This document shows positions 1-64,000 of a stretch of 64,000 bases of DNA, one piece after another; position 1 is the first letter of the stretch; every line of letters begins with the position of its first letter. Origin of the DNA: Mizuhopecten yessoensis (Eukaryota). A program made the position numbers and the translations under genes. The stretch spans positions 259,037 through 323,036 of the forward strand of contig NW_018408778.1 in NCBI RefSeq assembly GCF_002113885.1, given 5' to 3'. The notes beneath the pieces were generated by a model. That model made no database searches. It worked only from the letters and a program-made list of their open reading frames with translations, and was not told the origin of the DNA.

Positions 1-333
1 GAAATGATGTCTTTAGACTACTGAAATGTTGTCCTTAAACTACTGAAATGTTGTACTTTGACTACAGAAATGGTGTACTTTGACTACTGAAATGATGTCT
101 TTAGACTACTGAAATGTTGTCCTTAAACTACTGAAATGTTGTACTTTGACTACTGAAATGATGTCTTTAGACTACTGAAATGTTGTCCTTAAACTACTGA
201 AATGATGTACTTTGACTACAGAAATGTTGTCCTTTGACTACTGAAATGGTGTCCTTAGACTACTGAAATGTTGTCCTTTGACTACTGAAATGTTGTCCTT
301 AGACTACTGAAATGATGTCTTTATACTACTGAA
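1..333. repeat. 22-bp minisatellite (CTACTGAAATGTTGTCCTTAGA-like), runs off the window start
   Basis: GAAATG recurs at 1, 23, 45 and onward; about 15 copies. Confidence 0.95.
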
Positions 334-1048
334 ATAAGATCTACCACCTTAATTACATCAGCCACTTGTGTACGTAGCTCTACAGAGATGATGAGGACAA
401 AAGGACTAAACTGAAATTGAAGATCTGAAGTGGAAGAACCAATGATAGTAACTAAAAAGAAAATGAGTAATAAAATGAAAGATAATTAATATGCTATAAA
501 CACAATGTCAATTATTACACCTTTAATTACCTACATGGCAATACCCCTTGTAAATAACTTTGGACTTAAATTGTCAGCTGCCATATATATACAGCAAAGT
601 AATTAAGACAACAGACTCTAGATCTGTTTAAGGCAGAATAAAATCTTTTCTTGATATATACTGAACTGTATGTTGTAATGATCTACTGACATGGACAAAG
701 GAGCAGACAGGAACAGTGAGTGATAGTTAATGGATCAGCATTAAGCTCCTTCTCAGAATATAGAGATTGAGTAAGACGTTTAATTTCTAAAACATCTTTG
801 TTCAGGGGTTCTATACTATTTATGATATATTAATGATGAAAAGTACATGAAAGCCACTTTATCGTTACAAGACACATTCACTGACCAGACATCAACACAG
901 AAAAGGTTATAATTTAATTTCCAAAATAGCAATTACAATGTATATACAAGTATTTATCACTTTTTATCAATAATGCAGGAAGGGTGCCCCAAATATCTAA
1001 ACAGTCATATGCATGCATTACAACACTTTAAATGAAACAGTATCGTAC

Positions 1049-1125
1049 CTCTGAGTTTGTCTCTTCTGTATAATGTCTAGTCGCTTCTTTCTCTCATGGA
1101 TTAATTATTTCAATGACCAAAGGAC
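1049..1125 (-). other. Probable non-coding (5' UTR) internal exon of an unidentified minus-strand gene
   Basis: Acceptor ttttcttttcag|GTCC and donor CAGAG|gtacga; stops in all three frames; contains short uORF MRERSD* (1097-1077). Confidence 0.55.
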
Positions 1126-2516
1126 CTGAAAAGAAAAATAAGAATATGCATATATTAATTCAATGCAAAAACTTATTAAAACATGGCTTGCACATTTATA
1201 ACTAGATACTCTATTGTGCTCTAAGATCCACTGTTGGCTGTACCAGTAACAGTATTACTTACACTGTGTTGTTCTACATACACATTTCACATACCACTCC
1301 ACCGGTGTTTATTTTGCTGTATATATGTATGTGTGTAGAAGATTTTTCACCAGCACAGAGATATGAGGGTAATGAGATTAAGTTGTACAGCTGGGGACAT
1401 CTCCACGCTGATCATTGACACACGAGATTCACTCTCACACGGTCACCATTCTTGTACCAGAAAGTTAAGTTCCTCTCACATATTGATTTTCTCTCTGAGA
1501 AGACAATCATTTCCAGAGAAAATATATGACAGGGGTTCCGTCAGGCATGCTAACAACAGTGAATGGAGTCTGACAATAGAAATTAGTTCATCAGTCTGCT
1601 GGTAGGCATTATTTTCTGTTGTAGATGTCCCCCTCCCCACTTAACATCCTTCTAACTATAAGTCTATAGTTCTTCCCACAAAAGATTAAATTGGTCAAGA
1701 TGAGCAATGTAACGATCAGGAGTTTAAACATCTAACAAACATATGTTCAAAAACGATCATGGAACAAACAACATTCAGGAAATTTTGAAAAGCAAAATAA
1801 AATCAATTGTTACACACGTTAAGGTTGTGTCTCTGTGACCTCTCATTACACAACTCAATTTGATGCTCGTTTTTTATTACACATAGTAATAATATCTTGT
1901 AGGTGAACAACATGACATGCACCATATATATGCCTGCCTATACAGAACAATGTTAGAATCTAGACCAGATATCAACATAAATAGATGCCACCCACACACT
2001 TCTAAGTTCCAGCAACTGTTTAATGAATAAGCTTGAATTAAGGACAAGTTCAGTTGCATATCATCTGAAGCATCTGCAAGGTTTCAGAGCTGCAAATTGA
2101 AGCTACAGCTTTAGGTAATGTTTAATGGTTTCTGAATTAGCAATGGGTTTTAAATACTCTCCTTGTTGCTAATTCAAGGTTTATGTTAACATATAGTAAT
2201 CAGAATTCAGTGTAAAACATATTTAAATGTTAAATGGGGGTTAACTTTTTTTTTGGGGGGGGGGGATTTTTTCTTCATATATTTGCTAATTGTAATGTAT
2301 AGTTAATTGCATATTTTATGTTCAGTCATTATTTGTATCTTTTGGAAAAAGTTTCATATCAATCCATTAAAATGACTTTTTTTATGTTCCAGGGGAAATT
2401 TTATCGTTTCTTTTATCATATATCTCTTCTTCTTGGCTTTGCCACATTGTTGAAGAACTAATACCATGAGTATAAATATGTTTCTCATCTTACTTTTTAT
2501 AAAATACTCATGTGTA

Positions 2517-3895
2517 AGAGTGTCTCATTGACCAGTGATATTACACATGTTGAAGTGTCTCATTAACCTGTCATTACACATGTAGAAGTGTCTCATTAAC
2601 CTGTCATTACACATGCAGGAGTGTCTCATTGACCTGTCATTACACATGTTGAAGTGTCTCATTGACCTGTCATTACACATGTAGAAGTATGTCTCATTGA
2701 CCTGTCATTACACATGTAGAAGTGTCTCATTAACCTGTCATTACACATGCAGGAGTGTCTCATTAACCTGTCATTACACATGTAGAAGTGTCTCATTGAC
2801 CTGTCATTACCCATGTAGAAGTGTCTCATTGCGCTGTCATTACACATGTATAAGTTTGTCTCATTGACCTGTCACTACACATGTAGAAGTGTGTCTCATT
2901 GACCTGTCATTAGACATGTAGAAGAGTGTCTCATTGACCTGTCATTACACATGTAGAAGAGTGTCTCATTGACCTGTCATAACACATGTAGAAGTGTCTC
3001 ATTGACCTGTCTTTACACATGTAGGAGTGTCTCATTAACCTGTCATTACACATGTAGAAGTGTGTCTCATTGACCTGTTGTTACACATGTAGAAGTGTGT
3101 CTCATTGACCTGTCATTACACATGTAGAAGTGTCTCATTGACCTGTCATTACACATGTAGAAGTGTCTCATTGACCTGTCATTACACATGTAGAAGTGTC
3201 TCATTGACCTGTCATTACACATGTAGAAGTGTCTCATTGACCTGTCATTACACATGTAGAAGTGTCTCATTGACCTGTCATTACACATGTAGAAGTGTCT
3301 CATTGACCTGTCATTACACATGTAGAAGTGTCTCATTGACCTGTCATTACACATGTAGGAGTGTCTCATTGACCTGTCATTACACATGTAGAAGTGTGTC
3401 TCATTGACCTGTCATTACACATGTAGAAGTGTCTCATTGACCTGTCATTACACATGCAGGAGTGTGTCTCATTGACCTGTCATTACACATGTACTGTAGA
3501 AGTTTGTCTCATTGAACTGTTGTTACACATGCAGGAGTGTGTCTCATTGACCTGTCATTACACATGCAGGAGTGTGTCTCATTGACCTGTCATTACACAT
3601 GTAGAAGTATGTCTCATTGACCTGTCATTACACACGTAGAAGTGTCTCATTGACCTGTCATTACACATGCAGGAGTGTGTCTCATTGACCTGTCATTACA
3701 CATGCAGGAGTGTGTCTCATTGACCTGTCATTACACATGTACTGTAGAAGTGTGTCTCATTGACCTGTCATTACACATGTAGAAGTGTCTCATTGACCCG
3801 TTGTTACACATGTAGGAGTGTCTCATTGACCTGTCATTACACATGAAGGAGTGTGTCTCATTGACCTGTCATTACACATGTAGAAGTGTGTCTCA
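2517..3895. repeat. 33/35-bp minisatellite (GTGTCTCATTGACCTGTCATTACACATGTAGAA)
   Basis: About 40 tandem copies; explains the 11-aa periodic ORFs at 2659-3407. Confidence 0.97.
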
Positions 3896-3944
3896 CTGAC
3901 TCATGATTCAATTTGTCCCCTATAGCATCACAACTGTATCCCTC

Positions 3945-4807
3945 TTTTTTATTTTACGAAAATTTGGGGAATTGAGTGGGCGGCACCTTGACGATACACA
4001 CCATCTAATCTGTCGCATGATACGGTGTATTGCGTAAGCTCCGCCCATTATGACAGGAGGGCTACTGTGCTGAGGTGTGATTGACGTTTCAGACCAACCA
4101 ATAATTTTTGGTGATTTCACAGTGCAGTGACAGTCGGCTTGTCCGCCTCGGTAGATTTTTCAATAAACTTATGTTAAGATAACATTTTATACAATGTATA
4201 CTAAACGGATACACTTATAATGATGTGTTAATTAATGTACCGGTCCTTTTCAATTATAATCTAGATTGTTTAAAGGGGAAATCTTGTAATCTAGTCAAAT
4301 TAACCGACACTTGCACATCGTAAATGTTGCCCAAATGTTTATCTCGTTACAAGGCAGTGCTACTTTATATTAAGCATACATTGGTAATTTTAAATAGATC
4401 TCGTGGAACTCGTTTCTTTTTAAATATCCACTACAAGACGGGTTTCCCCCCTAGTATGTGCTGGCATTTCTTTTCCGTTCGGGAAATTCAAGTAGCGCTT
4501 TCTGTTCGGTTTGCCGATTGTTACTGTGCATCTGTGGTACCGTAGACAGGAACAGCGGACACAGCAGACACAAACATGGCCCAAAGTTTGAATAAAACTT
4601 GAACTAGTAATATACTGTATTTTCTCTGTCCAGACTTAATCCCCATCACCCATGAACGCGGGATAGTCGCGGAGGGCTTATCAATGTAAAGCCGGCGGAT
4701 CTACCTTGAAATAGCCGGCGTTTCTTCCGCGATCATCCCGCGGCTACGAGCGACAGGGATTAAAATTTGTCACTCGGCGGGCGACTGAGTACCAAATCAC
4801 CTGACGC
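3945..4807. mobile_element. ~860-bp CpG-richer insert (probable TE fragment) flanked by a long direct duplication
   Basis: The array end plus ~50 bp of unique flank (ACTGACTCATGATTC...GTATCCCTC) occurs both before 3945 and at 4808-4978; internal TTAA-bounded hairpin at 4636-4763. Confidence 0.55.
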
Positions 4808-4978
4808 GTACTGTAGAAGTGTCTCATTGAACTGTTGTTACACATGCAGGAGTGTCTCATTGACCTGTCATTACACATGTAGAAGTGTGTCTCATTGACC
4901 TGTTGTTACACATGTAGAAGTATGTCTCACTGACTCATGATTCAATTTGTCCCCTATAGCATCACAACTGTATCCCTC
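4808..4978. repeat. Duplicated end of the 33-bp array plus unique flank
   Basis: Closely similar to ~3740-3944. Confidence 0.9.
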
Positions 4979-5577
4979 ATCCACACATTTCCATGTTCTT
5001 TTTAACACATAATGATATTAACATAAATACAGACGGTTAGGTACCTCAAAATAATAATTCCCAACATCATGACTGACGTTTCAAAGGAAATTTCTCAGCA
5101 TCAAGATTAAAATCCATGACTGTGTTAGCACATCCTCCATTACCACGATCACAAACACCTGTATGTACCTGGATATTATCAGACAACAGACACTGTATTG
5201 GTGTGGTGTAAATCTACATTCTCCCCCTGATATCAAGTCAACAGAATAATCCCATTCCCTTTGTGTTACACCAACTTAAGATTTGTCTGGAGATAGTGAT
5301 AGACAAATGAAAACCAACTGATTACCTCACATGAAAGGAGGTAAACATTCAATCTCTTACAAAAACAAATTTCACATGATAGTAAAAACATAAAAAATAT
5401 ATTTTTGCATATTCATTAAATCTGGAATGGAGGAAAATTTGCATGTATTTAATGCAAACTTGTTAAGTTGTAATTTTGTTCTTTTACATATCTTGCCACC
5501 AAATTAAACTTGAAAATTGTAATATTGAGCTTTCTATTTCATGAGATTTATATTTTTATTTCATAGATTTATAAAAC

Positions 5578-6623
5578 AAACAAGAGTATCAGTGGAACTG
5601 ATGTATGCTCCCCGAAAACAACTTTATAGGAGGCTTTTCCTGTTTGTGAATTTTGCATTTGGTTAGATTTATGTCACATATTGGTAAAAATATAATGAAA
5701 TGGAGAGTTTGGGAGAAGAAAAATAATGTTTTAACACATTACATACATGTAATGTGTCCGACACATAACATATGCTTCAGCTATGAAATATGAAGGCATA
5801 TTTTACTGATAATTAATGTATTCTACTATATGCCAGCTATAAATAAGTACTGATAGTTAGTTATGTGTCTATGAATATTTTGGTATTGTAAATTTTGTGG
5901 GAGATAGTCAGAATTCAAAGATAGGCTTTTTTAAATTTCATTTCATGAAAGGGTAAGAAAGCAGACAGACAAAAAGAAATTCTCATTTATTTTAATTCTT
6001 TATATATACAACTGAAAGAAATCCGATGATTTTTGAAACTTCCCTTTATAAAGTAAACAAATGAGGATAAAAGGCATAAGGAATAAATACAAACCATGTT
6101 AGAGTTTCCACACAGTTAGCGACAATGAGACTGATTATTAAGTTGCCCAAACAAACTTTATAAGTTTGGAAGACTTATTGTTTTTGCCCCGTTTCTTATT
6201 ATTGTAATTCTTCCTCTTCTTCTTCTGGTTCTTGTTCTTAACACAATCTTGTCCTACTGCTTTCTGGAAAACTGGTTCTCTGAATTTAATGAGACTTAAC
6301 ATGATTATCGCTGAGCATGAGCAAATGAATAATTCCACTGGGGTTTTTTTCTGAAAATGTATCACGTGACCAAATGGTGCAGGCAAAGTTATGCTACGGA
6401 CACAACATTTTAGGAATAACTCTGTAATTAAGGGGTTGTGGGCCCTGAATTTGGTACATGTACAGTGCACATCGCCTTAGTATGACTGATGTATATGTAT
6501 ACACACCAAGTTTCATGATCCTACCTTAAATGTAGGTAAAGTTATGCTCTGGACACGAAAAGGACTGACCGACTGACAAAGACGCAAATATATGCTCCCT
6601 CGAAAATTTTCGGGGAGCATAAT
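5578..6623. mobile_element. Non-autonomous Helentron/HINE-like element, with an opposite-orientation HINE fragment inside (~6158-6380)
   Basis: Starts AACAAGAG; TATGCTCCCCGAAAA is inverted to the terminal hairpin TATGCTCCCTCGAAAATTTTCGGGGAGCATA; GACT/GACC microsatellite precedes the hairpin; A-rich flanks. Confidence 0.7.
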
Positions 6624-9600
6624 AAATTTCAACAAGGCTTAGCCTATCTTTTTAAACGAAAAGCTTGGAGAGTTTCTGTCAGAACAACAATTCATAAGAA
6701 TGTTATCAATGCAGGTATTGGATAAAAAATGCATCTAAATTAAGCTTCCTGAATTCTTTAGATGTTGGTAAACTAGCTAAAGGTCACTCTATCTCTATTA
6801 CAAAATATAATTATAGATTTTTTTTTTTTAGTTATAATGACTATGAAACTGTACAACACTTCAACATCTTTGTTTTCTCAAATGTTGATTTTCACAAATT
6901 CACAAATACGCAAAAGACATCTTAAAGTGTTTCTGTAGTACAATGGCATGATATGAATGATAATCATTACCATGCTCAGAGCGAGGTCAGAAAGAGGTCA
7001 AAGGTCATGAGAACTGTACCAGATAACACTGTTGTCTCCATTTCATGGGCTAGTACACCAGTACAAACAAGATAACACCTTGTGTCAGCCTATATGTAAG
7101 TTGTACACCAGGCTACCATAATTATAAACATGGCAATGCTTCCTACATGCATTTTAACTACATCTGCCTACCTGGTATGTCCAAGTGTGTACTAGACATG
7201 TACAGAGGAAGGAATCACATCATACATATATATACAATCTGTCCATCATTCGTTTTAAAAAGAAATCTTTGTATTTTAAATTCACGTTTTCATAAAAGTA
7301 TGAAAAATGGAAAGGTTGACAAATTTGCATTACAAAATCTATTAATTGTGTGGTACTTTTGTCTAATTTTCTGATATAAGATTAGCTAGTGTTGATTATT
7401 CCAATCATGATCTGCAGTTTGTCCCACACTGACTTTCATATATCATCTGTTAACCTTCCTAACTATCCGTGTAAACCACTTGTGTTATTTTGTTCTATGC
7501 TTTACTTTACTCTGCAGTAGCTAGGTAAAATATGTGAGCTCAAGCTGAAGCTACCCACATCATCTCCATGTCTGGAGGTCAGAAGGTTGCGGGGCCCCTA
7601 CCCCGGCCACCTTAAAGGTAGGGGAAGGCCATAATGCTTGCTGTTTAGTTGCATTCCGCTTCCGCTGTTTTCATCGTTACATTTTCAATATCACTAATTA
7701 TAATATGACGGTTAATGGTTATCACTGACAACATACATTAAGTTGATAACTTAAAGATGCAAATAGGTCAGTTTGACCTGTTTTGTACAGCCCTGACCCT
7801 TCGTCATACCCACCACCACCCTGACACAACCAGGACCCCACACTAACTTCCTAGTGAGGAAAGGAATCCAATACCTATACCACTACAGCCCCAAACCTTA
7901 TGTTATTTTAATTGAACACATGTATGAATGTAGATTTTTTTTAAACTGTCCTCTTGAGCTGCAGATCTTATTAAGAATTATAGCTTCTACATGTATAACG
8001 AATTTGTTATCCAAGTCAACCTATTTGTCTGCTGACATTCACCATGGCCAGTATTTTACCATTGATGTGGTGTAACTATATACACCATCTAAACTGTGTA
8101 CTGGAGGTACCTGGCTCATATACACCTGATACACACACTCCTGAGTTAAACAGAACCAATGGACTACTACACAGCAGTAGCTATAGGTATACACAAAGTA
8201 GGTAAACAGAAATGTCTTTAATAGAGGTGGACCCTGTCCTCCTGGACTAAATGTGTTCTAACACAAGCCATGCAAACGCTATACTACAACAATGTGTTAA
8301 CATATTCTCAGTAGTTAAATGTTTACAGTAATTACTACAGCAACAAAACACAGAGCCTATAACATAATACAGTACCTACATACATCAGTATATTTACATA
8401 TATTACTGAAATTGACGATAAACATTTAAAAGCTATTGTAGGAAAACTTTTAAACAAAAACAGCAAGATCACTAGCATCATCCCCTCTGCTCTGTCAAAG
8501 TAAATGTGGCTTCATTATACAATAAAACTACAAACTACCTGTACTTGTGTGTAAACTGACAAACCACATCAATCATATCTTCAATATTAATGAACACGTT
8601 GTAGGCCTGAATCATGTGTACCAGGAAGACAATGAGATATATACTACTAAGCCAGTCCAGGTGTAACATATAGCAGGGTGTCACCATGACTCCTTCATTG
8701 CAGTATATATTTTTTTCATGACAAATGACACATTGTTTTTACCTGTATAAGAAAAGCAAACTATATAGAGACTAGTCTTATCAGAAAATACTAACGTGAC
8801 ATTGCATCGTAAATGTTAACAGTTACATGATGGAAAAAAATGAAAAGTGATAATACAAATTGCAGCGCTACATGTACATTATACAGAAGTGATAAAAAGG
8901 TACAATAATTTACTTGGAGTGAAACTATTAGATTATAGATGATGAAAGTTTGTAATGCCAGAATGATCATCATAGTATAGTCACCTATAGGAATATATAT
9001 AACACAAATGGGTGGTGTAAGATAATACATGTTCTGTGACCCCAAACAACTGACCTTTGAACTGCCACCGAGCTTACAAACTAGGACACCACATCAGTAT
9101 GTGGGTATATAGTAGATCAACAGATCAGGATGTCTATTACCTATGATACCATCATCCCCACTCAACACACTTGTGAAGGTATACACTGAAATGTTGTATT
9201 ACATCCTGCTGCATCAGTCCACTGCACTCATAAACATGTGACATGTGTAACTAATTTTATCAAAACATACTGTTCTCCCCTACAACTGAGGCTAATCTTT
9301 GGAAGTAGCCTCCAATACGTGTACATGTAGGAGAATGTGTGCATCTCCAATTCAGTTCCTACAGACTTCGTGCATGGCGGTTGTGCTCGGGATTATCTTT
9401 GGCTTGGGGATTCTGCTTAGATAACAACATTATTTGGATTGGTTTTTTTAAATTACAATATTGTTGTTTGGATACTTAGCATTGTAGATTATGTGCACAT
9501 CTTTTAAGTACCTAACATTACATTTTATACATTTACAAGTTCCATGTATTAATATTGCATCTTTTTAAAATTGTAACACATTTTTATTATGATATCAATG

Positions 9601-11367
9601 CCTTGTATATGTTAAGAGTAATTATATAAATATACTGAAGTAACTGTTTCACTGATGAAAAAACCCAACAAAACTGTAATTCCACAAATAGATGTACTTA
9701 TGGAGCATTATTATGGATTTCTTAGTAAACAAATTAAGCACTGATTACAAGTTCTTGTTTTCTTCAATTAAAAACATCTGTCTTTACAATAAACTACCAG
9801 TGTTTTGTTTCATGGACATCAACATTGACTAGGAAGAAGGTTTAACACCCATGTCTGAAATTAAGTCTGTCCTTCAGCCAATAACTGTAAACACATACCT
9901 GTGTTACAACACAGCCCCACACAACTCAGACAACATGTGATAGGCACAATGTATTTACTTAGCCACTGACTGCCAGCATACTGAAGATCAACAACCTATT
10001 TCTGCCTTCTCACAATAACACAGACTCTGACATCACAGCTGGCATGTCTAGAATATCAGAACTAAAATGGTTTCTGATTCACACAAAGCCAGTGTTTAGC
10101 ACACAAAGTGGTTGTAAAAGGCACAACTAAACAACTACTGAGCTAGCTATTGGAGATCTTCTGATAAAATATTCGTGTTGTTGCTATCAGCCGGACTGCA
10201 GGGCATGTACCACCAATAGAGGCCTCCTTTGTGCTCACGATTTTCTGTAGACAGATATCTTCAATTCTACACTAATCACCTGTCAATTTACAGAGTGACC
10301 AATGGTCAAATTATTACCTAGTTGTAATGATTTACCTGTTTTGTGATGCCTTATCCTTGATGCAAACCGGGAGCCCACCAATCTTCCTCAAATATGGTAT
10401 GCTTGTATGCACATGTGTATGTGTGTGTGTCGACCAGTGCTTGTGTTTACAACTACAATCTAAGGTGGGATAACTCTTACAGATCTAAAACCTTTTCCAT
10501 ACAATGTTCCCAGGCTAATGTCTACAATTATAGCAAATCTTCTTATAGATATGTCAATATTTTCTAGTTCATGATCTATTATAAAATATAATAAAATGTT
10601 TATCTTTTGTTTTTTAATTACTTTAACTATTAATGGGTGAATAGTGCATAGGGAAAGGGCTTAGTAAAAGTTGTATAACTTGTCCCCAACTCAAATTGTA
10701 CATAAATCACAATAAAATATGTTTAAAATCAAAAATAATATTGGAGTCAAGTTTTGGTGTAAAGCTGTTCCTAAACGTATATCACAATCAACAATATAAC
10801 TATATAAATCATCCTTATAAAAAATCAATCAACTCCAACTACGGTACACAAAAAATAAAACTGTCTTGATATTCATTCTGGATTACAATAACGGTTACAA
10901 ATCAAATCAGATTTAAAAGGGGTGTGGTTAATTTCTTTCTTTTTTTATTTTAAGTTTAAACAATATTTATATTTTTTTAAAACAATACACACTTTAAGTC
11001 CATTTGTTGATATTATCAGATTTTACACTGTAGAGTCTCTCATCTGTCCATGATGCCATCTCACCTTGGTTTACCAGACAAAGCACATCTATATATATTG
11101 TACAGTACCGATAGTAACATCGTTTTTAGCACCAGATCCAACTGAAATATGCGATTCACAAAGATTGCAGAATGGAGCGTTTGGTCCATGACCGCCAGAC
11201 TTTATCCACTATAACTCATTTTCCTACGACATTTGATATGTGCACAATTATCTTTTCTTTTAGCATTTTGTGTAGTAGAACCAGCAAGTCCCGATAACAA
11301 GTTCTTCCTTTAAGAAGACATAACGTTACCTTCAAAATACGAAATATACTACGTAAACACAATTTTT

Positions 11368-12834
11368 ACAAGAGGTCCATTGGACCTGTATCACTCACCT
11401 GGTTATATATTTAAGTCATTACAAATGAATACATTAGTACATCTTTATATGAAAATTCCTTAAAACTAGACAAGATCTATGTTCTAACCCAACTGGGACC
11501 ACAATATCTGAATTTCAACTAATCAGGGGCCTCCATTGAGTTGCCATGTTAACAGATTTTGAAATAAGTAATATGTCATATTACAGGGTGTAATTCCACA
11601 ATACTTTAATTTTCATTCAACTATAAGCTTTTATAAACCTAAAAACCAATTTTTAACAATTTATGAAAACTACACCACAGAATATGATAATCTAGCTGTA
11701 CCATTTCTTAGGACCGCAGGTCCAATCAGCCTCATTCAATTAAGAAATGTTCGTTCTTCCTCAATAATGTTTTTTTACCAAATTTTGTACAATCCACTCA
11801 GGCAATTAGGGGGTATTAGCGTCTTAAAGCAAAATATTAGATAGTTTTCCTGTTTGGGGCCCTGTCTTTCTAGCCCCAGGTGTCGAACAAGTCTCATTTA
11901 TTTAGGAAGTTTCCGAGCAAACTTGGTTGAAATCTTCTCTGGCGTTTAGGAGAAGATGCGTTTTAAAGCAAATATAGCTAAGTTCCCCTTCAGGGCCCCG
12001 CCTCCCTGGCCTCAGGGGTTGAACCAACCTCACTTATTTAAGAAATGATTGCCCTCCCCTAGTGATACTTCAGAGTAAATTTGGTTGAAATCCTCCCTGG
12101 CGTTAAGTAGGAGATGCTTTTTAAAGCAAATTTAGCTAAGTTCCCCTTCAGATGCCCCCCTTGGCCTCAGGGGTGGAACCAACCTCACTTATTTAAGAAA
12201 TGATTGCCCTCCCCTAGTGATACTTCAGACTAAAATTGGTTGAAATCCTATCTGGCCTTAAGTAGGAGATGCATTTTAAAGCAAATTTAGCTAAGTTCCC
12301 CTTCAGATGCCCCCCTTGGCCTCAGGGGTGGAACCAACCTCAGTTATTTAAGAAATGATTGCCCTCCCCTAGTGATACTTCAGAATAAATTTGGTTGAAA
12401 TCCTCTCTGGCCTTAAGTAGGCGATGCGTTTTAAAGCAAAATTAGCTAAGTTCCCCTTCAGAGCCCCGCCCCCCTGGCCCCAGGGGTCGAACCAACCTCA
12501 TTTATTTAAGAAATGATTGCCCTCCCCTAGTGATACTTCAGACTAAATTTGGTTGAAATCCTCTCTGGCCTTAAGTAGGAGATGCGTTTTAAAGCAAAAT
12601 TAGCTAAGTTCCCCTTCAGAGCCCCGCCCCCCTGGCCCCAGGGGTCGAACCAACCTCATTTATTTAAGAAATGATTGCCCTCCCCTAGTGATGCTTAAGG
12701 CTTAATCTGTTTGAAATCCTCTTTGGTGTTTAGGAGGAGATAGGTTTTAAAGAAAAAGTTGACAATGGATGACGGACAACGACGACGGACGACGCGCCAC
12801 GGCATAAGCTCACTTGCCCTTTGGGCAGGTGAGC
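11368..12834. mobile_element. Non-autonomous Helentron/HINE-like element carrying a central satellite array
   Basis: Starts ACAAGAGGTCCATTGGACCT with sub-terminal CTCACCTG; ends with GACG microsatellite and hairpin GCTCACTTGCCC-TTTGGGC-AGGTGAGC followed by poly-A; same architecture as bivalve HINE/pearl-type elements. Confidence 0.85.
11820..12750. repeat. 155-158-bp satellite monomers (about 6) inside the HINE
   Basis: AAAGCAAA anchors at 11965, 12123, 12278, 12433 and 12591. Confidence 0.95.
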
Positions 12835-13812
12835 AAAAAACAACTCAATTATATGTTAAAACACCTCATTAATTACTTGTCGGTAAGTTCAGTAACAACG
12901 GTCTTTATATAAACATTTGTAAAAACAGTTCTAGTGTGACTAGTACGTATATAAACAACTCACAACTAATATGTTGGTGAGAAACGGAAACAGGAAATAG
13001 ATCGTCTTTCTTATGACAAAGGATGGAAAAGTGTAGAGAATACTGAGGGACTTTCCAATATAGGAAAATATTTCGGGCGAAAACGGGCGAAATCCGGGTC
13101 AAAATCGTAACCCGGCGGGTGAAGTTATCAAAGCAGGTGAAGGGCTAAAATCCTGGGTGTAACCCGACGAAATCGGGTCATTTCTAGTAAAGATGCCAAT
13201 ATATACAGACAAATTAATCAAGCTCTGTAACATTGCCTATGTCTGAGCAATCACTACTTGTGATCATATACTTCTTGTACCAGTAAAATATACAGGGGAT
13301 ATATACAAAGCAGTATCAATTTAACAGCAAAATAACTACGTATCGAACAATTAAACACCTAATACTAATCTAACTGAGCGCTCCTACTACTGACTGCATG
13401 CTCAGAACATGTAAATATACACACGCGGCCAATCGCTCACTGATCTCTCACTGCCCGCTACAGCAACACACATACAGGTCTCTACCGGTACTGATGATAG
13501 CTCATCACAGTGGCTAGAGATAGCTTAGTACGGCCGATTTATCACTATGACCACTGCTCGGCACCACTACCTGTACCTAAACTGTACAATTTGTAGAACT
13601 TGATCCCCTCGCTAACCTTGATTCTCCTTTTAAGTGGCAACCTGTCTGCTCTCTTGGTTTATTCCGATCAGTCCCGAAATTAAAATATGAACAACTAAGG
13701 ATCATCAGGAACTTGCATGTATTATTTGAAATATCTCTTTTCGGTACGAATTTGGCCGCCTCACATACCCATATGCCCTACTTGTCACCAAGAGATTGTC
13801 CGCATCAACTTA

Positions 13813-16394
13813 TGTAAAAACCCATGTAATTTGCGCACCTGTGTAATTTGCGCAGGCACTTTTTGAGGCTGAAAATCCCCATAATAGCTTCTACTCGAAT
13901 ATTTTGCGCACCAAAAAATTTTGAAAAAAAAGTTCCGAAAATTGATCTCTGAAAATGAAAGACAAACCGCTTGGATTCTTAGGATTTTTGTAATTTGCTT
14001 ATTATAAGTAAGTTCATAAGTATTGTTTACAGGTACAATGATGTTAAAACTAAGTAGAAACTGCGTAAAATGTGTATTTTGTTGTTTGTTTCCTTTGAAA
14101 TATCTGATCACACATGACACACACGTGTGCACATAACGGCATACATCAATTCATTTCAGCAATATTTTACATTTACTTGCTTACAAAAACATATCAATTA
14201 ATAAGTAATTTGATGTGCATATCTCCTGGTGAAAGACATAATTAGATACCTTTTATTGATCATAATTACGATCAGTGAGAAGGGCTCATTATGGCGGCTT
14301 GGGTATCGGCACTTCAAACCAGGTTATGTCACAGTTCAGTTTGGCGATACGTTTTGGCCACACAATTTTTACCTACTGTAAAGTTATTAAAACCGGTCAT
14401 CTGTGGTCATGACTGCTGGTTTGGCGACATTTATAGGTAAGTTAACCGGAGCATATAACTTCACCCACATCATCTGGTCCCGGACAAGAGGCCAGGTAGG
14501 ATCGCATGCTTCAGCGTAAATTATTGACACTTCTCGACACTAGTCAATAAAAATTACAATGCAGTAATTAGCTAACACGATATCTGTGATTACCTGTTAA
14601 CAATAGCTCTACTAATTGAAATGATTTGCAGTCGCGATCGACGGACCGTGTTGTTGTTTTTTTCACTCACCAACACGTGGCGTGAATTACGAAGTCCTGC
14701 ATTGTCATAACTACAGACTGATTTGACCGATAAGGGATTATAAAAAAATATGTTTATACTATAAGCGTGGACAATCAATACATCCTATTCAAATCTACTC
14801 CAAGGGGGAAAAAATCAAATCAGACTATTTTAACGAAGTTTCATTTAATAAATATTGAAATAATTCACGAGGTAATTATCGATCACATAATGTTAGATGC
14901 GAGATCAACATGAAAGTGAGCCGGGATTTGAAAAAAAATCCTAACAGAACTTACATAGAACCAGAGACGTATAATACAGAGACTGGCAACTTGGTCTTGG
15001 CCTTACCATTGGTCACTGGTATCGAGAGTTACGCTTCACCTGCGCCATATTGAATATGCGGTTCGCTGCATTCAACTCAAATCATAATTATGCCATGAGA
15101 AAACATCGCAAATCAACGTAACATTAAAACCGTACGTAGCTACAAAATGTAGCTGAGATTTCCATGCGGTTTGGGAGTGCTACATTGAATGTAAACTTGA
15201 ATGATTAAGTTTAGAAAACCCCAAACATCGAAAGATTGCACATCGTGGCTGTGTTTACATATCGGTAATTATTCTGGCTTCAGGATAACACTATCTCCGT
15301 TTTTGTTCTTTAGACAATTTCAAAAAAGTTTTCAGAAATTAATTATATGATAATATTTCTAACCAGGAAATTTAAATGAGGTTGTTACAATACTTGCAAA
15401 GTTTCATAATTCAGCTGTGAAAAGACAGGTTTTTCTGAGAAATCAAGTTAAAATGGCGGCTCTGATTTTGAGGGTTATTTCTATCATGACAAATTTTGAA
15501 CACTATCTCCGGTTTTTTTCTTTAGACAATTTCAAAAAAGTTTTCAGAAATTAGTTATATGATAATATTTCTAACCAGGAAATTAAAATGAGGTTGTTAC
15601 AATACCTGCAAAGTTTGATAATTGAGCTCTGAAAATACACTTTAAAAAAACCATGTGAAAATGGCGGCTGTGATGTGCGAGAGTTAATTCCTTTCATGAC
15701 ACCGGCACTCCTTTCTCGTTCATCTTTTTATTTCAAAAACTTATTCAGATAAAACATTATATTTCTAACCAGCTTCTTTATATGATCCATATATCTAGGA
15801 TAAGTGACATGTTGACACGAACTAACGAATACACGATCAAACTCTCACACAGGTAACTCACTGACCAGACTATCGTCACCAGGTCGATAAGCTGTCAAAA
15901 CAAACACTCGTAGATCATGCGTGATTTTGCGAGATCAGCGAGAGTTGCCAATCTCTGTATTTATACGTCTCTGATAGAACGGAGCTTAAATTGAACAACT
16001 ACATTTTCATAATAGTAAGCTTATGGGGAAAACGCACCGAGATGTCGCAACGTAATTAAGTTGATCGGCAATTCTCTGACATAGGAATTTGGCTAAACTT
16101 TCTTTGTTAACAGTTACCTATTTAATAATACTTTTCACATAAACTCAGGTAACAACACATTATGTATAAACTGTATCTTTTATTAATGTTTGACATAAAT
16201 AAATTTGTTGATCGTCATTTGTCTTAGAATTCCGTATACCAAGGGAGATAATTCAAGATGGCGGTCTACTAGAATCGTCGATCTTTTCATGAAAAAAACT
16301 TGAAATTTCCTTTACCTGTGTATTTTTCGCACCCCCCCACTTTGGGTATTAAATTTCTGGAAAAAAAGTGTGCAAATTACATGGGTTTTTACGG
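13813..16394. mobile_element. Non-autonomous TIR DNA transposon, TA-flanked (Tc1/mariner-pogo-like)
   Basis: TIRs GTAAAAACCCATGTAATTTGCGCAC and GTGTGCAAATTACATGGGTTTTTACGG; TA on both sides; no transposase ORF. Confidence 0.8.
14962..15973. mobile_element. Nested ~1-kb TIR element with 7-bp TSD (P-element-like, non-autonomous)
   Basis: TIRs CAGAGACGTATAA..CAGAGACTGGCAAC and GTTGCCAATCTCTGTATTTATACGTCTCTG; TSD ATAGAAC on both sides; internal ~211-bp direct repeats at 15289 and 15500. Confidence 0.85.
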
Positions 16395-17181
16395 TATGTG
16401 TTTTGACTGGGGCTAGTTCTTCTTCTTTAGTTATCCAATCCTCCTTCAATCATTTGAAGATGACGGACTAGTTCAAGGCCAGCTCTACTCAAGCGCATAA
16501 ATAACATGGAGAAAGGAAAGGAACACAGAGATTTACAAATACAAACAGCTAGCTTGGTACGTTTTTATCACATTAAGACCACTTCTCTATGATCAGGGAA
16601 GGTCATACATGTAGGTACACAGAGAGGACTACTTATGATAGGATAGCTTCTGACAACAATACAATTTTTATTTATTCGCTGCCTGGGAATTAATAGCAGT
16701 ATAATCCACATTTATTTCTGTGCTCCGATCTTTTGCACATTGTTGCTTGCATGCAGAAAGTTTTTCAACATCAATAGAGTAATTTTGGAAATGAAAGTAG
16801 AAATTTAGTTAATGTCTGCAACGTTACCAATGTTTATGAAAATGAAGCAAAAACAAGTAAAATAAATATATTTTACTCAAAACCCTGCGGAAAAGTGGCT
16901 TTCAACTTCTATCTTTTATTGGATTAAAAATAATAGAAATACACATGGAAGCTATATGAAACATTTAATCATTGTCTGGTTAGCAATATTGGTATCGTTC
17001 AATGGCGACGAAAAGGTTGAAGACAAGTTGTCACAATAGAGTGAGGGAAGTGATTGCAAAGTGACTCTCCAGTTATGAATGATGAATGTTTCTCGGAACA
17101 AGACTTCTTGGAAAGGGGATTGTGTAACGGACAAAGAATAAGAAAGGAAGATACTGCCTTGCTGGCGATAAGGATGTGCAC

Positions 17182-17332
17182 AGGGGTTTGAAATTCTGAC
17201 TGTAAATTGAGATAAAAATCATATAAAAAATAAGGTTATTATACTATAAAAAGTACAGTACTTTTGTATAGTAACACCGTTATTTTTCATATTGATTTTT
17301 ATCTCAATTTACAGTCAGAATTTCAAACCCCT
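17182..17332. mobile_element. Fold-back MITE (~150 bp, possibly hAT-like)
   Basis: AGGGGTTTGAAATTCTGACTGTAAATTGAGATAAAAATC is perfectly inverted at the other end; GATGTGC occurs near both flanks. Confidence 0.8.
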
Positions 17333-17710
17333 TTGAGATGTGCTCTGCAGTAAGCACCGCCGAGCATGTCGAGTGGCTGGAAGCTCGCACGTTAGGCCTA
17401 CACTATTCAGTGATTTCACTAACTGTTGTGAAGCGTTTGGTTTCAATCATTAAACATAGTTGTATTCAGATTGTTTACCCCTTGCGTTTGTCGAATGATA
17501 AAAATAATTTACAAGGAAACACAAAACATTGGGCTTTCACCTGCACGTCAGGATCATGGATGTAAACATGATATCACGATGTCGGTCTGTATAAGCGTAG
17601 GTCGAAAGTTCCTGCCTTGCAACACGTACACCGATATCTAGCTTCATGCAACTACTTTTTCACATCAGCCATGATGTGCTACACACAATAAGATATACGG
17701 AAATGCTTAC

Positions 17711-17775
17711 CTTTATCGTTTTGATAAACAGCAATTGTAAAGCAATCGTCAGCAAATATGATTGTGTTCAAGAAT
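17711..17775 (-). other. Probable first non-coding exon of the minus-strand gene that continues to 1125-1049
   Basis: Strong donor AAAG|gtaagc at 17711/17710; TCATTC initiator-like motif at 17777-17772; no ATG; locally CpG-richer. Confidence 0.5.
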
Positions 17776-17830
17776 GAATTACAAGCGCCCTCTGACGTGA
17801 TATCGAAGTCTGATCTGATGAATGTTTGAC
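17772..17830 (-). promoter_or_regulatory. Putative core promoter (Inr TCATTC, CRE-like TGACGTGA, AGAGGGCGC motif)
   Basis: Motifs cluster directly upstream of the candidate first exon; a perfect CRE GTGACGTCAC lies further upstream at ~18558-18567. Confidence 0.4.
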
Positions 17831-18801
17831 ATACAGGGGCTGTTCACTAGGCCTATATCAATATTGAAGTAGTTTTGATCAAATCGATTATGAATTATTA
17901 ACATTTTAGGAAAGACCGAGTGTCTTACTACATGTGAATCATAGCTTTGCTGTAATGCTTATACTATTGATTTCAAAGCTATAATTATCATAAAATATCC
18001 ACATTTTGTGGACAAAGGGAAACAACTCTTTTTACTCTTTTTTTTTAAAAGTAGCCTTTTATTTGTATCATAGAAAAAAAAGCCCGGGCTTGCACATACA
18101 TGTCCGTGTGTGCTATATGTTAAAAAGTAACAAAATAACAGCCGTGAAAAAGGCGACATCATGTCATTAAGATACAATCAAAATTGCATTTCATTATTAA
18201 TTAAATACTAATAACTACTATGACTGGCATTCATTCCAGAATATCTAAGATGCCATATTTGTCTTAATAACTCTCAATCTGGTAGTATGTTGTGACCCGG
18301 TAAATTATAAATATCAATCTACGACATCAAGGAAGCGGCTAATTAAAGAATGCCATAAACTGTCACTCTTGAACTCTGAGCTTTCCGGCTTTGAAAGTGT
18401 AACCTGAACGTTTTGCTATATCGAGATATAAAAATACTTCATTTAAGTCCGTGATATAATACAATACAAGGCTAAGAAAGTTTGAACGTCGTAATTGACC
18501 CCGTTTCCAAGTTATTCTGATTTATCTGAAACGTCTTAATATGGGTAGCCCATATATGTGACGTCACAAGTTCAACGCTGTCAAAACAGCCCTATAGGAA
18601 TATACCTGCAGCTTCGAACGTGCGTTCGATATGCAAGGTTTTTTAGCTACTTATATGATATATTCTGTCATCACTTACTCATGTAGGTAATATTTAAAGT
18701 GTTTCATACATATAAATGACTTTTTTACTATTTTAATGATGAAATGAGTTCGATCCCTATGCTCCCTATGTAACAGTTGCACCAGACTCTACTATTAACT
18801 A

Positions 18802-18973
18802 CAGGGACATGAGAATTTGTTACAGCTACATTTGGACGTAAACTAAGGTGTTCAGAGTAATTGTACATGTTGTAGGGATTGAAAGTCGATCTAAACCCCT
18901 AAAACATGTAAAATTTCCCTGAACACTGCAGTTTAGGTCCAAATATAGCTCTAACAAAATTCTCAAGTCCCTG
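18802..18973. mobile_element. Palindromic MITE (~170 bp)
   Basis: CAGGGACATGAGAATTTGTTACAGCTACATTTGGAC is inverted to GTCCAAATATAGCTCTAACAAAATTCTCAAGTCCCTG. Confidence 0.75.
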
Positions 18974-19159
18974 TGATATTACCCATATCATCCACCGTGA
19001 TAGTATTTTTGAATGATTTGGGGTTGATTATGAAATACTTGCATTGATCTATAGTTATTGAAGATTTATTTTCACATTGATGACACATTTACCGAAAACC
19101 AATTTTTTCGAAATATAGATCTACTATCGTCAGTCAACTTATATAATGTGCCAAATAAT

Positions 19160-19710
19160 ATCCAAAGTATGTCGGTGTACAAAAACCGGAAATGTGTCTA
19201 TCACTTCCGTAAAGATGCGACACAACTAAAAATGTACATAACATACTAAACTTTTATGTGTGGGACTGCATAACTTTTTTTATTTTGCAACATCCAACTT
19301 TATAGTTGAGCTCATCATGAGCAGCAGACTTTACTGGTGACAATTTTATCAGTTGTGAAAATGAATTAGTGCGATGTATTGTTAAATGATTAAACATGAG
19401 GTTATTGGAATTTATTTGGAAATAGACGTTGCTACAATTTGACATTTATATGAAAAATTTATCGGTTCTCAATTTTCTGAAATTTTCACCATCATATCTC
19501 AACATATTGCACCAAATAACATTAAAAGATTGTTGGTGTACCAGAACCAGAAATTGGTGTGTCACTTCCGTAAATAATTGATATAGCCAAAAAGTGTATG
19601 AAAATATACCAACATTTTTAGAGTTTAAGACTGAAGAACTTTTTTATTATGCAATGTTTTGTTACATATTTGATTTCATAATTTGCAGCAGATCCTACTT
19701 TAAACAATAT
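19160..19710. repeat. Diverged ~360-bp-period direct duplication, probably an old TE interior
   Basis: GGTGTAC..AACC.GAAAT..TCACTTCCGTAAA..GCAGCAGA is repeated at ~19170 and ~19530. Confidence 0.55.
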
Positions 19711-20446
19711 AGTATTATTTGATAGCGTAAAACATTGTTTTGATAGTTATTTGGACAAAAAAGTGAACCCTGTCGTACACCTGGAGGACAGCACTAAATA
19801 GGTCATAGCACAGGCCCCGGGGACCTTTTTAATTACAAAAAAAATATCTCATGGGTCGTGTCTTAGGGAGCTACAAATATTACCCAGTTATGGTTAAATT
19901 GCTTTCGGCAAAATTCTTTTGTTCCTGTAACAGGTCCTTTGGTCACGAACATCCTTGGGCAAAAGGGACTTAATATTGAATAAAAGGAGGGATAACCCTC
20001 TTGAGATGGAGGAGTGTAATGGGTAAATCTTTAAAATCCTTCTTCTATACCAATGAAGCTTTTTCAACCAAAATTTGCCAAGAGAATCCTTGAGCAAAAG
20101 GGACGCAATTTTGTATAAATTTATGGCGTTAGAACAGACTATTGATAAGAAACATATAAAGTCAGATCTACGTCTCTGTACCAGTCAAACAAGCCAGTTA
20201 CACAATGGTTTCAATACATCCATTAAAATGACAACCAGGGTAAATGGATGGTGACCGGAGTGTTTGATGGAGAGGACTTGTATGTCCTGTAACTTTTAAG
20301 TAGGCATTGTACGTCTTATTTACCAATATTAGTTATAAATAGGACAAAAATATATGGACCTCATACTGAGGTAAGATATTACGTCAATATGGCAGGTTCG
20401 ATGCCTATTTACCCAAAGCTATAATCCACCAGTGAGTGCATCTAAC

Positions 20447-20487
20447 CAGAGACATATAAAGCCATATACGTGTTATATACGTCTCTG
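20447..20487. mobile_element. 41-bp minimal TIR element with 7-bp TSD
   Basis: CAGAGACATATA...TATACGTCTCTG flanked by ATCTAAC on both sides. Confidence 0.85.
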
Positions 20488-21364
20488 ATCTAACCAGGCA
20501 CTGTTATGACGAGTCCTCGGGTAATCCCGTGTCTAAGGCCATATTAATACATGCATTTCATGATACAGACTCAACTAAACGTTTATTTCGCGTTATGTTG
20601 TATGAAACATAAGATCGTACAATCATTACAAAAGTTTAAATGGGTTTTTATTTTCATTACAGACCGATATAAAAAAAGTCGATAAAACGTCAGAATAATT
20701 CGGACTATACTACTGCCTACGTCATGCCGTTACCTATTTTCTAAAAAAGCAAACATCTTGATTTTGTTCTTCCTGCACCTTGGAATGGTAAAATTACACT
20801 GTTTTCGAATAGCATGTCTTACACGTGTATTACGCTCCTTATTTTGTGCTGCAGTCTTCCTGCATTTAAAACAAATGAGACTGTCCTTGACGATGAATTT
20901 TACCGCATGTTTGGTAATATCTTTGCGATAATAAGAGTTCATTTTTTTTGCTTTGCCTTTTTTTTTTATTCTGGCACAACAATCCAATATATCTTGTATT
21001 TTGGCATCGTTTGTTTGTGTTTAAATAATAAATAAAAAAAATACTAGTGACATTTGAAGGGTAAAACTGTTCATAAATATCTTTTAAAATTATGTATCAA
21101 AGCGTATCTGCATGTACTGTACACACACACAGGGATTTGTTGACATGATTCCATAGAAGATAAATCAATGAGTATGTTATTAAAATATCAATAAAATGTT
21201 CCATTGATTTGAAAAATATTTATCACTTAATTAAGGAAAATGATCACATGCCTAAATATTTAAAAAAAAAATACAAACTTTTTTAACCCAAGAAAAATCT
21301 GTCGCAGTTTTGAGAAACTTCATCAACCTTTTTTTGTCATTATTTTGAGCACTTTCCCAAAGTT

Positions 21365-21482
21365 GTTCATTACAAATGTCTGAAATACACATGCTATACT
21401 GATATGGGTCACAGCACACATTAACATTGGTACTGTGATCCATATCAGTATAGCATATGTATTTCAGACATTTGTAACGAAC
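21365..21482. mobile_element. Fold-back element / MITE remnant
   Basis: TTACAAATGTCTGAAATACACATGCTATACTGATATGG is inverted to CCATATCAGTATAGCATATGTATTTCAGACATTTGTAA. Confidence 0.7.
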
Positions 21483-22109
21483 CCCTGTGGTTGAACGTCA
21501 CAGGCTGAATATTCTCACCCCTTTTCATTACATACACTGTACATATATGTATTTTTATAGATTTATGGTCCTTTTCACGATGCTCAGAATATGGGCAAAG
21601 GGAGACAACTTTTATGCATAGTATATGTTGTATTGGAGCACCAAAAGTTCAAAGGTCGATGAATACCTGTCTGACTAAAGTGATGTCTTTGTATCTTACC
21701 GGTAATCATCTTAGGTTTATAAGTACTCATTGTGCTTGGCAAGGGTATACCTGAACATTCTTGTTTTAACTGAACTGATATGGGAATTAAGACCAAGAAG
21801 AATGGAAGAGTACAGTGGATCAGGTTGTTCATAGGGTACAGGGTCCATCTAGAGGTCCTTAAGTTTTCAATATTTATTGGTCAGATTTATTACAATATTC
21901 TTATTCTATTACAAAGAAAATGTATATGAGCTTTGAACTAAAATGTTGTCCATTTTAAAAATGTTCCTGAAATTGTTTATCTCAGGTGAAGAAAGACGAA
22001 TACAATTTTGAAACTCCATGAATATATGAACTATTTTAGATTGAAAATTTCACTAGATTATTTTTCCAAATGCCTCTGCTAGGGTTTGAAATATAAAAGA
22101 ACCTAACTA

Positions 22110-22495
22110 CCAAGGTATAGGGACCCATCCTTGAAATTTCAGGGGTTACGCTCACTTACGTTCTCTGCACCCCTGGATTAAGTCATGACAATCAAAGTCA
22201 CGGGTTAGCTACTTGATTGGTTTCAGGTGAAAAAACCTGACCAATCACCAAGTTGATACATGTCCTTTTAAGATAACAGCGGTGCAACACCCATCTCCAA
22301 AGCGGGTCAATTTAAATGTTTCACTGCTGCATGATTCTTATGATGGATATCAAAAGATCAAACTAGTCTACGTTGATCAGAAACGTATATGTCCCTGCTT
22401 TGATCATCCATGACAAGCTGGTTATTCCAGGGGTGCATGCAGAGAACGTAAGAGAGCTGTCACCCTTTGATTTTTTGGGATATTAGAGACCTTGT
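22110..22495. mobile_element. Old MITE with imperfect long inverted arms
   Basis: CTTACGTTCTCTGCACCCCTGGA versus TCCAGGGGTGCA(TGCA)GAGAACGTAAG. Confidence 0.55.
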
Positions 22496-22575
22496 GATAG
22501 TATACCTAGTGAGTGTTAGTTACGACAAAGTGTTATATTGTTGCAACTTCTCACACACTTATCAAATGATATATA

Positions 22576-22929
22576 CCGTATTTGCTGTAATTAACGCTCC
22601 TCCCCCTTTCAGCATCCTTCCTCCTTCTTTTGGGAGGAATTGAAACTATATAGACCCCCTCTTAGACCTGACACAGACTAATCGATGATTAATAGTACCA
22701 ACATTTTGAAGCAGAGATTCCTGGTGATTAGGCTGGACTTCCTGTGAAGTATTAGGCAGTTGAAAGCTTCAAAGCTCCAGCCACACTGGCAGGTTTATAA
22801 TGTCCTTCCCTTATAACAACTCGCTGAAATTGTTCAACTTTTTCTATTACAACTCATATTTTATTATCCTTTTAAATGCCCCCTTCAAGCCAATTTAAGT
22901 GTCCTGGGTGTTAATTACAGCAAATACAG
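22576..22929. mobile_element. TA-flanked Tc1/mariner-pogo-type MITE
   Basis: TA-CCGTATTTGCTGTAATTAAC ... GTTAATTACAGCAAATACAG-TA. Confidence 0.8.
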
Positions 22930-22932
22930 TAG

Positions 22933-24085
22933 CCATCAGCTTAGTGATGGCTTGATAGTGGGACATCAGCTTAGTGGTGGCTTGATAGTGGGACGTCAGC
23001 TTAGTGATGGCTTGATAGTGGGACATCAGATTAGTAGTGGCTGGATAGTGGGACATCAGGTTAGTGGTGACTGGATATTGAATCATCAGAATAGTGGTGG
23101 CTTGATAGTGGGACATCAGCTTAGTGGTGACTTGATAGTGGGACGTCAGCTTAGTGATGGCTTGATAGTGGGACATCAGCTTAGTGGTGACTTGATAGTG
23201 GGATGTCAGCTTAGTGATGGCTTGATAGTGAAACATCAGAATAGTGGTGGCTGGATATTGAAACATCAGAAAAGTGGTGGCTTGATAGTGAGACATCAGC
23301 TTAGTGGTGACTTGATAGTGGGACATCAGGTTAGTGGTGACTTGATATTGGGACATCAGCTTATTGGTGGCTGGATAGTGGGACATCAGCTTAGTGGTGG
23401 CTGGATAGTGGGACGTACATCAGATTAGTAGTGGCGGGATAGTGAAACATCAGAATAGTGGTGGCTGGATAGTGGGACATCTGATTAGTGGTGGCTGGAT
23501 AGTGTGATATCAGATTAGTGGTGGCTGGATAATGTGACATCAGATTAGTGATGGCTTGATAGTGGGACATCTGATTAGAAGTGGCTTGATAGTGGGCCTT
23601 AGGCTTAGTGGTGGCTGGAGTCTGGGACATCAGATTAGTGGTGGCTGGATAGTGGAACATCATAATAGTAGTGGCTGGATAGTGGGACATCTGATTAGTG
23701 GTGGCTGGATAGTGTGACATATCAGGCTAGTGATGGCTGGGTAGAGGGGCATCATATTAGTAGTGGCTTTATAGTGTGGCATCAGACTAGTAGTGGCTGG
23801 ATAGGGGGACATCTTATTAGTGGTGGCTGGATAATGTGACATCAGATTAGAAGTGGCTGGGTAGTGTGACATCAGATTAGAAGTGGCTGGGTAGTGTGAC
23901 ATCAGACTAGTAGTGGCTGGATAGTGGGACATCTGATTAGTGGTGGCTGGATAGTGTGACATATCAGACTAGTGATGGCTGGATAGAGGGACATCATATT
24001 AGTAGTGGCTTGATAGTGTGACATCAGACTAGTAGTGGCTGGATAGTGTGACATCAGATTAGAAGTGGCTGGATAGTGTTACATA
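22933..24085. repeat. 30-bp minisatellite (GACATCAGCTTAGTGGTGGCTTGATAGTGG)
   Basis: About 38 copies; explains the 10-aa periodic ORFs; starts right after the MITE TIR. Confidence 0.97.
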
Positions 24086-24149
24086 GAAGTGCTGGCTGGG
24101 TTATCATGGCTTTATTGCATGTCATGTTACAAAATAAAGGACAAAGACA

Positions 24150-24176
24150 TGTAGTAAGTTCCAACAACATTTTATT
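24150..24176 (-). terminator. Candidate poly(A) signal for the extended DUSP transcript
   Basis: AATAAA on the minus strand (24176-24171) followed by GU/U-rich sequence; one of several candidates. Confidence 0.3.
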
Positions 24177-24576
24177 TGACCACTTCACCATGTATAACTA
24201 ATTACTGAGAACAGGAATTAATTAACCAATATATATATATATCTATATATAGATATTGTATGATGACCTTTGTCATAATAATATGGATAATGTTGTACAA
24301 ATAACATTAGGGATATATATTTAGTTGATATAAACTCTAAAATTTACAAAATCACAGCAAAATAGATGAACAAACTTGGAACATGGTGATTTTGTTTGCT
24401 GTAAAAAGTTAGAATAATAGGTGTAGCTTACAAACATTAATGATCAAGGGTAATAAAATCAAGTAGATATTTAAGAAAAGTTTTCTCTCAAATACCAATA
24501 TCCCTTACAATACTTGAAGGTATTTACACTGTATGCCAAAAGCCCTAAAATTGGCTAATCTTTTGAATCACTCTCT

Positions 24577-24764
24577 ATTCTGTCTTTTCGTATTGCAGAG
24601 TTATCTGCTCTTGTGAGCAGGTATTGATTGTTATGTCATTAGTTTGTGTTAGAAAATTACGCCGTTTTCTCAAAAATTTATGACGTTACTCTCATAAACA
24701 AATGACATAACAATCAATACCTGCTCACAAGAGCAGATAACTCTGCAATACGAAAAGACGGAAT
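24577..24764. mobile_element. Palindromic MITE (~190 bp)
   Basis: About 60-bp near-perfect inverted arms TCTTTTCGTATTGCAGAGTTATCTGCTCTTGTGAGCAGGTATTGATTGTTATGTCATT. Confidence 0.85.
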
Positions 24765-26489
24765 TGTAATTTTACAAGAAATAATGGAATTTCCAGAAAA
24801 TATATATTGAAGAAGATATAAAACGGCTATAATTGATTGTGTTTTCTTCAGAGTTTACAGCAAACAAATCCTCCATCAAGTCAGGTTTCATGACAAAAGA
24901 GAATAAACTTACCATACCATGACCGTACATCATTGGAGAGATTTACCCGTACTGCACACAGATGAAAATTTGTGTTGTAAAATGGATGCACACTGGCTAA
25001 TTAGGCATGACTTAGGTTGTATACAAAGTCCCGACGAAAGAACTGAACCTCTTAGGTCAGTTTTACATTGAGATATCTAATATGGTGGCACCAAATTGGT
25101 CCCAAGAAATCAAAAAGATTTTTATTCAAGGTTGATGAAAAAGATAACCAAGAAATGTTTTATAGTAAATAAGACACAATATCATGGTATGGTAATTTTG
25201 CTTTTATATAAATGGGAAAATCTAATGAGAAAATTCTATATATTCTGCTATGTGGTTCAAATGTAACAGGACAGTGCTAGAGTAGAAAATCACAAACAAC
25301 TTTTCACAATATACATATCAATATTTCCTAACAACTCCATAAGTTCTCATACACAAAAACACTACATGACTTCTACCTGGTAACCTTGGAAACTGTTTAA
25401 ACAGGTAAGTAACATCCAACTCATCCATACACACTATTATAGGAGGGAATAGCTTTGGATACTCCTGACCAGAAACACAAACACTGCAGTGTGTAAATAA
25501 ATCATTCAATATTGTGTTAAATATAAAAAATGTTAAGTAAAACATGATTGAAGATGCCTACTTCTGTATTGCATTGATCACTCATAAAAAAAGATGTTTT
25601 ATCCAGAATGACAGGTACAAATTGTTATAATCTGCAAAATGAAATACTGATATCATCACCAACATCTCCTTTCTACTGATAATTTACACAAAAACATTTT
25701 CCATAATTTCCAAACAATAATTGGTAAATTGTGAGATAAAAGTCATCAGGCTGAGAAGATAAGAAACAAACTTATTTTGCCTCCATGCATGCAGTTTTGT
25801 GTATAATGCACTTAAATCAGGTGATCATAGACTAGAGTTTGCATTTGAAAATAATACTTTCCAATATTTTATAATAAATTACAGGAATTGCACATATACC
25901 AATGTTTACAAAATCAAACATTATGAATACAAGACCAACATGATCAATACAAAAACAAATAGTTATGTGAAATATTGACTGTAATTGTGTTTATTGTGCA
26001 TACCCTGTCAAATAGACATATTCAAAACATCTTAATTAAATACTGTAGAAAACATGAGATCTTAACCCTTAAATATTTGCAATTCAAATGTTTTTGCGTA
26101 CCATGTGTTGATAAGTAATGATATGATTAGAGAAAAAAAACCAGTTTGATATTCAATATAACAAAACAAAGAAGAAATGAGGTGATCAGAGAATCACTAA
26201 TTTTACATAAGGGTATCTAACATCTGATTTCTTCACTTCTAATCAACAATCTTACAATGATACAATTATATATAAAAAAAAGATCTCTTCTTCAGTTTAC
26301 ACATTTAATACAAGAATTAAGTGAATGATAATGCCTATTCTGATATGGTATTGATGCATAGTGTGTATTTTAGATGAACATATGCATTATCTCCCTTTGA
26401 AAAGCCCCTGAATAGGAGATGAAAACATCATGATGACAAGGCGTTACACACAAGTTCTAAAGCAGCCCTTTAACAAGGCAGTTAAGAAG

Positions 26490-27351
26490 TTGGGTCAGGT
26501 AAAGCTTGTGGTCACTGAGAGGTAAGCTAACTGGGTCAGGTAAAGCTTGTGATCACTGAGAGGTAAGCTAACTGGGTCAGGTAGAGCTTGTGGCCACTGA
26601 GAGGTAAGCTAACTGGGTCATGTAAAGCTTGTAGTCAGTGAGAGGTAAGCTAACTGGGTCAGGTACAGCTTGTGATCACTGAGAGGTAAGCTAACAGGGT
26701 CAGGTTAAGCTTGTGGTCACTGAGAGGAAAGCTAACTGGGTCAGGTACAGCTTGTGATCACTGAGAGGTAAGCTAACTGGGTCAGGTTAAGCGTGTGGTC
26801 ACTGAGAGGTAAGCTAACTGCGTCAGGTAAAGCTTGTGGTCACTGAGAGGGAAGCTAACTGGGTCAGGTAAAGGCTGAAGTCACTGAGAGGTAAGCTAAC
26901 TGGGTCATGTAAAGCTTGTAGTCAGTGAGAGGTAAGCTAACTGGGTCAGGTCAAGCTTGTGGTCACTGAGAGGTAAGCTAACTGGGTCAGGTAAAGTTTG
27001 TGGTCACTGAGGGGTAAGCTAACTGGGTCAGGTACAGCTTGTGGTCACTGAGAGGTAAGCTAACTGGGTCATGTAAAGCTTGTAGTCAGTGAGAGGTAAG
27101 CTAACTGGATCAGGTAAAGCTTGTGGTCAGCGAGAGGTAAGCTAACTGGGTCAGATAAAGCTTGTGGTCAGTGAGATGTAAGCTAACTGGGTCAGGTAAA
27201 GCTTGTGGTCAGTGAGAGGTAAGCTAACTGGGTCAGGTAAAGCATGTGGTCAGTGAGAGGTAAGCTAACTGGGTCAGGTAAAGCTTGTGGTCACTGAGAG
27301 GTAAGCTAACTGGGTCAGGTAAAGCTTGTGGTCACTGAGAGGTAAGCTAAC
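26490..27351. repeat. 41-bp minisatellite (AACTGGGTCAGGTAAAGCTTGTGGTCACTGAGAGGTAAGCT)
   Basis: About 21 highly similar copies. Confidence 0.97.
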
Positions 27352-28074
27352 AATCTATACCGAATCTATAATCTAGTGATGCAACTTGATTTTTTTCTTG
27401 GAACACAGTGATGAAATCTTATATATCATATATCCTTACAATCAAAGTCTTGAAATCCCCTAAATCAATTTCTAAGTTCAAAGACTCTGTATTTTTTATT
27501 CAATTTAAAACATAATATTAATTATGTATTCAGAAATTTTAATTCAAGAGCATTCTTAATAATTTAAAAAAAGACCAAAAAACAATTAACAATTAAGATA
27601 ACCAAGTTCTTCTGCATGAAGCTGGCCATAGTATTTTGGCTGTGACAGAGGGATACTGATTTGGTTGCCTCCCCTTATCCTAAATATTATTGCAGATTCA
27701 TTTTAAAACAAAATAGCCATCCAACATCATGGATGTAGTATTTAATTCAATATGAAATCTGTCCTAAAATAAAATAACCAGAAAAACTTAAATGGTATAG
27801 TTAATTTTTTTTTATCATTTATTACTACAGAATCTAAAAGAGCTCAAACATCTTTTTAACTACAACTACAGAGTCTACTACACATTCCTTGATTATTTAA
27901 AACATCAACTCATTAATAGTAATTATCAGAAATACACAATGGAAAATTACAACAATAATTCTATAGGGTTTTAATCCTTAAATCTAGGAAAAACTTTTTT
28001 TTATGTTTTATATAAAATCTTTCTGCATGTACAAATATTGCTGCATGTGCAGCTGATTTTACTAAATATCACAT

Positions 28075-28165
28075 TTAACTCATTCACCACTGAAGACACA
28101 TTTGAACTATTCCAATTCAAAGGTTGGGCTAGTTCATTATGAAATTTCAGTGGTAAATGAGTTAA
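28075..28165. mobile_element. ~90-bp TTAA-flanked MITE (piggyBac/Kolobok-type target)
   Basis: TTAA-CTCATTCACCACTGAA ... TTCAGTGGTAAATGAG-TTAA; second copy at 62698-62788. Confidence 0.8.
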
Positions 28166-28877
28166 GTTATTACCAAGGTTTCTTTCAGCAAAACTTTTCT
28201 TTCTATAAATATATTTTATTTAACTTGGTTTGCTTTATAACATGTTATTGGACATAAACTCCTCTTAATATCATGTAATTAACTCCTCTTTATATCATGT
28301 CCTTTCACCAGTTTACCAAAATATCACATGTAAAATTTACATGTTTAAATCCATAAAAACAATGGTGACTATTTTGTAATGACCCTGATAGTTTCTTACC
28401 TTGGCTTGAATTAAACAACAAACCAAACAAACAGTACAGGTGTAAGTGAGCTTTGTTTTATTACGACACGAGGTAATAATTGCTATGTATGTAGTATTTA
28501 AAATCTAATGTTTTAAAAAGTTACATTCATGCATATATACTTTGATTTTTATAGAAATGTCTTCACAGAGGAATAGTATTCTGTTAATGTCACATTTCAC
28601 TTAATGTCACATTGTCCTCTGTTAATGGTACATGACATTAAGAGGGTTGATTTACATTGACTTCCATACATTTGGGCCAACTCCATTAATATTCACATTT
28701 CCAAATATGTCAAATTCTCCCTCACTGTGTCAGAATGACCAAGGGGAGGTTATAAAACTTACATAATTGGTCTAAATCTGCCCTTTACCTCAGATTTACT
28801 TAAAATCTTTTGAATGTATTTTTTAATCTGTTTTTTGCTTTGTACAATGGCGCTAAAAAAGTGTTGGTCCCTCTGAC

Positions 28878-28916
28878 CAGAGACGTATAAAACCTGTACA
28901 AACATATACATCTCTG
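28878..28916. mobile_element. 39-bp minimal TIR element with 7-bp TSD
   Basis: CAGAGACGTATA...TATACATCTCTG flanked by CTCTGAC and CTTTGAC (1 mismatch). Confidence 0.8.
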
Positions 28917-30053
28917 CTTTGACCTTGCCCTGTCATTCATACTGATAGAACTACAGTGCTTATGTTTTCATGATACCTGTACGCAACATTACATAATGTT
29001 TCTTGACTGGTTATGTTTTGAAAAAATTAAATTGAGATATGTTAAATCAAACTAGACAGTATGTTACTGTTCACCTTCGTCTGTAAGTTGTCACAGTGAC
29101 ATCCAAACCTGGCTTACTATCTGGGTACATGTACATAATGTATAATGAAGGGTCATAAAACCCTGTTGGATCAGCTTCCCATTATCATGAAAACTCAATG
29201 TACGCCTTTTAAACAATTCCAGAACAACACATTTAAGAGAATAAGTATATAAGATTTATCAGTAAGTGGTGTTACATGGGACAGCATTGTGATAGTACTT
29301 TCAACACTAGAGCCGACCTTAATTTGTGCCAAATAAGTAAAATTCAGCATTTTCCAGAAATTTTCCGTTATGTGGTACAAATTTCGAAATCATTAGCAAG
29401 TAAAATCAAGTGTACTTTCGACAATCCAAGTCTAGATAAACAAAATTCTAATGAAATATAATGAACTACACGTAAAACACCATCCTCCAAATTAAGGAGA
29501 GGCCCTGTAAGTAAAGCTGAGGTATGTTACTGTTTCTAGTGTTGAAACAGACATAACAATATATCTTTCACCTGAGCAACACTTTAATTCCTATTTTTAA
29601 ACTAAAATTAACTTTAACAATCTGGACAATAATAACAGTAATGTACTACCTGATTGGGAAGTGTTTTAGTATTAAGTAACAAATTCTAGTAGTATTTAAA
29701 AAAAATATCTTAAAATTTGTGAATTCAGTAACGTGCGAGAGACAATGAAAATGTTGAACAAATACCTTATTACACTAACATTGACAATCTCTGTATGTAC
29801 ATCTGTCAAACAGTTCCTTTTACGCTCTGTATGAAAAGAATGTGACAAAAAATAAGAAACAACTTAACCATGTTCAGGTAGTTATGGCATGAATCACATG
29901 ATATTCCGTATTTCTTCTGTGTAAGGCACTAACCCTCATAATACTAGGTGGGACTAAGTGTAGACAAATATTGACGTGACGATGACAGTTGTAGTCCTGA
30001 GAATTTCTGCCGTGCAGGAGGATCAATGGGACAGTGCTGTCACATGATGGCTT

Positions 30054-30078
30054 TTACCTGCGCAGGTTGCTACGGAGG
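30054..30078 (-). CDS. Putative alternative terminal coding exon C of the DUSP gene ((S)LRSNLRR*)
   Basis: Strong acceptor tacctatctttactgtttccag|; phase-2 compatible with exon B; in-frame TAA at 30056-30054. Confidence 0.45.
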
Positions 30079-31019
30079 CTGGAAACAGTAAAGATAGGTA
30101 CATGTAGATAATCGAAGGAGACAACATACAATGTTCAAACAGTTAATATAAAACAGGAATTTTTATGACTATACACCACACCACAATTATAATCAGGTTT
30201 TGTAGGGTACAAACAGTACTTTATATGATAATTGACAATCTACTGTTAAGCTGGAAAACTCGATCTGTAAGCCATGGGCTAACTAAAATCATCTGTTTAT
30301 AATAAATATATGATATACGGTAATGCTTTTCTGTTAAATACAATATATATTTCACAAGTGTAGTAAATGCTGAAATTTTTATATGAGTGAAAAATATTAG
30401 CGTATTCTGCCATATGAATGAACTATTAGTCAAAGTGAAAATCATTGAACTTTCTGTTAATTATGTTTTTGAACTTCCTACAACGACTAATTATAATAGC
30501 TTGATCATTTACTCAATACAAGCCTGTTCACATCTTTGAATGAACTAAACAGTAGTCTACAGTTTTATATCATTAGTTGATAAGATTTACTTACAAAATT
30601 GTTAATAATTACTAATTTTGAATGCACTACTTTTTATTTTAGCGGCTATAATTTCGTGTAATTCAAACAGGATTAACATTTTTTTTATTTTATTTTTTCC
30701 GATCTGACCTAAAGTTTACTGTAAAAGGAAAGTGTATGCAGAAAAGATGAAATAAAAATCCCTTTAATTTATACTGTAACTTCATCTGCATCTGAATTGA
30801 ACAGAAGATCTTTAACTTTAAATATGATGAAGATGGCTGATATGAATTAAGAATGATTTAAGTCTGTCATTCCCTAGCATCCAGATCCCTACAGCTAGCC
30901 AACTCAACCCTTTAGCTAACAAACCAGTTTAACTATAGTTAAATCAACGTACATTGTTTGTGTATAAAGTAAAATTTTGATATTACATTTTTCCAAACTG
31001 AAGAATCTTATTGAAAATT

Positions 31020-31870
31020 TAAACTAGTTGTTGGTGACCATTGCAGCTAGTTCATCATTTTTACTAGTTGTTGGTGAGCCCTGCAGCTATCTAACCATTT
31101 TAACTAGTTCTTGGTGTTCCCTACAGCTAGCAAGAGCTTCCCTACAGCTGGTTAACTATTTTTACTAGTTGTAGGTGACATCTACAGCTAGCTTATCATT
31201 TAAACTTGTTACTGATGACCCCAACAACTAGCCAACTATTATAACCAGTTGTTGGTCACCCCTACAGCTAGTCAACTATTTTAACTAGTTTTTGGTCAAC
31301 CCTACAACTGGGCCAACTATTATAACCAGTTGTTGGTCACCCCTACAGCCATCCAACTATTATAACTAGTTGTTGGTCACCCCTACAGTCATCCAACTAT
31401 TATAACTAGTTGTTGGTCACCCCTACAGCTATCCAACTATTATAACTAGTTGTTAGTCACCCATACAGGTAGCCAACTATTATAACTAGTTGTTGGTCAC
31501 CCCTACACCTAGCCAACTATTATAACTAGTTGGTAGTCACCCATACAGGTAGCCAACTATTATAACTAGTTGTTGGTCACACCTACAACTAGACAACTAT
31601 TATAACTAGTTGTTGGTCACCCCTACAACTATTATAAATAGTTGTTGGTCACCCCTACAGCCATCCAACTATTATAACTAGTTGTTAGTCACCCCTACAG
31701 GTAGCCAACTATTATAACTAGTTGTTGGTCACCCCTACAACTATTATAACTAGTTGTTGGTCACCCCTACAACTAGCCAACTATTATAACTAGTTGTTGG
31801 TCACCCCTACAGCTAGCCAACTATTATAACTAGTTGTTGGTCACCCCTACAGCTAGCCAACTATTTTAAG
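31020..31870. repeat. 40-bp minisatellite (CCCTACAGCTAGCCAACTATTATAACTAGTTGTTGGTCAC)
   Basis: About 21 copies; degenerate on the left, homogeneous on the right. Confidence 0.95.
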
Positions 31871-31884
31871 TAGTGACATCTCAC

Positions 31885-31959
31885 CTGAGTACACCAGATC
31901 CAACCACTAGGAGACTGTGTAGCCATATGTCCAAACCCTTCCTCCACCTGGTCTTGTCC
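31885..31959 (-). CDS. Putative alternative 3' exon B of the DUSP gene ((R)DKTRWRKGLDIWLHSLLVVGSGVL)
   Basis: Acceptor tttttttttatattcttcag| and donor CTCAG|gtgaga; 75 bp; open in the phase-2 frame. Confidence 0.55.
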
Positions 31960-32009
31960 CTGAAGAATATAAAAAAAAAGTATACATAATAAAGGATCTT
32001 ACTACCTCC

Positions 32010-33530
32010 TGCAGATTAGATACGACCTCATGTGGACTAGATATATACTTCCTTGTGAACTAGATACCACTGAATGTGGACTAGATACTACCTCATGTGG
32101 ATTAGATACTACCTCATATAGACTAGATACTCTTGTAAACTAGATACTACTGAATGTGGACTAGATACTACCTCATGTGGATTGGATACTACCTCATGAA
32201 CTAGATACTTCAGTATCTGAACAGTATATTAATGCATTTGGATAAGATACTACCTCATGATACCATTGAATGTGGACTAGATACTACATTGTGTAGATAA
32301 GATCCTACCTCATGTGGATTAGATATTTCTTCGTGTGGACTAGACACTATGACATGTGGATTAAATACTACTTTGTGTGGATAAGATCCTACTTCATGTA
32401 GATTAGATACTTCTTCGTATGGACTAGATACTATGGCATGTGGATTAAACAATACTTTGTGTGGATAATAAAATATATATAATAGATACCACTGAAGGTG
32501 AACTAGATACTACCTCCTGCAGATTAGATACTCTTGTGAACTAGCGTGTGGATAAGATACTACTTCATGCAGATTAGATACTACATTGAGTAGATAAGAT
32601 CCTACCTCACGTGGATTAGATACTCGTTAAAACTAGATACCACTTAATGTGGACTAGATACTACCTCCTGCAGATTAGATACTACCTCATATAGACTAGA
32701 TACTCTTGTGAACTAGATACTACTGAATGTGGACTAGATACTACCTCATGTGGATTGGATACTACCTCATGAACTAGATACCTCAGTATCTGAACAGTAT
32801 ATTAATGCATTTGGATAAGATACTACCTCATGATACCATTGAATGTGGACTAGATACTACATTGTGTAGATAAGATCCTACCTCATGTGGATTAGATACT
32901 TCTTCATGTGGACTAGACACTATGGCATGTACATTAGATAGTTCTTCATGTGGAATAGACACTATGGCATGTGGATTAAACAATACTTTGTGTGGATAAG
33001 ATACTACTTCATGTGTATTAGATACTTCTTTGTGTGGACTCGACACTATGGCATGTGGATTAAACAATACTTTGTGTGGATAAGATCCTACCTTATGTGG
33101 ATTAGATACTTCTTTGTGGGGACTAGACACTTTGGCATGTTGATTAGATACTTCTTTGTGTGGATAGGATACTTCTTCATGTGGACTTTACACAACTTCA
33201 TGTGGATAAGATACTACCTTTTGTGGATAAGATACTACTTCATGTGGATTATATACTTCTCATGTGGACTATACACAACTGCATGTGGATTAGATACTAC
33301 CTTGTGTGGACTAGATACTACTTTGTGTGTATTAGTTACTAAATATATGCACTTTGTGTGAATTTAACCTTATATTAGTGGTCTAAGATACTATCTCATG
33401 TGGATTAAATACTACTTCATGTGGACTGGACCCTATTGAATGTGGATTAGATACTAACACACGTACATCTTGTGAAATAAATCTTAGATCCAGTGGTCTG
33501 ATTACTACTTCATGTGGAATAGATACCACT
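32010..33530. repeat. ~21-bp minisatellite (GTGGATTAGATACTACCTCAT) with a higher-order duplication
   Basis: Degenerate 21-mers; the unique interruption CAGTATCTGAACAGTATATTAATGCATTTGG appears twice, about 573 bp apart. Confidence 0.92.
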
Positions 33531-34429
33531 TCCTAAGATAAAAACTGAGATTTACATTTTTCATAATAACTTACAACAGTACTAAATTAATCCATTTTTA
33601 ATTTTCATAACTGTTTTCTTTTTCAAAATCTTTTTAGCAATTATCTACACACTAGATTACAAGTGATAATGTTATATTGTACTTGAAGATTTCCTCTGCA
33701 ATAGCTGCTCATACAAATTTTGGACAAATCAGCACATAAGACACAACCAAGTGTTCCATGTTTGCTTTACACTGTATGTAATGTTTTTATTGTATTAATT
33801 CTGCTTCATTGTATGAATTAAGGTTTTCAATGTACTCTTTCTATGTATAAAATATAAATTGACAGAATGGATACCATAATTAAAGGAACACTGTGGTATT
33901 TTCTAATCAAACAGTTGGCTGTGAGGTCAGGCCAAGTGTATGTGCTGACCTTTGTACCACTGAAGACATATCTGGCCCAAGTTTCATGAAAGTGAATTGA
34001 AGTCAAATATAATTTCTAAACTTTTCTTGCTCCAATAACACTTTTTTATAAAAGCATTTAAGGAACTTCCATGGAAGTCAATGTAACTGGAACATGCTGA
34101 CATTATATTATCTTTTCTGAATAGCATTACTGGTGAATGTGCGATATTGACATTATAAAGAATACTGATGCAAGGAAATTCAATTGAAATTGTTTATTTT
34201 AATTGATTATTCACATAAAACAGATGATGAGAACATTAACAGAGGCTATGTGACAATGATAAAAACAAGAATCACATGCAGAGATCAACAGACCTACAAG
34301 GATCAAATCAACAGCTAATCTGGCATAGTAAGTAAACAGGAAGAGCTTGATGAATTGCACCAATGATCCTACTCCCTATTATACGTGCAGGACACAAATT
34401 GTGTCATCAGTCATTCATAATCCGCAGCA

Positions 34430-34567
34430 TTTAAGACACAAGCTGTGTTCTCAGTCATTCATACTCCCTGGTATAAGACACAAGCTGTGTTCTCAGTCGT
34501 TCATACTCCCTAGTATAAGACACAAGCTGTGCCATCAGTCGATCAGACTCCCTAAACTATAGACACA
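34430..34567. repeat. 42-bp tandem repeat, about 3 copies
   Basis: TAAGACACAAGCTGTGTTCTCAGTCATTCATACTCCCT repeated. Confidence 0.85.
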
Positions 34568-35392
34568 TCTGTATATGTATATATAATATACATGGTACTT
34601 GCCCACCTTCAAAAATAAAATAAAATCTACATATATTGCTTTCATATGACATCATCTGTCACAGAACATTAGAATTTAAGTAAAATTTGCTGCTGTATCC
34701 GGAGTTGTTTAAAACTAATATTATATTAATATTATACCCATGTCTCTGCTTTGTCCTTTTTTTTTCAAAGAAAATATTTATGTCTTTAAAAAAATGGGTG
34801 GGACTTATAAAGGTTAAGAATGGTAATTCCAGACTGCTATTTAGAGATGAGAAGAGTGTGGATAAGGGTGGAAAATGGGAACAGGGGCATGTTGCCAACC
34901 AGAAGAAAACTGGGGAAGACAAAAGAACGACAGAAGATAAAATGAGAGGCCGGGCCATTGATAGCTCCAAAAGGAACAAGAATAAAGAATGGAAGCTATA
35001 AGATGATAACCAGCCATCACAGGTGTAGGGACCCTTTTTTCCCCATAACATTCAGGTTATAGCTAGAAAACCATAGTGTTTCTCTTACATGATTCCCGTT
35101 GCTGAACAGGGAAACAATTGCCGTAAATTGTGACATCACAATGGAAGATGCAGGTGTAAAGCATTGTTACACAATGTCGTAATTAAATGATTGAGCAATG
35201 AAATCATATCCAGGGTATTACCTGCTAGTGGGTAACCAAAAATGTTTACCGACTCCTAGCAGGTTTATCCAATGAGTCAGGAGTGAAGTAACCTAAAGTG
35301 GATGTGGGAGAAAGAAAGTAAAATCTTTGAAAATGATGAGCCAACAATCTTACTTGATGATTCTGATGTATATTTAAGTACACAGTACGTAC

Positions 35393-35445
35393 CTCGTCAA
35401 CAATACAATAGATGCTAAAAATGCTATGTAAATGACAAGTGCTCT
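35393..35445 (-). CDS. Putative alternative 3' exon A of the DUSP gene (RALVIYIAFLASIVLLT, hydrophobic)
   Basis: Acceptor aatttcctgcag| and donor GACGAG|gtacgt; 53 bp; phase 0 in, phase 2 out. Confidence 0.5.
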
Positions 35446-36653
35446 CTGCAGGAAATTTAAAATGAAATTAATTAACCCTTTTTGATCTCTCAAACAACAA
35501 ACTTTCCTTGCAGTAAACAGTTGTTTATAAAAAAAACACTGTTTGTTATCCCTGCAGGTATTTATCAAATATTCATCTTCAATCTGTGCAATGCCACCAA
35601 ATAAGTTAATTACAAAGGACGCTAACACTCAATCTAAATGTGCTAAAACTAAAGCTAATTAGTGGAATTATAATTAGCAAGCAAACGTTTAAATAAAACA
35701 GTGGATAAGTGAGGTTTCCGATATTACAACTGTGATCTGATTTAAAGTTTTAAATAATGTAACAGAGGACCTGATTGGGCAGTAATAAATTTACCACAGG
35801 GAGGTCTCTGTAATTGGTTTGTAGCAGTCAGCAGTGTTTTGGTCAGTTCCCTGACCAATGGTCAGACACAATTATTGCTTCAGCACTGATAGTGAATCAT
35901 CATTTATATGTGTGTGTTAACTGATCAATAGAAATTAAAGGAATAGCTCCTCCTAAGGACTGCACATCCTTATCTGACACACTTCATCTGCTATTCAGTT
36001 AACTAAACACTCCAAGCCAAGATTCCATCAATGAAAATATAATAAATACATTGGATGTTGTCTGACTGTCCACTCTGGGTTTGGAGAAATCCAATCAGTG
36101 GTGATAGGGTACTACTAGATCCTATCTCCTAGATACAACCACATTATTGATGGGTTTTTTTATCTAGTGAAGGGAGATAACTCATTCATGACTGGCTGAG
36201 TTAACTTTAAACAGATATTTCTTTTCTTTTCAAAACTATAAATAATGTATGGCACATTTGGAAAAAAATCTTTTAAAGCACATGTTAAAAAAGCAGCTTA
36301 ATTCAACCTAAAAATAAAAATAAACAGCTACATCACATTCAATGAAATCCACAGTTCTATATAATGAAACAAAGCAGATTGTAATTCCACCAATCATTAG
36401 GTAACATAGTGTGCAGTCAAAGTTGATAGTGGACAACTTACAAACAACACCAATACACACAAAGTACATGCATCTTAAACTTCATTGATTTCTCCTCTGA
36501 TTTATGTCAAAGTTAACATCAACTGTCAGAAAATGTAAAAATACATTAATCTAAGCCAGTTCTTATCAAAGCAAATATAAAAGATCAAGAAAGAATTTTC
36601 CTCAACACCTCAGTTCAACTTCTCCTTTACACCAATACCAAATCCAAAACATT

Positions 36654-37730
36654 TATGTTACCACCGTCACACATGTATGTTACCACCCTCACACATGTAT
36701 GTTACCACCGTCACACATGTATATTACCACCATCACACATGTATGTTACGACTGTCACACATGTATGTTACCACCGTCACACATGTATGTTACCACCGTC
36801 ACACACGTGGTATGTTACGACTGTCACACATGTATGTTACCACCGTCACACGTGTATGTTACCACTGTCACACATGTATGTTACCACTGTCACACATGTA
36901 TGTTGCCACCGTCACACATGTGGTATGTTACGACTGTCACACATGTGGTATGTTACAACTGTCACACAGGTATGTTACGACTGTCACACACGTATGTTAC
37001 GACTGTCACACAGGTATGTTACGACTGTCACACATGTCTGTTACAAGAGTCCCACATGTGGTATGTTACAACAGTCACACATGTAGTATGTTACGACTGT
37101 CACACAGGTATGTTACAACAGTCACACATGTGGTATGTTACGACTGTCACACATGTATGTTATGACTGTCACACATGTCTGTTACAAGAGTCACACATGT
37201 GGTATGATGGGCAATCGGTTTGAAATCATAATCAATATTCGGTTTGTAATCGGAAGTAGTAAACCGATCGATGATCAATTGCATAATCAGTTCATAATTT
37301 TATGGGACAGAATACCTAAATGAAATGAGAACACTACCACAACATCAATAGACAGAGTGTTTCATCACTATACACTAGGTTTCATTCTTTTATAATGAAT
37401 GGATATCAAGCAACTTTTATGCATTTTTATCAATCATATAGTATAAATTATACCAATATGACTTTCAAAGCATACTTTACATGGAAGACATTTAGATACT
37501 TTGATTGCAATGAAGAACCTATTATATCAATGATGGAATTTGTAATAGATTAACAGAATTGGAAAGGGCAAACCGATCGAATTTTGATTATAATCGATCA
37601 TCAGCCCATCACTAGTTACAAATGTCATACAGGTATGTTACGACTGTCACACAGGTATGTTACGACTGTCACACATGTATGTTACAACTGTCACACATGT
37701 ATGTTACGACTGTCACACAGGTATGTTATG
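36654..37730. repeat. 22/25-bp minisatellite (TATGTTACCACCGTCACACATG) split by a MITE
   Basis: Arrays at 36654-37202 and 37615-37730. Confidence 0.95.
37203..37614. mobile_element. hAT-like MITE inserted into the minisatellite
   Basis: Ends (TA)TGATGGGC and GCCCATCACTA; sub-terminal ATCGGTTT/AAACCGAT repeats; left TIR damaged; no clear TSD. Confidence 0.65.
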
Positions 37731-38387
37731 GTAGCCAATATCAGAGACAAAAATCTTTAAATCAAGAAGATTAAGAATTAGTTAATTTTTGAGGTTTTTA
37801 AAAATGTTTCAACTTTTTCCCATATAAATCTGAGGCCTTTTTCTTTTCCTTTTTTATATTTCATTCCAGCTTAATGAAGGAAACATAAAAAGAAAGAAAA
37901 AAGTGGAATTTCTTGAAAAAAAATGTCTTTGTTAACCTACATTTATCAAAACAACATGCAAATTGTATAATGAAAATTAGGCACAAAAATCAAAATCTAC
38001 AGGAAAAACAAAAAAATTATAGCACCAGGTGAGGAAAATCAAATCTTCAAATTTCTTTACCTCTGATATAATTTACAGTTAAATAACATAATGCTTTAAA
38101 TAATGAAGAGTTACTTCCCTTGCAATAGCCTTCTTGCATCATTTTGATATGAAAAATGCTTTACTTTAAAAATGTCTGTTTCTTCAGATCAGAGACAAAG
38201 AAATTCTTCAAAGGTGTTTAACAATCAAAAACATACCAAACAAATAAAATCAAACAAATGAACAGAAAACCAGTAAAACAAACATTAAGTAGTGTTACAG
38301 CAACAAAAAAATAACTTAAAATTGGTAAATTAAAAAAAAGTCTTTCATGCAAGCACCACAACAAGGCAGGGAGTGCTGGGTGGTGGC

Positions 38388-41214
38388 CTAGGATACCTGA
38401 ATGACTTCTAGGCTGCCGTGTAGTGAGCTGTGACTGCCGCTCGATGATATGCTGCTATTCGATTGGTAGATATCCTGTCCCCCTCGGCAACGACAAGGCA
38501 AATTCTCAAACAGTGCTGTTGAAGACATTCTGTCTGCACATCGCCGTGGAATCTTTCCAAATGGTGTACAAATACAGTCAGATTCTGAAAGTTCCTGTTC
38601 TCCGTTTAGAATGTCATCCATGCTACGTGTTTTCCTACTTGCCTCATACACTTGTGTCCTAAACATGGCACTTTCCATGGCTGCTGTGATTTGTTTGTAA
38701 ACCTCACGTTCAGAGTAACGTCCATAATGACTGCGGGTTGCACAATCTGAGTCCACAGAAGGCTTTGATCGCTTTCCATTCTGTACCATATACATATCAG
38801 ATGCATCATCTTGTGATGTATTACTCCCAGAGCTAGGCGACTCCTGACAGTCTGATCCGAGGTCACATGTAGGATAGGTAGAAAACGCTATACTGGCAGG
38901 CCGTACCAGAGACTTTTTTGCCCTATTACCCTTTGACCTGAGCATGACCTTTGAGGTTGAAGGAGCTGTTGTTGATGAGGATAGTGTGCTGCTGACTACC
39001 AAGGGAGAGTCAAGAGGAGAGCCGATGTCCATTGAATTGCTACTGCCCGCTGACGACACTGTAATACTGGTAGTTACTGGCAGTGAAGGTGACATTGATG
39101 ATAATGGTGATAAAGATGGCGATGAAGAATGTGATTTCGCAAAACAGGGCGTAAAGTTCAATTTGTCCAGAGAGGTAGATGGGAAATTGATAGCCTCTGA
39201 AATGTTTTCCACTGTGACAGTTTCTGTCCGCTCTGAGATCGCAGTTTCAAAATGGAGGCGAGCAAGTGCTGCAGATGGGGACTGGATAGTCTGAGAAGCT
39301 GCAGCAGCTGGACACAACTGACTCATCCCCAGCCCCAGTTTTTTAGATGTTGTCTGCTCTTGGGACGATTTACTACCATTGTCACTTGGTATTGGACTTG
39401 AGCCAGACACAGATGACGACACAGTGCTACTCACTGCACTCTTCTTAAGCCTCTCTGTCGTGTCTGATTTCAGAGATACTATTGGTGCCATTCCGAGCTG
39501 TAAGGAGAATGTTGGTCGAAGTTTTGGGATGGTAGTAGCAGTAGAAGTTTTAACTTCCCTGCTATTGAATCCTGAAAAATCTTTCATTGTCATTGTTTCT
39601 AATGATGAAAATTCATTATCTGAAAAGCAGTTCAGTTCTGCTGGCCTCAATGGTGAATACATTGCACTGTTTTTGTCATTGGATGCTTCCTTACTGTCAG
39701 AAGTGGACACATCCATTTTTTCATTTCCAGATGATAACAATGTCATACCTAGAGATCTGTTGACACGATTCGCTTTGCCAAACTTAGTATGTTCATGAGA
39801 TGATCCAAGGGTTATGAGGGAACCCTTTTCTTGTTCCAATAAAGACACACTATGCCTTGAGGGTAATTTGTCTTGGTCTCCTTCATTAGAAACTGAATTC
39901 CTTGAGTCTATAAATGTGCGGCTGTTAGATTCTGGTGAAGGGAGTGTTATAGGAGATAAGGACAGATGGAATGCTTTGGTGGAGATTCTGCGTTTAGATG
40001 ACACAAAACTTTGAGACATCACTGATGTAGAGCTAGATGACACCTCTGTATCGTGCACTAAATGCTTTGTCACCTCTACAGAGTTTTTCCCCGTAATTGT
40101 CCTATCTAAATCAAGAATACTGGACTTCTGTAACGAGGGTGATGGTGAATCGGTTGCCATAGAAACAGATCCGGAGTCTCCTTTACTGGACTGTTCTGAG
40201 GGTGGTTCTATAGAAATGGACAAATCACAAGGTCTTGATGGTTTATGGGACACCGACTGAATTGTAGATTTCTGAACGTCATCAACGGATGGTGACAGTA
40301 CTGGTGATAATGGTAATGTGAAAGGCTTGGAGAATTTTCTTCCAGGTGAAACAGATAAAGGAGAAGTAACTAATGTGCGTTTCCGTTCTATCACAACATG
40401 TTTAGAATTGTTACAACTACTGCTGCTTGTTTCAGTGGTAGAGGCATTTACAGATGTCACAAGGTTCTGAGATGGTAGTGTCACAGGCGACAGGGGTAAT
40501 GTAAATGTCCGCATGCCAGCCGTTTTTGAGCGAGGAGATGAAGCAATTACTTGACTTTCTGTTTCTGTGTTGTTCTCTTTATTGAGAGATTCCGGACAAG
40601 CAATACTTGATGAACTTACATTTGTAAGTCCAAATGGGAATGGAGGCATTTCTGAACATGGTGTCATGGCAACTGGAGATTCACAGTGTGGATGAAGAGC
40701 CTGAGCGAACGAACTAGAGCCACGACTGAATGTCTTTGGACTACATTGGGACTGGTCTGACTTGTCACTAACAGTGTTCATTTTAACAGCACTATTATAA
40801 CTCATGTTGAAGTCACGTCCTGTATGGCCAAGGTCAAAGTTGTGCGACACCGATCTCTTCATGCTTCTGATTGGCTGGGACAGTCCGAGAACTAAGTCAC
40901 CTCCTCTACCTTCAGCAAAAGGCAGGTTGTCATTATTATCCCTTTTATGTCCAGAACAAGGTAAAGACGCCTCCTGAGTGGCCATAGAAGAACCCATCAG
41001 ATCAAATGAGAATGGTTTTTTAAGTTTAGCCACAGGTGATGAAGGGCTACGCAAGTCCATTGCCATAGACACATTTCGCACCTCGCTTGGTCGACTAAAT
41101 GTGTCTCTTTTAGGCTTTGATTCTTCATTATTTCTGAAATTCTTTTCAAATTCCAACAACTGTCCCAAGAAGTTGAAATTCGGAGAGATCGTTGGTCTTT
41201 TGTCCTTGACGTAC
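38388..41214 (-). CDS. DUSP16: DUSP8/DUSP16-like MAPK phosphatase, large 3' coding exon (end of DSPc domain plus Ser/Pro-rich tail)
   Basis: Acceptor tttaag|G TAC GTC; encodes YVKDKRPTISPNFNFLGQLLEFEK and a ~926-aa ORF; KLKKPFSFDL and terminal GSLEVIQVS* resemble the DUSP8/16 LKRSFSLDI and GSxEVIEVS motifs. Confidence 0.95.
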
Positions 41215-41624
41215 CTTAAACAGTGAAAAAAAGAACTAGTTAATGACTTGTAGAATTTATAACAACCTTCCAGTTTTGTATTTTAGTTAATTTCTAATAT
41301 GGTGACAATACGCTTATTTTTCATGAATATTGCATACAAAATTATATTTTTTAAACAAACACCTGAAGAAAACTGCACAGTATGACTGAAATCAGGGATC
41401 AAACTCATGTCAACATTATTTGGTAAAAAAAAATAATAATCTCACAATGATAAAATGTGATACTACAATTCATATCGACAATATTTTGTTGACCTTTTTT
41501 TGCCCAACATGATATTCTGTGATCCTACAATCACATAAATTATTGTTATTTTCCCTGTAACACAAACACCTCAGCACATTATCAGCTGTTCAATGTTGCA
41601 TTTGTAATGTTGATAAATTTGTAC

Positions 41625-41748
41625 CTGTAAGCATCATCAGAGGACATGTTTAAATGCTTCATGACGTAAGCGATGGCTAGTGTTGGTGACCGCGAGATTC
41701 CGGCTAAACAGTGGACCAGCACGCAGCCATTGGCCTCTCGCACTTTGT
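41625..41748 (-). CDS. DUSP16: DUSP8/16-like catalytic-loop exon
   Basis: ttttcag|..|gtacaa; 124 bp; [42 protein letters not shown] contains HCxxGxxRS. Confidence 0.97.
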
Positions 41749-43948
41749 CTGAAAAGGACAATATTGATTGAGTTGCAGACAAAACAACAGGTGCTTGTGA
41801 TAGCCAATCACACATCAAATCAAATGAATTACTCAACATCCAACTTAACCATTACAAGCCATCAACTGTTTGATGTGTTTTATTTCTAGTATTGAAGTCA
41901 GTTTAGTACCATGGACATCCCAGAATATTATGAATAGGTTCAACATTCACCTCCAAATATTGGTTTTTATAAAACTTCACTTAAGGAATTGATGATCAAT
42001 ATTGATTTCTTAACAACTTAATTGCCCAGGAATCAAAATCATAACCTTTTTCCAGAACAATTTGAATAGCTTGTATGCTGAATAATGTTTACAGCAGAGG
42101 GACAAAGATTAAAAAAAAAATATGATATATTTTTAAATGTGTGCAAACAAGATTTAACAATGATTTAATCTATTTTGAAATTCACACAAAGTTTACTTGA
42201 AATGAAATTATAATCTGTAAAGGAATTTGGAGATTACAGCACTGCCAAGTTTTCTAAATGAAATTTAAATTTCAACTTGACATAATCCTATCTGAACATT
42301 CCTTCACCAATCTCTTTATAAGCTGATTTTTAAAATTCCCTGAGGTGATTATGATTGTGTTTGACATTTAACTACTGAAGAGTTTAACAGTAATCCAATT
42401 AACACAGAGTTCCCTATCAGGCCCCCTTCTCCTCAACATCCAATTATCAGTATCACCATTATTTTCTTCACTTTTGAAAAATGATCACACCATCTACATA
42501 CCACTTAAATCACTACTATTTTTTTCAAGTTTATGTCTTTATAAAACATTAATTCATTACCAAAACGTTGATGTACTAGGTACTTAACTGAGAGGAAGGT
42601 ATGAAATAACTAATACTAACTAATGATATTAATATCCTATGATTGTATACCATTTACATAAATTGACATGTACCAATAGTTCACTGTTCATTTAGCATGG
42701 TGTTTTTTTCAACCAGCAATATTTCCCTTTCCTTAAAACAGAATAGTAATAAATCTTTTAATTATCATGTTCTGATAGATGATCTTCAATGTTCAAAGGC
42801 CCATGACAGAAGGTGTGAGGCTGAGGTAACTAAGCCTTACAAATCCTACATAGGGAGGCCTCCAGTACATGACTCACCATCCCTCCACACAAATACCAGA
42901 TAAAACTGTATTAATATTCTAACTTTCTCTGACGTCAAAGGAATCACTTTCCAGTAGTTGGAGGTAATTCCCAGCAGAAGACAGCGCCCTATACCATGTC
43001 CTGTGGTTTTCTGCAGTAGCAGGGATTCCTATTTATTTATATATTATTACAGAACCTTTGCTACATTTGGGTCTCTGTTGTCTAAAAATATCTCTGGAGT
43101 GTAGTGTAGACAATTAATAAGCATGTGAAGCATTTATCCTGGTTATATGGTGCAAAAATACCCTGATATCCCTTCTATTGCAGCCCTAAACTTTTAATGA
43201 ATAGCACGTTTTTTCCCACAGATGCTTCAGACATTAAAAAACATCAACATTTACTTAATAATAATTTGATTGGCAATGTCAATTATTTTTGCTATCTGAA
43301 TAAATCAGCTCCCGTGTTTCCAAACTAGGATACTAACCATACTATCACTGTACAATATTCACCAGTACCCAAAACTACAGCCAATGATGCTACATATCCA
43401 TGGGGTAGAGCCGGCCATCAGAGATAAAACAATACTACCTACTGACATTGGCATTACCAATTACTTTTTTGCTGTCAAGGCACCTTTCTTTGTGCAGACC
43501 ACTAGAAACCTGAGGCTATATATAGGAATGTTCATGTTGGTAACAAGGGTATAATGAATAGCTGATAATCATCAGGAGGAAATTCTACTTCTCCATTATG
43601 TCAGTTTCACATGCAACATCTACTTCACTGATGTATCAGCTTCAACACATGACAAAAACCATATCACATGAAGCTAGAGATAAGTTAATCCTGCTCCAAT
43701 GTTTAATACGATTTCCTGTTTGGTACCCGTTACTATGTGTTCTGGGTGTATTCCATGTTACTTTTTCTCTGTTACTTTTTTGCTTACATTAATCTTGGAC
43801 TTATTGAACTTGAATGCAATAATTACACTCAACATCTATTAACAGTTCCTTTTGTTATGTTACCCTTTATTAACCTTGTCATTTTCCCCTTTTTACCCTT
43901 CATTATTATTTTCATATCAAATTTCACAGATATGAGATTGAATATTAC

Positions 43949-44096
43949 CTAAAAATTGGAATGCTTCCTCGAAGAATGGCATCATCTTAGCACTATAGTT
44001 GTCGTTGACTGGAATGCGGAAGAAGTGTCCCTCTTGTATAAAGGGGGGCTGGGGACAGGTGGTGCTCACATTCAGTATGTAGGAAATGTCATTCAC
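43949..44096 (-). CDS. DUSP16: DUSP8/16-like DSPc exon with the general-acid Asp
   Basis: ctcacag|..|gtaata; 148 bp; VNDISYILNVSTTCPQPPFIQEGHFFRIPVNDNYSAKMMPFFEEAFQFL. Confidence 0.96.
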
Positions 44097-44819
44097 CTGT
44101 GAGCAGAAAATACAGGTATTCCACAAATTGATAAACTGATTTTATACAAAGCATCAGGCATTAATAATTGAATGCTGTACGTGAAACATTACTTACTGAA
44201 AACAAAATGTTATGAAACACAAGATATTAATAACTTAATATTATGAAACATGAGCTATTAAAATAGAATGAAAAGGTATCAATAATGAATATTTATAAAA
44301 CGTTATGTTTGGATAATTAAGTATAGCATTGAAGAAATAACTTTTATTTCACAAGCTGAACAACAATAATACAGCTTATGTCATGACTTCCGTAAAACTG
44401 TATTTCAATACGGGATAATTGGTTTATTGAAATGATGTTAAAATATCATGCTGACAGCAGTGTTATACATATTTTATTAACTTATTCAACAGCGTCTATA
44501 GCTGTATATATTAAATCAATGCCATGTAAATTGTACACTTCTACCTTTATAAATCAATATAGTTCCCCTATTTAGAAATGTTTCATTTTTACAAATATAA
44601 CTGAACATCCATTAAAATCTAAATACAAATTGACACCTTCCCCATTACAATGAATCAAATGTGACAAATATAAACATTACAGACTGAAAAGAGGAAACAA
44701 AAACCCAATCCATTGGGATGATTCATAGGAAAAGAAACTGAATAGATTATATAGATAAGCAACAAGAATTTAGTAATTATATTTTTTTAAACTTGAACTG
44801 GAATACATATATGATATCC

Positions 44820-45710
44820 TAAAACTACTGTGCCATACCTGCAGGATGTCCTAAGACATATGTGAGGTACATGTATCAATATGACATCCTAAGACTAGTA
44901 TCACATACCTGTTAAATGTCCTAAGTCTTAACCCTTACATGTCCTAAGACTAGTGTGACATACCTGTACAATGTCCTAAGAGTATTATGATGTACCTGTA
45001 CAATGTCCTGAGAGTACTATGATGTACCTGTACAATGTCCTAAGAGTACTATGATGTACCTGTATGATGTCCTAAGAGTACTATGATATACCTGTATGAT
45101 GTCCTAAGAGTACTATGATGTGCTTGTATCATGTCCTAGGAGTTCTATGATGTACCTGTATGAGGTCCTAAGAGTACTATGATGTACCTGTATGATGCCC
45201 TAAGAGTACTATGATGTACCTGTATGATGTCCAGATACTATTGTGACATACCTGTATGATGTCCTAGGAGTACTATGATGTCCCTGTATGATGTCCTAAG
45301 AGTACTATGATGTACCTGTATGATATCCTAGGAGTACTATGATGTACCTGTATATGTCCTAGGAGTGCTGTGATGTACCTGTATGATGTCCAGAGACTGT
45401 TGTGACATCCCTGTATGATGTCCTAAGAGTACTATGATGTACCTGTATGATGTCCTAGGAGTACTATGATGTACATGTATATGTCCTAGGAGTACTGTGA
45501 TGTACCTGTATGATGTCCAGAGACTGTTGTGACATACCTGTATGATGTCCTAAGAGTACTTTGATGTACCTGTATGATGTCCTAAGAGTACTTTGATGTA
45601 CCTGTATGATGTCCAGAGACTATTGTGACATACCTGTATGATGTCCTAAGAGTACTATGATGTACCTGTATGATGTCCTAAGACTAGTTTGACATACCTG
45701 TATGATGTCT
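44820..45710. repeat. 32-bp intronic minisatellite whose unit contains the exon end and 5' splice site
   Basis: Unit GATGTACCTGTATGATGTCCTAAGAGTACTAT reads GACATCATACAG|GTA on the minus strand; about 27 copies; continuous with the exon end at 45698. Confidence 0.95.
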
Positions 45711-45888
45711 TGAGACATGGCATCACGGTGTGAGCCCAGGTATAGGAAGGATAGTATCCGAGTGGGCCCCACATTGCTGACAGGCATACATGGCTGGGAC
45801 AGTGATGTCATGGGAGCACATTTGTAGCTGCTTGTGCCTTTGTTTTCACACAACATTGGATGCATGGCTTGAAAAGCCAAATATCCAC
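45698..45888 (-). CDS. DUSP16: DUSP8/16-like exon (end of rhodanese domain, linker, start of DSPc); upstream coding exons not identified in the window
   Basis: tttcgcag|..CAG|gtatgt; 191 bp; GGYLAFQAMHPMLCE...SLSQPCMPVSNVGPTRILSFLYLGS matches DUSP16 ISQPCLPVANIGPTRILPNLYLG. Confidence 0.96.
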
Positions 45889-46796
45889 CTGCGAAATAAA
45901 TCATTAAATATTAAATTCAGCTTTAATTCCTTTGTTTTGATAATTAACCACAGACAGTTTTCATTTCATTTATCAGTAACCAAGATTTTTCAAATTAATT
46001 TAACAAAATTTAAAACCTTTAAAAAATTAAAATGAGTTTGATATTTGAATTATTTCAGTAGACAAATCTTATTGTCATTTTTTGGACGCATTAATCTGAA
46101 TAACTGTTTAAAAATTGCTGAAGAAGAATTTTTTTCATTTGATATAAAAATTCCTTATTATAATTTATGCAAACAAGCTTGGTGTCTGTGGTCAATGAAC
46201 AAATCTAATATTAAATATTATGAATAAATTAAACCTGGGTTGGAAAATCTTGATTTCCTTCCTAAGATATTATAACTCCTTTCTCTACGGTGATGCAGAG
46301 AGGATTAATCATATGCAAATGAGCTTTACCATATTTGGAAGTTTCACCCAATAAGCATGAAATAAGGCACAAGACCCCCTCCCAGGCACCCTCCTCACAG
46401 GGATGCATTTTTTTCCCACACAGTCCCTGGGCCCTAAGACAAAGTCTAGATTAGACAAAGCAGATTGTAAGCCTAGAATTACCCCTACCCTGCTCTGTAG
46501 GGCTAAGCAGTAACAAACATATGTGACAAGGCATTTGAACTCCATCAATCTCTTCTACAATGACACTGGGTAGCTAGTGGGCCCTAGATAATCTCCACCT
46601 ACACAAACACATCAACGCTCCACAGCCATTATGACATAAGCATGATCAACATGAAGCCGAGTTCAAAAGTTCATGTACAAAAATAAATTATCAAACGGTT
46701 GCTAATAAGAATACAGTATATAATGATTTAAAATGGTTGATTTTGTCTTTATGTATCAACTATCAACATATTTTATCATTTACTCATGATTTTGGT

Positions 46797-47982
46797 ATTT
46801 ACAAAATTTTCAGGTCTTACGCAATGAGACTGTTATCCTTTATTTATGGTGTTATGCAAGTTCTTGCCACACAGTGTTGGTATCCCAGAGACAACAGGGC
46901 ATTAAAGCTCCTAACTTATCAACCTTATCTTTGAAAGGTGTGCATAGAAAAATCACAACACTGAAATCCCAGAAGACCCAAGTCTTATAAATATCCATGT
47001 ACATGTAGTGCTCACCAGGTTTCTATTCTGCATAAGATTAAGAAAATTGTTCTTTGTAACTAAATTTATGCAATTATCAATAAACTCAAAAATAAGAACA
47101 TTAGTTACAAATTATTTGAAATCTTTTGTAGTTTTCAATCATAGTTACATTGCATCAGAACATTTATGCATCACTGAAAATCTTAAAGACTATCAATGAG
47201 TCAGATAAAGGAGACCAATAAAATGTCTTTATTTTACGCTGAAAAATTCTGGTTTCCATCGTTTTCAACCAAGTATGTGTCACACTCATGTGAAATGCAC
47301 ATGCTGAGTACCCCTGTGTGGCCACCACGCGACCTACTCCTGCAAACACTATTTCTTAGTCATTTTCCAGTAACAGCTGTTTAACAATGATTTTTTATGA
47401 TTCAGCTCTGAGCCAATTAAAGATTTTCATACCCAAGCAAAACTAGGGACCAATGATACAGCAAGAATAAAAGAGCTGTTCCTTGCAAGGAATGCTACCA
47501 TGCACCACCAATGGTCTGTTCACTTGACTTGCAAAATATACTTCAACAAAACAATTTCTCTAAAACATCTTGAAGTAATTTTCAGTGTATCCAATTTCTT
47601 TAAAACAAGGCACATTTTGAAACACCAATGGGTTCTGACAGCTTGGCAGCTAGAGGACACTTCCCATCTATGGTTTTGTAACAGTTTTTTAAATTAATAA
47701 AACGATCAAAAAAAGTTTTAAATTGTTTGTAATTTTATCATTAATTTAGGGCCCACACTTGTATCTTCAATAACAATGGTAGGTTAAAATTGTACCTTCT
47801 CCACATTTTTTTACTTCCACATATTTACTGATTTTTGTACATTCCAAACAAATCTCATTTTCTAATTGTATGGTGTATAGGTTTAAGAAAGTATTACACA
47901 TGATCATTTACAAAATGTTCAGGTCTTATGCAATGAGATTGTTATCCTTCATTCATGGTGTTATGCAAGTTTTTGCCACACA
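46797..47982. repeat. Dispersed 77-bp direct repeat pair (46797-46873 and 47906-47982)
   Basis: About 90% identical copies; each has two TTA(C/T)GCAA motifs. Confidence 0.85.
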
Positions 47983-50900
47983 TACAATGCATCCAGTATC
48001 TAAAATAATTCCAGCATCATCTTTGATCAAACCAGCGATGGAACTTGTGAACTATATATACAGTATACTAAAATAACTACTAGCCACATCCTAACCTTTT
48101 AGGTCATAATTCCTCCAAACTACTCATTGGCACACTAAACTAATGGTAAAACTTGGAAGTTTTCAGACACACCTGTATTGCAAAACTAGAGTTGACAGTA
48201 AATATACCTGTTCAGACAGTGATAACATTTTGAATGCGTCATCGTGAATTTCACATTTAAATTTATACACAAAGATAAAATGATATAGACTTCATGCAAA
48301 GTAGATTAGCCCTTCCTCATTTGTAGAACTTATGGCGGATATGAGGAAACAACCTATTCCGTGAAACAATGAATACCCGATAAGTGTTATAAGCTACAAC
48401 AGTTAAGTAATGACATCACTCTCCATTTCCTCCTTACGTCAGAAAAATATCAAACCAGAAAAAGAATGTATGTACAGGGGTTGTCAAGATCACCAATCCA
48501 GGATTGGGAGCTATGAGTCACCCCCTGCTGATCAAGTCAATAAAACTCCATGACAGGGAAAAAATAAATGCACAAAAAAAATCATAATATTATGGTTATA
48601 TATACACTTCCAAGGAGAAAACCAATTTTGCAATCAAAGACTTTTTTGAATAATTACCTGTTGTAGTCGTCATAGGAACAAGAACATCATATGTGTATCC
48701 TCCACATCAAGTTGGCTCACAAACTGGGCCAACAGTTCTCGATAATGAAGCAACTGAATATTCCCTACTGCCAATTATTGGGAAAACCACCTGTTGCTTG
48801 GAGCTAGGTGTCTACACAATGCCATACTCCATGCTATGTATATACCCAGCGGTCAGTTCTGACCAGCAACACTGGAGATTTCTGTCTTGGACAGTATTGT
48901 CCAATATACAACCCTGGACTCAGCTGACAAAATAAACACCGGAATTTCCTCAATCAGCTGATCACAAAACTTCCAACTTAATCTTCCTTCAGAGCAAAGT
49001 TCCAAACTTTCTGAAATTGACACTCTTCTTTGATTTATTACCGACACCAACTGACACCTGTAGAACACGATCACATATAAGTTGTGGCCGCTATTTCCGA
49101 CTGGAGAGGGTTGGTAAGGAAGCTGGATGTGGGATCCCACGGAGCTGTTGTTGTTGTGTGTGTGTAGGGTGAGCCATACTAGATCTGACTGTAGGCATGA
49201 GTCATCACCAGCTCTCCACCACCACCACCACACAACACAGCTGAGCTAGAGGCCTGCCTGGGGGTCTCTCACACACGTGCTTAGTATCAGGGTGGACACA
49301 CTCAAACACCCAAACAACAAATGTTTCAGGCTTTTTTTATTAATGAGTTTCAATATTTCCTTGTAGCATATCCTGTTTTTCTAACTAAGTTCTAACAGAT
49401 ATAATTTGTCATTCTCCTTCATTTCCTCTCTATGTGGTCTCTACATTCAATTTGTTTATGCACCAAACTTATTTAAACTAATTTACAAAACCACTTTCTA
49501 ATCTAAAATTTACGACAGGGTGGAATCAGGTATCATCCATAATTTCTGAATTAGCAATTTACTGCATACCTGGTAAGTAGGGTAAAATTTTCTCCCAATT
49601 AATTATCTTAGTTGAACCATAAAGCACATGTGTAGAACAAATTACATTTAATTATTTATAAGTTATCTCTAATTAAACTTCTTATTTAATTAACTTTAAT
49701 TTAAATCAGTTTTAAAATGGCAGCTCATTTACGAAGAAATTTAAATCAATAGATTATTGAATTCATATACCAGAATAAATAGAAGTAAAACTTTAAAGAC
49801 AATTACAATTTAGTGTTTTTATTTTTCATTTGTGTAGTTTTCAAATCACCAAAAATATATAAAAACAAAATTTGTTACGAATCAGTGTGAAAGTTGCCAG
49901 CAGCATGTCCCTGCACACAGCTCCTATTTACTTCAGTTAACCTCTTTGTGGCATGTTTTCCATAATATTAATGACTAGTGCATGCTAGGGATGTTTATTC
50001 TCCCCCCCCCCCCCCCCTTGACTTCAAATTAATGAAGGACAAATTAATTCCCTTTATGAATCATGCATGCCCTTTGGTAGGTCCTAGGGTAGTTAATCTG
50101 ACCAATGACTGACCACTACACACCTGACTATAAAGCTTCAGTCCCTGGACATCAAATAGCAAGCTGTCCCAATAACCACCCAACCCACCCAGACTTTTCA
50201 ATCTACTCTTAACAGTTTTGATTTCCCTTCATGAATCATCAGTCACCATGATCACACCAGCTCTGTTTCTAGTGTAAACTGGTCAGCACAGTGGAGGCTA
50301 GAACAGTAGAAAATGTCCAGAACTTTCATGGAAAATTGTTAATCATATACCAGGGATATTGAGGTTAACTGTAATGCCACCCAAGTCATTGACTTCTTGT
50401 AACAATGGATATTTTTCTGGTGAAGCATTCACTTTCTTTCTATGTTTCAAAAATTGGCCAGTACCTGACCTAGCCGTCAGAAATGACCCTTCAGCCTATA
50501 CTGCTGTTGAACTGCAGGGTTCTCCATACTGCCTGTCTTATATGTTGTAATGTGGCACCTGGCTATAGGGGTGTGGGGTAGCACCAGACTGTGAGACCTG
50601 ATCTATGTCCAACCCCTACTGAGGTTCTAATCAACTATGTGCATGTGTTGCTAGGACGGACCTCATGGCTAAGGCATGACTAATCCTGTTGTGTTTAGGG
50701 TCATTTTATAGATCTATCTATCTGACTGACTGACCACAGAGCTAAGTTGATAAGCAGACTGACCAGTCTATTTGCCTGACCTGTAGAGTGACCATTTAAT
50801 TACACAGAAGCTACCTAGCTGACATGTTGTGGAGCTAAAGTGTTGATGTATGTGTAGTATTGTACCTAGCTTATTGGACAAAGGTGATGAGACCAGGCTA

Positions 50901-51629
50901 TACAGTGTAATACCATAGCATTAGGTCATCCACACATATATAGTGTTTAGGTATAAATATTGAACTCCAAAGACACACCCCCCTTCAAAAATCTACTACC
51001 ACAAAATGTTAATGCAAACTACTATTAAAAAAAAAAGGATATTTTAAAAACTACTTAAAATTAATTGCTAAATCAGTCCAAAACAACTATTTCATGACCA
51101 AGAGAAAGAAAACAATATTGTTTACATTTTTCATCTAATGACCTATTTAGCTTATAAAATACTTAAAATGGTTTTTGGCTAAATCACATGAAACTATGTT
51201 AAAGTCCTGGACAGCGCTATCACCACTATGCGTATATGATCCAGCACAAGTATAGGTGTTGTATGACCCAGCACTAACACAGATGCTGTGTCTTTGATAC
51301 CCTGGACCATACCATCATCTAACCAGGGGGGGGGTGTAATATTCCAATACCAGGTTACACAATGCAATGGTCAATCGGTCAGTCTACAAAGGTGCATCAA
51401 AATGACTAATAGGCAAATAATTCAATCAATTATCTTTTATCTACTTTGGCCTTTTGTACACCTAGATATTGCTTAGTAGTCATTGGACAATTGATTATCC
51501 AATCGGGGATTTTATCTTAATTAAACTTTTGATATAGGTCAGATGGCTTCAATTGTGTAGTTCCTATTATACTCTCGAGTCTAAATTAAGGTGGACATTT
51601 TGGTTGACACTGGCATGATTCAGCATCAT

Positions 51630-51738
51630 AACTCAACCTACCCCTTTACAACTGACTTCTACATTGAGTCTGCAGGCTGCCAGTCAACCACCAGGCTCAT
51701 TGATTAGAAACGCATGTCCGACTAAGCCACCGAGTCCC
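51630..51738 (-). mobile_element. Possible degenerate tRNA-derived SINE head
   Basis: Minus strand begins GGGACTCGGTGGCTTAGTCGG (Pol III A-box-like); no clean B-box. Confidence 0.3.
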
Positions 51739-52211
51739 TCACCATACAATTCTACTTGAATACAACATCCGCCACTGGTGAAAATTACTTCCCTTAATTA
51801 ACTTGAAATTATTTCCTAGAAATTAAACGGATCTAACAGTAGTTGACATGATCCACTTCCAGTAGATTTATGTCTACCAGGAGAATTGGAATCTCCTAGC
51901 TGGTCAACTAGATGTTGTCTCATCGACTCTCTAGGGTTGAGACTGTAGCCGTGACCCATAACGACTGTTGATCTTTTGATGACTAATTGGCCCTAAATTT
52001 ATCACATTAGCATCCATGGAACCAAATACACTGACACAAAGACACAATTGCAGAACAGTAAATAGTACAGGAGAAATGGAAAGCGTTATAATTCATGTTT
52101 CTTTTATCCACTCTGACAACTAAATCATTAATACTGATCTTAAGTTGATCAACAACCGTACAGTTTATCTTACTGGGTTTTTACCTAAAAGGGATTTGAT
52201 CCACAAGGATA

Positions 52212-52376
52212 CAGGCCCCTATTTCATGAATGGTCTATAAAATTTCATAAGTTTTTAAGAAAATTTCTTTATCTACAGAAATTTTCCTGAACACAAGCAT
52301 TGTTTTCTATGTAAAAAAAACACATTTTATCTAAGGAAATTCTTTCGTTAAGGAACATTTGTGAAACTCCAGCCTG
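52212..52376. mobile_element. Old MITE (PIF/Harbinger-like ends)
   Basis: CAGGCCCCTATTTCATGAA ... TTTGTGAAACTCCAGCCTG imperfect TIRs; inner AAGAAAATTTCTTTA/TAAGGAAATTCTT inversion. Confidence 0.45.
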
Positions 52377-53133
52377 ATCAACGAAGGTGGAGATCAACAA
52401 GACTAGATGACCATCAAGGCTATAGATTGACCAGTGTTCAAGTGGGATGATGAAAAGATCATCACTGTAAAACAATTAATAACCAATAATATGGTCTGAC
52501 AGATGTCCACATGGCACTCTTATCTGAAGTTTTTCGACACGGATACATTTGCTGTCAAAACTGGCAAACTCAAAGATTTTCAAAACTTCTGTTCAATATT
52601 GAATGCTTCGTACTTTATTCAGTTTGGCCTTGATGTTGACAAAACTTAATAAGTAACTTCATTAATGGTTACAGAGGTTCATAATGTGAAGTTTTCCCTG
52701 CACTGATAAACTCATTTGCATAACCCTCCTGGTTTTTTCTATAGAAAACCTGTGAGTTCCTAAGTTTACTGGTGATATGACTTTTGTATTCAATTTTTGG
52801 CTCTCAATAATAGAGTGTTCTCATCAACCCCCGATTGAAAGCAAAAACAAGAAGTTGTGGAGGCCATTGGAGATCATTGTCCACAAGTTAAAAAGGGTGA
52901 CACTTCTCGATACACAACACAAAGACCGCTCATAAAGGTTCTCCCTGCTGAAGGAAGCTTTTCTAAGGCGTCTCGCAGCACCATAACCTTTACAGAAGAC
53001 AAATGTGTGCATCCTACCAAAAGCATTATCGGCAAGAATTGATTGTGATATATAAATCAATACAAACATATGTATGGTGTTAATGGAACTAGGAATAGCA
53101 TGTCTGGTCCCAAATATTATCATTCATCAAATA

Positions 53134-53419
53134 CAGTGGTCTTAACACACACGGTCCCAGGTATTACCATTCCTCTAAGTCAGTGGTCTTAACACACACG
53201 GTCCCAAATATTACCATTCTTCTACCACAGTGGTCTTAACACACACGGTCCCAGATATTACCATTCCTCTAGGTCAGTGATCTTAACACACACGGTCCCA
53301 GATATTACCATTCCTCTACCACAGTGGTCTTAACACACACGGTCCCAGATATTACCATTCCTCTAGGTCAGTGATCTTAACACACACGGTCCCAGATAAT
53401 ACCATTCCTCTACCACAGT
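53134..53419. repeat. 47-bp minisatellite, 6 copies with alternating A/B variants (94-bp dimer)
   Basis: CAGTGGTCTTAACACACACGGTCCCAGATATTACCATTCCTCT followed alternately by A(A/G)GT or ACCA. Confidence 0.95.
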
Positions 53420-56400
53420 CCATTTCCCTCAATTTATTGCCAACCTCTTTATAATGCCAAACATTCTCTTAGACAAATGGTGGCAGTAAAACAAGTTTTT
53501 AATATAATTTACAATAAAATTATTTTCCCTTGCTATCATACTGTAGCATTGTAAATGTGACTTACAAAGTGTGTAGTCCAGTACTATGTTGGTGAGACAT
53601 AGTGATGGGGAAGACTGTTGGAGATACAAGTGTGCGTCATTGACTTAAAATGACATAGGGAAAACAGGTATCACTGGAGAAGATGATATACTATGAGAAG
53701 GTTAACACTGTGGGGAACCAATCTCTTCTTATGTAGTTGATCAGTACCTTAAGCCATGGTTCCTGTTAGCCATATACCAAACTTACTCTCTTGATTGGAA
53801 CTTAAGTGCTAATACCTCTTTCTCCTGAATTTGACAAATACAACCTTTTCTTGTGGAAAAATTAACAAGAAAAGATGATTTAAATAACCAATAAAGTTTG
53901 AAAATATAGCTGTAACATAGGCAAATATACTGGGTACCATGTCAGATAATGTTACCACATGCCTCTGTACCAAGCTAGTCCATGTTTGACAGGAAAGGAG
54001 GAGGTGGAGGGCAGACTGACAAGTCATGCTGTACATAAATACCAGTATATATGTTCCTTGTAGCATTAATAACCATGACAAATGTAAGGGACTGCTCAAC
54101 AGGAAGTGACCTGCCAGTACTGTACCAGATATGCACTATGACATGATTTACACAAAGTAGAACAATATGGCCTTGACCTTAATTCCTGCTACTGTCACAT
54201 GATCTAATCTCTCCTACATCCCTGGAGACTGTCGGCTGTTGCTGGGGATTTTACTTGGGATTTGAATCACTGCATGATGCAGGAGTGTTGCACCTGATGT
54301 TTCTGTGATCTTCTCCTCACATAATCACTGACGCATAATCTAGAATCACACCACCTACACATGTGATTACATGTCCATAAGATCATCTGGTACCTGCCCT
54401 ACAACGCACTTTAACGATAGCATTAAAGATAAATCTGCAAAATGTCCTTGTTGGCTGTACAGAAAAAAAACTTTTCCAAAATTTCACTCTTATCACTAGT
54501 AAGTTTGATACTGCAGAATTTACATGCAGTTGGGAAATCAAGAAAATTGAGTTTTTGCATGAAAGCTTTTCTGGACACTTAATTAATTTAAGGTTGTAAT
54601 CTATTAAAGCTACCTTATACTTTCCAGTTGTGTCAGAGTTATCTCCCTTAACTGTGTTCATTAATTTAGAATTGCTTGAAAATCATCAATGTATAACCTG
54701 TGTGCCATGTATTGTATTAACCACTCAAGGACATTGCCTTTAACCCTGCCAAATTCAAACGGTATTCATCTCATCTATGAATGCCATGACTCAATTGTTG
54801 TCATGTTCCTATAATTGTACCCTTGGATACCACTGGCCCTTCCTTGATGACAGATATATCTATTATTTTTTACAATCATACACAATACAAACATTTAATC
54901 TGAATGCTGAATTTTCCTTTTTTTCTATGAATATTGAATATTTCAAAAATGATAAATATAAGTACAGAACTGCTTTCTGTTTTGCATTCATATCCTGAAG
55001 TTAAATTTGATGTTATTCTATAATTTGGAAAAACGGTTTTATTTAACAAAATAAGACTTAGTGTCTGGGCCAGCAAACTGTTCTTTATAGTTTATGCTAT
55101 ATGATATTTTTATGTATTTTCTATCATGATTTATTCTCTTAATAAAAGAATAAAATCAAATAATGAATTGAACACAAAAGGTGTTAATGTGCTTATCTAC
55201 AAGTTCGTTAAGGTCATTCTATTTATACCAGTCAGTTCATATACCTGCTGAGGGTCAAATTATGTGCAACCTTAAGGTCAAATTATATGCCTTCTGAAGG
55301 TCATAGGTTACCTGCTAGAGGTCATTTGTACATGTGTAAGTGCACTAATGACTCTATGCCTACCTAAAAAGCATATGTAGCAGTGTTTATATTATGGGGA
55401 CTCCATCAGGGTCTGGTGAATATAAGATGCGGATGCTGATTAGGCGATGCTGCTATATTCGACATGCCAGTGCTGTGTTGGTCCCTATTTGCGGTGCTCT
55501 GCCGATGGAGAGGCAGGCAGGTTCCTCTGAGGTATAAAGTTGTACCTATATTTAACAAACTAGTTTATATAACTAGGGGAGATTTTTTGTCAGCATGTGA
55601 TAACCATATTTTTAAACTGTAGGCTTTCACAGTGCACTAGCGTGTGTGGGGGGGGCATGATGAGTACTGATGAAGCACAATTATATAGCATCATAAGAGC
55701 ACCACCATTATACACATCAAATTTCATGTTCATTACATCAGTAATTTGATCAAGAAATCTTCCTCTCCCCACAAAATCATCTCAAGAATTTATTTATCAT
55801 ACGGTTTCATATCACTTTCTCCCTCTGCCTTGCTCCAGTAATGCTTTGGCATATAAAAATACCATGTCAGACTGTTACTATCAGGTTTGCATCTCAGGGA
55901 TAGGGTGTTTTGTAATAACTAGGCTGATAACAAGTTTTTTTCATGTAGGTTTCTTTAAATTCCACTTTGATTGCTATACTTATGGTATAAGGCATTTTCA
56001 TAGGCTTCATCAACTGGTGGTTTCGATAGCTATCTTAGTAGGCCATCTTTGTCAAAACTGGCAAACACAGAAGCCAGTGGTGGAAACCTGACTTGTTAAA
56101 ACAGAACCTTAATAATAACAACAACGGTTGACTTTGGTTTTTACCCGCTGTAGAGAACAAACAAAACTAAATAAGCATCTGTATTTCTCAAATAAATTTT
56201 TCAACTTTTCAACATAATGGTGCAAACATCAATATAATTTTGTGAAAAAATATATCTAGAAAAATTTCTTGAGTTGAAAATTTTCCAAAATAAATTAGGC
56301 CTCATTTAGAATTTGAAAAATATCCAAAACAAATTTTATTTGCAATGTTGTTTCCCAAATAACTCTGATTTGTTGAATATTATTATACATCTGCTATTTT

Positions 56401-57858
56401 AGATATAGACATCCTGACATAACAGGGCAATACATCACTTCAGTTCTTTTGTTTCCTTTACAGCTAGCATTAGGAATGAGTCATTTCTATATCTGTATCA
56501 AATAAACTTCTTAAAGGGGATGAAAAGCTTCAGTGAGTATTTACAGGGACTTAATGCATCATCATACAAGTTAATTCATAAATTTGATCAAACTGAAGAC
56601 ATGAAAATTGAATTTAAAACAGTAAATAAGCAACAAATAATTTCATTTCCTGTATTTTTTAGACTTGCTTATATCTTTAAAGACCTCTTTATCAAAATCC
56701 TCTTATATTCTTCAAAATTATATTTCATTTCTTTTATCAAAATGGCAACATCATAAAATTTGGGATGATAATGAAATTATTAATATTATATAGCCAAGCT
56801 GGCCCCACCGCTGTGAGACTGGCCAGCGTGACTCATGCCCTGTATCTGTACTCCAATTATCAAAATGCTGTGTATATTTCATTAAGAAGGAAATGAGTCC
56901 TGTATTGTTTACAGTTTATCAGCTCCTGGCTACAGGATGTATAGTATGGCATTATTTACATGTGTTACACACTTATCAATCATATAACCTATGGTGACAT
57001 ACACACCATCTTTAAACTCTAGAGATCACTTTCTTTCTAAAAAAAAAAAATTCTTGGAACAAAGTCACAATCTGTGAGTCATGACTGGCGACCAGACGTA
57101 TGATATCCAAACCTTCAGTCCATTGTACAAGTAAAGTAACTTTCACTTTTTGTTTGCCCATTTAAAGGTTACACCAAGTTTGATAAGATCCTGATTTCGC
57201 TCCGGGTGAGGTGGATGTTTAGTGCGAAGTGAATGTTTTGGTATTTGTAAACAAGGCAGGAATTATTTTGTTTGTGACATAACAGGTAAAGAATGTCCTG
57301 AGCGCCAGACTTGAAAACATAAATCTTGGATGTAGGTTGTGAAAGTGTTATTCTGGCCATGAATACTGCCATTCATGACTTGTGGCAAGTTAATGGGTCT
57401 TTGACATAGTAACTAGTCTCTCTCATGTAGAAATGTTATAATAATGTCACACCTGACCTTTCACCCCCACAACCTTATCATCACCACATACTCATCCTCA
57501 CTTGAGACATGCCCCGCTTTGGAATTTTATTTGTAAATAATCAGTATCTTCTTCACCATGGAAAAGAGGATCATCATGCTGGAGATTGTCTTTGTAGTTT
57601 CAGCCATGAAACTTCACCAGACATCAAATGGTGCAGTACACCAACACAATACTCACTAGGTTATCTGCCATTTCAAGCATTTTTCTTAGATTTCATGTCA
57701 ATAAACCAAACATAATCTGTATCAGTACTTTATCTTACAGAAAGTTATACTTTGCACCTCTTTGTAGCTGATGTCATTCACAGTGGGATGTATTGTAATA
57801 CCATTAAATATCACTTTCATTCATAACACGCAAAAATGAAGAACCCCCGCCCCCCCCC

Positions 57859-57884
57859 NNNNNNNNNNNNNNNNNNNNNNNNNN
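57859..57884. other. Assembly gap (N run) within a poly-C tract
   Basis: N characters in the sequence. Confidence 0.99.
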
Positions 57885-59269
57885 CCCCCCCACCCCCACC
57901 CCTACCACACACAAATATCAGGAGACAACCACACTGATGATCTGTCATAATAAACTGACAGCACAGACACAAAATTAGAAGAGAACTACAACCTTGTTTA
58001 ATCTATTATCATCAATAAACAGACAAATTAAATATGAAGACAACTAAAACATTGTCTAAAAGTTTTATTTTGACTGATAAAATGACAAATAAAATGTGGA
58101 GACAACTACAGCATTGTCTGTATCTACTTTAACTGGGGTAAACATAAAAATGAACAGACCAATATTTGTATTGGTTGATGAAAAGCATTGCAAATAAATT
58201 ACCTTTAACGATAGATTACCCACAGTGAGGTGTAAGACCTATAACAGATGCTGATATCCATACCAGTAAAGAACTTATACAAGAGACAACTTGAGAAATA
58301 TTAGATTCTTCATAGCTAGTATCACCTGGGCAAGGTGATACTCAGGTGAAAAATTGTCAAGTGTGCATGAAACTAAGCGACTAAACCAATAGAACTCTAG
58401 CGAGTGAGAGCTATGACTAATACTGTCATTGGTATCTAAACAAGTGTTGGACTGTCCCCATGGTAACGCTTGGCTTCATATGTTAATGAAAGATGGTTAA
58501 CAATTCATGACCAAGATCAAAGCTAAGGTGGAGGTTGGGCACCAGGAGAACGATTACCTGCTAATTGGGATTATTAATGTATAATGTAGTGACACGTTTA
58601 CAGTCATTTAATACCTGGATAGGACCTGTCTTGATACTGACAGCTTTTACAGATGGCCTTTTAAACTCTCCAATACCAACTTTTCTTGGTTTCCTTTTTT
58701 CATAAAAGCAGTTTGTCAACAAATTGAAACTGTATCGCTATTGTTTCGAGGCACACATGTGCTACTTCGGTTTTAATTTGAAATGCTAATACTTTAGGTC
58801 TCTTTATTGGTAACTTTTAATGCCTTTTGTTTTGCAATATATGGTTACTGATTGAAACTCTAAATCCTCAACTTAAACAGAAGAAAGGGGAAATGGAAGT
58901 TGTTGTGGAAACAGGCAGTCAAATATCATTTATAATCTTTCAGCAGAGGCTATCAAACAAATTCCATTTAATTTTCCTAAATAGGCAGAGTTGGTAATTA
59001 TGTTCTTTTCAGCTGATATTCAGATGGTCTATTTCCATACCAGCATTTAAAATTTCTTTTTTCCAAATCAAAACAGAAGTGTATTATGCAAAACCAAACA
59101 AAAATATAAGAAAGATAACAGGAGAAGGAGAAACAGTGGTAAGCACATTAAATTGTCCTTTCTGTAAACATTAGCCCATTACCTGAGTGACTCTTACCCG
59201 TAGTAGACAAAAGTCTGTGAATATAAACATCTGCCAGTGGTGGCCAGTCCGGCCAAAAAACTGATACTG

Positions 59270-59890
59270 TACTATAAGCATTATCATCTTGTGATTGTTA
59301 ACATGATATGACCAATAGTGGAAAAGTCTTTCACCATAAGCATTATCTGATCAATACAGACCAAAGTCTTTGACCATCAGCATTATCTGATCAGTAGTGG
59401 CCAAAGGATTTGATCATAAGCATTATCAAACTTATGGGGGCAAAAGTCTTTCACCAAAAGCATTATCTGACCAACAGTGGCCAAAGTCTTTCACCATAAG
59501 CATTATTTGACCAATAGTGGACAAAGTCTTTTATCATAAGCATTATTTGACCAATAGTGGCCAAAGTCTCTGATCATAAGCATTATCTGACTTATGGGGG
59601 CAAATGTCTTTCACCAAAAGCATTATCTGACCAACAGTGGCCAAAGTCTTTCACCATAAGCATTATTTGACCAAAAGTAGCCAAAGTCTGTCACCATAAG
59701 CATTATCTGACTTATGGGGGTCAAAGTCTTTCACCATAAGCATTATCTGACTTATGGGGGCCAAAGTCTTTCACCATAAGCATTATCTGACTTATGGGGG
59801 CCAAAGTCTTTTACCATATATAAGCATTATCTGACCAACTGTGGCCAAAGTCTTTCTGTGATCATTATCTGACCAGTGATGGCCAAAGTC
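59270..59890. repeat. 40-bp minisatellite (CCAAAGTCTTTCACCATAAGCATTATCTGACTTATGGGGG)
   Basis: About 15 copies with two main variants. Confidence 0.93.
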
Positions 59891-60519
59891 TGTGTGTGTA
59901 TACAATCAGTTTGGCTCTAAACGGTTTCGTGACTGATAAGAGGGTGTTTGTGGTTAGACAGGTGTAAGGATCCCATACTTGTGGTTTGACCTGATCTGAC
60001 TGCTAGCTACTTGATCTATCATCCACAACCATGCACTGATCACTAGTGAATCCATCATAGCCTTATCAAATACAGGTGTATAGTTATCTGCTACCTGTAC
60101 TAACGACTGTGATCAGGCTATTACAGGTGGTGTAATGTAATCGTTGCCCACACTAGCAACTAGGAGGTGCAGTGTAGTGTTACCTGTATAGTTATGAGAA
60201 GTTGAAGTGATACAGCAAAACTTAATGACATCTATCCAGGTTTTGATGTTTGAATGATCACAGACATGGTTTCAGTGTAGTGTACCTGACACAATCTAGC
60301 GTACATTTTGGGTTTTCCATTGTTGCCTGTTTAATTTGGGTTTTATGTAAATTTACATTTTGACTTCTGGTTTTCCAGATCACAGTATATATCCGGCTGG
60401 TTTTCATAGACTTATTTAAATGTAACACAATATAGATACGACAGTATTTACCAAACCAATATATAGATGTCACAGTATTGTGGTACACTCCTCTCAACAA
60501 CACACATTTAACAGAATAA

Positions 60520-62065
60520 CCTCACCATGTCTCCATGACGTCCTCAAGTAATTTGCTACCTCACCACGTCTCAGTGACCTCTGTACTTTGCTACCTCACA
60601 TCTAAGCCATGTCCTAAACCACCTTACTATCTCACCACAACTCAGTGACGTCCTCAAATACTATCCTACCTCACCACAACTCAGTGACATCCTCAAATAC
60701 TATCCTACCTCACCACAACTCAATGACGTCCTCAAGTACTGTCCTACCTCAACACAACTCAGTGACACACTGAAGTTCTTTTCTACCTCGATCACTACAA
60801 CTCAGTGATGTCCTCAAGTACTATGCTACCTCACCACAACTCAATGACGTCCTCAAGTACTATGTTACCTCACCATAACTCAGTGACACACTGAAGTTCT
60901 TTTCTACCTCACTACAACTCAGTGACGTCCTCAAGTACTATGCTACCTCACTACAACTCAGTGACGTCCTCAAGTACTATGCTACCTCACCATAACTCAG
61001 TGACACACTGAAGTTCCTTTCTACCTCACTACAACTCAGTGACGTCCTCAAGTACTATGCTACCTCACTACAACTCAGTGACGTCCTCAAGTACTATGCT
61101 ACCTCACTACAACTCAGTGACGTCCTCAAGTACTATCCTACCTCACCACAACTCAGTGACGTCCTCAAATACTGTCCTACCTCACCACAACTCAGTGGCA
61201 TCCTCAAGTACTATCCTACCTCACCACAACCTCACTACAACTCAGTGATGTCCTCAAGTACTATCCTACCTCACCACAACTCAGTGACGTCCTCAAGTAC
61301 TGTCCTACCTCACCACAACTCAGTGACACACTGAAGTTCTTTTCTACCTCACCACAACTCAGTGGCATCCTCCAGTACTATCCTACCTCACCACAACGTC
61401 CTCAAGTACTGTCCTACCTCACCATAACTCAGTGACGTCCTCAAGTACTATGCTACCTCACAACAACTCAGTGACGTTCTCAATTACTATCCTATCTCAC
61501 CACAACTCAGTGACGTCCTCAAGTACTATGCTACCTCACCACAACTCGGTGACGTCCTCAAGTACTGTCCTACCTCACTTCAACTCAGTGACGTCCTCAA
61601 GTACTGTCCTACCTCACCACAACTCAGTGGCACAATGAAATTCTTCTCTACCTCACTTCAACTCAGTGACGTCCTCAAGTACTGTCCTACCTCACCACAA
61701 CTCAGTGGCACAATGAAATTCTTTTCTACCTCACTACAACTCAGTGACGTCCTCAAGTACTGTCCTACCTCACCACAACTCAGTGATGTCCTCAAGTACT
61801 GTCCTACCTCACCATAACTCAGTGATGTCCTCAAGTACTATGCTACCTCACCATAACTCAGTGACACACAGAAGTTCTTTTCTACCTCACTACAACTCAG
61901 TGACGTCCTCAAGTATTATCATACCTCACAACAACTCAGTGACATCCTCAAGTACTGTCCTACCTCACCACAACTCAGTGGTGTCCTCAAGTACTATGCT
62001 ACATCCTCATCACAACTCTGTGATGTCCTCAAGTACTATCCTACCTTACCATGTCTCAGTGACAT
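60520..62065. repeat. 39-bp minisatellite (CCTCACCACAACTCAGTGACGTCCTCAAGTACTATCCTA)
   Basis: About 38 copies; explains the 13-aa periodic ORFs. Confidence 0.96.
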
Positions 62066-62697
62066 TCCCAATGTTGTTATAATCCAAAATGCTTTTTTTT
62101 TTTAATAAAAAGATGTAGTAGATTTGAAATTTCCAGGTCATAATATAAGGTAAACATTAGGCTGTGACTGAATAAAGTAAAGACAGCATATCCTTAAATA
62201 CCAAGTTGTGTACAGTTTCAAAGTGATACAGTAATGTCACAGATATGTGTTGTAAGTCTGTCTCCAGGCAAGGATCCATGTAGCTATCCATCACAGAGTG
62301 ACAGCAGTAGACAGGGGCTTTCTGTGTGTCAGAGGTTACGCCCGCTAGTTCACTGCCACTGTCTAAAAGGACCAGTATATGTTGTCTTACATTTAACTAT
62401 GACAGTGCCTGCCTATAGTGATCAATTTTGTATTTTTTTTTTAACACTGGTCATTAAGCCTTTATTAAACCGGGTCAACAAGGGCTTAAAATATGTACCA
62501 ATTCCTTATAATGATCCCTTCATCGTAATTACCATTTCACAGCACTGTCACTATATCAACCAACCAGATTCAACTGGCATTCATATCAGCTATGAATGCC
62601 ACTACCTGATTGTTGACAACATCATTTTTATGATGTTATAATAGCAACAATTGATACAATTGACGCTTTCTTAGGAGATACCTGTAGTAAGATTGAA

Positions 62698-62788
62698 TTA
62701 ACTCATTCACCCCTGAAATTTCATTATGAACTATTCCAATGATTAAATTGGAAGAGTTCAAATGTGTGTTCAGGGGTAAATGAGTTAA
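62698..62788. mobile_element. ~90-bp TTAA-flanked MITE, second copy in inverse orientation to 28075-28165
   Basis: TTAA-CTCATTCACCCCTGAA ... TTCAGGGGTAAATGAG-TTAA. Confidence 0.8.
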
Positions 62789-64000
62789 AGGCTGAATTTT
62801 GATTAATTCATTTTATTTTGATATGAAATTAAAATATGGTAAAATGATACTTCCATTGACGTTTATAGTCAGTTTTCATGAATCATTTATGCTTCATATT
62901 GACCATTATAATAAGCTCGTACTACTGACTTGCTGATTACTAACAGCAGTACAGGATTGACAATACCATAGTGACCAACCCTGTCAGATCTTTGATTTTG
63001 TTAGGCATTTTAGCAGAATGAAATGAATATTTTAAAATTCACTTCCTGTTTTGGTTGTACTTGTCCTCAGTGACATGATGTGAGACAACACTGGCTGGTT
63101 CAGTACAGGTGGTTACCACACAAATAGATCACAGGCTTTAGGCAGCTCTGTCAGGGGCATCTAAATACACCAGTAAAAGACAGCACTTTGTGTGGTTTAC
63201 TGTGAACTGGAGTGATAAGTAACCACAAAGTTGAGACTTTATTTATGTGGTTAGGGAGCTTTGTGATGATACCCTGTTTTACTCTATCATTAGGGATGTT
63301 ACAGCCATTTCACACCCAGATCCCCTTCACTGCTACCTCTTTATAATCTCACAATGGTTTTGGTCACATGTCCATACCTCAAAGTTACCTAGAGTTAGAG
63401 CTGTGATCTCCCTGGAACCACCAGACCAAATCTGAGAGTCCCTAACAGTCCCCAAGTCTCTCTAGAACTGGGATTCATAATGTCTCCCAAGAACCAAAAG
63501 TCTAAACCTCTGGCCTCCATGTACCACCTCACACTAAAATATACCACCTAACAACACACCAAGTATCAGTGTTGTTTATGATTCTTGTCTAACCTCAACA
63601 TCTTTCTGCGAGCAATAGTTCTCTGTGATCACAGGTCCCCAACCCCCAAACAAGACAATACTTTTCTACCCGTTGTGTGGTTTACAGATATATATCCAAG
63701 TGGTCTAAATTAAATGGTTTGTGACAGTACAACCACAGAAAATCATTTGTTCCTGTTTCGATGACACATCATGTTTTATGGCTTTTACTTTCACCTAAAC
63801 ACAAGATAACAATAGATCCTAGACTGAAAGTCACTTCCTTTTTCAAACTACTCCCAAAAAATCAGTTGTTAGTAAACACAAAATTACTTGTGACCGTGAC
63901 AAATCAGATTTTCTCATGTTTATATGGTTTTATATGGAGTGAATCATACTTTGTTTGACAAAAAGTCATCACACCTGATATTTAGACCTATCAAAATGTT

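What the first reader, a model, noticed from the sequence alone, without database searches (positions are those of the whole stretch)
30054..38399. Hidden alternative C-terminus predicting a membrane-anchored MKP-7/DUSP8-16 isoform
Seen: the final codons CAG GTA TCC TAG (Q-V-S-stop) contain a phase-0 donor CAG|GTATCC at 38397/38396. Three small downstream segments have good splice signals: 35445-35393 (phase 0 to 2), 31959-31885 (phase 2 to 2) and 30078 onward. Joined, they read without a stop as ...GSLEVIQ-RALVIYIAFLASIVLLTR-DKTRWRKGLDIWLHSLLVVGSGVLS-LRSNLRR*. That is a 16-residue hydrophobic helix, a basic linker, a second amphipathic/hydrophobic stretch and a basic end. Known: vertebrate DUSP8/16 are soluble and end in this EVIEVS-type motif. 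Inference: one splice choice would swap the conserved free C-terminus for a tail anchor or membrane hairpin, relocating a JNK/p38 phosphatase to an organelle membrane. I know of no such isoform. Caveats: the donor is only moderate, and a second frame through exons A and B is also open.
Basis: partly seen in the sequence, partly recalled or inferred. Interest (0 to 1): 0.85.

Follow-up and report, generated by a model that had tools for sequence, protein, structure and literature searches.

The report
Alternative soluble tail of mollusc DUSP16
A scallop JNK/p38 phosphatase gene really can swap its last two amino acids for a longer tail by splicing, but the tail is short and water-loving, not the predicted membrane anchor, so this is an ordinary alternative gene ending shared across molluscs.

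Summary
The window holds the 3' part of the Yesso scallop (Mizuhopecten yessoensis) DUSP8/16 gene, minus strand. The donor at 38397 and segments A, B and C exist as described, and the joined frame reads as claimed. The membrane-anchor reading fails. RefSeq proteins of four scallop genera splice 38397 straight to B, skipping A, in the other frame. That gives a polar 27-residue tail (GQDQV...CTQPP*). In four RNA-like runs, unbroken contigs cross A and end at a conserved AATAAA near 34198, so A lies in the 4.2-kb 3'UTR of the unspliced QVS* form. Two runs branch at 38396, which fits B but no version of A. What is real is a composite terminal exon: a weak donor competes with a proximal poly(A) site. 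The donor is kept in scallop, oyster, abalone, sea hare, octopus and chiton; all but oyster share a phase-0 stop exon. The isoforms are in automated annotation; I found no paper on them. Rare inclusion of A cannot be excluded.

The parts
45698..45888 (-). DUSP8/16 coding exon (end of rhodanese region, start of DSP domain); the upstream exons for residues 1-150 were not found in the window
   Evidence: tblastn of P0059 on the window; GT donor
43949..44096 (-). DUSP8/16 coding exon, DSPc domain
   Evidence: Pfam PF00782 E 7.5e-08
41625..41748 (-). DUSP8/16 coding exon with the catalytic HCLAGISRS motif
   Evidence: Pfam PF00782 E 6.6e-16
38388..41214 (-). Large Ser-rich coding exon; ends EVIQVS* when unspliced (composite terminal exon)
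   Evidence: C-terminal 180 aa 100% identical to P0001; RNA contigs cross it
38391..38399 (-). Weak phase-0 5' splice site CAG|GTATCC overlapping the Gln-Val-Ser codons; last exon base 38397
   Evidence: used in RefSeq proteins; contig branch at 38396/38425 in X5 and X7; CAG|GTATC in all 7 relatives fetched
34179..38387 (-). About 4.2-kb 3'UTR of the QVS* isoform (intron in the spliced isoform); holds minisatellites at 36649-37206 and 37615-37728
   Evidence: contigs 37699-39300, 37177-37662 and 34179/34254-36683 in 4 runs, almost nothing below 34180
35393..35445 (-).
34193..34203 (-). Proximal poly(A) signal (ATTAAA overlapping AATAAA), conserved in three scallops
   Evidence: invariant runs at 34217, 34201 and 34189; contigs end at 34179-34254
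31885..31959 (-). Exon B, 75 nt, phase 0-0, encodes the polar GQDQV...WCTQ peptide; found only in scallops here
   Evidence: RefSeq proteins of 4 scallop genera; 9 of 12 variable columns at third codon positions
30070..30078 (-). Coding part of exon C, phase 0: Pro-Pro-stop; counterpart of the PPR*/PHR*/LPR*/AP* stop exon of other molluscs
29438..30069 (-). Conserved sequence after the exon C stop, probably the distal 3'UTR (75-85% identical in Pecten and Ylistrum); 3' end not determined
   Evidence: blastn, alignment

Best explanation
The gene has two 3' endings chosen by competition between a weak 5' splice site and a downstream poly(A) site (composite terminal exon). If the donor inside the Gln-Val-Ser codons is ignored, the protein ends IQVS* and the mRNA has a 4.2-kb 3'UTR cleaved after the AATAAA at 34198. 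If it is used, it joins exon B in phase 0 and then exon C. The last two residues are replaced by a polar 27-aa tail, and the 3'UTR is swapped for a different conserved one. Both proteins stay soluble. Shown: both transcript forms (one by contigs; the other by annotation plus a diagnostic contig branch), the frame, and the conservation. Inferred: the U1-versus-poly(A) competition, and that the switch works by masking the conserved free ...E-I-I-Q-V-S terminus and/or by changing 3'UTR control. 'Exon A' is 3'UTR sequence that looks hydrophobic because it is T-rich.
For: RefSeq proteins of Mizuhopecten, Pecten, Ylistrum and Argopecten all end EL/VIQ+GQ(D/E)QV...CTQPP. Single contigs span A in 4 of 4 runs and stop at the poly(A) signal, which is conserved. 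The contig overlap 38396-38425 in X5 and X7 is the one predicted for B only. The same donor with phase-0 downstream exons occurs in octopus, abalone, chiton, Aplysia and oyster. The real tail has a 16-aa KD maximum of about 0.
Against: The 38397>31959 junction itself lay outside the 6-kb limit and its letters were not displayed, so it is inferred from the branch position and from annotation. The branch is absent in X1 and X4. The runs are only guessed to be RNA, and contigs drop rare forms. No function of either tail was tested.
Confidence: 0.88

Rival explanations
1. One reading: 38397>A(53 nt)>B>C makes a functional tail-anchored or hairpin membrane isoform of the phosphatase.
For: The frame is open in M. 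yessoensis. A has a CAG acceptor and a good GAG|GTACGT donor. The donor-side 12-mer is invariant in three scallops. The helix has a 16-aa KD of 2.66.
Against: The frame has stops in Pecten and Ylistrum, and no 53-nt acceptor exists there. There is no contig branch at either end of A in 4 runs, and the observed branch excludes A. None of 154 homologues has such a tail. All annotated mollusc downstream exons examined are phase 0. Pseudo-exons of this score occur about once per 10 kb.
Confidence: 0.03
2. A is a minor real cassette, but in another form. It is either a phase-0 exon of 39-75 nt ending ...I(V/L)DE ahead of the normal B frame, or a 22-nt frame-shifting microexon that ends the protein after 5 residues. 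Both would use the conserved TTGACGAG|GTAC donor.
For: In all three scallops an in-frame acceptor and a 22-nt TAG acceptor exist upstream of the invariant donor-like 12-mer. Octopus and abalone have an optional phase-0 cassette of about 50 nt at this position of the gene.
Against: There is no branch in RNA contigs. The acceptors are weak (GAG, AAG) and differ in position between species. The substitution pattern is not clearly coding in either frame (4/7 and 3/8). The 12-mer is one of 19 invariant runs of 8 nt or more, and one of 3 of 12 nt or more, in this UTR.
Confidence: 0.07
3. The spliced B/C form is a tolerated by-product with no role of its own; only the QVS* protein matters.
For: Tails differ wildly between mollusc groups. 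Most homologues end VS* (84 of about 140 scored). The branch was seen in only 2 of 4 runs.
Against: Donor nucleotides and the stop exon are kept from chiton to scallop. Exon B shows a synonymous excess. The distal UTR is strongly conserved.
Confidence: 0.2

Closest known systems
Vertebrate DUSP16/MKP-7 and DUSP8 (JNK/p38 MAP kinase phosphatases)
   Same: Rhodanese + DSPc domains, then a long Ser-rich C-terminal region. The C-terminal region is described as regulating stability and localisation (PEST, NES/NLS; PMC6600418). The E-I-I-E-V-S type terminus in vertebrates is from my own knowledge, not tested here.
   Different: The alternative DUSP16 isoform reviewed (B1) lacks part of the catalytic domain (PMC6600418). 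I found no report of a donor inside the terminal motif, nor of a membrane-anchored form.
Composite terminal exon / intronic polyadenylation (e.g. CstF-77 intron 3, PMC3708835; immune-cell IpA atlas, PMC5928244; abstracts only)
   Same: A weak 5' splice site competes with a poly(A) site in the following intron, giving two 3' ends.
   Different: Here the unspliced form seems to be the ancestral, full-length one, and splicing changes only the last two residues plus the UTR.
   Same: A donor within the terminal exon leads to small downstream exons.
   Different: The downstream exons here encode no transmembrane segment in the frame that is used and conserved.
RefSeq models XP_021373641-7 (M. yessoensis), XP_033741300-1 (Pecten maximus), XP_060083943 (Ylistrum balloti), XP_069125965 (Argopecten irradians)
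   Same: They already carry the 38397>B>C tail.
   Different: They are mis-named (mucin-like, uncharacterized). The three M. yessoensis models seen lack the QVS* form, which RNA contigs show.

Membership tests
DUSP8/16 (MKP-7-like) phosphatase | DSPc catalytic domain with HCxxGxSRS | tested here: met
   PF00782 hits on three exons; HCLAGISRS
DUSP8/16 (MKP-7-like) phosphatase | N-terminal rhodanese/MAPK-binding domain | tested here: inconclusive
   orthologues carry PF00581, but residues 1-150 are not encoded in this window
DUSP8/16 (MKP-7-like) phosphatase | long Ser-rich C-terminal extension ending in an E-I-I-x-V-S motif | tested here: met
   homologues named DUSP16-like in Haliotis, Octopus and Lingula
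DUSP8/16 (MKP-7-like) phosphatase | JNK/p38 substrate preference | not testable with these tools
   needs an enzyme assay
Tail-anchored / membrane isoform | C-terminal hydrophobic helix in an expressed frame | tested here: not met
   the supported tail has KD about 0; no RNA branch at exon A
Tail-anchored / membrane isoform | frame conserved in relatives | tested here: not met
   stops at codon 5 of B in Pecten and Ylistrum; A acceptor lost
Composite terminal exon (splicing vs intronic poly(A)) | internal 5' splice site used in some transcripts | tested here: met
   annotated proteins; contig branch at 38396 in 2 runs
Composite terminal exon (splicing vs intronic poly(A)) | read-through transcript ending at a poly(A) signal inside that intron | tested here: met
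   contigs run from the exon to 34179-34254, broken only at the minisatellites, beside a conserved AATAAA; poly(A) tail itself not seen
Composite terminal exon (splicing vs intronic poly(A)) | regulated choice dependent on U1 or cleavage factors | not testable with these tools
   needs U1 inhibition or tissue-resolved 3'-seq
U12-type (minor) intron | RTATCCTT donor | tested here: inconclusive
   GTATCCTA in scallops, oyster, abalone and chiton, but GTATCATA in octopus and GTATCTTG in Aplysia
U12-type (minor) intron | TTCCTTAAC branch point near the acceptor | tested here: not met
   best match has 3-4 mismatches at all ten acceptors examined

The most novel reading that the evidence does not exclude
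M. yessoensis alone includes the 53-nt segment A at a low or tissue-restricted level, below what assembled contigs show, and so makes a species-specific membrane-tethered MKP-7-like phosphatase by recent exonisation of 3'UTR sequence.
Probability: 0.03. Interest if true: 0.6.

Novelty: new member of a known kind. Interest (0 to 1): 0.17.

Why it matters
The striking claim (a membrane-anchored JNK/p38 phosphatase) does not hold. What remains is modest but usable. A splice site sits exactly inside the most conserved C-terminal motif of DUSP8/16, and both it and a tiny stop exon are kept across four mollusc classes. That suggests that the free ...IQVS end and/or the choice of 3'UTR is a regulated control point, and it gives a natural on/off variant for finding what binds that motif. 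It also corrects annotation: the gene is labelled mucin-like, and the QVS* form was not among the species' models seen.

Tried and rejected
Pfam on exon B alone and on two downstream ORFs: no hits, so there is no sign that A/B/C belong to another known gene. Rfam over 27000-39000: nothing. U12-intron idea from the GTATCCT donor: rejected, no branch point. blastn of both UTRs against octopus, abalone and chiton: only low-complexity hits. Argopecten genomic DNA was not returned (gene too long), so only its proteins were used. Hydrophobic tails seen in a few database proteins were set aside. Those starting VSW (P0047, P0131, P0151) look like TGA read as Trp by gene callers, and P0007 and P0006/P0067 run on from a cassette exon past its GT donor into T-rich intron (inference). 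Literature searches found no paper on this isoform or on a membrane-bound DUSP8/16. As the operators required, the joined 50-aa model was only translated inside scripts and never sent to a database search; that joined step is left out. The N run at 57859-57884 was not touched. DeepTMHMM/Phobius were not available; Kyte-Doolittle was used instead. A formal dN/dS was not run; codon counts on three species were used.

Full report
Identity of the locus. Exons at 45888-45698, 44096-43949, 41748-41625 and 41214-38388 on the minus strand encode a DSPc domain (PF00782) and a long Ser-rich tail. The C-terminal 180 aa are 100% identical to a Mizuhopecten yessoensis RefSeq protein, and relatives are named DUSP16-like. 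The N-terminal rhodanese exons were not found in the window.

Observation. The donor CAG|GTATCC, segments A, B and C and the open joined frame are all there. With approximate splice matrices of my own, B stands out as the best candidate exon on this strand of the window. A has a good donor but a middling acceptor, and the 38397 donor is weak. Segments scoring like A turn up about once per 10 kb in this window and in relatives' loci, and hydrophobic 16-mers are not rare in translated T-rich non-coding DNA (5 of 180 open stretches). So A alone is within chance, while B is not.

What relatives show. RefSeq proteins of Mizuhopecten, Pecten, Ylistrum and Argopecten continue after E(V/L)IQ with GQ(D/E)QV...WCTQPP. 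That is donor 38397 joined directly to B in phase 0, then C in phase 0 (Pro-Pro-stop). Nine of 12 variable columns of B are third positions of the phase-0 frame. The region of A is alignable, but the CAG acceptor is replaced in both relatives and Pecten has a 31-nt duplication inside it. None of 154 homologous proteins contains a piece of the proposed tail.

What RNA shows. Four runs from four studies (guessed RNA, Logan contigs) were laid on 33400-39300. In all four, one contig of 2.4-2.5 kb runs from 36683 to 34179-34254 straight across A, with no joint and no break at 35445 or 35393. Coverage then essentially ends just past ATTAAA/AATAAA at 34203-34193, a spot conserved in three scallops. 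So A lies in the 3'UTR of the unspliced QVS* mRNA, about 4.2 kb long. In X5 and X7 the contigs break with a 30-nt overlap at 38396-38425. A branch into B, which starts with G like the intron, predicts exactly this overlap; any version of A, or C, predicts 38397-38426. Limits: the junction letters were not displayed, B lay outside the 6-kb limit, contigs drop rare variants (the branch is missing in X1 and X4), and depth cannot be used for ratios. Low-level inclusion of A is therefore not excluded.

The real feature is wider than scallops. The same donor, CAG|GTATC, follows E-I-I-Q in octopus, abalone, chiton, Aplysia and oyster. Annotated tails are PPR, YHT...PPR, LSN...LPHR, AP, LPR, DDNGL and VGEC...SEK. 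The layout is: donor, an optional lineage-specific phase-0 cassette (75 nt in scallops, 51 in octopus, 48 in abalone), then a phase-0 stop exon. In octopus, abalone, chiton and Aplysia that stop exon is a 15-18 nt microexon followed by GTRAGT. Its homology is judged from position, phase and a few residues; the nucleotide alignment is weak. A stop so close to the next junction would be expected to escape nonsense-mediated decay if that junction is the last (established rule; inference here). All these tails are polar or very short. Brachiopod and annelid homologues end in the same motif; donor use there was not tested.

Mechanism. Most likely the weak donor competes with the proximal poly(A) site, as in composite terminal exons (PMC3708835, PMC5928244; abstracts only). 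Skipping the donor keeps the conserved free terminus and the long proximal UTR. Using it buries the terminus under an unrelated tail and brings in a second conserved UTR (75-85% identity over 500-650 nt). The tails share no sequence between groups, so loss of the free V-S end or the UTR swap is the likelier point than the tail itself. This last step is inference. DUSP16's C-terminal region is known to govern stability and localisation (PMC6600418), but I found no paper on the terminal motif.

Verdict. Alternative C-terminus: real, and already present in automated annotation. Membrane anchor: not supported (about 3%). The single earlier scan note nearby concerns a different feature and did not bear on this reading.

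Noticed in passing
window 44939-45709: A 32-nt minisatellite (24 copies) starts at the end of the 45888-45698 exon and repeats its CAG|GTA donor context through the intron; also noted earlier by the scan (s1-519535).
   Followed up: no
window 35225-35286: A short element of about 60 nt attracts many contigs from other transcripts (loose ends on both sides in all four runs); single copy in this window. Probably a small dispersed repeat.
   Followed up: partly
window 35401-35390; L001 about 62695-62706; L002 about 79939-79981: Donor-like 12-mer TTGACGAGGTAC is invariant in three scallops and tandemly duplicated in Pecten; no RNA support for its use. It may be a UTR element or a rarely used donor.
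   Followed up: partly
window 38396-38388: The donor GTATCCT resembles the U12 5' splice site in five of seven relatives, but no U12 branch point was found at the acceptors.
   Followed up: yes
window 32000-33341 and 34391-34554; L001 about 63300-64800; L002 about 80550-82370: The 21-nt and 42-nt intronic minisatellites have recognisable counterparts at the same position in Pecten and Ylistrum, so they are older than these genera.
   Followed up: no
window 31017-31874: A 40-nt minisatellite begins about 10 nt after the exon B donor.
   Followed up: no
window 34179-36683: The distal contig of the long 3'UTR has a 2- to 12-fold higher depth figure than the coding-exon contig in all four runs. 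This fits 3' bias, but a separate UTR-derived RNA is not excluded; contig depth is a poor measure.
   Followed up: no
proteins P0049-P0051: In Mercenaria, Mactra and Dreissena some DUSP16 models end earlier with a different tail (...SPK(M/L/I)TRM...PML), suggesting a second alternative 3' splice event upstream in heterodont bivalves.
   Followed up: no
window 38394-41210 (P0001, P0059, P0060): The species' RefSeq models are named 'mucin-5AC-like' although they are DUSP8/16 orthologues.
   Followed up: yes
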